A stretch of 64,000 nt of DNA from an uncultured bacterium (GTDB lineage: Bacteria; Omnitrophota; Omnitrophia; Omnitrophales; Aquincolibacteriaceae). The stretch is from contig CAZEFF010000005.1 of NCBI GenBank assembly GCA_964511315.1, forward strand, positions 159 to 64,158, written 5' to 3'. This document shows, one piece after another, positions 1-64,000 of this stretch. Under the pieces are notes generated by a model, which did not search any database, was not told the origin of the DNA, and saw nothing but the letters and a program-made list of their open reading frames with translations. Numbering within the stretch: the first letter of the stretch is position 1; each line of letters begins with the position of its first letter. The position numbers were made by a program, and so were the translations under genes.

Positions 1-424
1 CGATCATGTGACGGCCGATCACCCGTGAAATCACAATGACGCGTTTCCCCCAGCCCATAATTTGACTTAAAGGATGATTAGAATAATAGCCATGACAAGT
101 TGTCACAAACGGTACAAGGGCCTTGCGCGCGGCAAACCAGCCGATCCACGCCGGAACACGGCTCCGGGCATGGACAATGTCGACACGTTCACGTTCAATA
201 ATTTGCGCGAGTTGCGAAACCAAGGACAATGAGAAAAGAGATTTTTTATGGACCGGAAGCAGATAATGCGTCACATTCATTTTTTGAAGTTCGGAGACAA
301 GCTCTCCCCCGGATGAGACCACCACGGTATCATGCCCCCGCTTTTTAAGCGCGCGGGCAAGATCGATAACACCCCGCTCGACGCCGCCGACATCCAAGGA
401 AGGAATAAGCTGTAATATTTTCAT
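1..424 (-). CDS. Glycosyltransferase family 1/4 (GT-B fold), N-terminal part only; the gene continues past the window start. Probably LPS core/lipid A glycosylation given its operon.
   Basis: Minus-strand ORF with ATG at 424-422 overlapping the upstream stop (ATGA). My translation begins MKILQLIPSLDVGGVERGVIDLARALKKRGHDTVVVSSGGEL, a typical GT4 N-terminal domain. It is last in the waaA-lpxK-lpxL operon. Confidence 0.7.
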   Translation of the reverse strand, partial: MKILQLIPSLDVGGVERGVIDLARALKKRGHDTVVVSSGGELVSELQKMNVTHYLLPVHKKSLFSLSLVSQLAQIIERERVDIVHARSRVPAWIGWFAARKALVPFVTTCHGYYSNHPLSQIMGWGKRVIVISRVIGRHMI

Positions 425-2376
425 AGAATTTCCTGAAGTCTTGTTCTTAAAGCAATCGTTTCGCGGTGGAGCCGTGATTGCCCTGCTGAAGAATCATTTA
501 AAGCCGCCAGCGTTTTTTCCTGAAAATCATTCAGCCCCGCGGTTCGGATAGCCGATTCCCGGGCAAGAATTTCTTTGAAGCGGCGGTGTTTTTTAGGAAG
601 TGCGGCGGAACCCAGCTCAAGAACAACGACCTTCTTACCGGAATTAACCGCCTCTGAAATCATCGAGACGCTGTCTTCCGTCACAATCAAAACATCCGCT
701 AAAGCCATCATTCCGCCCACTACTTCAGGCCGGCTGTCTTCTTTAGCAATGACAACCATTTGACATGCGGGATCCTGCGCGACGATTTCTTTTAAATACT
801 TTGAGATTTTATCCGGGGTCCGGCGTGAAGTGGTAATCACAAAGTCGCCGGCTGCAGGCGACAAGTTTTTTAGTGACGCGACAATACTTTTAACATCCTC
901 AAGGTCCATTTGAAATCTGCGGGTCGGCCCGCCTAAAAAAACCGCGAATTTCACGCGCTTAATATTTCTCATCCGTCCTTTTAATTTTTCAGCGTCTTCT
1001 TCAAGACTATTCTCTTCAACAAGACTCGGAGTTAGGATAGTGCGGAAAGCTTTATCCGGCATTAAGCCCTCATCATGCGCGGGAACAACCGCTAAATCAT
1101 AACGGAAAAAATTGAAAGGAAAACTGGGCTTCATCAAAACAATGCTTTTGGCGCGGCTGTCTTTGGCGATCATAAGATTAATCGGAACCAAACTGGACCC
1201 GGCAGAAATAACAAAATCCGTACTGCTTTCGGCAATTTTTTGCGCGCATTCAGGTTTTAGGAAAAAATGAAGCGTCCAAAGCCTCCCCTGCGCCCAAGGG
1301 AGCAAAAAAAGCGAAATTATTCCAAATAGAGCTCGGTGAAAACCGGATTTAAATTTCACCTCGATGGATTGAGTCAAGTATTCCATGCCCGGCCGGCCGT
1401 ACTGAGAATCAATCTGATGAATTTGCCCCGCCACAGCCTGTGATTGCTTCACATGGCCCGGTTTTCCATCCGAAAGTATCAAAATGCGTTTCGACCAGGA
1501 ATACTTCCAGCGTTTTGTTTCCCAAAGATATTGTTCAGGGTGTTTGCGGATAAACTTTTCAAGATTTCCCATGAACGAGCGCGCGGCTAATTCCAAATCC
1601 TGCTGTTCTTGATTCATTTTTGAAATTTCGATGGGCTCCCCAACATAAATATCATGGTGAATATCTCCGCGCCGGACAATAAAGCAAGGCAGGACAGGCG
1701 CGCCTGTTCGAAGAGCTAAATCAAACGCTCCGGTCGGCACCGTGGTTTTCCGCCCCAGAAATGGGATGATAACTCCGCCTTGTTTACCGGCATCCTGATC
1801 CGCGACAAGCCCAACAAGTTCTTTGCGGCGAAGACCTCTGAGCATATCCCGAATGCCCATTCCCCGGCGGATGGCCATCGATCCGTGACTTTCGCGCAGA
1901 CTGTTTAGAAAATCATTCAAGCGTGAATGTTTATGTCCGCGCGCGAGAACATGAATGGGCTTGCCTAAAATCCCTGAAACGATTTGAAGAAGCTCCCAAT
2001 TCCCAAAGTGTCCTGTAAGCAGGATCAATCCTTTGTCCCGGGCGATCGCCGAATAAAAACGGTCGATATTGTGGATATGAATCGTCCGTTCAATCGTTTC
2101 TTTATCGAGTACGGGAAACCGAAGCGTCTCGATAAACATCTGCCCCATATGCTCATAGTGATCACGGACGAGACGCTTGATTTTGACTTCAGAAAATCCG
2201 GCTCCAAGCGCGGCTTTCATGTCTGAATAGGCTACACGCCGGCGGTTTGAAAACAGCATCGCCGCGCGGCCCAGGAAACGCCCGATCAGCAAAGCGCGTT
2301 CCAGCGGGAGATCTCTGACAAAATCAGAGAAATTCTTTATCAGCAAAAAGCCGATAGAATCCACAAGGGATTTCAC
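421..2376 (-). CDS. Lipid A late acyltransferase (LpxL/HtrB-type lysophospholipid acyltransferase domain, about 300 aa) fused to a C-terminal ELM1/DUF1022-like domain (about 330 aa).
   Basis: 651 aa ORF. The N-terminal half has LPLAT features (LTGHFGNWE, acyltransferase box, DQD). The C-terminal half begins RILILSDGKPGHVKQSQAVAG, resembling bacterial ELM1/DUF1022 proteins. Start overlaps the lpxK stop; the downstream GT overlaps by ATGA. Confidence 0.75.
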   Translation of the reverse strand: MKSLVDSIGFLLIKNFSDFVRDLPLERALLIGRFLGRAAMLFSNRRRVAYSDMKAALGAGFSEVKIKRLVRDHYEHMGQMFIETLRFPVLDKETIERTIHIHNIDRFYSAIARDKGLILLTGHFGNWELLQIVSGILGKPIHVLARGHKHSRLNDFLNSLRESHGSMAIRRGMGIRDMLRGLRRKELVGLVADQDAGKQGGVIIPFLGRKTTVPTGAFDLALRTGAPVLPCFIVRRGDIHHDIYVGEPIEISKMNQEQQDLELAARSFMGNLEKFIRKHPEQYLWETKRWKYSWSKRILILSDGKPGHVKQSQAVAGQIHQIDSQYGRPGMEYLTQSIEVKFKSGFHRALFGIISLFLLPWAQGRLWTLHFFLKPECAQKIAESSTDFVISAGSSLVPINLMIAKDSRAKSIVLMKPSFPFNFFRYDLAVVPAHDEGLMPDKAFRTILTPSLVEENSLEEDAEKLKGRMRNIKRVKFAVFLGGPTRRFQMDLEDVKSIVASLKNLSPAAGDFVITTSRRTPDKISKYLKEIVAQDPACQMVVIAKEDSRPEVVGGMMALADVLIVTEDSVSMISEAVNSGKKVVVLELGSAALPKKHRRFKEILARESAIRTAGLNDFQEKTLAALNDSSAGQSRLHRETIALRTRLQEIL

Positions 2377-3428
2377 GAACCTGCCACCCCCAATAAATGA
2401 TGCAGCTTCTCAAGTAAAAACTCTTCGCCGGAAGAAATACGCAGACGCGTGGCAAGCACCAGAGGGTTCACTGAATTCGCGATGGCGTCAGGCGCGCGGT
2501 AATAATCTTTTTCCGTCGTAATAATTTCGTCCGCGGAAGCGGAGTGACTGACATTCTTGATTTCTTCGAGCTCTTTGCCGCTGAACACATGATGGTCCGT
2601 GAACTCAAAGTTCCGGATCGGCCGGATCTGTAAACGCGTCAGAAGCAGCTGGAAGGAACGCGGAGCGCCCACCGCTGAAAATGTGGTTACTTTTTGACGC
2701 TGCAGCCGTTCAATGGGAACACGCGCCCGCTTTTTCGCGCGGTAAAAAAACAGCGGCTCGAGATAAGAATCCAGCAGAAGCACATCCGGGGAAAATTGTC
2801 TTATCTTGGTTTTTAAGTCATTCAGCTCTTTAGGCGAAACTAAATTCGCGTGTGTAATAACAACCGCATGGGCGCGCTTTAACGCCGCCGGAGACTCCCT
2901 TAAAATTCCGCGCGGAATGATATTCCCGTTTCCAAACGGATTTAAAGCGTTCACCATCACAATCTCAAAATCACGCTGAACCGGCCAATGCTGAAACCCA
3001 TCATCTAAGATCGCGGCATCCACTTTTTGTTTACTCGCGATCTCACGCGCGACACCCGCCCGGTTTTTCCCAACTCCGATAATGGCTCTCGGCAGATGAT
3101 GCTTAAACTGTTCCACTTCATCATGATTATACCCGCGGGTTAAAACAAGCGGCGTACGCTGACGGTCGGAAATTCTTCGGGCGAGATACTCCACAAAAGG
3201 CGTCTTTCCGGTTCCGCCCCAGGTTAAATTTCCAACGCTAATAACGGGAAAAGGCAGTTTTTCAGATTTTAAAATCTTTCCTTCATAAAGCGCACGCGTA
3301 GTTCCGCTGACCGCAGAATAAACACCGCTCGCGATCCCTAGTAAAGGCTTCCAAATTTTAGTGGCAGGGCCGTCTTCAAAACCTTCCGCCAATCTGCGGA
3401 AATAACTTCTTGTCGATACCATTTTCAA
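2373..3428 (-). CDS. lpxK: Tetraacyldisaccharide 4'-kinase LpxK
   Basis: 351 aa with P-loop GNLTWGGTGKTP and LpxK-like architecture. Lies between waaA and lpxL. Start position somewhat uncertain (overlaps waaA 3' end by about 50 nt). Confidence 0.85.
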   Translation of the reverse strand: MKMVSTRSYFRRLAEGFEDGPATKIWKPLLGIASGVYSAVSGTTRALYEGKILKSEKLPFPVISVGNLTWGGTGKTPFVEYLARRISDRQRTPLVLTRGYNHDEVEQFKHHLPRAIIGVGKNRAGVAREIASKQKVDAAILDDGFQHWPVQRDFEIVMVNALNPFGNGNIIPRGILRESPAALKRAHAVVITHANLVSPKELNDLKTKIRQFSPDVLLLDSYLEPLFFYRAKKRARVPIERLQRQKVTTFSAVGAPRSFQLLLTRLQIRPIRNFEFTDHHVFSGKELEEIKNVSHSASADEIITTEKDYYRAPDAIANSVNPLVLATRLRISSGEEFLLEKLHHLLGVAGS

Positions 3429-4731
3429 TCCTTTCCTGTTTGAGCGGGTTCAAAAAATGATGAACCCATTGCAAGTGGCGGTCCGTCGCTCCCTGAGCTT
3501 CCCGCACAAGTTCCCAGGCCCTTTGGGCCATTTCAGAACTTTTTCGATCGTCTCCAAGGAGTTGACCCAGCTTCAGCGCAAGTTCTTCTTCATGCTGCAC
3601 AAGAACCGCGGCTTCCGCCCGGTCAAAACCGCCATAGATTTGTTTAAAATTAAACACGTAAGGGCCATGAAAAACAGGGCATCGGCAAGCCGCCGGCTCG
3701 ATAGGGTTTTGTCCCCCATGCGGAACCAAACTCCCGCCCACAAATGCCGCATCGGTCATGGCGTAAAGGTGTTTTAAGACACCCAGTTGATCTAAAATCA
3801 AAACGTCAAACTCGTCCCTTGCTTCTCTTTTACTTGCCTGTACAGCTTTCAAATTTTGCTTACCGCACAAAGTTAAAATGGCCCCAGACCTTTCAATATG
3901 CCTGGGAGCTAAAATCAACTTTAGATTCGCGGTCTTTTTTTTCAGCCGGCTAAAAACATTCAGCAGAATTTCTTCTTCGCCGGGATGCGTACTTCCTCCG
4001 ATGATAATTTTATCTTGAGCGGCAAAGCCCCATTCTTTCCTTAAGCGAAGAATCCCTTCGGGATCACGTTCCGTCATTTTGACATTATCAAACTTCATAT
4101 TTCCCATCACAGCAACTTTCCCGGCAGGAACCCCTAAACTTGAAAAGCGCGCGGCGTCGTCTTTACTTTGAGTCAGAACGAAAGCGATTTTACTGAATAA
4201 CGGATCAAAGATATTTTTAAACTTAGCATAACGCCCCGCGGATTTTTCTGAAAGGCGCCCATTTAAAAGCCCAACCGGAACATTTCTTCTCGAAGCCTCC
4301 TGAAGCAGATTCGGCCAAATTTCTGTCTCCATCAAAAAAAGACATACCGGCCGAATTTTTTCAAAGAAACTGCTTACAGCCGCCGTTACGTCAAAAGGGA
4401 AATAACATACCGTCACCTTTTCAGATTCAAGACTTTTGGCGATTTTTTGCCCGGTCGGAGTTACTGTCGTCAGCACGATATGAAAACCAGGCTGATCCGC
4501 CAGCAGACCCTCAATAAATTTTTTCGCGGCCATGACCTCCCCCACGCTGACCGCGTGCACCCAAAGATTCCCATTTCTTTTAAAGGCCGATAACTTTTGC
4601 GGTGAAAACCTTCCGCATCTCTCCCTCAGAAGAACCCATGGATTTTCCGCCTGAGATATTTTTACCGCGAAAATCGGCAGATAAAAAATGCCGAATAAAA
4701 TAAATGAGATGTTGTAAATAAAGCTCATCAT
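3376..4731 (-). CDS. waaA: 3-deoxy-D-manno-octulosonic acid (Kdo) transferase WaaA/KdtA
   Basis: 451 aa; N-terminal TM segment; WVHAVSVGE motif and GT30 family architecture; first gene of the lipid A late-step operon. Confidence 0.9.
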   Translation of the reverse strand: MMSFIYNISFILFGIFYLPIFAVKISQAENPWVLLRERCGRFSPQKLSAFKRNGNLWVHAVSVGEVMAAKKFIEGLLADQPGFHIVLTTVTPTGQKIAKSLESEKVTVCYFPFDVTAAVSSFFEKIRPVCLFLMETEIWPNLLQEASRRNVPVGLLNGRLSEKSAGRYAKFKNIFDPLFSKIAFVLTQSKDDAARFSSLGVPAGKVAVMGNMKFDNVKMTERDPEGILRLRKEWGFAAQDKIIIGGSTHPGEEEILLNVFSRLKKKTANLKLILAPRHIERSGAILTLCGKQNLKAVQASKREARDEFDVLILDQLGVLKHLYAMTDAAFVGGSLVPHGGQNPIEPAACRCPVFHGPYVFNFKQIYGGFDRAEAAVLVQHEEELALKLGQLLGDDRKSSEMAQRAWELVREAQGATDRHLQWVHHFLNPLKQERIENGIDKKLFPQIGGRF

Positions 4732-4745
4732 CAGTTTAATTACTG

Positions 4746-5624
4746 CTATGCATGCGGATGAGCGGAATCGTAGACTTCTTTAAGCCGCTTTGTCGTCACA
4801 TGGGTATAAATTTGTGTGGTCGATAAATTTTCGTGACCTAATAACTCCTGCACACTTCTAAGATCAGCGCCGCGGTCAAGCATATGGGTCGCAAAGGAAT
4901 GCCTCAGCATATGCGGAGAAACTTCCTTACGCAAAGCAATGCGGCGCGCGTACTTTAAAATCATTCTCCGGACACTCCGGTCTGTTAACCGTCCGCCTGA
5001 ACGGTTCATATAAAGGGCCCGTTTACCGCCGCCGTCATTTTCTCTGGGCGCTTTCATTGCCATGTATTCCTGAATCGCTTTGGCGGCGATAGCACCGACC
5101 GGAACGATTCTTTCTTTCTTACCTTTTCCCCGAACCCGAACAAGCCCTGAAAAAAAATCAACATCGTCGTGGTTGAGTCCAACTAGCTCGCTGACGCGAA
5201 GCCCGGAACTGTAAAGCGTTTCTAAAATCGCGCGGTCTCTTTTTTCTTCCCAGGTATTTTTAGAAGGGGCCTCAAGCAAATTGGTGATTTCAGTAGGTTC
5301 CAAAAATTTGGGGAGTCTTTTTTCTCTTTTAGGTGTCGCGATCGTCGCGGCGGGGTTTGTCTGCAGCACTTGCTCCCTGACAAGGTATTTAAAAAATGAG
5401 CGCAGGCAGGCTAATTTCCGGGCAATTGTGCTCTTAGAATAAGACCGGTTTTTCAAAACCGCTAAAAAAGAACGGATATCGAGGTAGGTGATATTTGAAA
5501 CGGGTTTCTTTTCTAACGTCCCGGTAAATTCACGGAGATCGATCAAATAATTTTTGACCGTATGGTCAGAAGCATTTTTTTCGTTGGAGAGAAACTGGAG
5601 AAAGCTTTGAGCGTGATTATCCAT
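4746..5624 (-). CDS. Tyrosine site-specific recombinase, XerC/XerD family
   Basis: 292 aa; catalytic-region motifs HMLRHSFATHMLDRGADLRSVQELLGHENLSTTQIYTHV with the terminal Tyr; N-terminal SAM-like domain. Stop overlaps the topA stop region (co-directional). Confidence 0.85.
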   Translation of the reverse strand: MDNHAQSFLQFLSNEKNASDHTVKNYLIDLREFTGTLEKKPVSNITYLDIRSFLAVLKNRSYSKSTIARKLACLRSFFKYLVREQVLQTNPAATIATPKREKRLPKFLEPTEITNLLEAPSKNTWEEKRDRAILETLYSSGLRVSELVGLNHDDVDFFSGLVRVRGKGKKERIVPVGAIAAKAIQEYMAMKAPRENDGGGKRALYMNRSGGRLTDRSVRRMILKYARRIALRKEVSPHMLRHSFATHMLDRGADLRSVQELLGHENLSTTQIYTHVTTKRLKEVYDSAHPHA

Positions 5625-8119
5625 TAGGGACCGAGAACTTCACGGTCCTCTTCCGAAATCTCATCATCTTTGCCCATGCCGCCCGATTCTTGATCCTTGC
5701 TCGGCAGTTTATTGGCAATAAAATCACATTTCGGATAATTTGAGCAGCCGTAAAATGTCCGCCTCTTTTTTGACATGCGTTTGACCAGATCCCCATCGCA
5801 TCCTTCTTTGGAGCACTTTACTCCCGTGGGGATTGAGCGGGTTGTCTTACATTCAGGGAAACCTGAGCAGGCCATAAATTTTCCAAAACGGCCCATTTTA
5901 ATAACCATTTGTTTGCCGCAGGCAGTGCAATTATATTCAGTCGGAATCGCTTCCTGCCGGACATTTTTCATTTCTTCGCGGGCGACTTTAACATTTTCTT
6001 CAAACGGCCCATAAAAATCTTTCAGAACACGGACCCACTGCATTTCTCCGTCTTCGATTTTATCAAGTTCATCTTCCATCAAGGCTGTGAACTGGATATC
6101 GAGAACTTTCGGAAAATGCTGCACGAGAAGATTAACCACTGTTTCCCCCAGCTCGGTCGGCATTAAAGCGCCGCCTTTGCGGGTCACATAATCGCGGTAA
6201 AGAAGCGTATAAATGGTCGGCGCGTAGGTGCTCGGGCGGCCAATCCCCTTTTCTTCAAGGATTTTAACGAGACTGGCATCATTAAAACGCGCGGGCGGCT
6301 TCGTAAAATGCTGATATCCAAAAAGCTCATTAAGCTTCAAAATTTCTCCGGGCGTGAGCTGAGGCAGTTCGCTTTCTTCGCTTTCATCTTCTTCGTCTTT
6401 TCCGTCTTTTTCTTCTTTTGGCGCTTTCGAATCTTTCGCTTCACCAAAAACAATGCCAAATCCGGGAAACAAATTACGCCGGCCGGTCGTTTTGAAAAAA
6501 TATTTTGTTCCCGCAACAATGGAAACAGAAACTTGTTCGTCAATCGCAGGCATCATCTGCGAACCTAAGAATTTACGCCAAATTAAGTCATAGAGCCTAA
6601 ATTCATCTTCATCAAGATAACTTTTAATCGATTCGGGAGTCCTTTTAACCGAGCTCGGGCGAATCGCTTCATGCGCTTCCTGCGCGCCTTTTTTAGATTT
6701 GTAAACAGGCGGTTCTTTAGGCAAATAGTTATCACCGTATTTTTGACGGATATAATCAATTGCTTCGGCCTGCGCCGTAACAGAAATATTCACGGAATCG
6801 GTTCTCATATAGGTAATCAAACCGACACTGCCTTCTTCACCGAGCTCAACACCTTCATATAATTTCTGAGCCACGCGCATTGTTTTCGCGGCGGGAAACC
6901 CGAGACGGTTATACGCCTCCTGCTGAATTTTGCTGGTTGTGTACGGAGCCTGCGGTCTGCGAGAACGCTCTTTCTTATCAACCTTGTCGACTTTAAACGG
7001 TAAGGTCAAAATTTCATCGCGGATTTTTTGAGTTTGCTCGCGGTTTTTAAGCTCTACTTTCTCTTCACCAATTCTTTCAAATTTCGCCAGGAAAATTTTT
7101 CCGGCATTCTGCGGTTTTTCGGATAACAGCTTCGCTTCTAAGGACCAGTATTCCTGCGGAACAAAGGCCCGAATTTCTAGTTCGCGGTCCACAATGAAAC
7201 GCAAAGCGACTGACTGCACGCGCCCGGCACTTAAACCCCGTCCGACTTTCCGCCAAAGTAAGGGGCTTAGTTCATAGCCAACAATACGGTCAAGAATCCG
7301 GCGCGCTTGCTGGGCATTAACAAGGTTCATTTCAATTTCACGGGGATGTTCAAACGCCCCTTTTACCGCTTCTTTGGTAATTTCATTAAATACTACGCGG
7401 GAAATTTCAGTTTCGGGATTATCTTCTCTAAAAATATGCGAGAGATGCCAGCTGATCGCTTCCCCTTCACGGTCAGGATCAGGCGCTAAATAAATGCGGG
7501 TTTTTCCTTTGGCTTGTTTGCGCAAATGCTTAACTGTTTTCGAAGCCTTGCGCATCACAATATATTGCGGTTCGAAATCTTTTTCGATTTCGACACCCAT
7601 TTTACTTCTGGGCAAATCGCGGACATGGCCCATAGAAGCTTCGACAAGATAATCGGGGCCTAAAAATTTATTAATGGTTTTAGCTTTCGCGGGAGATTCA
7701 ACAATCACCAGATTGCTCGGACCTTTAACAGAAGATTCTGAATCTGATTTTTTAGCTTTTTTAGCGCGCGGTTTTTTCGGCGCAGCTTCATCTGAAGATT
7801 CGGCTTTGGCTTTTGGCTTGCGGGCACGCGCTTTTTTCGGCGCTTCAGGCTTGGGTTCATCAGCCGGGAGGACTGCGGGCGCTTCTTCTTCCCCGCTTCC
7901 TCCGCCGACAAAATGAAGGACTTCAATGCGGTCGCCATCTTCAATCAAAACATCTTTGAAGGTTTCCCGGGAGATCACTTGTTCGTTATGTTCAACAACA
8001 ACCGTATTGGGATTGATGGAAAAATGGCTAAGAAGCTCAGAAAGAGAGGCTGCAGAGCCCAAGCTCTTTTCTTGCCCATTGAGATAGATCATGATCTGTT
8101 TTTCGTCAGTAGTCTTCAT
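5624..8119 (-). CDS. topA: DNA topoisomerase I (TopA) with an in-frame N-terminal ThiS-like beta-grasp domain plus a Lys/Ala/Pro-rich linker
   Basis: 831 aa ORF containing TOPRIM (LVIVESPAKAKTINKFLG), topo IA core and three C-terminal Zn-ribbon C4 motifs. The N-terminal about 70 aa (MIYLNGQEKSL...DGDRIEVLHFVGGG) closely resembles ThiS (B. subtilis ThiS ends IEIVHFVGGG), followed by about 60 aa of KAP-rich low complexity. An alternative internal GTG start at 7718 would give a conventional TopA. Confidence 0.85.
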   Translation of the reverse strand: MKTTDEKQIMIYLNGQEKSLGSAASLSELLSHFSINPNTVVVEHNEQVISRETFKDVLIEDGDRIEVLHFVGGGSGEEEAPAVLPADEPKPEAPKKARARKPKAKAESSDEAAPKKPRAKKAKKSDSESSVKGPSNLVIVESPAKAKTINKFLGPDYLVEASMGHVRDLPRSKMGVEIEKDFEPQYIVMRKASKTVKHLRKQAKGKTRIYLAPDPDREGEAISWHLSHIFREDNPETEISRVVFNEITKEAVKGAFEHPREIEMNLVNAQQARRILDRIVGYELSPLLWRKVGRGLSAGRVQSVALRFIVDRELEIRAFVPQEYWSLEAKLLSEKPQNAGKIFLAKFERIGEEKVELKNREQTQKIRDEILTLPFKVDKVDKKERSRRPQAPYTTSKIQQEAYNRLGFPAAKTMRVAQKLYEGVELGEEGSVGLITYMRTDSVNISVTAQAEAIDYIRQKYGDNYLPKEPPVYKSKKGAQEAHEAIRPSSVKRTPESIKSYLDEDEFRLYDLIWRKFLGSQMMPAIDEQVSVSIVAGTKYFFKTTGRRNLFPGFGIVFGEAKDSKAPKEEKDGKDEEDESEESELPQLTPGEILKLNELFGYQHFTKPPARFNDASLVKILEEKGIGRPSTYAPTIYTLLYRDYVTRKGGALMPTELGETVVNLLVQHFPKVLDIQFTALMEDELDKIEDGEMQWVRVLKDFYGPFEENVKVAREEMKNVRQEAIPTEYNCTACGKQMVIKMGRFGKFMACSGFPECKTTRSIPTGVKCSKEGCDGDLVKRMSKKRRTFYGCSNYPKCDFIANKLPSKDQESGGMGKDDEISEEDREVLGP

Positions 8120-8249
8120 ATTATAAGGGGGTTACAGAGCCTATCTTGCCCTATGAAGTTCGAGATTCTAATAGAAAATCGAGCCCTTGTAAAACACTAT
8201 GTTTATCGGACGTTAATTGGAGAGGCTTAACTTGTTTAATATCAACCAG

Positions 8250-8642
8250 TTAAGAAATTTGATCCCACGGGTCGTTTTTAGAGGAGGATGAGGAGGGAGG
8301 CTGGCCCTTCTTATCTTTGGCAGGCATTTGGTAAAGCGACTCCAGATGCATGATTTGGGAATCCCGGATGGCTTCTTTCTCTATCCGCTTAATCAGGCGC
8401 TTCAAAACCCCAATGCGCATTCCAAACTTCTCTACACAAAGGGTCGTGAGCAAGCGGGTTAGCAAATTAATGTGAATCTCAGCATCCTGCATTCGGTCTT
8501 CGAGGCCTTGGACAGACTGCAGAAGTTTACTCACCTTTTCTTTAAGATTTTGAACTTCCGTATGAAGGGAAAGTGATTCCGCTGCCTGGTTGAGGCGGAT
8601 TAACGGGGTCACTTTGCGTTTAGTTTTTCTTTTTTTCATCAT
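8250..8642 (-). CDS. Hypothetical small basic coiled-coil protein
   Basis: 130 aa ORF with basic N-terminus (MMKKRKTKRK), predicted coiled coil, Ser-rich C-terminus. AAGGGA RBS and TATAAT-like -10 element upstream. No family recognised. Confidence 0.5.
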   Translation of the reverse strand: MMKKRKTKRKVTPLIRLNQAAESLSLHTEVQNLKEKVSKLLQSVQGLEDRMQDAEIHINLLTRLLTTLCVEKFGMRIGVLKRLIKRIEKEAIRDSQIMHLESLYQMPAKDKKGQPPSSSSSKNDPWDQIS

Positions 8643-8732
8643 TTTTCCCTTTCTAGAAGGGTACCATTTTCAATCACTGCCTGCAAATAGGCTTTGTAAG
8701 AGCTCATAACCTATTATAAATAATAGAGTTAT

Positions 8733-8769
8733 AAAAAAAGCCCCTCCCCGCGATGATACGGGAAGGGGC
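8733..8769 (-). terminator. Rho-independent terminator downstream of the RDD-family gene
   Basis: GC-rich hairpin GCCCCTCCCCG-cgatgata-CGGGAAGGGGC (one G-U) followed on the minus strand by a U7 run. It lies 16 nt after the 8786 stop. Confidence 0.6.
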
Positions 8770-8785
8770 TTCAAAATATGGTTTT

Positions 8786-9208
8786 TTAGACAGCAACAAC
8801 TTTTGTTTTCGCGATTTTATCTCCGATTCTTTCTCCCTTGATAATGACATGGATAAGTTCGGCGATATATCCCACGATGAGAACAAAAGGAATGATCAAA
8901 AGAATATTGCGCAGAAAAGCCTGCACAATCGTAACTTTTTCTCCCGTTTGGCTCACAAGTTTAAGATCCGTCATGTAGCGGGCAGGTGAGAAAACCAGGT
9001 CTCTGAAAACAAGCCAGAGAATATTCACCACAACCAAAATCACATTACGGGCACCTTCCGGAGCACGAAAAAGAACAAGTCCCATCAGCACACCCAATAA
9101 AATCGGCATATCAATAAGATCAATAATGCCTGAGGCAATACGCCGTCTTAACGGGGCTGAAGAACCACCACCACTCATAAATTCTGACATAACGTTAACT
9201 CCTTTCAC
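8786..9208 (-). CDS. RDD-family membrane protein
   Basis: 140 aa with three predicted TM segments and the R-D-D pattern (RRRIASGIIDLID ... FRDLVF) typical of PF06271. Confidence 0.6.
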   Translation of the reverse strand: MKGVNVMSEFMSGGGSSAPLRRRIASGIIDLIDMPILLGVLMGLVLFRAPEGARNVILVVVNILWLVFRDLVFSPARYMTDLKLVSQTGEKVTIVQAFLRNILLIIPFVLIVGYIAELIHVIIKGERIGDKIAKTKVVAV

Positions 9209-9266
9209 GATATACAGATATCAACTTAATCAATTATGCCCTGTTTCGGCTGCTCTCGCAAGTACT

Positions 9267-10373
9267 TTAGAGACGGCTTTTGACTGCTGAATACATTCCT
9301 GCCGAGGTCCGGACAATCCGCCCCTGAATTTCGAGCGTAATCACCCTTTGCGAAAGCATGGAAACGGACCATTGGGACTGTTTTAGTAAATCTTCAAAGC
9401 GCTTGGGCCCTTCCGCCAATATCCCAAGCAGCTCATCCTGATCTAAATGAGCATTTTCTCCGGCCATCAACTCGCTTTTGCTTTCACGGCCCATCAAGGG
9501 CCAAAGGTTCGGCGCGAGTGTTTCAAAAATTTCTTCCGGGGTTTCGACAAGCGCGGCACCTTCTTTAATTAGACCATTTGTTCCGCGCGAAGTAATTTGA
9601 TCAATGGGCCCGGGAATCGCGAAGACTTCTTTCCCTTGCTCCATCGCTTGGTTCGCGGTAATGAGTGAACCGCTTCGTGAATGCGCTTCCACCACCAAAA
9701 CTCCGAGCGATAATCCGGCGATAATCCTGTTGCGCGCGGGAAAATGATAAGCTAAAGGCTCAGCGCCAAAAGCATATTCACTTAGAATCACTCCGCGCTC
9801 AGCAATCGCGTCATAAAGCTTTTGGCTGGATTTTGGATAAACAACATCGATTCCGCATCCGAGTACCGCGATCGTTCGGCCGAAAGAAACTTCAAGCGAA
9901 GCATGATGAGCGACCTGATCAATTCCTTGCGCAAGACCTGAAACAATCGTGATTCCCTTCGCGGCAAGTTCCCGCGAAAACCGTCCGGCTTGCGCGCGCC
10001 CATAAAAACTCGGATGCCTCGTCCCGACAATGGCAAGACTCGCCTCATCGGTTTCAGAAAAACTCCCCTTAGCATAAAGCATCAGCGGCGGATCAATTAA
10101 ATGGGTAAGAGCCTGCGGATAATCCGCGGAAAACAAGGTGAGAAGTTTTACGTCTTTTCTTTCGGCGTTTTCAATTTCGCGGTCCGCGCTAAACTCCACG
10201 GAAAGCTGCGCGTCATTTTCCGCTTTGCCTAAATAATTTTCTATCCTAATTTTTTCCAGCAATTCTAAAGGAGAATGTCCATCTTTTAGAAACTCTACCG
10301 CCTGACGGCTTCTGCCCGCGAACAAACGGTTTAATTGGACTAAGGCTTTTAACTCTTCGTAAGAAAGCCCCAT
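9267..10373 (-). CDS. dprA: DNA processing protein DprA (Smf)
   Basis: 368 aa; Rossmann-like DprA core motifs (AIVGTRHPSFYG, GLAQGIDQVAHHASL, VLGCGIDVVYP) and a C-terminal winged-helix region. Confidence 0.9.
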   Translation of the reverse strand: MGLSYEELKALVQLNRLFAGRSRQAVEFLKDGHSPLELLEKIRIENYLGKAENDAQLSVEFSADREIENAERKDVKLLTLFSADYPQALTHLIDPPLMLYAKGSFSETDEASLAIVGTRHPSFYGRAQAGRFSRELAAKGITIVSGLAQGIDQVAHHASLEVSFGRTIAVLGCGIDVVYPKSSQKLYDAIAERGVILSEYAFGAEPLAYHFPARNRIIAGLSLGVLVVEAHSRSGSLITANQAMEQGKEVFAIPGPIDQITSRGTNGLIKEGAALVETPEEIFETLAPNLWPLMGRESKSELMAGENAHLDQDELLGILAEGPKRFEDLLKQSQWSVSMLSQRVITLEIQGRIVRTSAGMYSAVKSRL

Positions 10374-10377
10374 AAAT

Positions 10378-10488
10378 CACCTATACATGAGGGCCCATAA
10401 ATAATTTTGGTTTAAGTAAGAAGCCCCCTGCACCAAACAATAACCGATCAATATCCCAGCGATCACCATCACAATATCTTTTTTCATG
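10378..10488 (-). CDS. Candidate 36-aa single-TM small membrane protein (unannotated sORF)
   Basis: ATG at 10488 immediately after the aroB stop; TGA at 10380-10378, 4 nt before the dprA ATG. My translation is MKKDIVMVIAGILIGYCLVQGASYLNQNYLWALMYR (hydrophobic helix). Not in the >=60 aa ORF track; weak SD. Confidence 0.3.
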
Positions 10489-11586
10489 TTACTTTGCGCC
10501 TACCTCGTATAAAATTTCCCGAACTTTTGAGGCCGGGATATCCTCACAAACACAAACACTTCCGATTTTTTTCGGAAGAACAAACCGAAGCCTGCCCGCG
10601 TGCTTTTTCTTATCACGCTGCATGGCTTCCAAAATTTCATCCGCGGACAGCCCAAAAGAAGCTATGGATACCGGCAGATGAAAATCTTTTAAAAGACGAG
10701 TGATCCGCTGTTCCACAATGGGCTTAGCGTATTCAAGCTGAACCGCGAGCTTTGCGGCGCAAACCATTCCGACAGCAACCGCCTCGCCATGCATTAATTT
10801 TTTATAATCGAGCGCTTTTTCAAAAGCGTGGCCGAACGTATGCCCAAAATTAAGGATTGCCCGTTCGCCCTTGGTTTCAAACTCATCGCGCGTAACCACA
10901 CCCGCTTTGATCTTTGAAGATGATTCCACGATTTTTGAAAGAAGCGTTTTATTTTTCGCTAAAATTTTATAAGAATTCTTTTCAAGCAAAGAAAAAAGCG
11001 ATGGGTCACTGATCACGCCATATTTCACAACTTCTGCCAGCGAGGCTTCCAGTTCACGTTCCGGCAATGTCCTAAGCACACCCGCGTCAGAAAGAACCGC
11101 GCGCGGCGGATTAAACGCGCCGACCAGATTTTTTCCTTCTGCCAAATTGATACCCGTCTTTCCGCCGATGGAACTATCTACTTGCGCGAGAAGGGTCGTT
11201 CCCGCGTTTACAAATGGAATCCCGCGAAGGTATGAAGCGGCCGCGAAACCCGTTAAATCACCCACGACTCCGCCGCCAAGGGCAAAAAGCCCGTCTTTTC
11301 TTTCAAAATCCTGATCGATCAGCGCGTGATAAAGACGGAAAAGTTCTTTTTCCGACTTTGCTTCCTCTCCCTGAGGGAGCAGGTGCAGAGACACAGAAAA
11401 GCCGCTCTTCTTAAGGGATCTCCTAAGGGATTCGAAATAAATGGCGGCAATATTTTCCTGCGAGATCACCATCACCTTACCTTTAAATCCCAGCCGCTTA
11501 AGAAAAGATCCGGACTTCGCAAGAAGTCCCTGGCCGACAAGAATGTCATAATTGCCTCGTATGCTTTTTACAGAAATTTTTTTCAA
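10489..11586 (-). CDS. aroB: 3-dehydroquinate synthase AroB
   Basis: 365 aa; GGGVVGDLTGFAAASYLRGIPFVN NAD-binding motif and metal-binding His residues (HTFGHAFE). Confidence 0.92.
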   Translation of the reverse strand: MKKISVKSIRGNYDILVGQGLLAKSGSFLKRLGFKGKVMVISQENIAAIYFESLRRSLKKSGFSVSLHLLPQGEEAKSEKELFRLYHALIDQDFERKDGLFALGGGVVGDLTGFAAASYLRGIPFVNAGTTLLAQVDSSIGGKTGINLAEGKNLVGAFNPPRAVLSDAGVLRTLPERELEASLAEVVKYGVISDPSLFSLLEKNSYKILAKNKTLLSKIVESSSKIKAGVVTRDEFETKGERAILNFGHTFGHAFEKALDYKKLMHGEAVAVGMVCAAKLAVQLEYAKPIVEQRITRLLKDFHLPVSIASFGLSADEILEAMQRDKKKHAGRLRFVLPKKIGSVCVCEDIPASKVREILYEVGAK

Positions 11587-12095
11587 CTTTTCTTCTCCAG
11601 CAAAAAATAGATTTTCTCGGCGACAGCTTCGGCGGTTTGGCCGTCCGTACTGACCGTTAAATTGGATTCGCGCTCATAAATCGCCCGGCGGCTGTCTAAA
11701 AGTTTGGCTAATGTCTCTTTTGGATTTTGAGTTTTTAAAAGCGGTCTTTCATCCCGCCCTTTAACTCTTTGCCAAAGCGTTTCAAGTGAAGTCTCAAGAT
11801 AAATAATTTTTCCTGTTTCACGCATGCACTGGATATTTTCCGCTTTAAGAACAGCACCGCCGCCAGTTGCAATCACCTGGGGAACGGAACCAGATACTGC
11901 CCTAAGCGCTTCGGTTTCTTGAGCTCTAAAAAAAGGCTCGCCTTCTTTAGAAAAAATATCCGCGATGGTCCGGCGCAATTTTCCCTGGAGATAATCATCC
12001 AGATCAACAAACGGATAATTAAGCATTTGAGCGAGCTTCTGGCCGGTAACGCTTTTACCGGATCCCATCATCCCAACCAAATACAGATTACCCAT
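11583..12095 (-). CDS. aroK: Shikimate kinase AroK
   Basis: 170 aa; Walker A GMMGSGKSVTG; shikimate kinase length and context (between aroC and aroB, overlapping both). Confidence 0.9.
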   Translation of the reverse strand: MGNLYLVGMMGSGKSVTGQKLAQMLNYPFVDLDDYLQGKLRRTIADIFSKEGEPFFRAQETEALRAVSGSVPQVIATGGGAVLKAENIQCMRETGKIIYLETSLETLWQRVKGRDERPLLKTQNPKETLAKLLDSRRAIYERESNLTVSTDGQTAEAVAEKIYFLLEKKS

Positions 12096-13218
12096 TTTTG
12101 ATTTGTTTTAAATAACCTTCATGATTCCGCTTTGTTTCAGTCAAAGAATCACCGCCGAATTTTTCAAGAAAAGCTTGGGCAATCACATAAGCCACCAGCG
12201 ATTCGCCGATAACGCTTCCGGCCGGCACCGCACAAATATCCGAACGCTCAAAATCCGCTTTCTCGGCCTGTTTGCTTTTCATATTGACGGACGCGAGCGG
12301 CTGCCCCAAAGTAGATATGGGCTTCATAGTCGCGCGGATCACAATATCTTCCCCATTCGACATACCGCCTTCAATTCCTCCCGCCCGGTTCGTTTTATGG
12401 TAGTAACCGCGCTTTGCGTCATAAAAAATTTCGTCATGCGCTTCCGAACCAAAAACTTCGGCTTCATGCACACCGGCTCCAGCTTCAACCGCTTTTACCG
12501 ACTGCATACCCATCAATATCGCGGCAATACGTCCATCCAGTTTGCGTTCAAAATGAACATAAGAACCGATTCCTATTGGTAGGCCGCTGATACGAACTTC
12601 AAATTGACCGCCTGCCGTATCTTTCCGGCGGCGCGCTTCATCAATCACCGCAATCATTTCTTTCTCAGCGTTTTTATCCGCGCAATAAACTTCGGAAGCT
12701 GCTGTTTTTTCACGAAGCTGCGCGATCGTCAAATTTGTTTGCGGTTTTGCGGCCGCTTTTCCGATCCGCACCACATGACTCGCGATTTCAACACCGAATT
12801 GCTTTAAAAATAATTTACAAAGAGATCCCACAGCTACCCGCATGACGGTTTCACGCGCGCTCGCGCGCTCTAAAACCGCGCGGATATTTTGATGATACTT
12901 CAGCGATCCGGCTAAATCCGCGTGTCCGGGCCTTGGGCGCATCAATTCAGGCATTTGCTCAATTTTGAAATCAGCATTTGTCAGAAGAAATCCAATCGGA
13001 GCTCCTGTGCTGACCCCCTTAATGACACCGCCTAAAATTTCCACGGTATCGGTTTCGATTTTTTGGCGTCCGCCGCGTCCGTAACCGCCCTGCCTTCGGC
13101 GAAGATCTTCATGGATGTATTTCAGATCCACATTAAGACCGCTCGGCATGCCTTCTAAAATCGCCGCCATGTGTTTACCGTGAGACTCGCCTGTCGTAAT
13201 GTACTTAAGCATGATCAC
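12088..13218 (-). CDS. aroC: Chorismate synthase AroC
   Basis: 376 aa; N-terminus LKYITTGESHGKHMAAILEGMPSGL and conserved chorismate synthase signatures. Confidence 0.92.
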   Translation of the reverse strand: MIMLKYITTGESHGKHMAAILEGMPSGLNVDLKYIHEDLRRRQGGYGRGGRQKIETDTVEILGGVIKGVSTGAPIGFLLTNADFKIEQMPELMRPRPGHADLAGSLKYHQNIRAVLERASARETVMRVAVGSLCKLFLKQFGVEIASHVVRIGKAAAKPQTNLTIAQLREKTAASEVYCADKNAEKEMIAVIDEARRRKDTAGGQFEVRISGLPIGIGSYVHFERKLDGRIAAILMGMQSVKAVEAGAGVHEAEVFGSEAHDEIFYDAKRGYYHKTNRAGGIEGGMSNGEDIVIRATMKPISTLGQPLASVNMKSKQAEKADFERSDICAVPAGSVIGESLVAYVIAQAFLEKFGGDSLTETKRNHEGYLKQIKNG

Positions 13219-13994
13219 ACTCCATTTGCTGGAAAAATAAATTTAATTAAAACTTCGCCATAAATAAAAAATACCGCGCCCGCTACCGCGAGAAACGGTC
13301 CGTACGGAAACGTTTCCGCTTTTTTGACAACCTTCAAATAAAGCGCGAATGGCAGCGCTAAAAACGGAGAGAACAAAAAAGCAACGCACGCTTTTTGAAA
13401 TCCCAAAAAACTTCCGATCATCGCTAATAATTTGATATCACCGCCGCCCATACTTTCCTTGCGGAAAATGAGATCGCCCAGCAATGCTGTTGCATATAAA
13501 ATGCCGCCAGCGCCAAGCAGTCCGAGCATTGAAAATCCAGCTCCTTGGTACCAAAGAGTTTTATGCATAAGCTCCGGCCAGATCATCGATGCGGCCAGCC
13601 CCATAATCATTCCCGGAATCGACAGCATGTCCGGGATTAACCCTGTCTCGAAATCAGTCACAGTCACCGCGAGCAGCAATGAGAAAAATATTGCCCCCAC
13701 GTAAAACGGCGCGTTAAAACCAAATCTCAGAAAGAGCAAAACCCAAAAAATACCATTCGCAAGCTCTACCGCGAAATAACGGAACGAAATTCTAATTTTA
13801 CAATTCCGGCATTTTCCGCCGAGCACCAAAAAACTTAAAAGCGGAATATTGTCATACCAGACTATGCTTTTTTTACATCCCGGACACCGCGACGGCGGAT
13901 GGATAATCGATTCACCGTGAGGCATCCGCGCAATACAAACATTCAAAAAACTTCCGATAATAATTCCGAATAAAAAAACAAAAATTTCGATCAT
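13215..13994 (-). CDS. Prepilin (type IV leader) peptidase, A24 family (PilD-like)
   Basis: 259 aa polytopic membrane protein. N-terminal Zn-binding CxxC...CxxC (CPGCKK...CRNCK), FLNV, and GGGDIKLL aspartyl-protease motif. 4-nt overlaps with aroE and aroC. Confidence 0.85.
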   Translation of the reverse strand: MIEIFVFLFGIIIGSFLNVCIARMPHGESIIHPPSRCPGCKKSIVWYDNIPLLSFLVLGGKCRNCKIRISFRYFAVELANGIFWVLLFLRFGFNAPFYVGAIFFSLLLAVTVTDFETGLIPDMLSIPGMIMGLAASMIWPELMHKTLWYQGAGFSMLGLLGAGGILYATALLGDLIFRKESMGGGDIKLLAMIGSFLGFQKACVAFLFSPFLALPFALYLKVVKKAETFPYGPFLAVAGAVFFIYGEVLIKFIFPANGV

Positions 13995-14869
13995 TTCTGA
14001 CCCAGCGCGCTGCTAAGCGCTTTACGCATCACAAGAATCGGCGCCTTCTTGCCTGTCCAATATTCAAATGCTTTAGCGCCCTGATAAAGAAGCATTCCGA
14101 GTCCATTCAATGTTTTATGACCTTTTAATCGCGCCTGTTTTAAAAAACGGGTCTCTGCAGGCTTGTAAATCAAATCCACATAACATTGTTTTTTGCCATC
14201 TCGGGCTAAAGGAATCTGCCCCGCTGTAACCACCGCTCCATCACCCGCTTTAAGGCCGAGCGAAGTGCAGTTCACAATCAAATCCGCTTTCTTCAGCATA
14301 GCCAGCAGCAGCTGATCTTTAAGCGAAATTGTCTGCCACTCAACTTTCTTAAATTGGCGTTTAAAATCACGCGCCAGTATTTGGGCCCGGGATAAATGCC
14401 GGTTCACTATCGTAATTTCTTTAACGCCTTCTGAGGCAAGTCCATAAGCCGCTGCCCGCGCGCTTCCGCCGGCGCCAAAAATCAAAACGGATTTTCCTTT
14501 GGCTTTAAATTTGGCATCAAGCCGAAGGGATGTTATAAACCCATAAACATCCGTGTTCGTTCCCGACCATTGACCTTTTTTTCTGAAAACGGTATTTACG
14601 GCGCCAACCGCCCGCGCTTCAGGCGTCAACGATTTAAGACCCCGCTTCACCGCCTCTTTATAAGGAACCGTCACATTAAAACCGTCCAAAGGAAGGCGGT
14701 GAAGCGACTTCATCGTTTTCGAGAAATACCGGGGATGAATCTCGCACACAATGTAATAGGCCTTCAGGCCTGCGGCGCAAAACGCCGCTTCCTGCATTGC
14801 CGGAGAAAGCGTGTGGGAAAGCGGATACCCCAAAATCCCAAAAAGCTTAAATGGCGCCTTCAAGGTCAC
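13991..14869 (-). CDS. aroE: Shikimate dehydrogenase AroE
   Basis: 292 aa; LFGILGYPLSHTLSP substrate motif and GAGGSARAAAYGL NADP Rossmann motif. Confidence 0.9.
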   Translation of the reverse strand: MTLKAPFKLFGILGYPLSHTLSPAMQEAAFCAAGLKAYYIVCEIHPRYFSKTMKSLHRLPLDGFNVTVPYKEAVKRGLKSLTPEARAVGAVNTVFRKKGQWSGTNTDVYGFITSLRLDAKFKAKGKSVLIFGAGGSARAAAYGLASEGVKEITIVNRHLSRAQILARDFKRQFKKVEWQTISLKDQLLLAMLKKADLIVNCTSLGLKAGDGAVVTAGQIPLARDGKKQCYVDLIYKPAETRFLKQARLKGHKTLNGLGMLLYQGAKAFEYWTGKKAPILVMRKALSSALGQK

Positions 14870-16416
14870 AAAGGTGAATGCTGTGAAATTTCCCGGGCAA
14901 ATTTGCTGGATAATTTATTCAGCGCGAAAAGATAGGCCTTCACGCTGGCTTCAATAATATCCGTGCTCATGCCGCGGCCGGTGACTTCTTGGTGATTATT
15001 GGCAAGTTTTACAGCCACTTCACCCTGCGCGTCCATACCGCTCGTAATGGCCTGAATTCCATAATGCGTTACGCGAGCTCCTGATTTGACAATTTCTTCG
15101 ATCGCTTTGTAACAGGCATCTACTGGGCCGTCGCCATAGGCTTCAGCTTCTTTGCTTGCGCCTTTGTAACTTAGGCGGATCTTTGCCATGTTTTTTTTGC
15201 CGGTCTCACAAGAAACTTTTAAAAATTCCAACTTCCAGGTTTCCGCGACTTGCCCGACCTGATCATCAATCAGGGCTTCGATATCCTGATCAAACACATA
15301 TTTTTTCTTATCCGCCAATTGCTTGAAACGGCTAAAGGCTTTATCCATATCCGCATCAGAAAGTTTATAGCCGAGTTTTTCCGCGCGTTCTTTAAACGCG
15401 TGACGGCCCGACAATTTCCCGAGCAATAATTGATTTCCGGAGAGTCCGATTTTTTTAGGGTCCATAATCTCATAGGTCTGGCGTTTTTTAAGAACACCGT
15501 CCTGATGAATGCCGGACTCATGAGAAAACGCGTTGCGCCCCACAATCGCTTTATTCGGCTGCACTACCATACCGGTTAAATGCGAAACCAAACGCGAAGC
15601 CTTTGTGATTTCTGACATCTTAATATCCGTATAGCAATTCATGAAATCTTTACGGGTATCAATAGCCATCACAATTTCTTCAAGCGCCGCGTTGCCGGCG
15701 CGCTCACCGATTCCATTGACTGTGCATTCCACCTGATTGGCACCGGCCAAAACAGCCGCCAAAGAGTTGGCCACTGCCAGGCCCAAGTCATTGTGGCAAT
15801 GGACTGAAAGAAATACGGATTTCCCAAGCTCCGGATTTTTTTTAATCAAAAACCGGATCACGTCTTCAAATTCCTGCGGCACGGTATATCCCACCGTATC
15901 CGGCACATTGATAGACTTCGCTCCGGAATCAATCGCGGCCCGAACGACTTGCGCCAAAAAAACAGGCTCAGTGCGCGCCGCATCTTCGGGCGAAAATTCA
16001 ATTTCTTTAAATTCCCTGCTGGCCGCTTTAATGTTCTCGCGGACCATGGCTAAAATCTCTTTTTTATCTTTTTTCAGTTTGTACTGAAGATGAATCTGCG
16101 AAGTGGCCAAGAAAACATGAAGCCGCTTCCGGCGCGCGTTTTCTAAGGCCTTTTTGCAGGCTTCAATGTCGCGGGGCAGCATACGCGAAAGTCCGCAAAT
16201 CACAGGTTTACGGATTTCTTTTGCGATCATGCTGACAGCCTGCATTTCGCCGGGCGAAGAAGCAGGAAAACCTGCTTCAATCACATCAACGTTTAAACGC
16301 TCAAGCTGCTTGGCGACTTTCAGTTTTTCATCGGGGGTAAGAGACGCGCCGGGAGATTGTTCGCCGTCACGCAAGGTGGTGTCAAAAATATAGATTTTTC
16401 TTTTCGATTCTTTCAT
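14866..16416 (-). CDS. leuA: 2-isopropylmalate synthase LeuA (long form with C-terminal regulatory domain)
   Basis: 516 aa; IFDTTLRDGEQSPGASLT, HCHNDLGLAVANSLAAV, C-terminal LeuA dimerisation/regulatory domain. Confidence 0.9.
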   Translation of the reverse strand: MKESKRKIYIFDTTLRDGEQSPGASLTPDEKLKVAKQLERLNVDVIEAGFPASSPGEMQAVSMIAKEIRKPVICGLSRMLPRDIEACKKALENARRKRLHVFLATSQIHLQYKLKKDKKEILAMVRENIKAASREFKEIEFSPEDAARTEPVFLAQVVRAAIDSGAKSINVPDTVGYTVPQEFEDVIRFLIKKNPELGKSVFLSVHCHNDLGLAVANSLAAVLAGANQVECTVNGIGERAGNAALEEIVMAIDTRKDFMNCYTDIKMSEITKASRLVSHLTGMVVQPNKAIVGRNAFSHESGIHQDGVLKKRQTYEIMDPKKIGLSGNQLLLGKLSGRHAFKERAEKLGYKLSDADMDKAFSRFKQLADKKKYVFDQDIEALIDDQVGQVAETWKLEFLKVSCETGKKNMAKIRLSYKGASKEAEAYGDGPVDACYKAIEEIVKSGARVTHYGIQAITSGMDAQGEVAVKLANNHQEVTGRGMSTDIIEASVKAYLFALNKLSSKFAREISQHSPL

Positions 16417-16465
16417 GAGTTATTCAGCAGCCAGTAACCGGGTTACTGGCTACTGACTACTCTCC

Positions 16466-17515
16466 TTAAACTTTGGCTTTGACCTTTTTAGCTGCAGATT
16501 TTTTCGCGGCCGGCTTTCCAGCGGGCTGCTGAATCCAGTGCATCATGCTGCGAAGCTGAGTACCAACGCCTTCAATAGGATGGCTGTCGCTTTCTTTGCG
16601 CATCTTATCGTAATTACGGCGTCCCGTTTTATTCTCATTGATCCATTCACGGGCAAAATCACCGGACTGAATTTCTCTGAGAATTTTTTTCATTTCCTTG
16701 CGCGTTTCCTGCGTAATGATGCGCTTGCCGCGGCTGTAATCACCGTATTCGGCCGTATCGGAAACCCGGCGGTGCATTCCGCTGATTCCATGAGCGAAAA
16801 TAGCATCCACAATCAGCTTCACTTCATGCTGACATTCAAAATACGCCATTTCCGGCTGATACCCCGCTTCAATGAGCGTATCGTAACCAGCCCGAATGAG
16901 TTCGCTTAAGCCGCCGCATAAAACGGCCTGTTCACCGAAAAGGTCGGTTTCTGTTTCTTCTTTAAAGTTAGTTTCAATGACTCCCGCGCGGGTTCCTCCG
17001 ATAGCTTTGGCGTGTGCCAAAGCGAGCTTGAGCGCGTTTCCGCTGGCGTTTTGGTAAATCGCCACGAGACACGGAACTCCCCCGCCTTCTAAAAATTGAG
17101 TGCGGACCAGCGCGCCCGGACCCTTCGGCGCAACCATGAATACGTCCACATTTTTGGGCGGTTTGATATAACCAAAATGAATGTTGAATCCGTGCGAAAA
17201 CAAAAGAGATTTGCCGGGCTTCATATAAGGGGCAACGCTATTATTGTAAATCTCGCCCTGCAAATGATCTTGCGCAAGAATCTGAATAATATCCGCCTTT
17301 TGCGCGGCTTCTTCCGCCGTCACCGGCTTGAATCCGTCTTTAACTGCGATATCGTAATTCGGCCCGCCTTTGCGCTGCGCAATAATGACGTCTACGCCTG
17401 AATCGCGCAAATTAAGTCCCTGTCCGCGGCCTTGAATACCGTAACCAACGATGGCGACTTTCTTGCCTTTTAAAAATTTCAAATCCGCGTCTTTGTCGTA
17501 ATAAATTTTTGCCAT
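16466..17515 (-). CDS. ilvC: Ketol-acid reductoisomerase IlvC (class I) with Lys/Ala-rich C-terminal tail
   Basis: 349 aa; VAIVGYGIQGRGQGLNLRDSG Rossmann motif and KARI core. The last about 20 aa (PAGKPAAKKSAAKKVKAKV) are an atypical low-complexity basic tail. Confidence 0.92.
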   Translation of the reverse strand: MAKIYYDKDADLKFLKGKKVAIVGYGIQGRGQGLNLRDSGVDVIIAQRKGGPNYDIAVKDGFKPVTAEEAAQKADIIQILAQDHLQGEIYNNSVAPYMKPGKSLLFSHGFNIHFGYIKPPKNVDVFMVAPKGPGALVRTQFLEGGGVPCLVAIYQNASGNALKLALAHAKAIGGTRAGVIETNFKEETETDLFGEQAVLCGGLSELIRAGYDTLIEAGYQPEMAYFECQHEVKLIVDAIFAHGISGMHRRVSDTAEYGDYSRGKRIITQETRKEMKKILREIQSGDFAREWINENKTGRRNYDKMRKESDSHPIEGVGTQLRSMMHWIQQPAGKPAAKKSAAKKVKAKV

Positions 17516-17587
17516 AAAGATTCCTCTCGTTCATTTCACCCGAAGGGTGAATGAATTTTCACCTTTCTTTAGATGATGGGGTTATTT

Positions 17588-18160
17588 TTACTTTGCGACT
17601 TTTGCGCTTTTTTTGGTACCGCGTTTTACAATCGGCGCGGGCGAAGATTTTGGAGTCGCGTCTTCTTTCGGAGTCACGGAAACCGTGTCTCGGCGTGAAA
17701 GCGCAATGACACCCGTACGGGCCATTTCAACAATTCCAAAAGGACCGAGGAGCTCAACCATCGCGTCAACCTTGCTCTCTCCGCCGGTTACTTCAATGGT
17801 CAGAAAGTCAGTGTTCACATCCACAATCTTGGCGCGGAACGTGTTTACAATTTGAATAATCTCATTCCGGCTCGCGGCATCGGCTCTTACTTTCATCAAA
17901 ACCAGTTCGCGGTCAAGCATTTCACCTGAACTCAAATCCACAACCTTGATCACGTCGACAAGTTTATTGAGCTGCTTAATAATCTGATCCACAATCCGGT
18001 CATCGCCATGAACCACAAGCGTAATACGTGAAACGCTGGCGTCTTCGGTTTCTCCGACCGCTAGACTATCGATATTAAAACCGCGCGCGGAAAAAAGTCC
18101 GGCCACACGGGCCAGCACGCCGAATTGATTCTCAACTAAAACTGAAATAGTGTGCTTCAT
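17588..18160 (-). CDS. ilvN: Acetolactate synthase small (regulatory) subunit with Lys-rich C-terminal tail
   Basis: 190 aa; ACT domain HTISVLVENQFGVLARVAGLFSARGFNIDSLAV; basic tail TPKSSPAPIVKRGTKKSAKVAK. Confidence 0.9.
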   Translation of the reverse strand: MKHTISVLVENQFGVLARVAGLFSARGFNIDSLAVGETEDASVSRITLVVHGDDRIVDQIIKQLNKLVDVIKVVDLSSGEMLDRELVLMKVRADAASRNEIIQIVNTFRAKIVDVNTDFLTIEVTGGESKVDAMVELLGPFGIVEMARTGVIALSRRDTVSVTPKEDATPKSSPAPIVKRGTKKSAKVAK

Positions 18161-18169
18161 AAATTCTCC

Positions 18170-19867
18170 TTAAGCCATATCCATGACCTGATCCAGGGCG
18201 TGCCCGGCAGGAACCATGGGATAAACGTTGTCAGATTTTGCCACGATGATATGAACCATTACAGGGCCGTTATACGCGAGCGCTTCTTTAATTGCCGGCA
18301 CCACCTGTTTCTTCTCTGTGACGCGGATCGCTTTCACGTGAGCGGCTTCAGCCATTTTCGCGAAATCAGGATTGGAAGGCCCTAAAATCGAGGCGGAAAA
18401 ACGCTTATTATAAAAAAGCTCCTGCCACTGGCGGACCATTCCATGATGAGAATTGTCCATCAAGAACAATTTCACGGGAACTTTGTAATGCGCCGCTGTA
18501 ACAAGTTCGCACATGGTCATTTGGAAAGATCCGTCTCCGTCAAAACAAACGATCGTATCATTTGGGCGTCCCAAAGCCGCGCCGATCGCGGAAGGAAATC
18601 CAAAACCCATGGTACCTAAACCGCCGGAAGTAATCATTCCGCGCGGATGAGCGAAACCGTACCACTGCGCAGCCCACATTTGATGCTGACCCACACCCGT
18701 CGTTACGACCGCGTTATGATTTGTCAATTCACCCACTTTATCGATAACATATTCTTGGCGAATGACATTATCTGACTGGTCATATTTCATGGGATGTTTT
18801 TTCTTCCACGCTTCAATTTGCGCGAGCCATTCTTTCATCTGCGGCCGGACATCCTTGACCAGCTTATTTAATTCTTTCATGAGCGGCTTAATATCGCCAA
18901 CCACCGGGAAATCTACTTTCACAACTTTCGCGATGGAAGCCGGATCAATATCCAAGTGCACAATTTTCGCGTGAGGCGCGAACTTATCAATTTTACCGGT
19001 TACACGGTCATCGAAACGCGCACCGACCGCGATTAGCACATCTGAATTTTGAACGGAATAATTAGCGTAATGCGTGCCATGCATTCCGAGCATACGCAGC
19101 GAAGACGGATGCGTTTCCGGAAAAATCCCAAGCCCCAAAACGGTTGTGGTGATAGGAATTCCAGTTTTATCCACGAACTCCACAATTTCTTTATCCGCGC
19201 CGGAAACAACCGCGCCGCCGCCGACATAAAGCACCGGCCGCTTCGCGGAATTAATCGCTTCCGCGGCTTTTTTAATTTGTTCTTTCTGGACCGCCGCGTT
19301 GTACTCAATCGGCTGAGGATGATAACTGCGCATCGTCACTGTTTCAGGCCATTCAAACTCGGTTTGCGCGCGGCTGACGTCCACGGGAAAATCAATCAAA
19401 ACGGGTCCCGGACGGCCGGTTGACGCGATGTAAAAAGCTTCGCGGACAATGCGCGCGATATCCTTTACATCTTTAACAAGATAATTATGTTTTGTGACAG
19501 GACGCGTAATTCCGCAGACATCGGCTTCCTGGAAAGCATCCGAACCAATCGCGTGCGTCGCGACTTGCCCGGTAATGCAAACGATAGGAACCGAATCCAT
19601 GTAAGCGGTCGCGAGTCCCGTGACCGTATTCGTCGCGCCGGGGCCGGAAGTCACAAGGCAAACGCCTGGACGGCCGGTCGCGCGGGCATAACCATCGGCC
19701 ATATGCGTCGCGCCCTGCTCGTGACGGACGAGAACAAATTTTAATTGTTTTGAATCATAAATCGCGTCGAACGTTGGTAAAATCGCTCCGCCGGGAAGGC
19801 CAAAAACATAGTCCACGCCTTCCAATTCAAGAGCTTTGATCATAATTTGTGCGCCAGTAAGTTTCAT
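18170..19867 (-). CDS. ilvB: Acetolactate synthase large subunit (biosynthetic type)
   Basis: 565 aa; ThDP-enzyme three-domain layout; GDGSFQM ThDP motif; FAD-binding middle domain. Confidence 0.92.
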   Translation of the reverse strand: MKLTGAQIMIKALELEGVDYVFGLPGGAILPTFDAIYDSKQLKFVLVRHEQGATHMADGYARATGRPGVCLVTSGPGATNTVTGLATAYMDSVPIVCITGQVATHAIGSDAFQEADVCGITRPVTKHNYLVKDVKDIARIVREAFYIASTGRPGPVLIDFPVDVSRAQTEFEWPETVTMRSYHPQPIEYNAAVQKEQIKKAAEAINSAKRPVLYVGGGAVVSGADKEIVEFVDKTGIPITTTVLGLGIFPETHPSSLRMLGMHGTHYANYSVQNSDVLIAVGARFDDRVTGKIDKFAPHAKIVHLDIDPASIAKVVKVDFPVVGDIKPLMKELNKLVKDVRPQMKEWLAQIEAWKKKHPMKYDQSDNVIRQEYVIDKVGELTNHNAVVTTGVGQHQMWAAQWYGFAHPRGMITSGGLGTMGFGFPSAIGAALGRPNDTIVCFDGDGSFQMTMCELVTAAHYKVPVKLFLMDNSHHGMVRQWQELFYNKRFSASILGPSNPDFAKMAEAAHVKAIRVTEKKQVVPAIKEALAYNGPVMVHIIVAKSDNVYPMVPAGHALDQVMDMA

Positions 19868-19891
19868 AAATAAGACCTCAGGGGTTTAAGA

Positions 19892-20719
19892 TTATTTAAC
19901 GCTTGTAAAATCCTTGTACCAGGATTTAAATTTTTCTTTCATGTTCTTTTTACTTTCCCGCACAAGCCTGTGCCAACTTTCACTTTTTTCGTCCAGCCAA
20001 GTCAGCATGCGTTTCCGAAAGTCCATCAAAGTGTGATCGGTTTTCGCGTCCACTTTCTCAAAATACACCGGATATCCCTTTTGGGACATCCAAGCAGCCT
20101 TATCTTCAGCCGCTTTCATTGACTGCTCATCGGCAGACTGATGCATCGAGACGAAAAAAGGAATTTGATGGTTGGGAGAATTGTTTGTACGCAGGGCCTT
20201 TTCGAGGGGCCCTACCCACGAACCGTCAAGCAGTGCTACCCCCGAAAACTGATCGGGGTAATTCACTCCCAAATAAGCCGCGTAATGAGCGCCTTCTCTA
20301 TTACCAACAAGATAAATCCTGTCAGAGGCAACACGGTAACGCTTTAAAACCTCTTCCTTAACCCGAATCAGAAATTGATCCGCATTAAGGGGCACTTCCC
20401 GAACCGATGAAACATCAAGCTCAGTCGCCAGCAAAATCAAACTTTTCCTTTTCGCAAAGTTTGTCCATTCTTCCACGGACTTCTGGGCCGTTGCGGTTCC
20501 CCCAAGCAAAATCAGCATGGGATAATTCTGGGATGGCTGATACCCTTCCGGCACATACATAAAAACCGGATATTTAAAGGAGTTGATTTCCAAAAACCCT
20601 GTTGGGATCTGCGTTGGGTCCACAACCGTCACGGCGCGGGCAACGCCGATAAAAGCGAACCCTGCCAAGACCAAGGCAGCAATCATTTTTGAACTTTTCT
20701 TTATTAAATGTATTTTCAT
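19892..20719 (-). CDS. Secreted alpha/beta-hydrolase-fold (esterase/PHB-depolymerase-like) protein, possibly non-catalytic
   Basis: 275 aa; signal peptide (MIAALVLAGFAFIGVARA). Esterase-like fold, but the nucleophile-elbow position reads GNREG rather than GxSxG in my reading. Consensus sigma-70 promoter upstream; first gene ahead of ilvB (24-nt gap). Confidence 0.55.
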   Translation of the reverse strand: MKIHLIKKSSKMIAALVLAGFAFIGVARAVTVVDPTQIPTGFLEINSFKYPVFMYVPEGYQPSQNYPMLILLGGTATAQKSVEEWTNFAKRKSLILLATELDVSSVREVPLNADQFLIRVKEEVLKRYRVASDRIYLVGNREGAHYAAYLGVNYPDQFSGVALLDGSWVGPLEKALRTNNSPNHQIPFFVSMHQSADEQSMKAAEDKAAWMSQKGYPVYFEKVDAKTDHTLMDFRKRMLTWLDEKSESWHRLVRESKKNMKEKFKSWYKDFTSVK

Positions 20720-20817
20720 AGGATTAAAACGGTAAAAAAATTAGACAAAAACCCCTTTCGCACCGCAAAAAGTGATTTATGGGAATTGTCGTAAGTTACT
20801 GTAAAGACAAAGGTTAT

Positions 20818-20845
20818 ATTATAGCCACCCTCTTCGGGATGTCAA
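20818..20845 (-). promoter_or_regulatory. Near-consensus sigma-70 promoter (TTGACA-16 nt-TATAAT) for the esterase-like/ilv-leu transcription unit
   Basis: On the minus strand: TTGACA (20845-20840), 16-nt spacer, TATAAT (20823-20818). About 90-nt leader to the ATG at 20719. Confidence 0.6.
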
Positions 20846-20902
20846 CGAGTAGCTCTAACCTATTACTGCAATTGAAGATAGACAATTATTTGAAGGGGGG
20901 TT

Positions 20903-22915
20903 TTATTTGGATTTCTTACGCACGGGGATCTTTAAAATACTTTCTTTAAGGCCTTCTTTGTCTTCTATTTTGCGGATTTCATCACGATACCTGGCGGCTT
21001 TATCAAATTCGAGCGCGTAAGCGGCCTGCTCCATCCTCTTTTTCAGAAAAGTCAGGTAACTTTTAGTCTCGTATTCTTTTTGAGACTCCCCAACCACCTC
21101 CGATACAAATTCTTCGGCAGCCCGGTATTTTTCAATCCCTTCTTTAATTTCTTTTTCGATCGAGGCGGGTTTTATACCGTGCTCCTGATTGTAGGCCAGC
21201 TGGATTTTACGGCGGCGCAATGTTTCATTGATCGCCTTTTTCATCGAATCTGTCATCTTATCGGCATACATAATGACTTTTCCGTTGATATTGCGCGCGG
21301 CACGACCCGCGATTTGAATCAGCGAAACATCGCTTCGGAGAAAACCTTCCTTGTCCGCGTCAAGAATCGCGATGAGAGACACCTCGGGCAAATCAAGGCC
21401 TTCACGCAATAAATTCACACCGATCAGACAGTCATATTTCGCGAGACGAAGATCACGCAGGATTTCGACACGTTCAAAAGCGTCAAACTCGGAATGCAAA
21501 TAATGCACTTTGATTCCAACTTCTTTTAAATAACGGCTGAGGTCTTCCGACATTTTTTTTGTAAGCGCGGTAATCAGCACCCGCTCCTTTTTTTTTGCGC
21601 GGATTTTTATTTCAGAAATCAAATCGTCAATTTGATATTTCGTTTTACGAACTTCAATCTCCGGGTCAATCAATCCTGTCGGACGGATAATCTGTTCGGC
21701 CACCGCTTCCGCGCGGGCCATTTCATAAGGACCGGGCGTCGCTGAAACATAAAGCATCTGCTTCACCTTGCTTTCAAATTCGGGAAATTTCAAAGGCCGG
21801 TTATCCATCGCCGAGGGAAGGCGGAATCCATAATCGACTAAAACTTTTTTCCGCGACTGATCGCCGTTATACATTCCGCGTATCTGAGGAACGCTTTGGT
21901 GTGACTCGTCAATAATCGTAATAAAATCATTTTGAAAATAATCAAGAAGCGTGTAAGGCGTTGAACCCGGCTCCCGTCCAGCCAAATGACGCGAATAATT
22001 TTCAACCCCCGAACAGAACCCTACCTCTTTAAGCATTTCTAAATCGTAACGCGTCCGTGATTCGAGTCTTTTCGCTTCTAAATCTTTTCCGTCACGGATG
22101 AGTTCCCTTACCCGCTCCGTGAGTTCTTTTTGAATTCCTTCGATCGCGCCTTTCATCCGGTCGGTGGGCGTCACAAAATGTTTGGCGGGATAAAGCACAA
22201 GCTGATCAAGTTCTTTAAGCGGCTGGAACTGAATGCGGTCAAGAAAACTGATGCGCGCAATAACCTCATCGCCAAATTCAATCCGGTGAGGATTTTCTCC
22301 GTAAGAGGGAAACACATCCACAAATTGTCCGCGTACGCGGAATGTTCCGCGCTTTAGCTCAACATCATTACGCGCATATTGAATGGCGACAAGTTCAGAA
22401 ATAAATTGATCGCGGTCAGCCGCCTGGCCTTTCGCGGCGCGCACAACCATGCCCTGCCAATCTTCCGGCGCGCCCAAACCATAAATGCAGGAAACGCTAG
22501 AAACAATAATGCAGTCTCGACGGGACAAAACAGAACTTGTCGCGGAAAGTCTCAAGCGGTCCAAATCATCATTGATCGACGCGTCTTTTTCTATATAGGT
22601 ATCAGAATGCGCGATATACGCTTCGGGCTGGTAATAATCATAATAAGAAACGAAATATTCCACAGCATTTTCAGGAAAAAATTCTTTAAACTCTGAATAA
22701 AGCTGAGCCGCCAAAGTTTTATTATGAGAAATAATCAGCGCGGGCTTTTCAAGCTGCGCGATCACATGCGCCATCGTAAAGGTTTTTCCGGAACCCGTGA
22801 CGCCAAGCAAAACCTGTTCTCGCTTTCCCGAACGGAAACCGTCGACAAGTTTAGCAATCGCCTGGGGCTGATCACCTTTGGGCTTAAGCCTTGGACTTAA
22901 TTGATAGAGGCTCAT
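20903..22915 (-). CDS. uvrB: Excinuclease ABC subunit B UvrB
   Basis: 670 aa; helicase motifs (GVTGSGKTF), beta-hairpin, C-terminal UVR domain; start overlaps the nadC stop (ATGA). Confidence 0.95.
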
Positions 22916-23736
22916 TTCGAGTTTTGAATAAGAAGAGAAAAATCAACCGAGCGGACTGAATGCGTTAAGCTGCCAATAGAGACTTGGTCTATTCCCGAGC
23001 GCGCGTACGCCCTGACATTTGAAAGGCTAATTCCCCCGGAAGCTTCAAGCAGTGCCCTTGTCTTTTTTTTGCGGGCATGCCGAATGAGCGGCTTTAACCG
23101 CCCGGGTGTAAAATTATCAAAAAGAATCACGCGCGGATTCAGCGCAATTGCCTGATCAAGCTCTCTTTGGTTGCGCACTTCGATCACGAAACGTCCCGCG
23201 TATTTTTTAAGCGCGGATAATCTTCCGTAAATTCTATGATTTTCTTTCACGAAGATTTCATCCCATAGGCCCATTCGATGACTCGACCCGCCGCCCATTT
23301 TGACCGCGTACTTTTCAAGCTCCCGCATTCCAGGAGTTGTTTTACGCGTATCTAAAATTTTAATTTGCTTCCCCGTTTTCTTAACAAAAGAAGCCGTGAG
23401 TGTTGAAATTCCGGAAAGATGCCCAAGAAAATTCAGCAGGGTCCGCTCTGCCGCGAGAATCGCGCGGATAGACCCTTTCAGCATCAAAATTTTCTGATTC
23501 CGCCTAAATACCTGGCCGTCTTTTAAAAGAACTTTGATTTTTAGCGCAGGCTTAAAATGAGCGGCTATTTTCTTGGCCGCCGGACTTCCGCAAAAAACAC
23601 CCGCTTCGCGCGCGATAATCACCGCGGAACCTTTTGCTGTATTCGGGACAAGCCGATTGGAAGTAATATCGCCTTTACCGATATCTTCATTTAAAGCGAG
23701 ACGAATCAGTTGATTTGACGCTGAAGATAATTTCAA
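22912..23736 (-). CDS. nadC: Nicotinate-nucleotide pyrophosphorylase (quinolinate phosphoribosyltransferase) NadC
   Basis: [12 protein letters not shown] motif and QPRTase fold. The longest ORF starts at 23814 but would overlap the upstream gene by 77 nt, so the more likely start is TTG at 23736 just after the upstream TAA (MKLSSASNQ...). Confidence 0.8.
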
Positions 23737-23737
23737 T

Positions 23738-24088
23738 TTAAAGGATTTCCTTAATGCGCTCAGCCGGCCGGGCCAAAATGGCTTTTTCGCCCTTTTCAAC
23801 AATCGGACGCTCAATTAAATCAGGATGTTTTGCCATGAGTTCAATCAGTTTTTCTTCCGGCAGTTCCTTTTTATTCAGCTCAAGCTCTTTATAAATTTCT
23901 TCTTTTTTTCTCAAAAGCTGGGCCGCGGAAATTCCCATCTTTTTAAGGAGTTCTCTGAGTTTTGTTTTTGAAATCGGGTCCACGTAATAATTGACCGAAT
24001 CAAAATCAACGCCCTTTTCCTTTAGGACCGAATAAACCTGGCGGCAGGTGGTACAGGTAGGTTTCTGATAAATCGTAATTTTAGCCAT
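23738..24088 (-). CDS. ArsC/Spx/YffB-family thioredoxin-fold protein (CxxC)
   Basis: 116 aa; N-terminal ITIYQKPTCTTCRQ with a CTTC redox motif, typical of the ArsC/Spx family. Confidence 0.7.
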   Translation of the reverse strand: MAKITIYQKPTCTTCRQVYSVLKEKGVDFDSVNYYVDPISKTKLRELLKKMGISAAQLLRKKEEIYKELELNKKELPEEKLIELMAKHPDLIERPIVEKGEKAILARPAERIKEIL

Positions 24089-24199
24089 ATTTCTCCTCCA
24101 TCAAGAGGCCCATCTTATCAGAAAGCCGAAGGTGTTTCCAATCCCTCCCCAAGCTCTCAATAGGATTGAATACCGTCCCTCCACGCACGTCTTAAAGCT

Positions 24200-25114
24200 A
24201 TGTTTACCCAAGCCTTGAGATTGCCAATTCAGGAGTTTCAGCTTAAGATGGATTTTCATATGAAAGCCCTCAAGACCTTACTGATTCTAACTATTGTGCT
24301 CATACTTCTTTTTTTGGGGGCACTTCTTCTGCGTCAAACCGAATACCATCAAGCCGTTTTTCAGCGTTTAACCATCTCTGCGGTAAATCAAAATACTCAA
24401 AAACTTTTCTCAGGCTCCGCGCGCATCGACCGCATTTGGATGAGCCGGGATCTTAGAATTCATGGAATGGGATTTCACGCGCTGCTCAATTCGGACCAAG
24501 GCCCTGTCGCGATTGAAGTAGGATCTTTTGAATCCACGGCTCCCTTTTACCATTATTTTTTGCAACAAGGCCTGGAATTCACTTTTAACGGAGCCAAACC
24601 AAGCGCCTCGGAGGGGTTGGGATTTACAGGCACTCTCCGCGCGGGAAACCGCCCAAAACCCTTCCTCCATTTAAAAACTCATTTGGAGGGAGTTGATTTT
24701 AAAGATGTGACTTGGGTAAATGCCGATAATTTGTCAGGAGCCACCGGTCAGCTCAAAGGAGAAATTGAATACCGGGTGGATGATAACCGGCCTTTCTTTA
24801 AAGGGACCTTGAATGTTGCCGAACCCGGCGGAAAAATCCAGGCCCGTTTTTTTGATCTCTTCACACCTTATCTGCCGAAGTCTCAAGTAAAAAGCGCCGT
24901 CAAAAAAATTGCCGCGGAAAAGGGCCTGGTTACCTATCAAACGGCCTCCGCCGAGGTGAGCCTGCTCACCCCGACCGAATTAAAAGTACTTCTGCATATA
25001 CTGATTCCGGTTTATAATTTGGCTCTCAATTTAAACATAACCATCCGGCTTGATGACGAAAATGCATTTGCAAAAATCGCACAAATTGCTGGAGTGATTA
25101 AGGTTACAGCATGA
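24200..25114 (+). CDS. YdbH-domain (AsmA-like C-terminal domain) membrane-anchored protein. The true start is probably ATG at 24248 or 24260.
   Basis: N-terminal TM anchor (MKALKTLLILTIVLILLFLGALLL) then a about 270 aa periplasmic domain. Assigned by synteny with ynbE and ydbL homologues immediately downstream (E. coli ydbH-ynbE-ydbL). Confidence 0.55.
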   Translation: MFTQALRLPIQEFQLKMDFHMKALKTLLILTIVLILLFLGALLLRQTEYHQAVFQRLTISAVNQNTQKLFSGSARIDRIWMSRDLRIHGMGFHALLNSDQGPVAIEVGSFESTAPFYHYFLQQGLEFTFNGAKPSASEGLGFTGTLRAGNRPKPFLHLKTHLEGVDFKDVTWVNADNLSGATGQLKGEIEYRVDDNRPFFKGTLNVAEPGGKIQARFFDLFTPYLPKSQVKSAVKKIAAEKGLVTYQTASAEVSLLTPTELKVLLHILIPVYNLALNLNITIRLDDENAFAKIAQIAGVIKVTA

Positions 25115-25293
25115 ACGGCATTAAAACTTTTTCCGGACTCATTCTTTCTTTGATTATTTTGGCCGGCTGCACCGTCAAAGCTGTAGGCGATCCTAACCGT
25201 CCTATTACCATTAATGCCAATGTCGTGGTGGATGTCCGAGGGTTAAAGAACACCGCCAATTCGATTGAAGATATGGTCGCTAAAGGAGCTTAA
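25111..25293 (+). CDS. YnbE-family small lipoprotein
   Basis: 60 aa; lipobox LAGC; RPITINANVVVDVRGL resembles E. coli YnbE (PITINMNVKIEHEI); start overlaps the upstream stop (ATGA). Confidence 0.7.
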   Translation: MNGIKTFSGLILSLIILAGCTVKAVGDPNRPITINANVVVDVRGLKNTANSIEDMVAKGA

Positions 25294-25294
25294 T

Positions 25295-25702
25295 ATGAAG
25301 AAAATCGCTTTTATCCTAGCCGCTTTCTTAGTCCTTGGGAGCTCATCTTTTCTTTTTGCCGCGCAAAATTATGACATCAAAGAAATGACCCCGGAAATTA
25401 AACAAGCTTTTGCGGGCCGCCAAAACCGCTACAGAGAACTGCAGGCGCTCAAAAGTGCGGGCTCTGTCGGAGAAGATAACCAAGGCGATGTAAAAGCCTT
25501 GAAAAATTCTCCTGACATTGCCGATATTGTTTCTCAAGAAAATAATGATCGGCTTATTATTTATCAGGCAATCGTCAATCAACATCAGCTAGGCCCGTCT
25601 GGAATGACCCAAGTCCGGGCGGCATTCGCTGAAATTCAGCGGAGCCGGGCAAAACCGAACGATCCCATTCAGGATAATTCGGGTCAATGGGTCAAAAAAT
25701 AA
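25295..25702 (+). CDS. YdbL-family (DUF1318) periplasmic protein
   Basis: ATG 1 nt after the ynbE TAA with an AAAGGAG RBS; signal peptide MKKIAFILAAFLVLGSSSFLFA; size and position match YdbL. The ORF-track start at 25265 is probably too far upstream. Confidence 0.6.
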   Translation: MKKIAFILAAFLVLGSSSFLFAAQNYDIKEMTPEIKQAFAGRQNRYRELQALKSAGSVGEDNQGDVKALKNSPDIADIVSQENNDRLIIYQAIVNQHQLGPSGMTQVRAAFAEIQRSRAKPNDPIQDNSGQWVKK

Positions 25703-25716
25703 AACTCGGAGGAAAC

Positions 25717-26376
25717 ATGAAAAAAAGTAACTGGTTTGTTTTTTTAATTCTTAGCTGCCTTGCAGTGCTTCCGGCGGGCAAAACGGCTTTTGCCTTTTCC
25801 GCTAAATTTGATCAGCACGTGAGCATCGGCGAAGAAGAAGTCGCGAAATTCGGCGTTTCTGTGAAAGATAAGAAAGTCCGCGCCGAATCAAATTTCGGCA
25901 ATATCACCGCGCTTATGATCCGTAACGATAAAGGCGCTTTCAGCTATATCCCCGCTCAAAAAACAGCCACCAAAATTCCTTCGCAGCTTCAGCAGCGCAA
26001 TGTGACGGATGATTTGCCCGATTTCAAAGGCTTTTTGGAATCCAGCAACGGGAAAAAAGTCGGCTCAGAAACTTTTGCGGGTGATCCTTGCGATATCTAT
26101 GAATTTAAAGACCCTGTGAACAAGGAAAATTCCAAAGCATGGCTTTCCACAAAGAAAAATTTTCCCTTAAAAATTGAGATTAAAACACCCCAGGGAATTA
26201 CCAAAATCGAATTCAAGAACATTGAAGTGGGAATTAATCTTGAAGACAGTCTCTTTGAAATTCCAGCCGATGTAAAAATTATTGATCTTGGGGCTCCCGG
26301 AACAAAGCCTCCGGTCGTTGAAGATTCAGTCCCTCAAGACATGCCTAAAAAAGAGGCGGCAGGGCAGAAGAAGTAA
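25717..26376 (+). CDS. Hypothetical secreted protein (signal peptide; possibly LolA-like/DUF4412 beta-fold)
   Basis: GGAGG RBS then ATG at 25717 (MKKSNWFVFLILSCLAVLPAGKTAFA); Lys-rich soluble domain; last gene of the plus-strand module. Confidence 0.55.
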   Translation: MKKSNWFVFLILSCLAVLPAGKTAFAFSAKFDQHVSIGEEEVAKFGVSVKDKKVRAESNFGNITALMIRNDKGAFSYIPAQKTATKIPSQLQQRNVTDDLPDFKGFLESSNGKKVGSETFAGDPCDIYEFKDPVNKENSKAWLSTKKNFPLKIEIKTPQGITKIEFKNIEVGINLEDSLFEIPADVKIIDLGAPGTKPPVVEDSVPQDMPKKEAAGQKK

Positions 26377-26380
26377 GCAG

Positions 26381-26581
26381 TTATCCGCGGGGCGAAGGAA
26401 CTTTCCCGCTCAAATCAAACCCCATCCGTTTGACGGCTTTAACCATACGGTTAAACGCCTCAACGGGTGTGCGGCCTTCCGTAAGATTATTCAGACAAAG
26501 CGCGGCATATCCCCGGCGGTTTTTAATTTTGAAGATTAAAGCTTTTTTTGCGGGCAGTTTGCGCAGCGGTTTCTTAGCCAT
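26381..26581 (-). CDS. Hypothetical small basic protein (66 aa)
   Basis: Perfect AGGAGG SD 5 nt upstream of the ATG at 26581, directly after the receiver-domain gene stop. Sequence MAKKPLRKLPAKKALIFKIKNRRG...; no family recognised. Confidence 0.5.
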   Translation of the reverse strand: MAKKPLRKLPAKKALIFKIKNRRGYAALCLNNLTEGRTPVEAFNRMVKAVKRMGFDLSGKVPSPRG

Positions 26582-26598
26582 AAATCCCTCCTAATCAG

Positions 26599-26991
26599 TT
26601 AAAAGCGGCCTTCACTAATTGCTAGTGTTTTTTCGACTTCATTGAGAAGTTTCTTAAGATCATAAGGCTTGGTGATGTACTTGTCGGCAAAATGGCTGAT
26701 CCCCTCTTCGATGTCTTTTTCATCTGATTTCGCGGTAACCATAATGACGGGAATATACATCGTCAGCTTTTCTTTTTTGAGTTTCTCAAGAGCTTGAAAC
26801 CCATTCATCCTTGGCATCATGACATCCATGAGAATGAGATTCGGAATACTTTTTTTAGCAGCTTCAAGAGCCATCTTGCCGTCATTGGCGATTAAGGTCT
26901 GATAACCTTCCTGTTTTAACAGAGTCGAAAGCACATCGCATAAATCCGGCTCATCATCCACAATCAGAATTTTTTTGGCAGACTTATCCAT
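26599..26991 (-). CDS. Single-domain response regulator (CheY-like receiver, no output domain)
   Basis: KKILIVDDEPDL...LILMDVMMPRMNGF...VIMVTAKSD: phospho-acceptor Asp, T and K residues present. Likely start MDKSAKK at 26991 (the longer ORF to 27060 would overlap the SDR gene). Confidence 0.8.
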   Translation of the reverse strand: MDKSAKKILIVDDEPDLCDVLSTLLKQEGYQTLIANDGKMALEAAKKSIPNLILMDVMMPRMNGFQALEKLKKEKLTMYIPVIMVTAKSDEKDIEEGISHFADKYITKPYDLKKLLNEVEKTLAISEGRF

Positions 26992-27011
26992 AAGAACTCC
27001 CTCAGTTAAAA

Positions 27012-27809
27012 TTATTTTTTCGCCTTTTGAAGCAAGCGCACAATCTTTACAGTAACCCAAGCAGGTGAAATTTTAGCGCCCCAAACCATCATCAGGTTCA
27101 ACCAGCCCGGAACAACCACCGCGCGGCCGCGCATAAGCCCTTCGTAACCTTTTCGAGCGACAAAATCCGCGGCTGTCACCAGCCCGCCAAAATTAAAAAG
27201 AGGAATTTTCCCGATATCAGCCCGTTTTTGAAAACCGGACGCTGTCGGGCCCGGACAAAGAACCGTAACAGAAATCCCCGTTCCGCTCAGTTCTTCTCTG
27301 AGCGCTCTTGAGAAAGATAGCACATACGCCTTCGTTGCATAATATACGGCCATAATCGGGCCCGGCTGAAATGCCGCAGTCGAGGCAACATTGAGAACCC
27401 TGCCTTTTTTCCGTCCAGCCATATCTTTTAGAAATAGCTTGGTCAAATGGGTCAAGGCCGCCGCATTCACCTGGATCATTTCAAGCTCATGATCTAAGTC
27501 CGTTTCGGTAAACTTTCCGTAACTTCCAAAGCCCGCGTTGTTGACCAGGATTTCAACCGGGGTCTGACGGTCTTTAAGTTCACGGTATATTTCTTCCGGC
27601 GAAAGCGGATGAGAGAGGTCTTTTGTAATGACTTCGACCGGCACATTGTATTTTTTTTCAAATTCGCGGCGGATGGATTCCAACTGATCATGACTTCGCG
27701 CGGTTAAAACCAGCGGGTGGCCATGCTCGGCAAAAACCCTGGCGAGTTCATAGCCAATACCATAGCTTGCTCCGGTAATCAGAACTGTCTCAGGAAGTGA
27801 ATTATTCAT
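27012..27809 (-). CDS. Short-chain dehydrogenase/reductase (SDR) family oxidoreductase
   Basis: 265 aa; TGASYGIGYELA cofactor motif, NNAG, and YxxxK catalytic motif (YYATKAYV). Confidence 0.85.
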   Translation of the reverse strand: MNNSLPETVLITGASYGIGYELARVFAEHGHPLVLTARSHDQLESIRREFEKKYNVPVEVITKDLSHPLSPEEIYRELKDRQTPVEILVNNAGFGSYGKFTETDLDHELEMIQVNAAALTHLTKLFLKDMAGRKKGRVLNVASTAAFQPGPIMAVYYATKAYVLSFSRALREELSGTGISVTVLCPGPTASGFQKRADIGKIPLFNFGGLVTAADFVARKGYEGLMRGRAVVVPGWLNLMMVWGAKISPAWVTVKIVRLLQKAKK

Positions 27810-27859
27810 AAATGCCTTTTAAGTAAGGACCTCGCCGTTTATCGGCATAAATGTGTTTC

Positions 27860-28243
27860 TTATTCAGGAATGGTTGCGTCTGTATCTCCGTACTCATATT
27901 CCTTGGGATGTTCTTGCGCATAAGCCTCTTCAAAGGCGGAAAGCGCTGTTTCTTTTTCTTTATCCTCAATGCGCCAGCAGGAGTCCGTCCCTTCGTGAAT
28001 CCGGTTTAAAGTAAAGGCTCCGGCATCTAATTCGTAGGCCCGGTAAAAATAACCGCACGCTTCGCGGTAATACGGAAGACGCTTTTCGTAGGCCACCTTT
28101 TTAAACTTAAGCGAATAAGCTTTCGCGTAAGCATTTTCGGCTTTAAACATGGAGATTCTCGCCATCATAAAATTTTTTACACCGGGTGTGCATCCGCTGA
28201 GAAATAGCACGCTAAAAAGAAGATAGAAATACTTTTTTGCCAT
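27860..28243 (-). CDS. Hypothetical lipoprotein
   Basis: 127 aa; lipobox LLFSVLFLSGCTPG; Tyr/Glu-rich; 3-nt gap to the upstream flavoprotein gene. Confidence 0.55.
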   Translation of the reverse strand: MAKKYFYLLFSVLFLSGCTPGVKNFMMARISMFKAENAYAKAYSLKFKKVAYEKRLPYYREACGYFYRAYELDAGAFTLNRIHEGTDSCWRIEDKEKETALSAFEEAYAQEHPKEYEYGDTDATIPE

Positions 28244-28246
28244 AAC

Positions 28247-29479
28247 TTATCCTATTTTTTTCTTAACCGCGCAGGCCGCCGCGTATCCGCTCGCCCAAGC
28301 CCACTGAAAATTAAATCCGCCGATCCGCCCGTCAACATCCAAGATTTCACCGGCAAAGAAGAGCCCGTCCGCTTTCTTTGACTCAAGGGTTTTGGGATCG
28401 ACTTCCGCTAAATCCACTCCCCCGGCCGTGACTTCAGCTTTGGCGTAACCGAGTGACCCGCTGACAGGAAGCGGAAAATGCAGCAATGTCTGAATAACTT
28501 TTTCCCGTTCCTCCCGGCGCAAATCATTAAGAGGAATCTGCGGATCAATATTCAGTTTATATAAGAACAGACTGACAAATCGGGCCGGAAGCGCCTGGGA
28601 TAAAAACTTTCCAAGAAATTTCGACTCCTGTCCGTATTGAGCTTCTTCAATAAACAGCTCCCGCAATTCTTCGTCAGAATGCCCGGGGAAAAAGTTAACA
28701 AAAATGCGCGCGCGGGCTTTATCGGCCGCACGAATCCAATGACGGCTGATATCCAGCACCACCGGCCCGCTGAAACCAAAATGGGTAAATAGAAAAGATC
28801 CTTCATAAGACGCGGTTTCTTCCGGGGATTGAAAGATGAGCTTTACCGGAAGAGAAATTCCCGTTATTTTTTTAAAATCCCGGTCATTCGTTTCAAGCGG
28901 CGTTAAGGACGGTGATGTTTCCACCAGCGAATGGCCGAAGGAGCGCGCGATTTCATAACCGCTTCCGTCGCTTCCTGTCGCGGGAAATGACAAGCCGCCG
29001 GTTGTGAGCACCGCGGTTTTCGCGTAAAAGTTCTGCCCATTTCCGGAGATTTTAAAATAACCGTTTTCTTTTGCAATGCCCGCGACTTTTACCGGAACCT
29101 TCAAATCCACTTGAAGCTTTTCAATTTCCCGGACAAAAGATTCCAGCACTGTTTTACCTGAATGCGTACTCGGGAAATACTTTCCGCCCGCTTCTTCGAC
29201 GACTTCAATACCAATCTCATTAAAAAAAGCCACCGCTTTTACAGGAGGAAGGGCCGCGAGAATATTCCGGACCACCCGAGGGCTATTAGACTTAAAATCC
29301 TTCTCGGAAACTTGACGGTTCGTGATATTGCAGCGGGTTCCGCCTGAAATGAGAATCTTGGCTCCGAATTTCTCGCGGCCGTCCAGCAAAAGCACTTTTA
29401 ACCCGAGACGCCCGCACCAAACCGCTGCCATCAGCCCAGCCGCGCCCGCGCCAACCACCGCAACGTCATATTTAGTCAT
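28247..29479 (-). CDS. HI0933/YhiN-family FAD-dependent flavoprotein (aminoacetone-oxidase-like)
   Basis: KYDVAVVGAGAAGLMAA Rossmann motif near the N-terminus; HI0933-like length. Start uncertain (in-frame ATGs at 29536, 29503, 29491, 29479). Confidence 0.8.
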   Translation of the reverse strand: MTKYDVAVVGAGAAGLMAAVWCGRLGLKVLLLDGREKFGAKILISGGTRCNITNRQVSEKDFKSNSPRVVRNILAALPPVKAVAFFNEIGIEVVEEAGGKYFPSTHSGKTVLESFVREIEKLQVDLKVPVKVAGIAKENGYFKISGNGQNFYAKTAVLTTGGLSFPATGSDGSGYEIARSFGHSLVETSPSLTPLETNDRDFKKITGISLPVKLIFQSPEETASYEGSFLFTHFGFSGPVVLDISRHWIRAADKARARIFVNFFPGHSDEELRELFIEEAQYGQESKFLGKFLSQALPARFVSLFLYKLNIDPQIPLNDLRREEREKVIQTLLHFPLPVSGSLGYAKAEVTAGGVDLAEVDPKTLESKKADGLFFAGEILDVDGRIGGFNFQWAWASGYAAACAVKKKIG

Positions 29480-29584
29480 AGATTCAGTCATGGCGAGTAT
29501 CATATCCAAAAGATTCGCTACCCCCAAGACAAACATTTTGATACATTAGAAGCCGGCATTCATTCAACCCTAAGGAGTTCTCAA

Positions 29585-30121
29585 ATGAAAAAAATGACCC
29601 TTTCAGGCTTATCCGCTTTTCTTATTTCTTTTCTATCTCTGACCGGCTGTTCTTACGCGGCAAACACAGCCGCGACTGCGGTCATTCAGCCGACAAGTGA
29701 CGCCTCAAAAGTTCAAGGCAAAGCAGACTTGGAAACAACGGAGCAGGGCATTCACGTAGTAGCCGAGCTTTCAAATTTGACTCCTGGTTTACACGGATTT
29801 CATATTCATGAAAAAGGCGACTGCGGGGACACCGGGAAAGCCGCCGGACCTCATTTTAATCCCGACGCGGCGCCTCACGGTTACCTTGCTAAAGACGGCT
29901 TCACGCACGCGCACGCCGGAGATTTCGGAAACATTGAAGCGGATCAAGACGGAAATGCCCGCTTCGAAGGAATGATCCCCAGCCTTAACTTAATCGAAGG
30001 AGATAAATATTCGGTTTTAGGGCGCGCGTTTATTGTTCACGAAAAAGCGGATGATTTCAGCCAGCCGGCCGGAAATGCCGGAGGCCGCGTTGCTTGCGGA
30101 ATTATCGAAGCGAAGAAATAA
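29585..30121 (+). CDS. sodC: Periplasmic Cu/Zn superoxide dismutase SodC (lipoprotein signal)
   Basis: 178 aa; lipobox LTGCSYA. Metal ligands HGFHIHEKGDCG, GPHFNP, HAGDFGNIEAD, FIVHEKADD; GGRVACGII C-terminus. Confidence 0.92.
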   Translation: MKKMTLSGLSAFLISFLSLTGCSYAANTAATAVIQPTSDASKVQGKADLETTEQGIHVVAELSNLTPGLHGFHIHEKGDCGDTGKAAGPHFNPDAAPHGYLAKDGFTHAHAGDFGNIEADQDGNARFEGMIPSLNLIEGDKYSVLGRAFIVHEKADDFSQPAGNAGGRVACGIIEAKK

Positions 30122-30126
30122 AGTTT

Positions 30127-30699
30127 CTAGCTTTCAATTTTTTTCAGAAGTTTGCCGAGCAGTTCTTTAGGAAGTCCGATCACATTCGTGCGGGACCCTG
30201 TGATTTTCTGAACAATCTTAAACCCTTCCTGAATCGCGTAAGCCCCTGCTTTATCTAATGGGTTTACCTGTCCAAAATACTTTTCCATTTTTTTAGACGT
30301 CAGCTTTTTCATCCGCACTTTCGTGCAGGCAAAATCAGCCGTGATTTCCCCAGTCGCAAGGTTTTTTAAAGCAACGCCGGTGTAAACCCGGTGCTCCCTG
30401 CCGGAGAGTTTCGAAAGGGTTTTAAACGCGCCGCTTATTCCCTTCGGCTTACTGTAGATGACGCCGTCCAGCCACACAATCGTATCCGCGCCGAGCAAAA
30501 CACCTTTACGGCCGGAAACTTTGGCTTTTTTTATTTTTCCAAGCGCGTGGCGAATGACCAGTTTTTCGGGGTGCGCGGAAGAATGATTTTTTTCTTCGTA
30601 AGAGGATGGAACAATTTTGAATTTAAAACCAAGGTTTTTTAAAATATCGCGCCGGCGGGGCGATTGGGACGCGAGAAAGATGAAAGGCTTCTTGCTCAT
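30127..30699 (-). CDS. maf: Maf-like nucleoside triphosphate pyrophosphatase (septum formation protein Maf)
   Basis: 190 aa; IFLASQSPRRRDIL N-terminal motif and Maf/Ham1 fold; 4-nt overlap with the valS stop. Confidence 0.85.
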   Translation of the reverse strand: MSKKPFIFLASQSPRRRDILKNLGFKFKIVPSSYEEKNHSSAHPEKLVIRHALGKIKKAKVSGRKGVLLGADTIVWLDGVIYSKPKGISGAFKTLSKLSGREHRVYTGVALKNLATGEITADFACTKVRMKKLTSKKMEKYFGQVNPLDKAGAYAIQEGFKIVQKITGSRTNVIGLPKELLGKLLKKIES

Positions 30700-33410
30700 T
30701 GAAAAATAGCGAGGAGTTCCTGATTAGCTTTGAGAACTTTTTCGGCGTCCGCGAGCTTGTCGCGTTCTGACTGCACCACGTCCACGGGGGCGTTCTTCAC
30801 AAAATTATCATTTGAGAGTTTTGTCTTTTGAGTCTGCACGTAACGCAGAGTCTCCTGAATTTTCTTCTCGATTCTTCCCCGTTCTTTGTCAAAATCGACA
30901 ACCCCTTCGAGATAAACATAAACTTCAAAATCCGGGAAGGAATTACCGGCGACGGTTTTGCTTTTCTGAAAATCTGAGCGGATCTCAACCGTCTCTAGCC
31001 GCCCAAGCTTCATCATTTCTCTTTCAAATTCTTTCATAATACCAATGAGCTTTGAACTCTTCGAGTGAATGACCGCTTTGAGAGCCTGAGAGGGCGGAAT
31101 ATTGAGGCGCGTTCTAAGATCACGAATACCCGCCACGGCTTTCTGGACCTGGTCCAAAGCGTATTCCGCTTCAGCGTCACGGAGCTTGGCGTGGGCTTCT
31201 GGCCAAGCGGCAAGCATAATCGAGTCGGCCCAATTGGCCCCCCTGGGGGCCAATTCACGAAGTTTTTGCCAAATTTCTTCTGTCACAAATGGCATAAAAG
31301 GCTGAAGAAGCCGGAGGATTTTTTCTAAAACAAAGAATAAGACTTTCTGGGTATTTTCTTTCTGCGCGGCGTCGCTGCCGGTCATTGTCGGCTTGGCGAG
31401 TTCAATGTACCAGTCGCAAAAATCATTCCAGACAAAGTGATAAATATCGGTAGCCGCCTGAGAGAAACCAAAACTGCCGAGCTGCTCATTCATGGTTTGA
31501 ATAATAGATTGAAGACGCGACAAAATCCATCGGTTCGCGAGCGGAAGCGATTTGAAATCAAATTCCGCTTCGGCGCTGCCTTTCGTGAACCCGTCAAGAT
31601 TCATCAGCGCGAACCGCGAGGCGTTCCAGATTTTATTCGTAAAATTCCGGCCGACTTCAAATTTTTCGCGCGAAAGAAAAACGTCCTGCGCGGAAAGCAT
31701 AATCATGCTATGACGAAGCGCGTCCGCGCCCATTTCGTCAATCACTTCAAGCGGATCGATTGAATTGCCCAGAGACTTGGACATTTTCTTTCCGTCCGCG
31801 GCGCGCACGGTTCCGTGAATATAAATCCGGCTGAACGGAACTTCGCCAAGAAACTCCAGGCCGGCCATAATCATCCGCGAGACCCAAAAGAAAATAATTT
31901 CAGGCGCGGTGATTAAGTCAGAGGTCGGATAAAAATATTTGAGGTCTTCCGTTTTTTCGGGCCAGCCGAGCGTCGAGAAAGGCCAAAGCCAGGAAGAAAA
32001 CCACGTGTCGAGCACGTCAGGATCCTGCCGCAGAGAAACTTTTTTGCCGTGTTTTATTTCAGCCGCGGCAAGCGCTTCCTGCTCGGTCCGCGCGACAAAA
32101 ACTCCGCCCTGCTCGTCATACCAAACTGGGATTTGATGCCCCCACCAAATTTGGCGGGAAATGCACCAGTCGCGGATGCCTTCGAGCCAATTGGTATAAA
32201 CCTTAGTCCAGCGGTCGGGAGTAAAAACAGTTTTACCTTCACGGTGCGCCTTAAGCGCCTTGTCCGCGAGCGGTTTCATTTTCACAAACCATTGCTTCGA
32301 CAGGTACGGCTCAACCACCGTGTCGCAGCGGTAGCAATGCCCCACCGCGTGCATATGCGTGTCGCGCTTTACAAATAATCCCTGAGCTTCGAGATCGGCA
32401 ATCACTTTCTTGCGCGCGGCAAAGCGGTCCATGCCTTTGTAAGCGCCGCCGTTTTCATTAATTTTGCCGTCGGGATGCATGACATTGATTTGAGCGAGAT
32501 TGTGCCGCTTGCCCATTTCAAAATCGTTCGGGTCATGCGCGGGCGTTACTTTGACAAAACCGGTTCCAAATTCACGGTCCACAAATTCATCGCCAATAAT
32601 TGGAATTTCACGCTCGATCAATGGCAGGATCACTTTTGTTCCGATCAGATGTTTGTAGCGCTCATCTTCAGGATTCACAGCTACCGCCACGTCGCCAAGC
32701 ATGGTTTCAGGCCGCGTCGTCGCGACAACGATATGATCAACGCCAATTTGCTCAGCTTGTTTTCCTTTGCCGGCAATGGGATATTTCAAATGATAAAGTC
32801 CGCCTGAGACATCTTTATGCGCAGACTCTTCGTCTGAGAGTGCTGTCTGGCAGCGCGGGCACCAGTTAATAATATAGTTGCCTTGATAAATCAGTCCCCG
32901 CTCGTGAAGCGTGACAAAGGCTTCGCGGACCGCTTTGGAGAGTCCTTCGTCCATGGTGAAACGTTCACGGGTCCAGTCGCAGGAAGCCCCGAGACGTCTC
33001 AGCTGATTCGTAATGGTATTGCCATGATCTTCTTTCCACTTCCAGACTTCTTCGAGAAATTTTTCGCGGCCAAGGTCGTGGCGGGTCTTTTTTTCTTTGG
33101 CGAGTTTTTTTTCAACGACGTTTTGCGTGGCAATGCCCGCGTGGTCAACTCCGGGAATCCAAAGCGAGTCATTCCCTTTCATTCGGTTCCAGCGCGTGAG
33201 CACATCCTGAATCGTATTGTTCAGCGCGTGGCCCATATGAAGAATACCGGTAACATTTGGCGGCGGAATCACAACCACGTAGCGGGTGTCGCGGAATTTT
33301 TTCCCGGCCTTGTCGCTTTTAGGACGGAAGTATCCCTTGGACTCCCACTTAGGGTAGAGGCGTGTATCAATCGACTTGGGTTCGTAACGGGACGGGAGAG
33401 GCTCGGACAT
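30696..33410 (-). CDS. valS: Valine--tRNA ligase ValS
   Basis: 904 aa; class I HIGH (PPPNVTGILHMGHA) and KMSKS motifs, editing domain, C-terminal coiled coil. Confidence 0.95.
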   Translation of the reverse strand: MSEPLPSRYEPKSIDTRLYPKWESKGYFRPKSDKAGKKFRDTRYVVVIPPPNVTGILHMGHALNNTIQDVLTRWNRMKGNDSLWIPGVDHAGIATQNVVEKKLAKEKKTRHDLGREKFLEEVWKWKEDHGNTITNQLRRLGASCDWTRERFTMDEGLSKAVREAFVTLHERGLIYQGNYIINWCPRCQTALSDEESAHKDVSGGLYHLKYPIAGKGKQAEQIGVDHIVVATTRPETMLGDVAVAVNPEDERYKHLIGTKVILPLIEREIPIIGDEFVDREFGTGFVKVTPAHDPNDFEMGKRHNLAQINVMHPDGKINENGGAYKGMDRFAARKKVIADLEAQGLFVKRDTHMHAVGHCYRCDTVVEPYLSKQWFVKMKPLADKALKAHREGKTVFTPDRWTKVYTNWLEGIRDWCISRQIWWGHQIPVWYDEQGGVFVARTEQEALAAAEIKHGKKVSLRQDPDVLDTWFSSWLWPFSTLGWPEKTEDLKYFYPTSDLITAPEIIFFWVSRMIMAGLEFLGEVPFSRIYIHGTVRAADGKKMSKSLGNSIDPLEVIDEMGADALRHSMIMLSAQDVFLSREKFEVGRNFTNKIWNASRFALMNLDGFTKGSAEAEFDFKSLPLANRWILSRLQSIIQTMNEQLGSFGFSQAATDIYHFVWNDFCDWYIELAKPTMTGSDAAQKENTQKVLFFVLEKILRLLQPFMPFVTEEIWQKLRELAPRGANWADSIMLAAWPEAHAKLRDAEAEYALDQVQKAVAGIRDLRTRLNIPPSQALKAVIHSKSSKLIGIMKEFEREMMKLGRLETVEIRSDFQKSKTVAGNSFPDFEVYVYLEGVVDFDKERGRIEKKIQETLRYVQTQKTKLSNDNFVKNAPVDVVQSERDKLADAEKVLKANQELLAIFQ

Positions 33411-34970
33411 TTATCCCTTCAGCAGTTTATACGCGATCGCTTCGACGAGGGCTTTCCAGCTGGCTTCCACGATATTTTCGTTCACGCCGACCGTGGTCCA
33501 AGTTTTCTTTGTGTCCTGAAATTCAATGAAGACGCGGACTTTCGCGGCAGTGCCCGCTTCAGAATTCACCACGCGCACTTTATAGTCGGTCAAACGGATT
33601 TCGTTGACGATTGGATAAAAAGTGACAAGCGCGTCACGCAGAGCGCGGAAAAGCGCGTCCACAGGACCGTGCCCGGAAGCTTTTTTTGTTTGCGTGGATT
33701 TTTTGACCATGACTGTCACGCGCGCCTGAACTGTGGGATTCTGCTCTCCAATTTTCTCAGAAGAAACTTCCACGTCCTGCGTTTCGAAAAATTTCTTTTC
33801 GCGGCCGGTTAACCGATGCACCAAAAGTTCAAAGCTCGCTTCCGCGGCTTCAAATTGATAGCCTTCGCTTTCAAGACGCTGAATTTCGGTCAAAATCTTC
33901 CGCGTTTCGGGGGATTCTTTCTGCAGATCAAGTTCGAGTTCTTTGGCCTTCAGCATGATATTGGTTTTTCCGCCAAGCTCTGAAATTAAATAGCGGCGGT
34001 GATTCCCAATGAGCTTGGGGTCCATATGTTCATAAGTTTTCTGGTTTTTCATCATCGCGTTAATATGCACGCCGCCCTTGTGCGCGAAGGCCGAACGGCC
34101 GCTGAAAGGCTGATTGGTCATCAGCGGCATATTGCAGATTTCAGCCACGTAGTGAGAAACTGCCGTAAGTTCCTGCATTTTTTTAGGAGGCAGGCATTGA
34201 CGGTTCATTTTAAATTGAAGATTCGGGATGATGCTGACAAGGTTCGCGTTGCCGCAGCGTTCGCCGATGCCATTGATCGTCCCCTGCACAAGCACCACGC
34301 CTTCTCCGACAGCCTGCAGAGAATTAGCAACGCCCAGCTCACCGTCATTATGAACGTGAATGCCAAGCGGTGTTTTCACCGAACGCTTCACGCGCAAAAT
34401 GGCGTGGCGGATTTCATGAGGCAAACGCCCGCCGTTAGTTTCACATAGCGAAAGATTGTCGGCACCGGCTTTGGCCGCGGCCTGAAGCGTTTTGATCGCG
34501 TATTCAGGATTGGCCCGGAACCCGTCAAAAAAATGTTCCGCATCGTAAATCACTTCTTTTTTCTTGGATTTTAAATAATGCACAGAATCTTCGATCATCT
34601 GAAGATTTTCTTTTAAGGAAATTTTAAAAACATCCGTGACATGAAGATCCCAGGATTTTCCAAAAATCGTAACCACCTTAGTTTCAGCTTCGAGCAAAGC
34701 CTTGATTTGAGGATCTTCAGAAACCTTAACATGCGCGCGACGGGTGGAACCGAATGCCGCGATTTTTGACGTACGGATCCCCGCTTTTTTGATGTCCTTA
34801 AAGAAAGCCATATCCTTGGGGTTGGAGCCCGGCCAGCCGCCTTCAATGTAATGAACGCCGAACTGATCGAGACGCTTAGCGATAAGGATTTTGTCATGAA
34901 CAGACAGACTGATGCCTTCGCATTGAGTACCGTCACGTAAGGTTGTATCGTATAAGAGTACTTTTTTCAT
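33411..34970 (-). CDS. cimA: (R)-citramalate synthase CimA (LeuA-family, short regulatory-domain type)
   Basis: 519 aa; LYDTTLRDGTQCEGISLS, YIEGGWPGSNPKD (citramalate-synthase-type motif), HNDGELGVANSL; separate from the canonical leuA at 14866. Confidence 0.8.
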   Translation of the reverse strand: MKKVLLYDTTLRDGTQCEGISLSVHDKILIAKRLDQFGVHYIEGGWPGSNPKDMAFFKDIKKAGIRTSKIAAFGSTRRAHVKVSEDPQIKALLEAETKVVTIFGKSWDLHVTDVFKISLKENLQMIEDSVHYLKSKKKEVIYDAEHFFDGFRANPEYAIKTLQAAAKAGADNLSLCETNGGRLPHEIRHAILRVKRSVKTPLGIHVHNDGELGVANSLQAVGEGVVLVQGTINGIGERCGNANLVSIIPNLQFKMNRQCLPPKKMQELTAVSHYVAEICNMPLMTNQPFSGRSAFAHKGGVHINAMMKNQKTYEHMDPKLIGNHRRYLISELGGKTNIMLKAKELELDLQKESPETRKILTEIQRLESEGYQFEAAEASFELLVHRLTGREKKFFETQDVEVSSEKIGEQNPTVQARVTVMVKKSTQTKKASGHGPVDALFRALRDALVTFYPIVNEIRLTDYKVRVVNSEAGTAAKVRVFIEFQDTKKTWTTVGVNENIVEASWKALVEAIAYKLLKG

Positions 34971-35052
34971 ATTTTTAGCGCTAAGCGTAAAGAGGTAAGC
35001 GTTAAGGGATAGATTAATTCTTATTACTTAACGCTTATCGCTTACAACTGAA

Positions 35053-36318
35053 TCAAATGGCGACCTTGGATTTTTTTCCGCTAATTCGTGATTCTTTGGC
35101 GGGACCCTTGCTAAGTTCAAATTCTTCATGAACCGCCCGGAGCGCTTCCTTGCCTTTGCCGCCCTCAACCACACAGGAAATTTTGATTTCCGAAGTAGAG
35201 ATCATTTCGATATTAATCTTTTTCTTGGCAAGCGCCGCGAACATACGCGAGGCAATACCCGAGTGAGCTTTCATTCCGACACCCACAACGCTGACTTTCG
35301 CGATGTTTTCATCACATGTCACCTGTTTGGCGCCAAGTTCTGCAGCCGCCTCTTTGACCTGAGGCAAAGCGCGCGATAATTCATTTTTAAACACCGTAAA
35401 TGAAATATCAGTAGCATTCGTCTGTGTTTTATTTTGAATAATCATATCAATATTGATATTCGCCTTGGCCAGCTTCGCGAAAAGTTTGGCGGCCATTCCC
35501 GGAACGTCAGGAACTTGAAAAAGAGTAACCTTCGCTTCATCATCCGCTAGAGCCACACCGCTTACTAAAATATCTTCCATTTCTTTTGTCTCCTTTGTAA
35601 TCAAAGTACCTTTGCTTTCGTGCTGCGAATGGCGAACATAAATCGGAACTCCGTATTTTTTCCCAACTTCAACCGAACGCGAATGCATGACCTTAGCGCC
35701 AAGCGCCGCGAGCTCAAGAATTTCATCGTAGCTGATCACATCGATTTTCCGGGCGTCCGGAACCACACGCGGATCCGCGGTGTAAATGCCGTCCACATCA
35801 GTAAAAATTTCACAGTATTTCGCTTTGAGCGCGCGGGCAAGCGCTACCGCCGTTAAGTCAGACCCTCCGCGGCCGAGGGTGGTGATTTCTCCAGCCGGCG
35901 TTTGCCCCTGAAAACCCGCGACCACAACGATATTTCCATCACGCAAAGCCTTATGAATACGGTTTCCGTCAATATCAACAATCCGCGCCTTTGAGTGGAA
36001 TTGATCGGTAATAATTCCGACCTGCGGCCCTGTAAACGAAACCGCTTTTTCTCCCAATTCATGAATCGCGAGCGCGAGCAGCGCGACCGAAACTTGCTCT
36101 CCGGTTGAAAGAAGCATGTCCATTTCACGCGTGCTCGGATTTTTGGAGATTTTTTCAGCAAGCTGAATCAAATCATCGGTCGTATCCCCCAACGCGGAAA
36201 CGACCACAACTACTTGGTTGCCCTGTTTTTTTGTTTTTACGACCCGGCGCGCGACGTTTTGAATTTTCTCAACATTCGCGACCGAAGAACCGCCGAATTT
36301 TTGAACCACTAAACTCAT
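35053..36318 (-). CDS. lysC: Aspartate kinase LysC (monofunctional, two ACT domains)
   Basis: 421 aa; [15 protein letters not shown] kinase motif; C-terminal tandem ACT domains. Confidence 0.92.
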
Positions 36319-36349
36319 TTTATAAAATCCTTTTTAAATTTCAGGGGCT

Positions 36350-37546
36350 TTATTTCGCCAGAAAGAAGGGCAAAAGATCCGCCCCCTTTCCCATTTTTAA
36401 TTCCGATGTCTTTGCGGCGACTTCTGAAAATTTTTCGATATCGTCGGGCATAATATTTTTTCCGGAAATTAGAAACGGAACCGTTTCGCGGACATGCCTG
36501 CCGGATTTCCAAGGAGCCACATGACACGGCGTTACAATTAGCCGGATTTCCTTGTGCTGTTCAACATATTCTTTGATTCGCGACATCAAAAAGTAGTCAA
36601 TCGCTTCAATCGCGGAAACTTTCGCTTTCAAATCGCCTAGGCGCGAGGCTTCATCGCAGGCTTCAAGATGAAGACAGACAAAGTCTTTTTCATTCAGCGC
36701 CTCAAAAACGGCTTTGGCGCGGCGGTCATAATCAAGCTCCGGATTATCCGGAACACTTTCCACTTCACGCACGGTCAACCCCGCGAGGCGGCCGACTCCT
36801 TTAGCGTATTCAAGATTCGCGACCAGCGCGCCGGAAACTCCGTTTCGGTCAAAAAATTTTTCGAAAACGGGTTTTCGCCCCTGGCCCCAAAGCCAAATCA
36901 TATTGGCCGGGTTCTCGCCCAAATCCACGCGCACTTGATTGATTTCATGATCCTGAAGAAGCAGCCGGGCATCAAACATCAGTTTTTTCAGCAATTCTTC
37001 GCCGGGGCCTTTCGGGAAATTAGATTCCAATTTTTCTCCAACAACAAATTCAGGATTCACCGTGCGGGCTGACAGCGCTTCAAACCCGTGTGAGTCCTTT
37101 AAGACAGCGATATGTTTGTAAAATGTCCCTGGGAAAAATCGGACAAAATCACTCGCGACTTTTTTGTTCAAAAAATTGATGAGCGCCTTAGCTTCTTTCG
37201 TCGTCAAATTTCCGCCGGTTTCATCGGCGAGCAGTCCTTCCGCTTCGGTAATAAAATTCATGCGGAATGCGATCTCATTGTCTTCGAGCTTCAATTCAAG
37301 GTTCGCCGCTTCCAAAGGACCAAGACCGGTGTAAACCTTGTCCGCGTCGTAACCGAGAGCGCTTAAAAATGTCACATCCGAAGAAGGCTCAAAGCGGTCA
37401 GAATAAAGCTTCGCCTGCCCCACCTTGCCATTTTTAGCAAAGCTGTTCAGATTTGGAATTTTGGCAACTTCAAGCGGTGTCTTTTCTCCTAGTTCTTCAC
37501 AAGGCTGATCCGCGGCGCCGGACATTGTTATCAATAAATATTTCAT
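36350..37546 (-). CDS. Cofactor-independent phosphoglycerate mutase family (archaeal ApgM-type) protein in the thrB position; proposed non-orthologous homoserine kinase
   Basis: 398 aa; ApgM-like N-terminus (GKTPLEVAKIPNLNSFAKNGKVG ... SSDVTFLSALGYD ... YTGLGPLEAANLE). Lies between lysC and thrC, which it overlaps. No GHMP-type thrB in the cluster. Confidence 0.75.
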   Translation of the reverse strand: MKYLLITMSGAADQPCEELGEKTPLEVAKIPNLNSFAKNGKVGQAKLYSDRFEPSSDVTFLSALGYDADKVYTGLGPLEAANLELKLEDNEIAFRMNFITEAEGLLADETGGNLTTKEAKALINFLNKKVASDFVRFFPGTFYKHIAVLKDSHGFEALSARTVNPEFVVGEKLESNFPKGPGEELLKKLMFDARLLLQDHEINQVRVDLGENPANMIWLWGQGRKPVFEKFFDRNGVSGALVANLEYAKGVGRLAGLTVREVESVPDNPELDYDRRAKAVFEALNEKDFVCLHLEACDEASRLGDLKAKVSAIEAIDYFLMSRIKEYVEQHKEIRLIVTPCHVAPWKSGRHVRETVPFLISGKNIMPDDIEKFSEVAAKTSELKMGKGADLLPFFLAK

Positions 37547-38637
37547 AACTTCACAACCTTTCGAACCGCTTCAATCGTGGGTTCCACGGTTTCAATTTTA
37601 TCGTCAAAACTCAAAGCATAATCAGGATCTTTCAAACCTGACCCGGTCAAAGTGATTACAATCCTTGTACCTTCTTCAAAATAATTCCGCGCGGCCAATT
37701 TGCGGACACCCGCCACAGCCGCAGCCGAAGCAGGCTCAGCGAAAACGCCTTCGCGCTCTGCGATAAAACGGTAAGCCCAGCCGATTTCTTCATCCGTCAC
37801 AGATTCGATTAAACCGCCGGACTCATCTCGAGCCGCCAGCGCGCCCTGCCAGCTGGCTGGATTTCCAATGCGGATCGCTGTCGCCACTGTTTCAGGGTGA
37901 TCCACTTTCTTACCCAGCACAATCGGAGCGGAACCCGCGGCTTGAAAACCAAGCATCTTCGGAAGGCTTTCGGATTTTCCTGCTCGCTTATATTCGTTAT
38001 AGCCTTTCCAATACGCGGTAATATTGCCCGCATTCCCCACAGGAATCGCGTGATATTCCGGCGCGTCACCCAAGTCGTCTACAATTTCAAAGGCCGCGCT
38101 CTTTTGTCCTTCAATGCGGTAAGGATTAATGGAATTTACCAAAGTAATTTTTCCGTCTTTGGTCATGAGCTTCACCACTTCAAGCGCTTGGTCAAAATTG
38201 CCTTTGATCATGATGGTTTGCGCGCCGTAGCGGTAAGCCTGCATCAATTTACCCTTCGCGATCTTACCTTCAGGGATAAGCACAAAACATTTAAGACCGC
38301 AGCGGGACGCGTACGCGGCGGCAGAAGCCGAAGTATTTCCGGTCGACGCACACATCACCGCTTTCGCGCCGTCTTCCACCGCTTTTGAAATCGCCATCGT
38401 CATTCCGCGGTCTTTAAATGAACCGGTCGGATTCAAACCTTCAAACTTATAATAAACACGGACATTCTTGAGTTTCAGCTCTTTCGGAAGAGCCTCCGCC
38501 AAAATAAGCGGCGTATTGCCTTCATTCAGCGAAATAATCGGCGTGCGGTCGGTGACCGGCATGAATTCCTGGTACCGTTCAATCACTCCGATTTTTTTGA
38601 CCGCGTATTTTTTGGTAACCATATTAATTCCCTTCAA
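37543..38637 (-). CDS. thrC: Threonine synthase ThrC
   Basis: 364 aa; PLP-lysine motif SFKDRGMT and MCASTGNTSASAAAYA. Confidence 0.92.
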   Translation of the reverse strand: MKGINMVTKKYAVKKIGVIERYQEFMPVTDRTPIISLNEGNTPLILAEALPKELKLKNVRVYYKFEGLNPTGSFKDRGMTMAISKAVEDGAKAVMCASTGNTSASAAAYASRCGLKCFVLIPEGKIAKGKLMQAYRYGAQTIMIKGNFDQALEVVKLMTKDGKITLVNSINPYRIEGQKSAAFEIVDDLGDAPEYHAIPVGNAGNITAYWKGYNEYKRAGKSESLPKMLGFQAAGSAPIVLGKKVDHPETVATAIRIGNPASWQGALAARDESGGLIESVTDEEIGWAYRFIAEREGVFAEPASAAAVAGVRKLAARNYFEEGTRIVITLTGSGLKDPDYALSFDDKIETVEPTIEAVRKVVKL

Positions 38638-39919
38638 TCCGCAAAACTTGCGGCACGCCTTTCACAACATTTAATTTGCTGATCGCTTTGATCGCCGTCC
38701 GCACATCTTTCTCATGAGCGTCATGCGTTAAAATAATCAAAGGCACCACTCCGCCGGCGCTGCGCTCCCGCTGAATCATGTCAGAAATGCTGATATCATG
38801 CTTCCCTAAAACATCGGAAAGCTTCGCCAAAACACCCGGGCGGTCTGCCACATGAAACCGCAAATAATAGCGGGACAAAATAGATGAAATGTTTTTTATT
38901 TTCAGTGTACGGCTAATCGCGCGCAAAGGAATCGCGGCTTCCTCAAAACGGTCATCCCGGCGTTTTGCGATATCGATCAAGTCACTAAGAACCGCACTCG
39001 CTGTCGGCCGCGAGCCCGCGCCGCGCCCGTAAAGAAGCACATCGCCTACTTCACTGCCATGCAGCAAAATCGCGTTAAATGAACCATTCACGCTGGCAAG
39101 AATATGAGTCCTCGGCAGCAAGGTTGGCTGCACACGGGCTTCAATGCCGTCCTGCTGAACCTTCGCAATGGCTAAAAGTTTAATTTTGTATCCAAATTCT
39201 TCAGCAAACGCGATATCTTCACTCCGAATCGTTGTGATCCCCTCGCAGTGAATATCTTTAAACTTCACTTTTCCGCCAAACGCGAACCGCGCGAGCACCG
39301 CGAGTTTATGCGCGGCGTCTACGCCTTCAATGTCCAGCGTAGGATCTGCTTCGGCATAACCTTTTTGCTGAGCCTCTTTAAGCGCTTCCTTAAAATCCGT
39401 TTTCGCTTCACTCATGCGCGTCAAAATATAATTCGTTGTTCCGTTGATAATTCCGTGGATAGCGTCAATTTTATTAGCCACCAAACCTTCACGAATCGCT
39501 TTAATCACCGGAATTCCACCGCCGACGGAAGCTTCGAAAAATACCCAGCGGCGTTCCCGGTTTGCAAGTTCTAGAATTTGGTCACCCTGTTCCGCAAGCA
39601 GCGCTTTATTGGCTGTCACGACATGCTTGCCGTGCAAAATAGCTTCCTTAACCAGCTTGGAGGCTTCTTTTGTTCCACCGATCAATTCCACAACCACATC
39701 AATTGACGGATCCCGGACAATCGAATAAGGGTTTTTAGTTAAAAGATTTTTGGGCACGCGGATGGAGCGCTTTTTCCCGGGGTTTTTGACCGCGATTTTT
39801 TTAATTTCGAGGCGCACACCAATTTCCCGAGCGAAAAAGTTTTTCTTTTCGCTGAGCGCGGCAAAAACTCCGCCGCCAACTTGGCCAAGCCCCAATAATC
39901 CAATGCGTAATGTCTTCAT
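38624..39919 (-). CDS. hom: Homoserine dehydrogenase Hom (with C-terminal ACT domain)
   Basis: Start taken at MKTLRIGLLGLGQVGGGV (NAD Rossmann) at 39919; the ORF track extends to 40021 through an implausible N-extension. Catalytic domain then a C-terminal ACT domain. Confidence 0.88.
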   Translation of the reverse strand: MKTLRIGLLGLGQVGGGVFAALSEKKNFFAREIGVRLEIKKIAVKNPGKKRSIRVPKNLLTKNPYSIVRDPSIDVVVELIGGTKEASKLVKEAILHGKHVVTANKALLAEQGDQILELANRERRWVFFEASVGGGIPVIKAIREGLVANKIDAIHGIINGTTNYILTRMSEAKTDFKEALKEAQQKGYAEADPTLDIEGVDAAHKLAVLARFAFGGKVKFKDIHCEGITTIRSEDIAFAEEFGYKIKLLAIAKVQQDGIEARVQPTLLPRTHILASVNGSFNAILLHGSEVGDVLLYGRGAGSRPTASAVLSDLIDIAKRRDDRFEEAAIPLRAISRTLKIKNISSILSRYYLRFHVADRPGVLAKLSDVLGKHDISISDMIQRERSAGGVVPLIILTHDAHEKDVRTAIKAISKLNVVKGVPQVLRIEGN

Positions 39920-40122
39920 AAAAAGAATGTAACTCGTGTTTTGAAGCGAGTTTAAGAGTAAAAAAGGCGTGTTAGTATATCGCAGGAAGGTCCAAAAAGC
40001 AATTACGGCAAAAATCGGCATTCTCCTATAGGAAGGCCTTTGAGATTAAAGGATAGGTTTGCGGGAGATGGGATCTTTAGAGTATACTACGGGCGTCTTT
40101 TTAACCCTTTCGGAGGCAATTG

Positions 40123-40554
40123 GTGAAAACAAAATCTGCTCTTATCATTATCGCTTTAACCCTGACGGCCATTTCCAACCTTGGCATGGGACGAAATCCC
40201 GAAGATTACGATGAGGAAGCTCTTCAAGCCGAACGCCTTGAAAGAGAACAGCAAAAAGCACAAAAAGAAGGCCGCTCGAACAGCATGGCATCAAATTTTG
40301 TGGGCGGCATCAAACAGGCCACTGTCGATAATACCAAAGATGTGATTCAAGACACGGCCGATGGCACACGCAATGACGCTCCAGTTGTTGGAACTCTGGA
40401 AGGCGCGCGCCAAAGTACGGGAAAAGTTTTGGACAATACGGTGAAAGGCGCTGCGAAAATCGCAACCCTTGGGTACGTAGAGAATCCCCGTTACGAAGTT
40501 GAAGATCCTGAAAAAGGATCTGAAGAGCCTACCAAAATTAAATTTAAATTCTGA
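40123..40554 (+). CDS. Hypothetical secreted protein
   Basis: GGAGG RBS 6 nt before GTG at 40123 (TTG at 40120 alternative). Signal peptide KTKSALIIIALTLTAISNLG; acidic soluble domain ending KIKFKF. Confidence 0.5.
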   Translation: MKTKSALIIIALTLTAISNLGMGRNPEDYDEEALQAERLEREQQKAQKEGRSNSMASNFVGGIKQATVDNTKDVIQDTADGTRNDAPVVGTLEGARQSTGKVLDNTVKGAAKIATLGYVENPRYEVEDPEKGSEEPTKIKFKF

Positions 40555-42348
40555 TCAGACGTTGAATTGTAAGTCGTAGAGTTTTTTGTAGATTCCGCTT
40601 TCGCGGAGCAGTTCCTGGCTGTTTCCCTGCTGAATAATTTTTCCGCTATCCATCACAATGATCCGATCCGCGTTTTGAATCGTCGACAGTCTGTGCGCAA
40701 TCACAAAAACCGTGCGGCCTTTCATCGCGTTTTCTAAAGCCTTCTGTACTTCCCGTTCGCTTTCAGTATCTAAATGAGAAGTCGCTTCATCAAAAACAAG
40801 GATCTCGGGATCTTTTAAAAGCGCGCGGGCGATTGCGATTCGCTGACGCTGTCCGCCAGAGAGACGCAATCCCCTCTCTCCAAGATTCGTATCATATTTA
40901 TTCGGAAGCGCTTCGATAAATTGATCGGCGTAAGCAATCGCCGCTGCCGCGCGGACTTGCTCAAGACTTGCCTCAGGATTTCCATAAGCAATATTTTCGC
41001 GGATAGTCGCGTTAAAAAGAATGGTTTCCTGGGTAACGATACCGATTTTTTCCCGTAGTGACCAGACCTTAAAGCCTCGGATATCCTGCCCATTTATTTT
41101 AATGGCTCCTGAGGTCGGATCATAAAATCGCAGAATAAGATTCATGAGCGTTGTTTTGCCGGAACCGCTGGAACCCACGATTGCCAAGACCTCGCCGCGT
41201 TTAACTGTGAACGTAACTCCGTTTAAGACCTTTTTGCCTGTTTCGTAAGCGAATTCCACATCCTGATAAGTCACATCGGTGACGGGCTCTTCAAAGCTGA
41301 TCGATTCAGGCCGGTCTTGAATCGTCGGCACAGAATCAAGAATTTCAAAAATACGCGTCCCCGCGGCGATCGATTGCTGAATTGTACTGTTCACCTTGCT
41401 GATTTTTTTAAGGGGCTCATAAAAAATAAAAAGGGAGCCGACAAAAGCCACAAAACGGTCCGGCGGTAAATGTTTCAGCCCAAACCACACCGCGATCGCG
41501 GCGCCGCCCGCGCCCATCACCTCAATCAAAGGCCGCTGAACAAGCGTGATTCTTACTGTTTTCGCGAAGAAATCAAAAACATTTTTATTGATCGCTTTAA
41601 ACTTTTTGATTTCGCTGTCTTCCTGATTGAAGGCGCGCACCACATTGATGCCCGAAAGCGTTTCACCGATAAAAGCGGTAATATCCGCGGCGCGTTCCTG
41701 CATTTTTTTTGTCGTGCGACGCAAATTTTTTCCGAGCAGAACGATAGGAACCGCGACTAACGGAAAAATAATCATCGCGTAAAACGCGTAGCTCCCGCCC
41801 CAAATAAAAACCATGGGAATATTAAAAAGAATCACGAGCGGCTGTTTGACGATATCCACAACAACATCCGTGATCGCGCCTTGAATGGATCCAACGTCAT
41901 TCATGATGCGGCTTAAAAAATCACCCGTCCGGCCCCGAGAATAAAAATCATTAGAAAGATAAACTAAGTGCTGGTACAGATCGTCCCGGACTTTACGGAT
42001 TGACCGGATGCCGACACTTGCCATTTGATAATTCGAAATGTAATCAAACAGCCCGCGAAGTAAAAAGACGGTGACCATAAAAACAGGAACCCAAAAAACA
42101 GGGAAGCTGAGAGACTTTAGAAAAGGAACGGCGGGAATATTGAAAACCACCTTATCCTTATTATAGAGGCCATTAATAACCACGTAGCCGATGCCCGAAA
42201 CCAGAGAGTTGGCTATGGAATACCCAAACATACAGGCCACGGCCATCATAAGACGGCCGCGGTGAGGCTTAATGTATTCTAGTAGTCGCTTGTAGATTTC
42301 CATGGAGTTGGACACTGTAACATATCCGTTGACACCCCTCAAGGTCAT
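40555..42348 (-). CDS. ABC exporter, fused permease/ATPase, MsbA-like (lipid A/LPS flippase family)
   Basis: 597 aa; six-TM type I exporter domain plus NBD with Walker A GSSGSGKTT, signature LSGGQRQRIAIARA, Walker B ILVFDEATSHLD. Confidence 0.85.
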   Translation of the reverse strand: MTLRGVNGYVTVSNSMEIYKRLLEYIKPHRGRLMMAVACMFGYSIANSLVSGIGYVVINGLYNKDKVVFNIPAVPFLKSLSFPVFWVPVFMVTVFLLRGLFDYISNYQMASVGIRSIRKVRDDLYQHLVYLSNDFYSRGRTGDFLSRIMNDVGSIQGAITDVVVDIVKQPLVILFNIPMVFIWGGSYAFYAMIIFPLVAVPIVLLGKNLRRTTKKMQERAADITAFIGETLSGINVVRAFNQEDSEIKKFKAINKNVFDFFAKTVRITLVQRPLIEVMGAGGAAIAVWFGLKHLPPDRFVAFVGSLFIFYEPLKKISKVNSTIQQSIAAGTRIFEILDSVPTIQDRPESISFEEPVTDVTYQDVEFAYETGKKVLNGVTFTVKRGEVLAIVGSSGSGKTTLMNLILRFYDPTSGAIKINGQDIRGFKVWSLREKIGIVTQETILFNATIRENIAYGNPEASLEQVRAAAAIAYADQFIEALPNKYDTNLGERGLRLSGGQRQRIAIARALLKDPEILVFDEATSHLDTESEREVQKALENAMKGRTVFVIAHRLSTIQNADRIIVMDSGKIIQQGNSQELLRESGIYKKLYDLQFNV

Positions 42349-42404
42349 TTGCTAGGATTTCCGCATCAATTTGCTTCTAACCTTTTTTCTGATAAAGAGT
42401 TACG

Positions 42405-43367
42405 ATGACTAAACCTCTACGAGTTGGCGTGATTGGGATCGGGCACCTGGGAAAAGAGCATGCCCGGATCTACCGCGACCTGCCCGAAACCTCCTTGATT
42501 GGAATTTGTGACACGGACCCTTCAAAGAAGGAAAAGGCTGCTTCTTTAGGCATCCCCTTTTTCGAACGCTTTCAGGATATGATTGGGCAAGTGGACGCCG
42601 TCAGCATCGCGACTCCCACATCCACGCATCATAAAGTCGCAAAAGAATTTCTGAACGCGGGCATTCACACTTTGATTGAAAAACCCATTACCCTGAGGCT
42701 TGAAGAAGCGGATGAGCTGATCGCCCTTGCCAAGAAAAAAAATTGCGCGCTTCAAGTCGGACATATCGAACGGCACAACCCCGGTTTCAAACGGATTGAA
42801 GAAATCGCCAAGAATGTGGGCTTTCTTGAAATTCACCGGCTCGGTCCTTTCACAGGCCGCATTAATGACTGCGGTGTCGTTCTTGATCTCATGATTCATG
42901 ATCTGGATATTGTGCTCGGACTTTTAAAATCCCCTGTCGCCTCGGTTGACGCGGTCGGCATAAGCGTTCTCACTCCTTATGAAGACATCGCGAATGTGCG
43001 TCTGCGTTTTCAAAACGGCGCAGTGGCAAACATTACAGCGTCACGGTTAACGCCCGAGAAGCAAAGAAAAATCCGGATTTTTCAGGAAGACGCTTATATT
43101 TCATTAGACTACGAAGCTCAAAGCGCAAAAATCTTCCGCAAAGAGGGCTCTCAAATTCATCAGGAAGTCATCGAAATCCAAAAATCGGAACCCTTAAAAG
43201 AAGAACTTAAATTTTTTGTCTCAGGCATTCAATCCGGCGCGAGCATCGGTAAACCTGATGAAGCGGCCCGCAACGCGCTTAAAATCGCCCTCCAAATCGT
43301 TGAATCGATCCAATCTCAAAAAACGCCGAACCTGTCGGGATCGGACGTTGGGAAATTCTCTTCTTAA
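42405..43367 (+). CDS. Gfo/Idh/MocA-family NAD(P)-dependent oxidoreductase, translationally coupled to lpxB
   Basis: 320 aa; LRVGVIGIGHLGKEHA Rossmann motif and the EKP motif; its stop overlaps the lpxB ATG by 1 nt (TAATG). Confidence 0.85.
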   Translation: MTKPLRVGVIGIGHLGKEHARIYRDLPETSLIGICDTDPSKKEKAASLGIPFFERFQDMIGQVDAVSIATPTSTHHKVAKEFLNAGIHTLIEKPITLRLEEADELIALAKKKNCALQVGHIERHNPGFKRIEEIAKNVGFLEIHRLGPFTGRINDCGVVLDLMIHDLDIVLGLLKSPVASVDAVGISVLTPYEDIANVRLRFQNGAVANITASRLTPEKQRKIRIFQEDAYISLDYEAQSAKIFRKEGSQIHQEVIEIQKSEPLKEELKFFVSGIQSGASIGKPDEAARNALKIALQIVESIQSQKTPNLSGSDVGKFSS

Positions 43368-44500
43368 TGAAATTTTTCATTATTGCCTGCGAACCCTCTG
43401 GGGATTTGCATGGCGCGCACCTGATCGAAGAAATTAAAAGGCGCTCTCCAGGTTCAGAGTTCCGAGGGCTCGGCGGACCCGCGATGGCCGCGCGGAACGT
43501 TCATCTCTTGGAAGATATGACTAAGTTCTCCGCGCTTGGTCTAGGAGATGTCCTTCGGCAGTATTTAAAATACAGAGAAATCTTTTACCGCGCGTTAAAC
43601 GATGTAGAGACTTGGAAGCCTGATGCCTTAATCCTTATTGATTCGCCCGCATTCAATCTGCGCTTTGCCAAAAAAATCAAAAAACGTTTTCCCGTAATTT
43701 ATTATATTTCCCCGCAGATCTGGGCATGGGGCAGCCGAAGAATTCACACCATCAAGAAAACAGTTTCAAAAATGATTACGATTCTTCCTTTTGAAGTAGA
43801 GGTCTATAAAAAAGTTGATCTGCCGTGTGAGTTTGTCGGGCATCCGCTTCTTGATGAGATCCATTTTACGGAAACCCGGGCGACTTTGCGCGGAAAGCTT
43901 TCTTTAAAGACGGAAGAAACCGCGGTAGGGATTCTTTCGGGATCAAGAGCCAAAGAAGTAAAGCGTATTTTGCCGGACATGCTGGAATCCGCGAGACAGT
44001 TAAAGAAGTTAAAGCCCTCGTGCCGTTTCTTTTTAAGCAGGTCCGCTAATGTTCCTTCAGAAATTTATGACGGCATTCTCGCGCGTTATAAAGATTTACA
44101 GATCGAAACTCCGCAGCTAAGGATGCATGATCTGCTGCTGGCCCTCGACTTTGCTTTCATTACTTCTGGAACCGCGACTCTCGAAGCCACATTAATCGGA
44201 ACTCCCTTCTTTCTTTTTTACCGGGCCAGCTGGTCCACTTACGTTCTCGGGAAAATGCTGATTGAAGTAAAATTTCTTGGTCTTGTGAATCTTCTCGCTT
44301 CAAAAAGTGTTGTTCCGGAATTTATTCAGAATGAAATCCACCCCGAAACCATCGCCCACGAATCAAAAATCCTCCTGGAAACTCCCGCGCTTTATCAGCA
44401 AATGAAAAGTGAATTCGCGGCCGTCAAAATGAAGCTGGGTCAAAGCGGTGCAAGTCAGCGCGCGGCAGCGGCTGTGCTTAATTTCATTGAGAGAAAATAA
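43367..44500 (+). CDS. lpxB: Lipid-A-disaccharide synthase LpxB
   Basis: 377 aa; N-terminus FFIIACEPSGDLHGAHLIEEI and GT19 family architecture. Confidence 0.92.
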   Translation: MKFFIIACEPSGDLHGAHLIEEIKRRSPGSEFRGLGGPAMAARNVHLLEDMTKFSALGLGDVLRQYLKYREIFYRALNDVETWKPDALILIDSPAFNLRFAKKIKKRFPVIYYISPQIWAWGSRRIHTIKKTVSKMITILPFEVEVYKKVDLPCEFVGHPLLDEIHFTETRATLRGKLSLKTEETAVGILSGSRAKEVKRILPDMLESARQLKKLKPSCRFFLSRSANVPSEIYDGILARYKDLQIETPQLRMHDLLLALDFAFITSGTATLEATLIGTPFFLFYRASWSTYVLGKMLIEVKFLGLVNLLASKSVVPEFIQNEIHPETIAHESKILLETPALYQQMKSEFAAVKMKLGQSGASQRAAAAVLNFIERK

Positions 44501-44512
44501 ACCGGAAATCGG

Positions 44513-44896
44513 TTAAGGTTTTTTTGGTGCGGAAGAAGCGTAAGCTTCACCGGGCTGAAGACGGTCCCACGGAAGGCCAGGCTCCACTAGCGATTCGTAG
44601 TTTTGCGGTATAGGCACAGGAAAAGTCAGAATATCATAAACACCCGACAAAGCCCTCCCTACAGCATAGAAGGAGCCCCGCAAAATCCCTGTTCCCCAAG
44701 AAGGAACGGCACTATCCACTTTCTTTTCTTTATGCAGCTCCGCAGAAACTTCTACAGGCGAGAGCGCGATATTTACAAATCCGCGCTGAAGTTTATGCAT
44801 GGGTGTATTTTTTTCAGCCATCTCGGCCGCATAAGAAAAGGGAGAAAAAATAATGAGCGATAAAACTAAGATAGAAACTGCGGATTTGGGGGACAT
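44513..44896 (-). CDS. Hypothetical small secreted protein. Tentatively resembles the exosortase-system-associated TIGR04073-type family, from memory only.
   Basis: 127 aa; signal peptide (ILVLSLIIFSPFSYA). LQRGFVNIALSPVE ... GTGILRGSFYAVGRALSGVYDILTFPVPIP resembles, as I recall it, a small exosortase-associated protein family. Cannot verify without a search. Confidence 0.45.
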   Translation of the reverse strand: MSPKSAVSILVLSLIIFSPFSYAAEMAEKNTPMHKLQRGFVNIALSPVEVSAELHKEKKVDSAVPSWGTGILRGSFYAVGRALSGVYDILTFPVPIPQNYESLVEPGLPWDRLQPGEAYASSAPKKP

Positions 44897-44943
44897 TGTG
44901 CAAATACTCTAACACAAATTAAAACCTGAAACAATCCCCTCCT

Positions 44944-44976
44944 AAAAACACGAAAGGCGGGGCTAATAGCCCCGCC
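44944..44976 (-). terminator. Rho-independent terminator downstream of glnN
   Basis: GC stem GGCGGGGC-taata-GCCCCGCC (44956-44976) followed on the minus strand by UUUCGUGUUUUU. Confidence 0.6.
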
Positions 44977-45007
44977 TTAGCATGCAAATCTGTGCTATTT
45001 AAGAATC

Positions 45008-47107
45008 TTACAGCTTAAAAAGCATATCCGCGTAGCTTGGAACCGGCCATTTATTGGCAGGAATCAGGCTTTCAAGCGCGTCAATATCCGAACGAAGGTC
45101 AGCCTGTGCCGTGAAAACCTTATCCCGGAACGCTTCGGCTTTTTCTTTCGCATCGCTGACCGCTGACGCTTTTTTCTGCGCGGCTTCAAGGGTTGCGAGC
45201 TTCTTGCTGGCAGATTCTAAAAGGTCGCTGATTTTTCCAAGCAATGCCTTTTGGACCGCCGAAGATGCTCCCGCAGTTTTAAGTTTGTTCACGGTTTCAG
45301 CCAATTTCTCCGTGTAGCAAACGACTGCAGGAATATATTGTTTCTTAACCATATCAATAGAAGCAAGGGCTTCGATATTGATTGTCTTAACATAGTACTC
45401 AAGATAAATCTCATACCGTGAGTGAAGCTCTTCTTTTGTCAAAACATGGTATTTTGAAAAAAGCTTTTCAGCATCCGCGTTCGCCATAAAAGCAAGCGCA
45501 TCAACAGTAGAACGGATATTGGGAAGACCGCGCTTCTTGGCTTCTTTCACCCATTCTTCGCTGTAACCGTTGCCATTAAAAATAATGCGGCTGTGCTTAC
45601 TCGCGATTTCACGCGCGATCGCATTGCATTCTTTGTTAATGTCTTTGGCTTTTTCAAGACGTGTCGCGATTTCATCCAGGGCTTCAGCAACGATCGTATT
45701 TAAAACTACGTTCGGGCCGGAAATCGAAGCGGAGGAAGGAACCATGCGGAACTCAAACTTATTTCCGGTAAATGCAAACGGAGATGTGCGGTTGCGGTCC
45801 GTGTTGTCTTTAGGAAGTGAAGGAAGCGTATCCACGCCGATATTGAGGAAGTGCTCGCCTTTGCTGCCGCCCTTCTTGCCTTTTGCTAGAAGTTCTACAA
45901 TCCCGGTTAATTCTTCACCGAGGAAAATAGAGATAATCGCCGGAGGGGCTTCATTAGCACCCAAGCGAAGATCATTTCCGGGATTCGCCGCACCCGCGCG
46001 TAATTTGTCAGAGTGGCGGTCAACCGCTTTGATCACAGCGCAAAGGAACATTAAAAATTGCTCGTTATCATGAGGGGTATGACCCGGTTCTAAAAGGTTA
46101 AGGCCGTCATCGGTCGAAAGAGACCAGTTATTATGCTTACCCGAACCATTCACGCCGGCAAAAGGCTTTTCATGCAGCAGGCAGACAAGCCCGTTACGAA
46201 GAGCGACCTTGCGCATCGTCTCCATCACCAACTGATTGTGGTCAGTCGCGATATTGACCATTGAGAAGATAGGTGCCATTTCAAACTGCGCAGGCGCCAC
46301 TTCATTGTGTTTGGTTTTGGCGGAAACACCCATTTTCCAAAGCTCAATATCTAAATCTTTCATGAACTTGGAAATGCGGTCTTTAATCGCGCCGAAATAT
46401 TGATCTTCAAGTTCCTGTCCTTTAGGAGCAGGCGCGCCGAAAAGCGTACGCCCGGCGACCATGAGGTCAATGCGCTGATCAAAATAGACTTTATCGATCA
46501 GGAAATATTCCTGCTCGGGGCCCATCGTCGGATAAACGCGTGTGGAGGTTTTATTGCCAAGAGCTTTCAAAACGCGCATCGCGTGTTTTGAAACCGCGGC
46601 CATCGAACGAAGAAGAGGGGTTTTCTTATCGAGAGCTTCACCCGTGTACGAGCAAAACGCTGTCGGGATGCAAAGCGTTAAATCGCCGGCTTCATCGGTT
46701 TTCAAAAATGCCGGGGATGTGCAATCCCACGCAGTGTAACCGCGGGCTTCAAACGTTGCACGCAATCCGCCGCTCGGGAAAGAAGAAGCATCCGGCTCAC
46801 CTTGAATCAATTGCTTGCCCGAAAACTCCATAACCGCGCTGCCGTCGGCCATTGGAGCGATAAAAGAATCGTGTTTTTCAGCTGTGGTTCCGGTAAGAGG
46901 TTGGAACCAGTGCGTATAATGTGTAGCGCCTTTTTCAATGGCCCAATCTTTCATCGCGTTGGCCACGACATTAGCGACTTCAAGTGTTAAAGGAGCGCCT
47001 TGATCGATCGTTTTTTTCAAGGCTTTGAAAGTATCCTTGGGCAAACGTTCTTTCATGACCTTCATGTTAAATACGTTACTTCCGAAAACTTCTGTGATGT
47101 CTGCCAT
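45008..47107 (-). CDS. glnN: Glutamine synthetase type III (GlnN)
   Basis: About 700 aa GS-III architecture; N-terminus [13 protein letters not shown]...; conserved GS catalytic-region signatures. Start taken at 47107 (AGGAGA RBS); the ORF-track start at 47176 is less likely. Confidence 0.9.
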
Positions 47108-47200
47108 TTTAAAATCTCCTAATTCTATTGAATTTGGTACTTCTGATTTGAAACTCGACAACAATGGGTACTGCAAAAAGCCGGACTAGCGAGGTGAATA

Positions 47201-47229
47201 AGTCTATTCCTCCCCTTTGGTAAAGTCAA
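47201..47229 (-). promoter_or_regulatory. Candidate sigma-70 promoter inside the glnB-glnN spacer (TTGACT-17 nt-TAGACT)
   Basis: Minus strand: TTGACT (47229-47224), 17-nt spacer, TAGACT (47206-47201). Leaves a about 90-nt leader before glnN. Confidence 0.3.
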
Positions 47230-47365
47230 CGCCCTTTTACCGAAAAAGCAGCCTTTTTAGCCCGGCTAAAACACGCCAAAACCCCATATAAATCAAGGGA
47301 AAATGGCCAAGGCCAATTCTTGATCTTTTGGGGGAAACATCAAAAATGGGGGAAAAATCAGAGAC

Positions 47366-47707
47366 TCAGACGAGTGCCTGTTCTCCCCTCTCACGGGTCC
47401 TAATTCTGATGACTTCAGCGATATCCGAAATAAAAATTTTACCGTCCCCCACCCCGCCTGTAAACGCGGCTTGGAGGATGGCTTGAATAATATTCTCCGC
47501 ATCTTCATCAACGGTAACGATTTCGATCTTTACCTTCGGCATAAACTCTACGCGGTATTGTTCTCCACGCCACTGCTGATAAGCCCCCTTTTGCATACCA
47601 TGGCCTTCAGCCTCAGAAATGGTTATTCCAGGATACCCGGACTCATCCAGGCATTGGCGGACAGATTCAAGCTTTTCGGGTCTAATGATCGCTTCTATTT
47701 TTTTCAT
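47366..47707 (-). CDS. glnB: Nitrogen regulatory protein P-II (GlnB/GlnK family)
   Basis: 113 aa; MKKIEAIIRPEKL, T-loop RGEQYRVEF with conserved Tyr51 equivalent, C-terminal GDGKIFISDIAEVIRIRT. Confidence 0.92.
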   Translation of the reverse strand: MKKIEAIIRPEKLESVRQCLDESGYPGITISEAEGHGMQKGAYQQWRGEQYRVEFMPKVKIEIVTVDEDAENIIQAILQAAFTGGVGDGKIFISDIAEVIRIRTRERGEQALV

Positions 47708-47727
47708 AAATTGGCTCCAGCATAAGT

Positions 47728-47744
47728 ATGCAAAGACTATGCCA
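47728..47744 (-). promoter_or_regulatory. Sigma-54 (-24/-12) promoter upstream of glnB
   Basis: Minus strand reads TGGCAT-agtct-TTGCAT with exact GG-to-GC spacing of the RpoN consensus (TGGCACG-N4-TTGC). It lies about 20 nt upstream of the glnB ATG, with GGAG as SD. A sigma-54 activator gene is immediately upstream. Confidence 0.65.
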
Positions 47745-47844
47745 AAGGGTAAGTCTATAGGGACGCGGAGCCTAAAATGCTAGGGGAAAATATCGGAAGA
47801 AAACAAAAATGTAGCTTAGGAAAAACGAGGTTAATTTAGGCAGT

Positions 47845-49443
47845 TTAACTGGCGATACGGTATTTCTTGAGCTTATACCCCAATATCCGTTCCGTAATTC
47901 CTAGGGACTTTGAAGCTTTTCTCTGATTATTACTGGCTTGCCGCATGGCTTCTTCTATCATCTGTTTTTCGAGCGCCTCAACCGCATCCGGCAATTGCGC
48001 AGCGGCGGGAATAGAGGCCGACATGGCTTCAGGCTTTTCGGCAGCAACGACTTTGTTATTCTTTTTAACACCCGGGATTGGAAAAAGATCGGGGGTTAAA
48101 ATATCCGTCTTACAAAGCACAACTGCCCGCTCAATCGCGTTTTCGAGTTCCCGCACATTGCCCGGCCAGGAATAATTAAGAAGATACTGAATGGCTTCGT
48201 CTGAAAAGTATTTTACATTTTTCTTATTCGCGTTCGCGGCCTTCTGCAGAAAGTGATTGGCCAACGTCGGGATATCTTCATACCGCTCTTTAAGCGGCGG
48301 AAGAAATATGGGAATCACATTAAGGCGGTAATAAAGATCTTCCCGGAAATTCCCGGATTGAATCTCCGTTTCCAAATCCCGATTCGTCGCGGTAATTAAA
48401 CGGATATCCACGCGGATCGTCTGAGTTCCGCCAAGCCTTTCGAATTCTTTTTCCTGAAGCACACGCAGCAATTTCACCTGTGTACTGGCTGGAATGTCCC
48501 CGATTTCATCGAGAAAAAGGGTTCCGCCATGGGCCATTTCAAAACGCCCAATTTTAGTCGTGGCGGCTCCTGTAAAGGCTCCCTTCTCGTAACCAAAAAG
48601 CTCGCTTTCAAGAAGCGTATCTGGAAGGGCAGCGCAGGATACTTTAATGAAAGGCTTGTCCGCGCGGTCACTGGAGTAATGAATCGCGTGAGCCACCATT
48701 TCCTTTCCCGTCCCGCTTTCCCCGCGTAAAATAACCGTCGCGCTGGTTTTACTAATTTGTTCAATCGCGTCGTATACCTCAATAATACGTTTTGATTCGC
48801 CGATCATGTTCGCGGGATGAAATTTTTTCTTAAGCTCCTGTTTTAACAGGATATTTTCATTCTGAAGTTTTTCCTTCTCTTTTTCATAAAGCATATGAAT
48901 TCTGACTGTTTGAGCGACCATGGAACTGATGATCGTCAAAAGACGGATGTCTTCTTCGAACGAAATACTTTCGGAAAAAAGCCGATCGACGCTTAATGCG
49001 CCAATTGTTTTCTGGTCCAGTTTAATTGGAACGCAAATAAAAGATATATTTCCGCGCTTAATGTCTCCCCGCGCGCGCGTCCGGTTCAAAAAGAGCGGCT
49101 CGGTACCGACATTCGGCACAACAATCGGCTCTCCGGCAGCCACCACTTTGCCGGTGATTCCTTCTCCGACTCGGTAGCGCCCGCGCTCAATCTCAGACTT
49201 CGCGAGACCACGGGCCACTTCGATTTCTAATTGATTGGTTGTGCGGTCAAGCAGCGTAAGCGTCCCGCGCTCCATTCCCATCCGCTTATGAAGAATCTCC
49301 ATAATTTGAGACATCACGTATTCAAGATCGGTCGAAGAATTCATCGCTTTTGAAATTTCATAAAGCGTGGTCAGCTCATCAATTTTTCTTTGTGAGTTAG
49401 CAAGCGACTGTTGATTTGAATCTGAATTTTTCTTTAAGGTCAT
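47845..49443 (-). CDS. Sigma-54-dependent transcriptional activator with N-terminal GAF domain and C-terminal Fis-type HTH (NifA/NtrC-family enhancer-binding protein)
   Basis: 532 aa; GAF domain; AAA+ sigma-54 interaction domain with Walker A GESGTGKE and GAFTGA motif; C-terminal HTH ([19 protein letters not shown]). Confidence 0.88.
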
Positions 49444-50267
49444 AAAGACTGTCCATCCGCGACGCCGAATAAAGCGATTCCTTTGGCGTTGGCTTTGCTG
49501 ATAAATTCCTCCTGATCAATAAATAATGTTTTTCCAGCTTCAAACGCGAAGGCTTCGGCTTTCGCGTCAATCAGCTCTTTAAGCGTATTCAGTCCCACAG
49601 CGGGAACATCAAAACGCATATCTTGATTCGGCTTTGCGACCTTTACGACCGTAACTTTATTATTGCCCAAATATGCCCCGCGGCGGATTGCGTGATCGGT
49701 TCCTTCAATCGCCTCAACCGCAAGAATAGCTTTTTTCTTTACGACAACGGTTTGACCAATATCCAGACCCGCGATGGATTTTGCCATTTTAAAACCAAAA
49801 CGGATCTCCTCCATAATTTCTTTTGAGGGCTTTTTTTTGCCGAGCACGCCCGGCCCAGGGAGCGCATATTTCATTAAAAAGGTGGAGTCAAGAAGATCGA
49901 TTCCTTCGCCGTGCAAATAAGAAGCAATGCCGGCCAGCAAGGAATCATCTTTAAAATCCCTTGTCTTCATAATCACTTTTACCATTTCAAAATCAGGGCG
50001 GACGTTTTCCTGAAAAAGTCTGACTTTTTCGATCTTGCCCGCCATAATTGCTTCGTGGACACCCTCAGACTTAAAAAATTTTACCAGCTTTTTAAGCTCT
50101 CCGATTTTCGTCCATCGGAAGGAATCAGCCATTTTCTCAAGCGCCGGCTCAGCCTCTTGCTCAATTCCGCATACAGCGATCCTGTACCCCTGAGCGCGGG
50201 CTTCTTTGGCCGCGAGCACGGGAAAACGTCCGTTGCCGGCAATAATTCCGATTGTTTTATTCATCAT
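49440..50267 (-). CDS. lpxI: UDP-2,3-diacylglucosamine pyrophosphatase LpxI (DUF1009 family)
   Basis: 275 aa; N-terminus TIGIIAGNGRFPVLAAKEARAQG typical of LpxI; located directly after lpxA, as in lpxI-containing organisms; overlaps the next gene by 4 nt. Confidence 0.8.
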   Translation of the reverse strand: MMNKTIGIIAGNGRFPVLAAKEARAQGYRIAVCGIEQEAEPALEKMADSFRWTKIGELKKLVKFFKSEGVHEAIMAGKIEKVRLFQENVRPDFEMVKVIMKTRDFKDDSLLAGIASYLHGEGIDLLDSTFLMKYALPGPGVLGKKKPSKEIMEEIRFGFKMAKSIAGLDIGQTVVVKKKAILAVEAIEGTDHAIRRGAYLGNNKVTVVKVAKPNQDMRFDVPAVGLNTLKELIDAKAEAFAFEAGKTLFIDQEEFISKANAKGIALFGVADGQSL

Positions 50268-50295
50268 ATTTAAGCGAACTTTTAAAATTGAATTT

Positions 50296-51063
50296 TTAGC
50301 CGCAGATACCGCGCGGAGATTCCTGCAAAAAATTAACCAGGATATCTAAAGCCGGCGTTTTGGGGAGCTCCGCTTGAATTTGAGCGATCGCGCTTTTGAG
50401 CGAAAGTCCCGAGCGGAAAATAATCTTGAATGCTTTCTTTAGCGCGGCTTTTTCTTCTTTAGAAACGCCCGCGCGGTTTAATCCAACCGAGTTCAGGCCA
50501 AATGCTTCGGCCGGATGACCATCGACCATCATGTACGGCGGAACATCCTGAACAACTTTAGAGCAGCCTCCGATAATCGCCAGATGTCCAATATGCACAA
50601 ATTGATGAACACCTGTGAGTCCGCCAATAATTGCGGCGTCGTCCACCACAACATGCCCAGCAAGAGTGGCTGAATTCGCCAGAACAGTGTTGTTTTTAAC
50701 AATGCAGTCGTGTGCCACATGGCAGTAAGCCATCAGCAAATTATCATTCCCAATTACAGTTTCTGTCCCCGGCTTGGTACCGGGATTAATCGTGACATAT
50801 TCACGAATTTTATTCCGGCTGCCGATTTTAAGATAACTAATCCCCCCTTCAAATTTTTTGTCTTGGGTACGGCTCCCAATCACAGCACCGGTAAAAATTT
50901 CATTTTCCGCACCAATAATGGTATTACCTTCAATGGTCGCGCGGGGTCCTACAATAGTCCCGGGACCGATTTTTACCGGTCCGGAGATAATCGCGTAGGG
51001 CCCCACCTGAACATCTTCAGCCAGTTCAGCGATCGGATCAACAATCGCTGTCGGATGGATCAT
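50296..51063 (-). CDS. lpxA: UDP-N-acetylglucosamine O-acyltransferase LpxA
   Basis: Start MIHPTAIVDP at 51063 (TGATG overlap with the lpxC/fabZ stop); left-handed beta-helix hexapeptide repeats; C-terminal helical domain. Confidence 0.9.
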   Translation of the reverse strand: MIHPTAIVDPIAELAEDVQVGPYAIISGPVKIGPGTIVGPRATIEGNTIIGAENEIFTGAVIGSRTQDKKFEGGISYLKIGSRNKIREYVTINPGTKPGTETVIGNDNLLMAYCHVAHDCIVKNNTVLANSATLAGHVVVDDAAIIGGLTGVHQFVHIGHLAIIGGCSKVVQDVPPYMMVDGHPAEAFGLNSVGLNRAGVSKEEKAALKKAFKIIFRSGLSLKSAIAQIQAELPKTPALDILVNFLQESPRGICG

Positions 51064-52352
51064 CAACGATCCACGACTGCGAACTTCACTTCCGCTTCGC
51101 ATACAAGCTTTTCTCCCACATAAGCGCGTCCCGAACATTGTCCGGTTTTCGCGCGGATTTTCGTGACCTCGACTTCCATGCGGAGCTCGTCGCCGGGAAG
51201 TACGGGTTGACGGAATTTCGCGAAATCAATGCTCATAAAATAAGCGATTTTGTTCCGATTTTCAGGCTTGCTGAGCATAATCACACCGCCGACTTGCGCC
51301 ATGGCCTCAATAATCAGAACCCCAGGCATCACCGGATGTCCGGGAAAGTGGCCTTGAAAAAAGTAATCATTCATAGTCACTTGTTTGAATCCGACAGCTT
51401 TGACGCCGGGTTCAAAATTCTCAATCCGGTCCACAAATAAAAATGGATAACGGTGCGGAATAATTTTTTGAATAATTTCCGCATTTAAAACAGCCGGCAG
51501 CGGAGAAGGCAGAAGATCATCTTGTTGTTGGCTCATGGCTAGTTTCCTCACAAATTCAAGATTTAAGGCATGCCCGCTTCGCGTAGCGATCACATGCCCT
51601 TTGATAAAACCGCCGACCAAAAACAGATCCCCGAGGAGATCGAGAATTTTATGGCGGCAGGCCTCATCCTCAAAACGAAGCTTGTTTTGGATAGGTTCAT
51701 TTTTTTCAAAAACGAGAGTGTTGGAAAGATTCGCGCCTTGTCCAAAACCCTGGGCTAAAAGAGCCTCGGCTTCCTGCTTCAAGCAAAAAGTCCTAGCCGG
51801 GGCCAGATCCCGTTCGAAAATTTCAGGCAGGATCGTCATGGTCAAAAACTGATCCTTCAAATCTTCATGCCGATAACTGAGCATGTAGGAAATCATCAGA
51901 TTCGGCGCGGGAAGAATGATCAAAGACTGATCACCGCGGTCAATAAAAACAGGCTTCTCCACGGTCAAATAACGCCGTACGGCTTCCTGCTCGAGCAATC
52001 CTACTTTTAAAATTGCTTCAACATACCCCGCCGAGCTTCCATCCATACCCGGAAGCTCCTCGCCGTCAACTTCCACATAAACATTATCAACACCAAGGCC
52101 GTGAAAAACGGCCATCAAGTGTTCGATCGTGCGGATTCGGCCGGCCCCAACTTTAAGGGCCGTCTGGCGCATTTCATCAGATGAAACCTGATCGGAAGCT
52201 GCTTTAACCTTAATCGAAGGGTCAAGATCTACCCTCGAAAAAACAATTCCGGCATTTGGTTCGGCGGGACAAATACGAAGCTTGGCTAGACGCCCCGTGT
52301 GAAGGCCTTGCCCTTCAAACGAAATTGGTTCGCGAAGCGTTCTTTGCTTCAT
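51063..52352 (-). CDS. Bifunctional LpxC-FabZ fusion (UDP-3-O-acyl-GlcNAc deacetylase plus 3-hydroxyacyl-ACP dehydratase)
   Basis: 429 aa; N-terminal LpxC (ISFEGQGLHTGRLAKLRICPAEPNAGIVF, HxxxD Zn site); C-terminal FabZ hot-dog (PHRYPFLFVDRI...HFPGHPVMPGVLIIEAMAQ). Confidence 0.9.
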   Translation of the reverse strand: MKQRTLREPISFEGQGLHTGRLAKLRICPAEPNAGIVFSRVDLDPSIKVKAASDQVSSDEMRQTALKVGAGRIRTIEHLMAVFHGLGVDNVYVEVDGEELPGMDGSSAGYVEAILKVGLLEQEAVRRYLTVEKPVFIDRGDQSLIILPAPNLMISYMLSYRHEDLKDQFLTMTILPEIFERDLAPARTFCLKQEAEALLAQGFGQGANLSNTLVFEKNEPIQNKLRFEDEACRHKILDLLGDLFLVGGFIKGHVIATRSGHALNLEFVRKLAMSQQQDDLLPSPLPAVLNAEIIQKIIPHRYPFLFVDRIENFEPGVKAVGFKQVTMNDYFFQGHFPGHPVMPGVLIIEAMAQVGGVIMLSKPENRNKIAYFMSIDFAKFRQPVLPGDELRMEVEVTKIRAKTGQCSGRAYVGEKLVCEAEVKFAVVDR

Positions 52353-52879
52353 TATTTCTTTTTAGCCGCGTAACTCTTATTGATTTCCGCGAGGATTTCA
52401 TTGGTTACGTCATATTGATTTTTATGAAATACGAAAGACCGTTCATTGAAGATGTAGTCATAACCTTTCGCGGTTCCAAACTTCTGGACTTCATCATCAA
52501 TATCTTTAAAAATTTCACGTACTACTTTATTGCGGGCTTCACCCAAGGTTTGCTTGGCGCCTTGATCAAATTGAGCAAGCTGACGGAGCTTACCTTCCAA
52601 AACTTCCTGTTTTTTAGCGCGCGCGTCTTCTTTCAAAAGCGCGAGTTCGTCTTTCATTTGGCGGATTTCGTGAACCATTGAATCCCGCTCACCTTCTTTT
52701 TTCTTTCCCGCTTCCTGAAGAACGCGGTCATTGTCTTTGGTTTTTTGATATCCGTCAAAAATCTTAGCGACATCGACATAAGCGACCTTTAATGGCTCAC
52801 CCTGCGCCATAAGCCCAGGAACCCCGATTAAAGATAATACCGCGGTAAACACAGCAATACTTTTTAAAAAATGCTTCAT
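52352..52879 (-). CDS. skp: Periplasmic chaperone Skp (OmpH)
   Basis: 175 aa; signal peptide, KVAYVD...IF N-terminal motif, long Lys/Glu-rich coiled-coil tentacle; immediately downstream of bamA. Confidence 0.85.
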   Translation of the reverse strand: MKHFLKSIAVFTAVLSLIGVPGLMAQGEPLKVAYVDVAKIFDGYQKTKDNDRVLQEAGKKKEGERDSMVHEIRQMKDELALLKEDARAKKQEVLEGKLRQLAQFDQGAKQTLGEARNKVVREIFKDIDDEVQKFGTAKGYDYIFNERSFVFHKNQYDVTNEILAEINKSYAAKKK

Positions 52880-52929
52880 TTTATTTTTTTCTCCTCTTCT
52901 GTTTTTGAAATAAGATTAATCAGTCTCGA

Positions 52930-55287
52930 TTAGAACCCACGGCTCAAACTAAACTCAAATCTTCCGTTCTTGTCTTCTGTGTCTTTATTGGCAATTGGGT
53001 ATCCATAATAGAATGCGAGCGGACCCAGCGGGGTTTTGATTTTCATACCCGGACCAACACTTGTGGCAAATTTTCCAAAATCAATATTGTAGGAATCACT
53101 ATTCACATGTCCAGTATCAATGAAGACCGCGCCGCGAAATGCGTCAAGTTTCCAAATGGGAAATGTATATTCAAGGTTTGCAACAGCGATGGTTTGACCG
53201 CCGACCGAGTTACCCGCTTCAATCGGGCTAACACGGTAATAGTTGTAACCGCGCACGGAACCCAATCCGCCGGCATAGAACCGGTCAAAGACAGGAACTT
53301 CATCGCTATCACCTAATTCATTCGATGCGCCTAATTTCAGCTGAAGCTCAAGCAAATGCTTTTTGAAGAAGGTCCAATATTGGGATCCGGTTGTTTGTAA
53401 GATATAGTAATCCTGCTCACCGCCTAAAAATGTTCCTATCAATTCTCCGCTGGCAGTAACCAAGTGTCCTTTTCCGGGATTAAATACATTGTCACGAGTA
53501 TCCCAGCTGGTAAATGTTTTAAGCCTAGAAAGCCAGTTTGCGCCGTCGAACTTCCGCACTGTTTCCGGTGCGTCATCGGATATTTCATCCAGCTTAACAC
53601 GCTCTAATGTGTAACCTGATCCGACACGGAAGACATCACGGAATAATTTCGAAACGGTGTTACTCACGCCAAGCCGGTTTTGGTTATAGTCGACAGCTTT
53701 AATATCGCGGTAATTATTGTAAAGATCGAGCCCATAAGTCACAGGTTTATTGAAAACATAAGGCTCCACAAAACTGAAATTAAAATCCCGGCTGATTGAT
53801 CCAATGCGGGCCCGCAAAGATACGGATTGGCCGCCGCCGGTAAAACGCGGCCAATTTGTAATATCAAAATTTTTCTGGGCAAGTTCACCGAAAGCAAGGA
53901 ACCGATCAATTGAACTGACGCCGCCGCCGAATGAAAGTTCACCGGTACGTTTTTCTTTGACGCGGAAAATAAGATCGCGGCGATTCGAAGCGGAGGCAGG
54001 CTCTGTATCATAAGTAATATCTTCAAAGTAGCCGAGATTCTCCAAACGCTGTTTGGATTTATCGATTTTTTCACCGTCGAATTTTTCGCCTGGACGGATG
54101 CGCAGCTCGCGGCGGATCACGATATCTTTTGTTTTGGTGTTCCCGCGGATAATAACCTTCTCAACAAAATACAAATCACCTTCCTGGATTTGGTACGTGA
54201 TATCCACCTTGCCGTTTTCTTTATTTAACCGGATATCAGGAATAATACGGGCATCCATGTAGCCGCGGTGATGATAATATGTCCGTATTTTCTCAACATC
54301 TTTTGAAAGGTAGTATTGGGAATAGGTCTGACCGGGAAGCATTTCAAGCTCTTGCCAAACTTCAGATTCTGGAAATAATTTATTCCCTTCAATTTTAATG
54401 TCTCCGGCAATATAGTGCTTCCCCTCTTCAATCAGTACCGTGATAAAAATCCAACGGCCTTCTTTATCATATTCAAATTCAGGGGCAACTTTCACATCTA
54501 AATAACCTTCCTGCTGATAGAAAAGCTGTACCTTTTCGAGATCTTTTTGAAACAGATCTTCTTTAAAAACACCCGAGTGGAAAGGAAATCCCTTTTTACG
54601 CGTCCGCATCAGGCGGATTAACTTTTTAGAGGCGAAGGCCTTGTTTCCGTCAAAGCGCACATCTTTAATCTTGTATTTAACACCCTCATTAATTTCAACT
54701 GTAACAGCAGCTTCCTTTGTTTGATGGTTAATATCCATTTTGGAATCAACACTGACGAAGCGGTAGCCTTTGCCGTTATACAGCTTGCGGATCGCTTCAA
54801 TCCCCTGCTTAATAGCTTTTTCATCGAGGATCTGTCCTTCGAGAACCTTAAATTCTTTACGGAGTTTCTCCTCTTTAAAAACGCTGAAACCTGTAAATAT
54901 AATTTCATGAACAACGGGCTTCTCAACCACTTCAACAACGAGCTTATAGCCCTCTTTAACCTCTTCAAGTTCCATGCGGATATCTTCGAAATAATTGGTG
55001 GCATAGAGACGCTTCAAATCATCATTTACCGTTTCCTGTACAAGATTAATGCCTTCGCGGGTTCTCAGCTTACTTAAAATCGTATTGGTGCTGACAATTT
55101 GATTGCCGCGGATTTCGACTTCAGCGATTTTATTTGGATGCGCCGGAGAAGACGGTTGAGGAGCGGGAACTGGCGCGGCGGCTTCTTCTTTTACGGGCTG
55201 TTCGGATTTCTGATCTTCTGAAAATGCGGGTACGGCAAATAGCACAACCGCGAAGGCAGCCCAGAGAAAAATCAAACGCTTTTTCAT
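52930..55287 (-). CDS. bamA: Outer membrane protein assembly factor BamA
   Basis: 785 aa; signal peptide, five POTRA repeats, C-terminal 16-strand beta-barrel ending in an aromatic residue. Confidence 0.9.
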   Translation of the reverse strand: MKKRLIFLWAAFAVVLFAVPAFSEDQKSEQPVKEEAAAPVPAPQPSSPAHPNKIAEVEIRGNQIVSTNTILSKLRTREGINLVQETVNDDLKRLYATNYFEDIRMELEEVKEGYKLVVEVVEKPVVHEIIFTGFSVFKEEKLRKEFKVLEGQILDEKAIKQGIEAIRKLYNGKGYRFVSVDSKMDINHQTKEAAVTVEINEGVKYKIKDVRFDGNKAFASKKLIRLMRTRKKGFPFHSGVFKEDLFQKDLEKVQLFYQQEGYLDVKVAPEFEYDKEGRWIFITVLIEEGKHYIAGDIKIEGNKLFPESEVWQELEMLPGQTYSQYYLSKDVEKIRTYYHHRGYMDARIIPDIRLNKENGKVDITYQIQEGDLYFVEKVIIRGNTKTKDIVIRRELRIRPGEKFDGEKIDKSKQRLENLGYFEDITYDTEPASASNRRDLIFRVKEKRTGELSFGGGVSSIDRFLAFGELAQKNFDITNWPRFTGGGQSVSLRARIGSISRDFNFSFVEPYVFNKPVTYGLDLYNNYRDIKAVDYNQNRLGVSNTVSKLFRDVFRVGSGYTLERVKLDEISDDAPETVRKFDGANWLSRLKTFTSWDTRDNVFNPGKGHLVTASGELIGTFLGGEQDYYILQTTGSQYWTFFKKHLLELQLKLGASNELGDSDEVPVFDRFYAGGLGSVRGYNYYRVSPIEAGNSVGGQTIAVANLEYTFPIWKLDAFRGAVFIDTGHVNSDSYNIDFGKFATSVGPGMKIKTPLGPLAFYYGYPIANKDTEDKNGRFEFSLSRGF

Positions 55288-56651
55288 GCAGCTTCTCCTT
55301 CAGGGTGATGCCCCTCAGGATTTTCGAAACGCGTCCAGTCTTTAAGGAAAAGAAGCTCGACCGATCCAATAGGACCATTACGCTGTTTCGCGATGATCGC
55401 TTCAGCTTTGTTCCGGTTTTCTTCCGTAGGATTGTAATATTCTTCTCTAAAGAGGAAGACAACAACGTCGGCATCCTGTTCAATCGCTCCCGATTCACGT
55501 AAATCTGAAAGCTGAGGCCGATTTCCCGTACGGCTTTCAACCGCGCGGGAGAGCTGACTGACGGCGATCACAGGAACGCGAAGTTCGCGCGCAAGAGCTT
55601 TAAGCGAACGCGAAATTTCAGATATTTCTTGCTGACGGCTTTCGGCGCGGCCGACGCCCTGCATCAGCTGCATATAGTCAACCACAACAAGCTTGATATC
55701 ATGCTGCATTTTTAAGCGGCGCGCTTTCGCCCGGACTTCAAGAACCGTTTGCCCCGGCGTATCGTCAATAAAAATAGAAGACTCTGAAAGTTTGCCGGCA
55801 GCGCTCGTAAGTTTCGGCCAATCTTGATGCGACAGATAACCTGTTCTCACTTTTTGCGCGTCTACCCGCGCAAGTGAGCACAGCATACGCTGCGTCAGCT
55901 GTTCTTTACTCATTTCGAGTGAGAAAAACGCGACTCCCTGTTTATTCGTAACCCCCACACTTTCGCAAAGTGCGCCAACAAAAGCTGATTTTCCCATTGA
56001 GGGGCGCCCGGCCACGATAATTAAATCAGACGGCTGAAGTCCCGCGGTTTTTGTATCAAAATCATAAAACCCAGTGGAAAGCCCCGTGACATGCTGTTTA
56101 CGCTGATACAGCTGATCGATGGTTTCCATGCTGTCATGAATAATTTCCTTCATGGAAAAAAACTTGCCCTCAATCCGGTGCTGACTAAGATCGAAAATCA
56201 TTTTTTCGGCTTCGTCGAGAACCCCCTGCACTTCACCCGTTGCTTCAAAACAGCGCTGAACAATATGCGTGGAATTTTGGATAAGGCCGCGCAGCAGGGC
56301 TTTTTCTTTGACAATATGCGCGTAATGCTCGACGTGTGCCGCGGTAGGCACTGCGGCCGTAAGCTGAGTGATATAGCTGACCCCGCCGACTTCTTCAAGC
56401 TGTTTGCGGGTTTTTAACTCTTCAGAAACAGTGACAAGATCAATTGGCTTGTTCTTTTCAAACAATCCAACGACAGCGGAAAAGATTTTGCGGTGGTTAT
56501 CATCATAGAAAAATTCAGGACGGAGAATTTCAACCGCACGGATGAGGGCGTTTTCTTCAAACAGCATCGCCCCTAAAACGCTCATTTCAGCATCGCGGCT
56601 TTGGGGAGGAATCTTTTCGAGAAGATTGATTGAGCTGTCGGAACCAGGCAC
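55284..56651 (-). CDS. dnaB: Replicative DNA helicase DnaB
   Basis: 455 aa; N-terminal primase-interaction domain, RecA-like domain with Walker A GRPSMGKSAF; stop overlaps the bamA start (4 nt). Confidence 0.92.
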   Translation of the reverse strand: MPGSDSSINLLEKIPPQSRDAEMSVLGAMLFEENALIRAVEILRPEFFYDDNHRKIFSAVVGLFEKNKPIDLVTVSEELKTRKQLEEVGGVSYITQLTAAVPTAAHVEHYAHIVKEKALLRGLIQNSTHIVQRCFEATGEVQGVLDEAEKMIFDLSQHRIEGKFFSMKEIIHDSMETIDQLYQRKQHVTGLSTGFYDFDTKTAGLQPSDLIIVAGRPSMGKSAFVGALCESVGVTNKQGVAFFSLEMSKEQLTQRMLCSLARVDAQKVRTGYLSHQDWPKLTSAAGKLSESSIFIDDTPGQTVLEVRAKARRLKMQHDIKLVVVDYMQLMQGVGRAESRQQEISEISRSLKALARELRVPVIAVSQLSRAVESRTGNRPQLSDLRESGAIEQDADVVVFLFREEYYNPTEENRNKAEAIIAKQRNGPIGSVELLFLKDWTRFENPEGHHPEGEAA

Positions 56652-56677
56652 AGATTTTTCCCGATTAAAAAACGGAT

Positions 56678-57124
56678 TTAATTTTTACGGACAACATCAA
56701 CCGTGACAGTCGCTTTAACTTGCGAAAAAATTTCAACCGTCACAGGGTAGGAACCTAACGAGCGAATGGACTCTTTCAAATGCACGTGCTTCTTATCAAA
56801 CGCGTGTCCCTTTTGGGCAAGCGCCTGGGCAATGTCTTCCGCTGTAACAGAACCAAACAGCTTATCCTGCTCACCCGCCTGCGCTTCGATTTTCAGTTTC
56901 AGGCTATTCAGCTTTTCAGCCACTTTCTCAGCCTGAGCCACTTCTTTTTCATGGCGCTTGGTAGAACGAATTTTTTGTTCAGCCACAAACTCCTGATTCG
57001 CCCGGGTACTGGGAATCGCGGAATTTTGAGGGATTAAAAAATTGCGGGCAAAACCATCACGGACTTTTACCACGTCCCCTTTGCGCCCAACATGAATGAC
57101 ATCTTTAGTTAAAATAATTTCCAT
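56678..57124 (-). CDS. rplI: 50S ribosomal protein L9
   Basis: Start MEIILTKDV at 57124 with AGGAGA RBS (the ORF-track extension to 57217 is spurious); L9 N- and C-domains. Confidence 0.9.
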   Translation of the reverse strand: MEIILTKDVIHVGRKGDVVKVRDGFARNFLIPQNSAIPSTRANQEFVAEQKIRSTKRHEKEVAQAEKVAEKLNSLKLKIEAQAGEQDKLFGSVTAEDIAQALAQKGHAFDKKHVHLKESIRSLGSYPVTVEIFSQVKATVTVDVVRKN

Positions 57125-57135
57125 GGAAATTCTCC

Positions 57136-57459
57136 TTAATCGATCTGGAAAGCCACCAGCGCGGCATGACGTGCTTTTTTTACCGCACGCGTTAATTTGC
57201 GCTGACACTTGGCACAATTGCCGGTAATCCGGCGAGGAATAATTTTGCCTTTTTCGGTAAGAAACCGTTTAATTTTTTCAATATCGCGGTAATCCACATC
57301 GACCGCTTTTTCAGTGCAAAAACGGCAGACTTTTTTTTGGAAGAATCGTCCGCCGCGTTCACCGCCGCCGAACTTTCCTTCACGGCGCTTATCGCCGAAT
57401 TTTCCGGCAGGTTTTCTTCCGCCGCCGCCATATTTTCTTTCGCCTTGTGGCTTCATCAT
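57136..57459 (-). CDS. rpsR: 30S ribosomal protein S18 with about 37-aa Gly/Arg/Lys-rich N-terminal extension
   Basis: Core FFQKKVCRFCTEK...ITGNCAKCQRKLTRAVKKAR matches S18. Preceded in frame by MMKPQGERKYGGGGRKPAGKFGDKRREGKFGGGERGG; AAGGAG RBS before the ATG at 57459. Confidence 0.88.
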   Translation of the reverse strand: MMKPQGERKYGGGGRKPAGKFGDKRREGKFGGGERGGRFFQKKVCRFCTEKAVDVDYRDIEKIKRFLTEKGKIIPRRITGNCAKCQRKLTRAVKKARHAALVAFQID

Positions 57460-57490
57460 AAATTCCTAAACTCCTTCTTGCTTGATTAGA

Positions 57491-57940
57491 TTAGAACGGA
57501 ACTTCGTCTTCGCCCGAACTTTGATGCGCGGCGCCCTTTGCAGGAGGCATTTCAGAACCTTCATCTCCCATATCGGGTTCCATCATTGCGGCTTCTTCTC
57601 CGCGGGGCGCTCGAGATAAAAATTGTACGTTTTGAGCTATCACTTCAATGGTAGAACGCTTACTTCCATCTTGCGCTTCCCAACTGCGGCTCTGCAGGCG
57701 CCCTTCCACAAAAACCGGGCTGCCCTTTTTCAAGTATTCGTTGCAAACTTCAGCGCGCTTGGCCCAAACCACAACACGGATAAAAGCGACTTCTTCTTTC
57801 TTTTCACCGCTCTGAGACATATAGGTGCGGTTTACTGCGACTGAAAAACTGCACACCGCCTGCCCGGAAGGAATATAACGCAATTCGGGATCACGCGTTA
57901 AATTTCCCATCAATAAAACTTTATTGAAGCTGGCTGCCAT
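57491..57940 (-). CDS. ssb: Single-stranded DNA-binding protein SSB
   Basis: 149 aa; OB-fold N-terminus (NKVLLMGNLTRDPELRY), Gly/Pro-rich linker, acidic C-terminal tip DEVPF. Confidence 0.92.
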   Translation of the reverse strand: MAASFNKVLLMGNLTRDPELRYIPSGQAVCSFSVAVNRTYMSQSGEKKEEVAFIRVVVWAKRAEVCNEYLKKGSPVFVEGRLQSRSWEAQDGSKRSTIEVIAQNVQFLSRAPRGEEAAMMEPDMGDEGSEMPPAKGAAHQSSGEDEVPF

Positions 57941-57952
57941 AAATTCCTTCGA

Positions 57953-58315
57953 TTAATGAGCTGCTGCGGGCTGGGCTTTGGACTGAACAGCAGGTTTGGG
58001 CGCGGAAACTTTTTTCACTTTTACCGGGCGCACATCTTTAACCGTGATCATATACTTCAGCAAATCTTCCTGAAGTTCCAGGGCTTTTCGTAATTCGTTG
58101 GCTTTAATGCTATCAAGCTGAAAGTTAACTCCCCATAAAGCGCCTTCACGGAATTTCTTTAAGGGATAGCCAAGAGGCTTGCGGCCAAGCTCAAGCTTCT
58201 CGGTAACAACACCGCCAAATTTTTTTACACATTCCTCTACACGGTCCACTTGAGTTTTTTGGACCTCAGGCGTCGCATCCGGCGATAAAATAAATAAACC
58301 TTCGTATAATTTCAC
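57953..58315 (-). CDS. rpsF: 30S ribosomal protein S6
   Basis: 120 aa; MKLYEGLFILSPD N-terminus characteristic of S6; heads the rpsF-ssb-rpsR-rplI cluster. Confidence 0.9.
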   Translation of the reverse strand: MKLYEGLFILSPDATPEVQKTQVDRVEECVKKFGGVVTEKLELGRKPLGYPLKKFREGALWGVNFQLDSIKANELRKALELQEDLLKYMITVKDVRPVKVKKVSAPKPAVQSKAQPAAAH

Positions 58316-58408
58316 TGAAATTCTCCTTGTCTACAAATTTGAGGGAATCAATGTAACATAAAAGCGTTTAGCAAGCAAGGAATGTTTTTGAATGTAAATC
58401 ATTATATA

Positions 58409-58999
58409 TCAATGATTTACGATATTCATTACCTCGCCGATTGGGCGCGTAATCCACCGCCGGCAAGCCTCCGCCGCTTCACTTAAAAAATCAGGAAGCT
58501 CTTTACGCTCAGCCGAGCTGAAACGTTTGAGCACAAATGCCTCAAGAGGCATATCTCCTTGAGGGCGTCCGGTATTTTTGGAATCTTCAGGTCCGATCCC
58601 AACGCGCAGCCTGGCATAGCCTGAAGTCTGAAGATTAGCCTCAACAGATTTGAGCCCATTGTGCCCGCCGGCACTTCCTTTCGCGCGCAGCCTTAAACTT
58701 TTATAAGGAAGCGCGACTTCATCCACAACAAGAAGCAGCTCGTTCTCCGGTTTAACCGAAAAATGTTTTACCAGCAGCGCAACGGTTTCACCGGAAAGAT
58801 TCATAAAAACTTCCGGATACGCCAAAATCACTTCTTGCCCTTCAATATTTGCTTTAACCAGAGAGGCTTTTAATTTGCCTTTGTGAGAAAAACGGAGAGA
58901 ATTTTCGCGGGCAATTTGCTCAACCACTAAGCGGCCGGCATTATGCCGGGTCTCGGAATATTCCAATCCAGGATTTCCGAGCCCGACAATAAGCCGCAT
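58409..58999 (-). CDS. pth: Peptidyl-tRNA hydrolase Pth
   Basis: 196 aa; MRLIVGLGNPGLEYSETRHNAG with catalytic His; Pth fold. Confidence 0.92.
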   Translation of the reverse strand: MRLIVGLGNPGLEYSETRHNAGRLVVEQIARENSLRFSHKGKLKASLVKANIEGQEVILAYPEVFMNLSGETVALLVKHFSVKPENELLLVVDEVALPYKSLRLRAKGSAGGHNGLKSVEANLQTSGYARLRVGIGPEDSKNTGRPQGDMPLEAFVLKRFSSAERKELPDFLSEAAEACRRWITRPIGEVMNIVNH

Positions 59000-59011
59000 A
59001 CAAATACCGTG

Positions 59012-59722
59012 TTATTTCTTTTCAGGAGCAGCCGGGGCTTTCTTTTCAGCGGCCGGTGCAGCAGCACCTTCTTCACCTTCAGCAGGTTTTTTGCCTTTTT
59101 CAATAACTTCAGGCTGAGTCGCTTCCCCTTCAGCCGCGGCAGGTTCTTCTTCCTTCGCAGGCGGATGGATCGCAACAACCACTTCATCAGGAGATAATTT
59201 CACCGAAATCCCTTGCGCCAACACAAGATCTTTCACATGAATCGCGTCATTGATCTTCATGTCTTTCACATTGACTTCGATTTTATCGGGAATCTGCGTC
59301 GGCAGACATTCAATTTCAATTTCATGATGAACAATGTCAAGCACTCCGCCTTCCTTGATGCCTGCAGCTTCTTCAGCGTGCGAGACGGTCAAGTGAACCT
59401 TAACTGTGATCTTTTCGGTCAGCGAAATGACCGTAAAATCCACGTGTTCTACCTTGTCGGAAACAGGATGATGCTGCATTTCCTTAATCAGACAGGTCGA
59501 CTCTTTAAGTTTCACGCCTTCAACGTCTAAGTTAATCAGCACGTTTTCTCCGGCTTTTGTATGAAGCGCGGACAGAAAATCGCGGTAATTAACTTCAACC
59601 GCGAGGGGTTTCATGCCGTGCCCGTACAAAATCGCCGGAAGCGCGCCGCGGCGGCGGGAATCTTTCGATCCCTGTTTTCCGAGTTTAGTTCTTGGTTTTG
59701 CTTGAAGTTTCATTGTTTCCAT
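59012..59722 (-). CDS. rplY: 50S ribosomal protein L25/general stress protein Ctc (long form with acidic/Ala/Pro/Lys-rich tail)
   Basis: 236 aa; L25 beta-barrel N-terminus (KLQAKPRTKLGKQGSKDSRRRGALPAILYG), Ctc-type C-domain, low-complexity tail AAAPAAEKKAPAAPEKK. Confidence 0.88.
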   Translation of the reverse strand: METMKLQAKPRTKLGKQGSKDSRRRGALPAILYGHGMKPLAVEVNYRDFLSALHTKAGENVLINLDVEGVKLKESTCLIKEMQHHPVSDKVEHVDFTVISLTEKITVKVHLTVSHAEEAAGIKEGGVLDIVHHEIEIECLPTQIPDKIEVNVKDMKINDAIHVKDLVLAQGISVKLSPDEVVVAIHPPAKEEEPAAAEGEATQPEVIEKGKKPAEGEEGAAAPAAEKKAPAAPEKK

Positions 59723-59763
59723 TTTATTTCTCCTCTTTCGATGAATTACGCTCTTCGCGTATC

Positions 59764-60732
59764 TTAGGCTTCAACGCCAACTTGTGAAAATAAAGCGCTT
59801 ACGGATTCATTGCGGTGAATGCGCGTAATCGCGTCTGCTAATAAATGCGCTACGGAAATCTGATGAATTTTTTCAATCTGTTTTTCAGGAGCCATCGGAA
59901 TTGAATTTGTCACAATCAATTCTCTGATCACTGATTTTGCAACACGTTCAATCGCGGCGCCGGCCAAAACAGGGTGAACTACCGCGGCATAAATATCAAG
60001 CGCGCCCGCGTCTTTTAAAGCGCTAGCGGCTTCAACAAGGGATCCGGCCGTGGAGGAAAGATCATCCACAATCACAACATTCTTACCGTCAACTTCCCCG
60101 ATAATATTCATGACATGTGTTTTATTGGCATCTTCACGGCGTTTGTCTACCACGGCAAAGGATGACTCTAATAATTTTGAGTACGCGCGCGCCATGCGGA
60201 TTCCGCCGACATCCGGTGAAACAACAACCAGGTTCTTAAGTTTCTTTTTCTTTAAATAATCCGCCACTGTATTAATTGAATAAAGATGATCCACAGGAAT
60301 ATCAAAAAATCCCTGAATTTGGCCCGCGTGGAGGTCCATCGTAAGCACGCGGTCAGCGCCGGCTTTTGTGATCAAATTCGCGACCAGTTTTGCCGTAATC
60401 GGAACACGCGGCTTATCTTTACGGTCCTGACGCGCGTAGCCGAAAAAGGGAAGAACAGCCGTAATCCGCTTCGCGGAAGCGCGGCGGGCCGCATCAATCA
60501 AAATTAAAAGCTCCATCAAATTATCATTCGGCGGTGTGCATGTGGACTGAATAATAAAGACATCTTTGCCGCGGATATTTTCGCGGATCTGCACTTGAAT
60601 TTCACCTTCTGGGAAACGCGCGCAAAGAACGTCCGCGGGCGCTGTTCCAAGGTGTTCAGCGATTTCGCGTACCAACTCAGGATTTGAATTTCCGCCCAGC
60701 ACTACCAGCGTCGGGCTTACTTCAATCTTCAT
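59764..60732 (-). CDS. prs: Ribose-phosphate pyrophosphokinase (PRPP synthetase) Prs
   Basis: 322 aa; PRPP-binding loop VVSPDVGGIRMARA and DDLSSTAGSL (type I PRTase motif). Confidence 0.92.
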   Translation of the reverse strand: MKIEVSPTLVVLGGNSNPELVREIAEHLGTAPADVLCARFPEGEIQVQIRENIRGKDVFIIQSTCTPPNDNLMELLILIDAARRASAKRITAVLPFFGYARQDRKDKPRVPITAKLVANLITKAGADRVLTMDLHAGQIQGFFDIPVDHLYSINTVADYLKKKKLKNLVVVSPDVGGIRMARAYSKLLESSFAVVDKRREDANKTHVMNIIGEVDGKNVVIVDDLSSTAGSLVEAASALKDAGALDIYAAVVHPVLAGAAIERVAKSVIRELIVTNSIPMAPEKQIEKIHQISVAHLLADAITRIHRNESVSALFSQVGVEA

Positions 60733-60756
60733 AAATACTCCTCACCTTACGGCGGT

Positions 60757-62004
60757 TTACTTTTTTAAAGACTTGGCGGGCACTCCGGCCACCACGTCCC
60801 CTTTTTTAACTTTTGTTCCCGCAATTACGACACTGCCCGCGCCTGTTCTCGCATTATCTCCAACTGAAACCGGCGCCACAAAAACAGTATTAGAACCCAC
60901 CAAAACTTTTTTCCCGATGCGGGTTTGATGTTTATGCTTCCCATCATAATTAGCGGTAATGGTTCCAGCCCCAATATTACTTCCATCACCAACCACCGCA
61001 TCGCCTAAGTAAGCCAAATGTTTGGCTAAAACTTTTTTCCCCACTTTTGAACGGGACACTTCCACAAAACTGCCGATCACCGACTCATTACCGATATCGG
61101 CACCCTTGCGGAGTTTTGCGAAAGGTCCAATCTCGCACTTAGATCCAATCCGCACACCTGATTCGATGTAGGTGCAGGGATAAATCACGGTATCCTGCCC
61201 GATTTTTACTCCGGGCGCGATAAACGTTGTTTCCGGAGAAACAACGGTCACTCCGTTTTCCTGGTGAAACACAATTTCGCGTTTATTCATCACTTGAATT
61301 CCTGAGGCTAAATCAACACGGGAATTAATCCCCTGGCCCTCTTCCGCGGAAGCAAACGGAAAAGCTTCTATTTTATCTCCTTGCCCCGCCAAGACCTCAA
61401 TCGCATCAGTTAAATAAAATTCCTGCTTCGCGTTCGCTGGCTTTATTTTTTTTAACGCGGCAAAAAGCGCCTTGCAGTCAAAAAGATAAATGCCGGTATT
61501 CACTTCTTGAATGCGGCGTTCTTGTTCCGACGCGTCCAGTTCTTCACGAATCGCGTAAAACTTTCCGCCGGCCCGAAGAATTCTGCCGTAACTTTTCGGC
61601 TCAGGCCGCAGCGCGGAAAGAACACTGGCTTTGGCATTTGATTTTTCATGCGCTTCGATAAACGCCTGTAACGTTTCGCGCCTCACAAGCGGCATATCTC
61701 CCGGCCAAATCAAAAGCATTCCGGAACGGTTTTTATAAAGAGGCGCGGCCATCATCACCGCGTGCCCCGTTCCTTTTTGCTGCTTTTGCAGAACGCAGGA
61801 AAAATGTTTACCGCGTTTTTCTAAGAAAGATCGAACCTGCTCCGCGCCGGCACCAATAACCACCGCCGGACGTTTAACTTTTACCGATTCCAAAGTATCC
61901 AGGACATGAGCAAGCATGGGCTGACCCAATAACTCATGCAGAACCTTCGGGATTTCAGAACGCATGCGCGTTCCCTTGCCCGCGGCAAGGACAAGCGCTT
62001 CCAT
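60757..62004 (-). CDS. glmU: Bifunctional GlmU-like UDP-N-acetylglucosamine pyrophosphorylase/GlcN-1-P N-acetyltransferase (short form)
   Basis: 415 aa; N-terminal nucleotidyltransferase LAAGKGTRMRS; C-terminal left-handed beta-helix hexapeptide repeats; upstream of prs as in the gcaD/glmU-prs-ctc-pth arrangement. Confidence 0.8.
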   Translation of the reverse strand: MEALVLAAGKGTRMRSEIPKVLHELLGQPMLAHVLDTLESVKVKRPAVVIGAGAEQVRSFLEKRGKHFSCVLQKQQKGTGHAVMMAAPLYKNRSGMLLIWPGDMPLVRRETLQAFIEAHEKSNAKASVLSALRPEPKSYGRILRAGGKFYAIREELDASEQERRIQEVNTGIYLFDCKALFAALKKIKPANAKQEFYLTDAIEVLAGQGDKIEAFPFASAEEGQGINSRVDLASGIQVMNKREIVFHQENGVTVVSPETTFIAPGVKIGQDTVIYPCTYIESGVRIGSKCEIGPFAKLRKGADIGNESVIGSFVEVSRSKVGKKVLAKHLAYLGDAVVGDGSNIGAGTITANYDGKHKHQTRIGKKVLVGSNTVFVAPVSVGDNARTGAGSVVIAGTKVKKGDVVAGVPAKSLKK

Positions 62005-62006
62005 AT

Positions 62007-62888
62007 TTATCCTTTAATGCCCGCCAGCTTGATTCCTTCAACAAAGAACCGCTGGTTAAAAATAAATACTATCAGAATCGGAAGCATCATCAGCACCGAC
62101 GCAGCCATTAAGAGCGTCCAATCCGTATGATGCAGGCTCTGAAAATATGCGAGCCCAACCGGCAAAGTATATTTTTCGTGAGTGTTAATCACGATCAAAG
62201 GCCACATAAAATTGACCCAGGATCCCATAAATGTAAACGTTGTCAGAGTCGCGAGCGCGGGCTTTGACAAAGGCAGAATAATCCGCCAGAAAATTCCAAT
62301 ATAATTGCAGCCGTCAATTTTCGCGGCATCTTCGAGCTCTTTCGGCAGCGTGAGGAAAAACTGCCTTAACATAAATGTTCCGTACGCGGTAAAAATACCC
62401 GGAAGGATCATCGCTTTGTAGGTATCTACCCATCCGAGATACCGAAGCAGGATAAAAACCGGAATCATTGTTACAGCTCCCGGAATCATCATAGTCGCTA
62501 AATATCCAAAAAATAGTTTATCACGTCCGGGAAACTGCAGCCGCGCAAACGCGTAAGCCGCCATAGCGCTTGTCGCCACTTGCCCAAAAGTCACGCAAAC
62601 CGTCACAAAAATCGTATTTAAATAAAACTTCCCGAACGGAACCACCTGCCAAACCTTAACGTAATTCTGCCAAACAAATTTTGTCGGAATCCAGGCTTCC
62701 CACCACTGCTGATGGGCGCTAAAAACATCCCCTGGATTTTTAAGCGACGTGGCCACCATCCAAAGAAACGGAGCAATCATCGTAATCGCGCCGATACTCA
62801 AAACTACATAGGAAAGAAAGCTCCAGAAAGCGTTTTTTATCCGCTGCTGTCTTTTCATTTTTTCAATGGCGGTCTTGCTGTCTGACAC
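62007..62888 (-). CDS. Carbohydrate ABC transporter permease (MalG/UgpE-like)
   Basis: 293 aa; six TM; EAA loop motif ELEDAAKIDGC...ILP. Confidence 0.85.
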   Translation of the reverse strand: MSDSKTAIEKMKRQQRIKNAFWSFLSYVVLSIGAITMIAPFLWMVATSLKNPGDVFSAHQQWWEAWIPTKFVWQNYVKVWQVVPFGKFYLNTIFVTVCVTFGQVATSAMAAYAFARLQFPGRDKLFFGYLATMMIPGAVTMIPVFILLRYLGWVDTYKAMILPGIFTAYGTFMLRQFFLTLPKELEDAAKIDGCNYIGIFWRIILPLSKPALATLTTFTFMGSWVNFMWPLIVINTHEKYTLPVGLAYFQSLHHTDWTLLMAASVLMMLPILIVFIFNQRFFVEGIKLAGIKG

Positions 62889-62901
62889 GGTCTAGCTCCT
62901 A

Positions 62902-63813
62902 TTAATGGTAATGCACTTGTTTGCCGAACACGCGCCACTGTCCGAGCGTGAATACGAACACAACGATAAAAAGAACCCAAGCAATCGACGCAGCATAACC
63001 CATTTTGTACCACTGAAACGCGTTGTTATACAGATAGTAAATAATCGTGGTGGTTGAACCGTTCGGTCCGCCGCCGGTCATAATATACGCGGGATCAAAC
63101 CCGGCTTGAAATCCGCCGATGATACTCATGATCGCGATAAAAAATGTTGTCGGAGAAATCTGCGGCCATGTGACTGCCCAAAATTTCTGCCAGGGATTTG
63201 CTCCATCCACTTCCGCCGCGTCATAAAGATCGCGAGGGACACCCTGCAAAGCCGCGAGATAAAGAATCATATTAGCTCCGCCGACTTGCTGCCATACGCC
63301 CATAATAATCAAGGCGGGCTTGGCCCAAACTTCATCCGTAAGCCAATTGGGCCCCTTCAGCGGGACATGAATAATGTCGCCAAACTTCGCGATCATGGCG
63401 TTAAAAAGTCCGAACTCCGGATTATAAATCAACCGCCACAGCATAAAGATCGCAACGCCGGAACAAAGTGTGGGTAAAAAATAAACGGTTCGAAAAAAAA
63501 TAATCCCTTTGAGCTTTTGGTTCATCGCCAGCGCTAGAATCAAAGACCCCGCCATACTAATCGGAATGGCGAGCATTAAATAAACCGTGTTCCAGCAATA
63601 TTTCCAAAAATACGGATCCGTGAGCAGATCCGTAAAATTTGACAAACCCGCAAATTTCGGCGGCCAGGAGAGCAAATCCCAGCGCACAAAGCTTAGAGCA
63701 AGCGACGCTAATACAGGCAGTGATGTAAAAATCAAAAAGCCCAACAAGTTGGGCAGCAAAAACCCGTATCCCGCGATCGTATCGGTTAATTCAGTTTTTG
63801 TTAATTTTCTCAT
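62902..63813 (-). CDS. Carbohydrate ABC transporter permease (MalF/UgpA-like)
   Basis: Six TM; EAA-type motif DAAEVDGANPWQKFW. Start taken as ATG at 63813 (ATGA overlap with the clpX stop); GTG at 63828 is an alternative. Confidence 0.8.
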   Translation of the reverse strand: MRKLTKTELTDTIAGYGFLLPNLLGFLIFTSLPVLASLALSFVRWDLLSWPPKFAGLSNFTDLLTDPYFWKYCWNTVYLMLAIPISMAGSLILALAMNQKLKGIIFFRTVYFLPTLCSGVAIFMLWRLIYNPEFGLFNAMIAKFGDIIHVPLKGPNWLTDEVWAKPALIIMGVWQQVGGANMILYLAALQGVPRDLYDAAEVDGANPWQKFWAVTWPQISPTTFFIAIMSIIGGFQAGFDPAYIMTGGGPNGSTTTIIYYLYNNAFQWYKMGYAASIAWVLFIVVFVFTLGQWRVFGKQVHYH

Positions 63814-64000
63814 GCCGATTTTTCCCACTCATTGCTTCGAATCAGGGCCGGTGCTTCTTTCCCCTCGACCACTTCGCGCGTAATGAGGCATTCGACGACA
63901 TTCGTTTCAGAGGGCACTTCGTACATCACATCCAGCATAATGGTTTCTAAAATCGAGCGGAGCGCGCGGGCTCCTGTGCCTTTACGGACGGCGCGGTGCG
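63810..64000 (-). CDS. clpX: ATP-dependent Clp protease ATP-binding subunit ClpX, C-terminal fragment (gene continues beyond window end)
   Basis: My translation of the minus strand gives ...TGARALRSILETIMLDVMYEVPSETNVVECLITREVVEGKEAPALIRSNEWEKSA*, matching the conserved ClpX C-terminus (GARGLRSI..LLD.MY.LPS). Confidence 0.75.
   Translation of the reverse strand, partial: HRAVRKGTGARALRSILETIMLDVMYEVPSETNVVECLITREVVEGKEAPALIRSNEWEKSA

Follow-up and report, generated by a model that had tools for sequence, protein, structure and literature searches.

A conserved sigma-54-type promoter and a NifA/Nlh1-family activator gene at a glnB-glnN locus of an uncultured Omnitrophota bacterium

A -24/-12 element of the sigma-54 type precedes a P-II gene in a 64-kb stretch of DNA from an uncultured member of the Omnitrophota (the whole stretch is called the window below), and this element lies beside genes for a GAF-type activator and a type III glutamine synthetase (GSIII). 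Based on comparison with related loci, we interpret the arrangement as a sigma-54-dependent nitrogen-assimilation operon, glnB-glnN, that would be driven by the adjacent activator of the NifA/Nlh1 type, and we assign a probability of about three in four to this interpretation. The features of the region are:

49440 to 50267, minus strand: lpxI, the stop codon of which overlaps the start codon of the activator gene (ATGA)
47845 to 49443, minus strand: enhancer-binding protein of 532 aa, identified with Pfam
47800 to 47815, minus strand: candidate enhancer (UAS) GCTACATTTTTGTTTT, identified by enrichment and a matrix from other loci
47729 to 47744, minus strand: sigma-54 -24/-12 element TGGCATAGTCTTTGCA, identified by pattern match and conservation in orthologous loci
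47715 to 47718, minus strand: GGAG ribosome-binding site, read from the sequence, 7 nt before the ATG and at the extreme 5' end of the predicted transcript
47366 to 47707, minus strand: P-II protein (glnB/glnK-like) of 113 aa, Pfam PF00543, 1.4e-30
47201 to 47229, minus strand: sigma-70-like promoter TTGACT-N17-TAGACT, 9 of 12 positions matched, in the 258-nt spacer between glnB and the GSIII gene
45008 to 47107, minus strand: type III glutamine synthetase (glnN) of 699 aa, counted from the ATG at 47107, identified with Pfam
44954 to 44978, minus strand: intrinsic terminator at the end of the glnB-glnN unit, with an 11-bp stem that includes 8 GC pairs and a run of T behind it

The preliminary description of this DNA had reported a near-perfect RpoN element upstream of the P-II gene, and the sequence bears this out. 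On the minus strand, the sequence is accctt TGGCAT agtct TTGCAT acttatgctggagccaattt ATG, with TGGCAT-N5-TTGCAT at 47744 to 47728 and a distance of exactly 20 nt to the ATG of the P-II gene at 47707. GG is found at -25/-24 and GC at -13/-12, with a GG-to-GC spacing of 10 nt, and TGGCATAGTCTTTGCA matches 10 of the 11 specified bases of TGGCAC-N5-TTGCA. The pattern TGGCAYN5TTGCW occurs once on the two strands of the 64-kb window, compared with 0.22 occurrences expected from shuffles, and at least one match was present in 18 of 100 shuffled windows; taken alone, this single match is weak evidence for a promoter. A second site with at least 10 of 11 matches was not found elsewhere in the window, and sigma-54 motifs were absent both from the surroundings of the window's lpx genes and from the spacer between glnB and the GSIII gene. 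The functionality of the motif is supported by the related loci: 18 non-redundant orthologous loci carry a motif with at least 9 of 11 matches before the first nitrogen gene, with position and orientation kept, and the background for matches of such quality is 0.014 per kb-strand (5 others in 353 kb-strand of those loci).

A scan of the 137-nt spacer 5' of glnB did not reveal a sigma-70-like promoter. This spacer contains TAGACT, but a reading of it as a sigma-70 -10 element was rejected, as it lacks a -35 element and the spacer scan was negative. An RpoN box was absent from the ORFs of the 64-kb window and from all 169 fetched loci, and a literature search for rpoN in Omnitrophota returned nothing useful. 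From the standard sigma-54 geometry, transcription is predicted to start near 47718, that is, at the first G of the GGAG motif. The predicted glnB leader would thus be only about 11 nt long, which is unusually short and counts against the favored explanation; in L161, which is syntenic, 71 nt lie between the motif and the start codon.

The orthologous loci were obtained by a scan of metagenome contigs that was restricted to the GAF domain. A scan of genome contigs with the full-length activator alignment was discarded; its generic AAA+ motifs retrieved no orthologue from the Omnitrophota, only unrelated activators of many phyla. In the 18 non-redundant Omnitrophota-clade loci, the activator gene follows lpxA-lpxI, the sigma-54 motif comes next, and the genes behind the motif vary: glnB-GSIII, GSIII alone, amtB-glnB-GSI, or GSI. 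The promoter is conserved in these 18 of about 21 loci of the clade, usually 77-175 nt past the stop codon of the activator gene, and the activators encoded there are only about 60-75% identical to that of the window. As a control, homologues with 49-57% identity were inspected, and most of them are not followed by such a promoter. In 16 of the 18 loci, promoter and palindromic sites (see below) stand directly behind the activator gene, whichever nitrogen genes come next. Adjacency is not absolute, because two loci, L083 and L162, have a permease gene between the activator gene and the enhancer-promoter pair; the pair remains with amtB there, at a distance of 2 kb from the activator gene.

The preliminary description had suggested searching the region upstream of the promoter for UAS palindromes of the activator, and the search yielded a candidate with the core ACA-N4-TGT. 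In the window, the core is located at 47812 to 47803, within CTACATTTTTGT at 47814 to 47803, and the consensus across loci is CTACAAAATTGTAG. This core occurs 27 times in 3.2 kb upstream of the promoters and 23 times in the other 173 kb, a 63-fold enrichment. When a matrix was built from 26 sites of 16 other loci, with the window left out, the site at 47800 to 47815 scored 13.6 bits, the highest value among about 64,000 positions of the window, and the second-best score in the window spacer was -3.7 bits. The window site is centered 63 nt before the -24 element, at about -89 from the predicted start; across loci, 52-135 nt separate the centers from the -24 element downstream of them, and the sites are often paired at a distance of 18 or about 31 bp. 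The window contains one copy, most relatives contain two, a difference that counts against the favored explanation. An inverted-repeat search of the 137-nt window spacer found nothing, and the window site is symmetric in ACA/TGT only; as judged from these sequences, it is recognizable only through comparison with other loci. ACA-N4-TGT sites were found exclusively alongside the activator clade of the Omnitrophota loci. A similar site, CCTAC-N6-GTAGG, is present in the Treponema locus L005, and L100 contains a second sigma-54 promoter, for which similar sites are located downstream of the promoter and not upstream.

That the gene upstream of the promoter encodes a GAF-AAA+(GAFTGA)-HTH activator, as had been proposed, was verified by a complete set of Pfam domains: GAF (aa 39-179), a helical linker, Sigma54_activat (aa 213-379; PF00158, 2.4e-73), AAA_lid_14, and HTH_8 (aa 488-528; 4.6e-10). 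The GAFTGA motif is encoded at 48582 to 48565, and Walker A, GAFTGA, and Walker B (DEIGD) are invariant among 25 orthologues. The N-terminus is a GAF domain according to Pfam and not a receiver domain, again as first described, and the NtrC model TIGR01818 stays below its cut-off (355 versus 558.6). The full-length score with the NifA model TIGR01817 is 566.2 bits and exceeds the cut-off of 528.85. Among solved structures, NifA matches the full-length protein best (9qq6_C, E 1e-115), and Aquifex Nlh1 matches the GAF domain best (4g3k_A, E 3.4e-32, residues 4-177 of the GAF query), ahead of the NifA GAF domain 8jrc (1e-22). By these profile and structure comparisons, the protein is a member of the NifA/Nlh1 family. 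The earlier claim that an NtrB kinase is missing holds for the window: among the 57 window ORFs scanned, each 110 aa or longer, no histidine kinase, receiver, or second GAFTGA protein was detected.

In the source databases, the homologues are named "nif-specific transcriptional activator NifA" or "Nif-specific regulatory protein". None of the orthologous loci examined contains a recognizable nif-like ORF downstream of the activator gene; instead, the genes found there in the window and in the examined Omnitrophota-clade loci are glnB, amtB, GSI, or GSIII. The site TGT-N10-ACA was absent from the three Omnitrophota-clade promoters that were scanned (L097, L099, and L100), and it occurs twice in the alphaproteobacterial NifA control locus L011, followed by a nifB-like ORF (recognized by eye). 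Because the nif context and, at the three scanned promoters, TGT-N10-ACA are missing and the GAF domain is closest to that of Nlh1, we regard the activator as a probable regulator of nitrogen assimilation, for which the name NifA would be a functional mis-annotation.

Downstream of the promoter, the P-II protein scores below both the GlnB and the GlnK equivalog cut-offs. Tyr51 (GEQY) and the B-loop GDGKIF are present, and Tyr46 is replaced by Trp. The enzyme behind it had been described as a GSIII, and Pfam substantiates this with three domains: GSIII_N (PF12437, 6e-82), Gln-synt_C (PF00120), and Gln-synt_C-ter (PF18318, 8e-43). GSIII orthologues with 74-82% identity are found downstream of the same promoter type. 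No terminator-like hairpin was detected between the activator gene, glnB, and the GSIII gene. The sigma-70-like element in the glnB-GSIII spacer aligns with equivalents of L161 and L081 (TTGACA-N17/18-TAAATT or TAAACT) and probably constitutes a second promoter for the GSIII gene. Folding of this spacer (z = -0.9) gave no sign of a structured leader, and an Rfam search of 44000-51000 with E up to 1 returned chance-level matches only and no glutamine riboswitch.

Upstream, the nitrogen cassette is embedded in genes for lipid A synthesis, as it sits between lpxI and lpxB. The activator gene has no promoter of its own, and since its start codon overlaps the stop codon of lpxI, it was assigned to the lipid A operon. 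The same four nucleotide overlap exists in L162, L164, L167, and L169. Judged from this gene arrangement, the activator gene probably shares a transcript with lpxC/fabZ-lpxA-lpxI, to which its translation would be coupled.

These observations can be combined into the following model. The activator would be made constitutively, as the last gene product of a bamA-ompH-lpxC/fabZ-lpxA-lpxI operon; the overlap is present in the sequence, while co-transcription is presumed. HTH_8 would bind to the conserved ACA-N4-TGT centered at about -89. By analogy to the family, a nitrogen-limitation signal at the GAF domain would then lead to a state in which the GAF/coiled-coil dimer no longer keeps the AAA+ domains apart. 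As in NifA proteins, this signal would most likely be 2-oxoglutarate, contact with P-II, or both. The AAA+ ring is expected, as in its relatives, to contact sigma-54 via the GAFTGA loop and to open the TGGCAT-N5-TTGCA promoter at the expense of ATP. The predicted transcript would start near 47718 and run through glnB, probably into the GSIII gene, since no terminator lies between them, and up to the hairpin at 44978-44954. The sigma-70-like promoter in the spacer might supply basal GSIII expression. The circuit probably includes feedback, because P-II is a product of its own operon.

Three other explanations were weighed against this model. An activator encoded elsewhere in the genome, e.g. 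NtrC, might drive the promoter, and the GAF-type activator might control another target such as envelope genes. The stop/start overlap that ties the activator gene to lpxI across the clade, as well as the distance of 2 kb between activator gene and enhancer-promoter pair at amtB in L083 and L162, would fit this explanation, but the position of promoter and palindromes straight after the activator gene in 16 of 18 loci, the membership of the protein in a family of nitrogen regulators, the absence from the 57 scanned window ORFs of a kinase, a receiver, or a further GAFTGA protein, and the lack of a sigma-54 motif near the lpx genes of the window make it unlikely. It is also conceivable that ACA-N4-TGT is bound by a separate nitrogen regulator, either a repressor or a co-activator, and that the true enhancer lies elsewhere or the activator acts from solution. 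This would explain why the palindrome does not resemble the NifA site TGT-N10-ACA although the protein scores as NifA, and why sites lie downstream of the second sigma-54 promoter in L100. However, enhancers can act both upstream and downstream of a promoter, the distances of 52-135 nt and the frequent pairing of the sites represent the typical enhancer geometry for such activators, and the sites are confined to the activator clade, with the similar site in the Treponema locus, so that we consider a separate regulator very unlikely.

The third explanation is that the motif is a chance match and that glnB transcription either reads through from the lpx-activator operon or begins at an unrecognized promoter. 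A single exact match with 0.22 expected by chance in 64 kb would be compatible with this, as would the lack of a terminator between the activator gene and glnB and the short predicted leader. Nevertheless, the motif is kept in 18 loci despite activator identities of only about 60-75%, at a background of 0.014 per kb-strand, and it co-occurs with the conserved palindrome; by these comparisons, a chance match is strongly disfavored.

Several characterized systems resemble the proposed glnB-glnN module. Aquifex aeolicus Nlh1 has the same GAF-AAA+-HTH architecture, with a helical linker between GAF and AAA+ in both proteins. Studholme et al. (2000) reportedly found that the glnBA operon of Aquifex has a sigma-N promoter and that the NifA-like protein bound about 100 bp upstream. 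The present locus differs in that it belongs to another phylum, the targets are glnB and a GSIII gene and not a type I synthetase gene, and the activator gene lies in a lipid A operon; the enhancer ACA-N4-TGT was deduced here from the Omnitrophota-clade loci. The host of Nlh1 does not fix nitrogen, the protein has been speculated to regulate nitrogen assimilation, and it is repressed by its GAF domain via a coiled-coil linker (PMC9866876). With NifA (TIGR01817), the activator shares the GAF sensor, the GAFTGA motif, and a score above the cut-off, whereas the targets in the Omnitrophota clade are glnB, amtB, and glutamine synthetase genes and not nif genes. The GAF domain of NifA interacts with GlnB (PMC3854208) and, according to work cited in PMC9866876, binds 2-oxoglutarate.

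In Leptospira, the GAF-type protein EbpA, which has no kinase partner, activates amtB together with RpoN and is needed under nitrogen limitation (PMC12655853). Like the module described here, this is a GAF-type sigma-54 activator without a kinase partner and with ammonium-assimilation targets; in contrast, EbpA is FhlA-like, has two GAF domains, and also targets lipoprotein genes, and its pathway has been tested experimentally, whereas the present module is proposed from sequence comparison. The enterobacterial NtrBC/glnAp2 system likewise uses a sigma-54 promoter and an upstream enhancer for glutamine synthetase under nitrogen limitation, and the TTGACT-N17-TAGACT element here and in L081 may be a counterpart of the sigma-70 promoter in the tandem arrangement glnAp1/p2 (sigma-70/sigma-54). 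In contrast to NtrBC, the Omnitrophota locus has no receiver, no NtrB in the window, a GAF sensor, a GSIII enzyme, and P-II in the same operon. The preliminary description had presented the locus as a self-contained unit and as a departure from the enterobacterial NtrBC/glnA paradigm. The label self-contained goes further than the window, which contains the activator gene, promoter, and target genes but no rpoN. The difference in architecture stands, but it is not new, as Aquifex Nlh1 and the Leptospira EbpA-RpoN-amtB pathway are precedents. By analogy, the module is of a kind already known from these two genera.

Omnitrophota are known almost entirely from metagenome-assembled genomes, and the host bacterium is uncultivated. 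The analysis provides a concrete and testable regulatory model for this phylum, comprising activator, enhancer sequence, promoter, and target genes, and adds one more phylum in which a GAF-type sigma-54 activator probably replaces NtrBC in nitrogen control; the general picture of sigma-54 regulation is unchanged. Omnitrophota proteins that carry the name "nif-specific activator NifA" in source databases are almost certainly regulators of ammonium assimilation, and therefore deducing nitrogen fixation in metagenomes from this name would mislead. The Treponema locus L005 suggests that the same module also occurs in Spirochaetota.

The lipid A pathway begins from UDP-GlcNAc, the amino group of which derives from glutamine. 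The conserved translational coupling to lpxI in the bamA-ompH-lpxC/fabZ-lpxA-lpxI-activator operon could tie the supply of glutamine to outer-membrane synthesis, a link that we regard as quite unlikely. If this link is real, the dosage of the activator would track the transcription of envelope-biogenesis genes, and its activity would track the nitrogen status.

The module is encoded on the minus strand, behind genes of lipid A synthesis, and comprises the following features:

51063-52352, minus strand, lpxC fused to fabZ
50296-51138, minus strand, lpxA
49440-50267, minus strand, lpxI
47845-49443, minus strand, activator, 532 aa (GAF aa 39-179, Sigma54_activat 213-379, AAA_lid_14, HTH_8 488-528; GAFTGA at 48582)
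47366-47707, minus strand, P-II gene (glnB), 113 aa, ATG at 47707
47229-47201, minus strand, sigma-70-like promoter TTGACT-N17-TAGACT in the glnB-GSIII spacer
45008-47107, minus strand, type III glutamine synthetase (GSIII), 699 aa
44978-44954, minus strand, strong hairpin terminator 3' of GSIII

The lpxI stop codon and the activator ATG overlap in ATGA (49443-49440), spacers of 137 nt and 258 nt separate the activator from the P-II gene and the P-II gene from GSIII, respectively, and lpxB lies on the opposite strand beyond the GSIII terminator. The preliminary description had proposed that a sigma-54 promoter and a GAF-AAA+(GAFTGA)-HTH activator control glnB and GSIII without an NtrB kinase. 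The parts named were recovered: the four activator domains and the GAFTGA motif were identified, the gene downstream of glnB encodes a GSIII, and no kinase, receiver, glnD or rpoN was found among the 57 scanned window ORFs of at least 110 aa. The remaining window genes have housekeeping functions (lipid A, aromatic and branched-chain amino-acid synthesis, topA, uvrB, valS, dnaB, ribosomal proteins).

The -24/-12 element had also been placed accurately, 20 nt before the P-II gene. It reads TGGCATAGTCTTTGCA (47744..47729, in the 137-nt spacer), has a GG-GC spacing of 10 nt, and ends 20-21 nt 5' of the ATG at 47707. It is the only match to TGGCAYN5TTGCW in the window, with 0.22 expected, and no second window site scored 10/11. 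Considered alone, the window motif has modest statistical support. The same spacer yielded no sigma-70-like promoter. The 9-mer ATAGACTTA occurs twice on the minus strand, at 47750-47758 just 5' of the sigma-54 motif, with no -35 element beside it, and at 47199-47207, where it forms the -10-like element of the presumed GSIII promoter; this double occurrence may be due to chance.

Conservation of the promoter was quantified in a clade set of 18 non-redundant loci, obtained by a metagenome scan limited to the GAF domain and by exact look-ups. Each of the 18 loci has, ahead of its first nitrogen gene, a sequence that matches TGGCAC-N5-TTGCA at 9/11 or better, usually 77-175 nt past the activator stop. 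The scan criteria account for part of the apparent invariance, but T-26, C-23, A-22 and T-14 are nevertheless present in all 18 loci and T-15 in 17. Because elsewhere in these loci matches of such quality are rare (5 over 353 kb-strand, a rate of 0.014 per kb-strand), chance is excluded as the origin of the conserved motif. As a negative control, loci with an activator of only 49-57% identity mostly lacked a downstream sigma-54 motif. In one clade locus (L100, 9403-9480), a second perfect motif (TGGCACGTCTCTTGCA) lies 3' of GSIII, before an uncharacterised ORF whose hydrophobic N-terminus resembles a signal peptide; at this promoter, ACA-N4-TGT-like sites (ATTTTTGT, ACAAAATTGT) are located downstream, at about +25 to +60, not upstream.

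In the relatives, activator and promoter occur together with a third element. A palindrome with the consensus CCTACAAWATTGTAGG and the core ACA-N4-TGT recurs between the activator stop and the -24 element, usually as a pair spaced by 18 or about 31 bp, the centres lying 52-135 nt 5' of the sigma-54 motif. The 3.2 kb of promoter-upstream sequence hold 27 copies of the core and the other 173 kb hold 23, a 63-fold enrichment. The suggested scan for activator-binding palindromes yielded a candidate site in the window. No inverted repeat was detectable in the spacer from the window sequence alone, but a matrix built from 26 sites of 16 other loci, with the window left out, gave its top score across the 64-kb window at 47800-47815 (GCTACATTTTTGTTTT, 13.6 bits), 63 nt 5' of the -24 element. 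The 12-mer CTACATTTTTGT of this site recurs in L164 and L167, where it likewise serves as an enhancer site. The window has only one such site; the next-best spacer score was -3.7 bits. In L100 (6548-6960), the activator-to-enhancer spacer has grown to about 450 nt by some three tandem units of ~95 nt (…aaaaaatcaaaggttggcagggctggtcctgattaccttcaatttataattaatgagaatcagggcc…), which resemble a small repeated insertion element.

Standard sigma-54 geometry predicts a transcription start near 47718, where GGAG begins, which would give a leader of ~11 nt. Predicted leaders are ~3 nt in L082, the nearest glnB-first relative, versus ~61 nt in the syntenic L161, and therefore the short leader is predicted to be lineage-specific. 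In L082 (1993-2024), the gap between motif and glnB ATG is just 13 nt, implying an essentially leaderless sigma-54 transcript, and no ribosome-binding site is visible. Terminator-like hairpins were found neither between activator and glnB nor between glnB and GSIII; the sole strong one is 3' of GSIII. GSIII probably has a second, sigma-70-type promoter, because the glnB-GSIII spacer contains the sigma-70-like element and L161 and L081 have equivalents at the aligned position. This arrangement is similar to glnAp1/p2. RNA structure in this spacer was not significant (z = -0.9), and no Rfam match was found.

The closest activator homologues are 65-75% identical, and those with organism names are mostly from Candidatus Omnitrophica/Omnitrophota MAGs. 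Wherever a clade locus reaches far enough upstream, lpxA-lpxI precede the activator gene, and the 4-nt lpxI/activator overlap is shared by the window, L162, L164, L167 and L169. The activator is followed by glnB-GSIII in the window, L161 and L082, by GSIII alone in L081, L097, L099 and L100, by GSI (type I) in L085 and L089, and by amtB-glnB-GSI in L090/092, L093, L162, L165, L167, L169 and, in all probability, L164, whose contig ends within the third gene. In L083 a permease gene is inserted before amtB-glnB. In the window (43367-52352), L161, L162, L165 and L167, the cassette of activator and nitrogen genes sits within bamA-ompH-lpxC/fabZ-lpxA-lpxI-[activator-nitrogen genes]-lpxB; its content changes between genomes, while the lipid A/outer-membrane flanks are constant. 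A cysteine-rich N-terminal extension of GSIII (MCECNSCSCGSEK / MCECGSCRCGKGK) was seen in L097 (5099-5140), L099 (6739-) and L100 (about 7098-). It accompanies loci in which GSIII directly follows the sigma-54 promoter, and is absent from the window GSIII.

The homologues carry the name 'nif-specific transcriptional activator NifA'. The activator indeed scores 566 with the TIGR01817 equivalog model, above the cut-off of 528.85, and of the solved structures NifA 9qq6_C matches it best over the full length. A nif function is argued against because no recognisable nif gene lies downstream of the activator in the Omnitrophota-clade loci, the NifA enhancer TGT-N10-ACA is absent from the three clade promoters scanned (L097, L099, L100), and the GAF domain matches Aquifex Nlh1 (4g3k, 3e-32) better than it matches that of NifA (8jrc, 1e-22). 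In an alphaproteobacterial control (L011), TGT-N10-ACA occurs twice before a nifB-like ORF, identified by eye. The NifA naming in this clade is almost certainly a systematic mis-annotation.

In Aquifex, Studholme and colleagues reportedly found in 2000 that the NifA-like protein binds some 100 bp upstream of a sigma-N glnBA promoter. In a review, Nlh1 is presented as a sigma-54 activator under GAF repression that is speculated to control nitrogen assimilation, not fixation (PMC9866876). In Leptospira, EbpA, which has a GAF domain, and RpoN activate amtB and are required under nitrogen limitation (PMC12655853). A Treponema sp. MAG (L005, 7572-11888) encodes an activator of 41% identity and, downstream of it in this order, a CCTAC-N6-GTAGG palindrome, a sigma-54 motif, an amtB-like ORF, P-II (found by tblastn) and a GSIII-like ORF, both ORFs having been recognised by eye; therefore, this type of module is not confined to Omnitrophota but exists in Spirochaetota, too.

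The proposal as a whole, observation and interpretation, is supported and gains strength from the comparisons: the sequences argue for a kind of system already known, in which a NifA-like/Nlh1-type GAF activator drives glnB and glutamine synthetase from a sigma-54 promoter. From knowledge of the family, the activator would bind ACA-N4-TGT, and a GAF/coiled-coil dimer would block assembly of the AAA+ ring until a nitrogen-limitation signal arrives; the ring would then remodel the sigma-54 holoenzyme at the promoter, inducing glnB and GSIII. The signal may be P-II or 2-oxoglutarate, by analogy with the GAF domain of NifA, for which P-II contact (PMC3854208) and 2-oxoglutarate (Little and Dixon 2003, cited in PMC9866876) are described. 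The local interest lies in the putative enhancer sequence, the systematic NifA mis-annotation, and the location of the activator gene within a lipid A operon.

Two further window ORFs have unusual domain combinations. The topoisomerase I ORF (5624-8119, minus strand, 831 aa from the first start codon) has a ThiS/MoaD-like domain (PF02597, aa 13-74) N-terminal to Toprim, which reflects a fusion or else a start called too far upstream. In a 651-aa ORF (421-2376, minus strand), a Lip_A_acyltrans domain is fused with an Elm1-like domain (PF06258).
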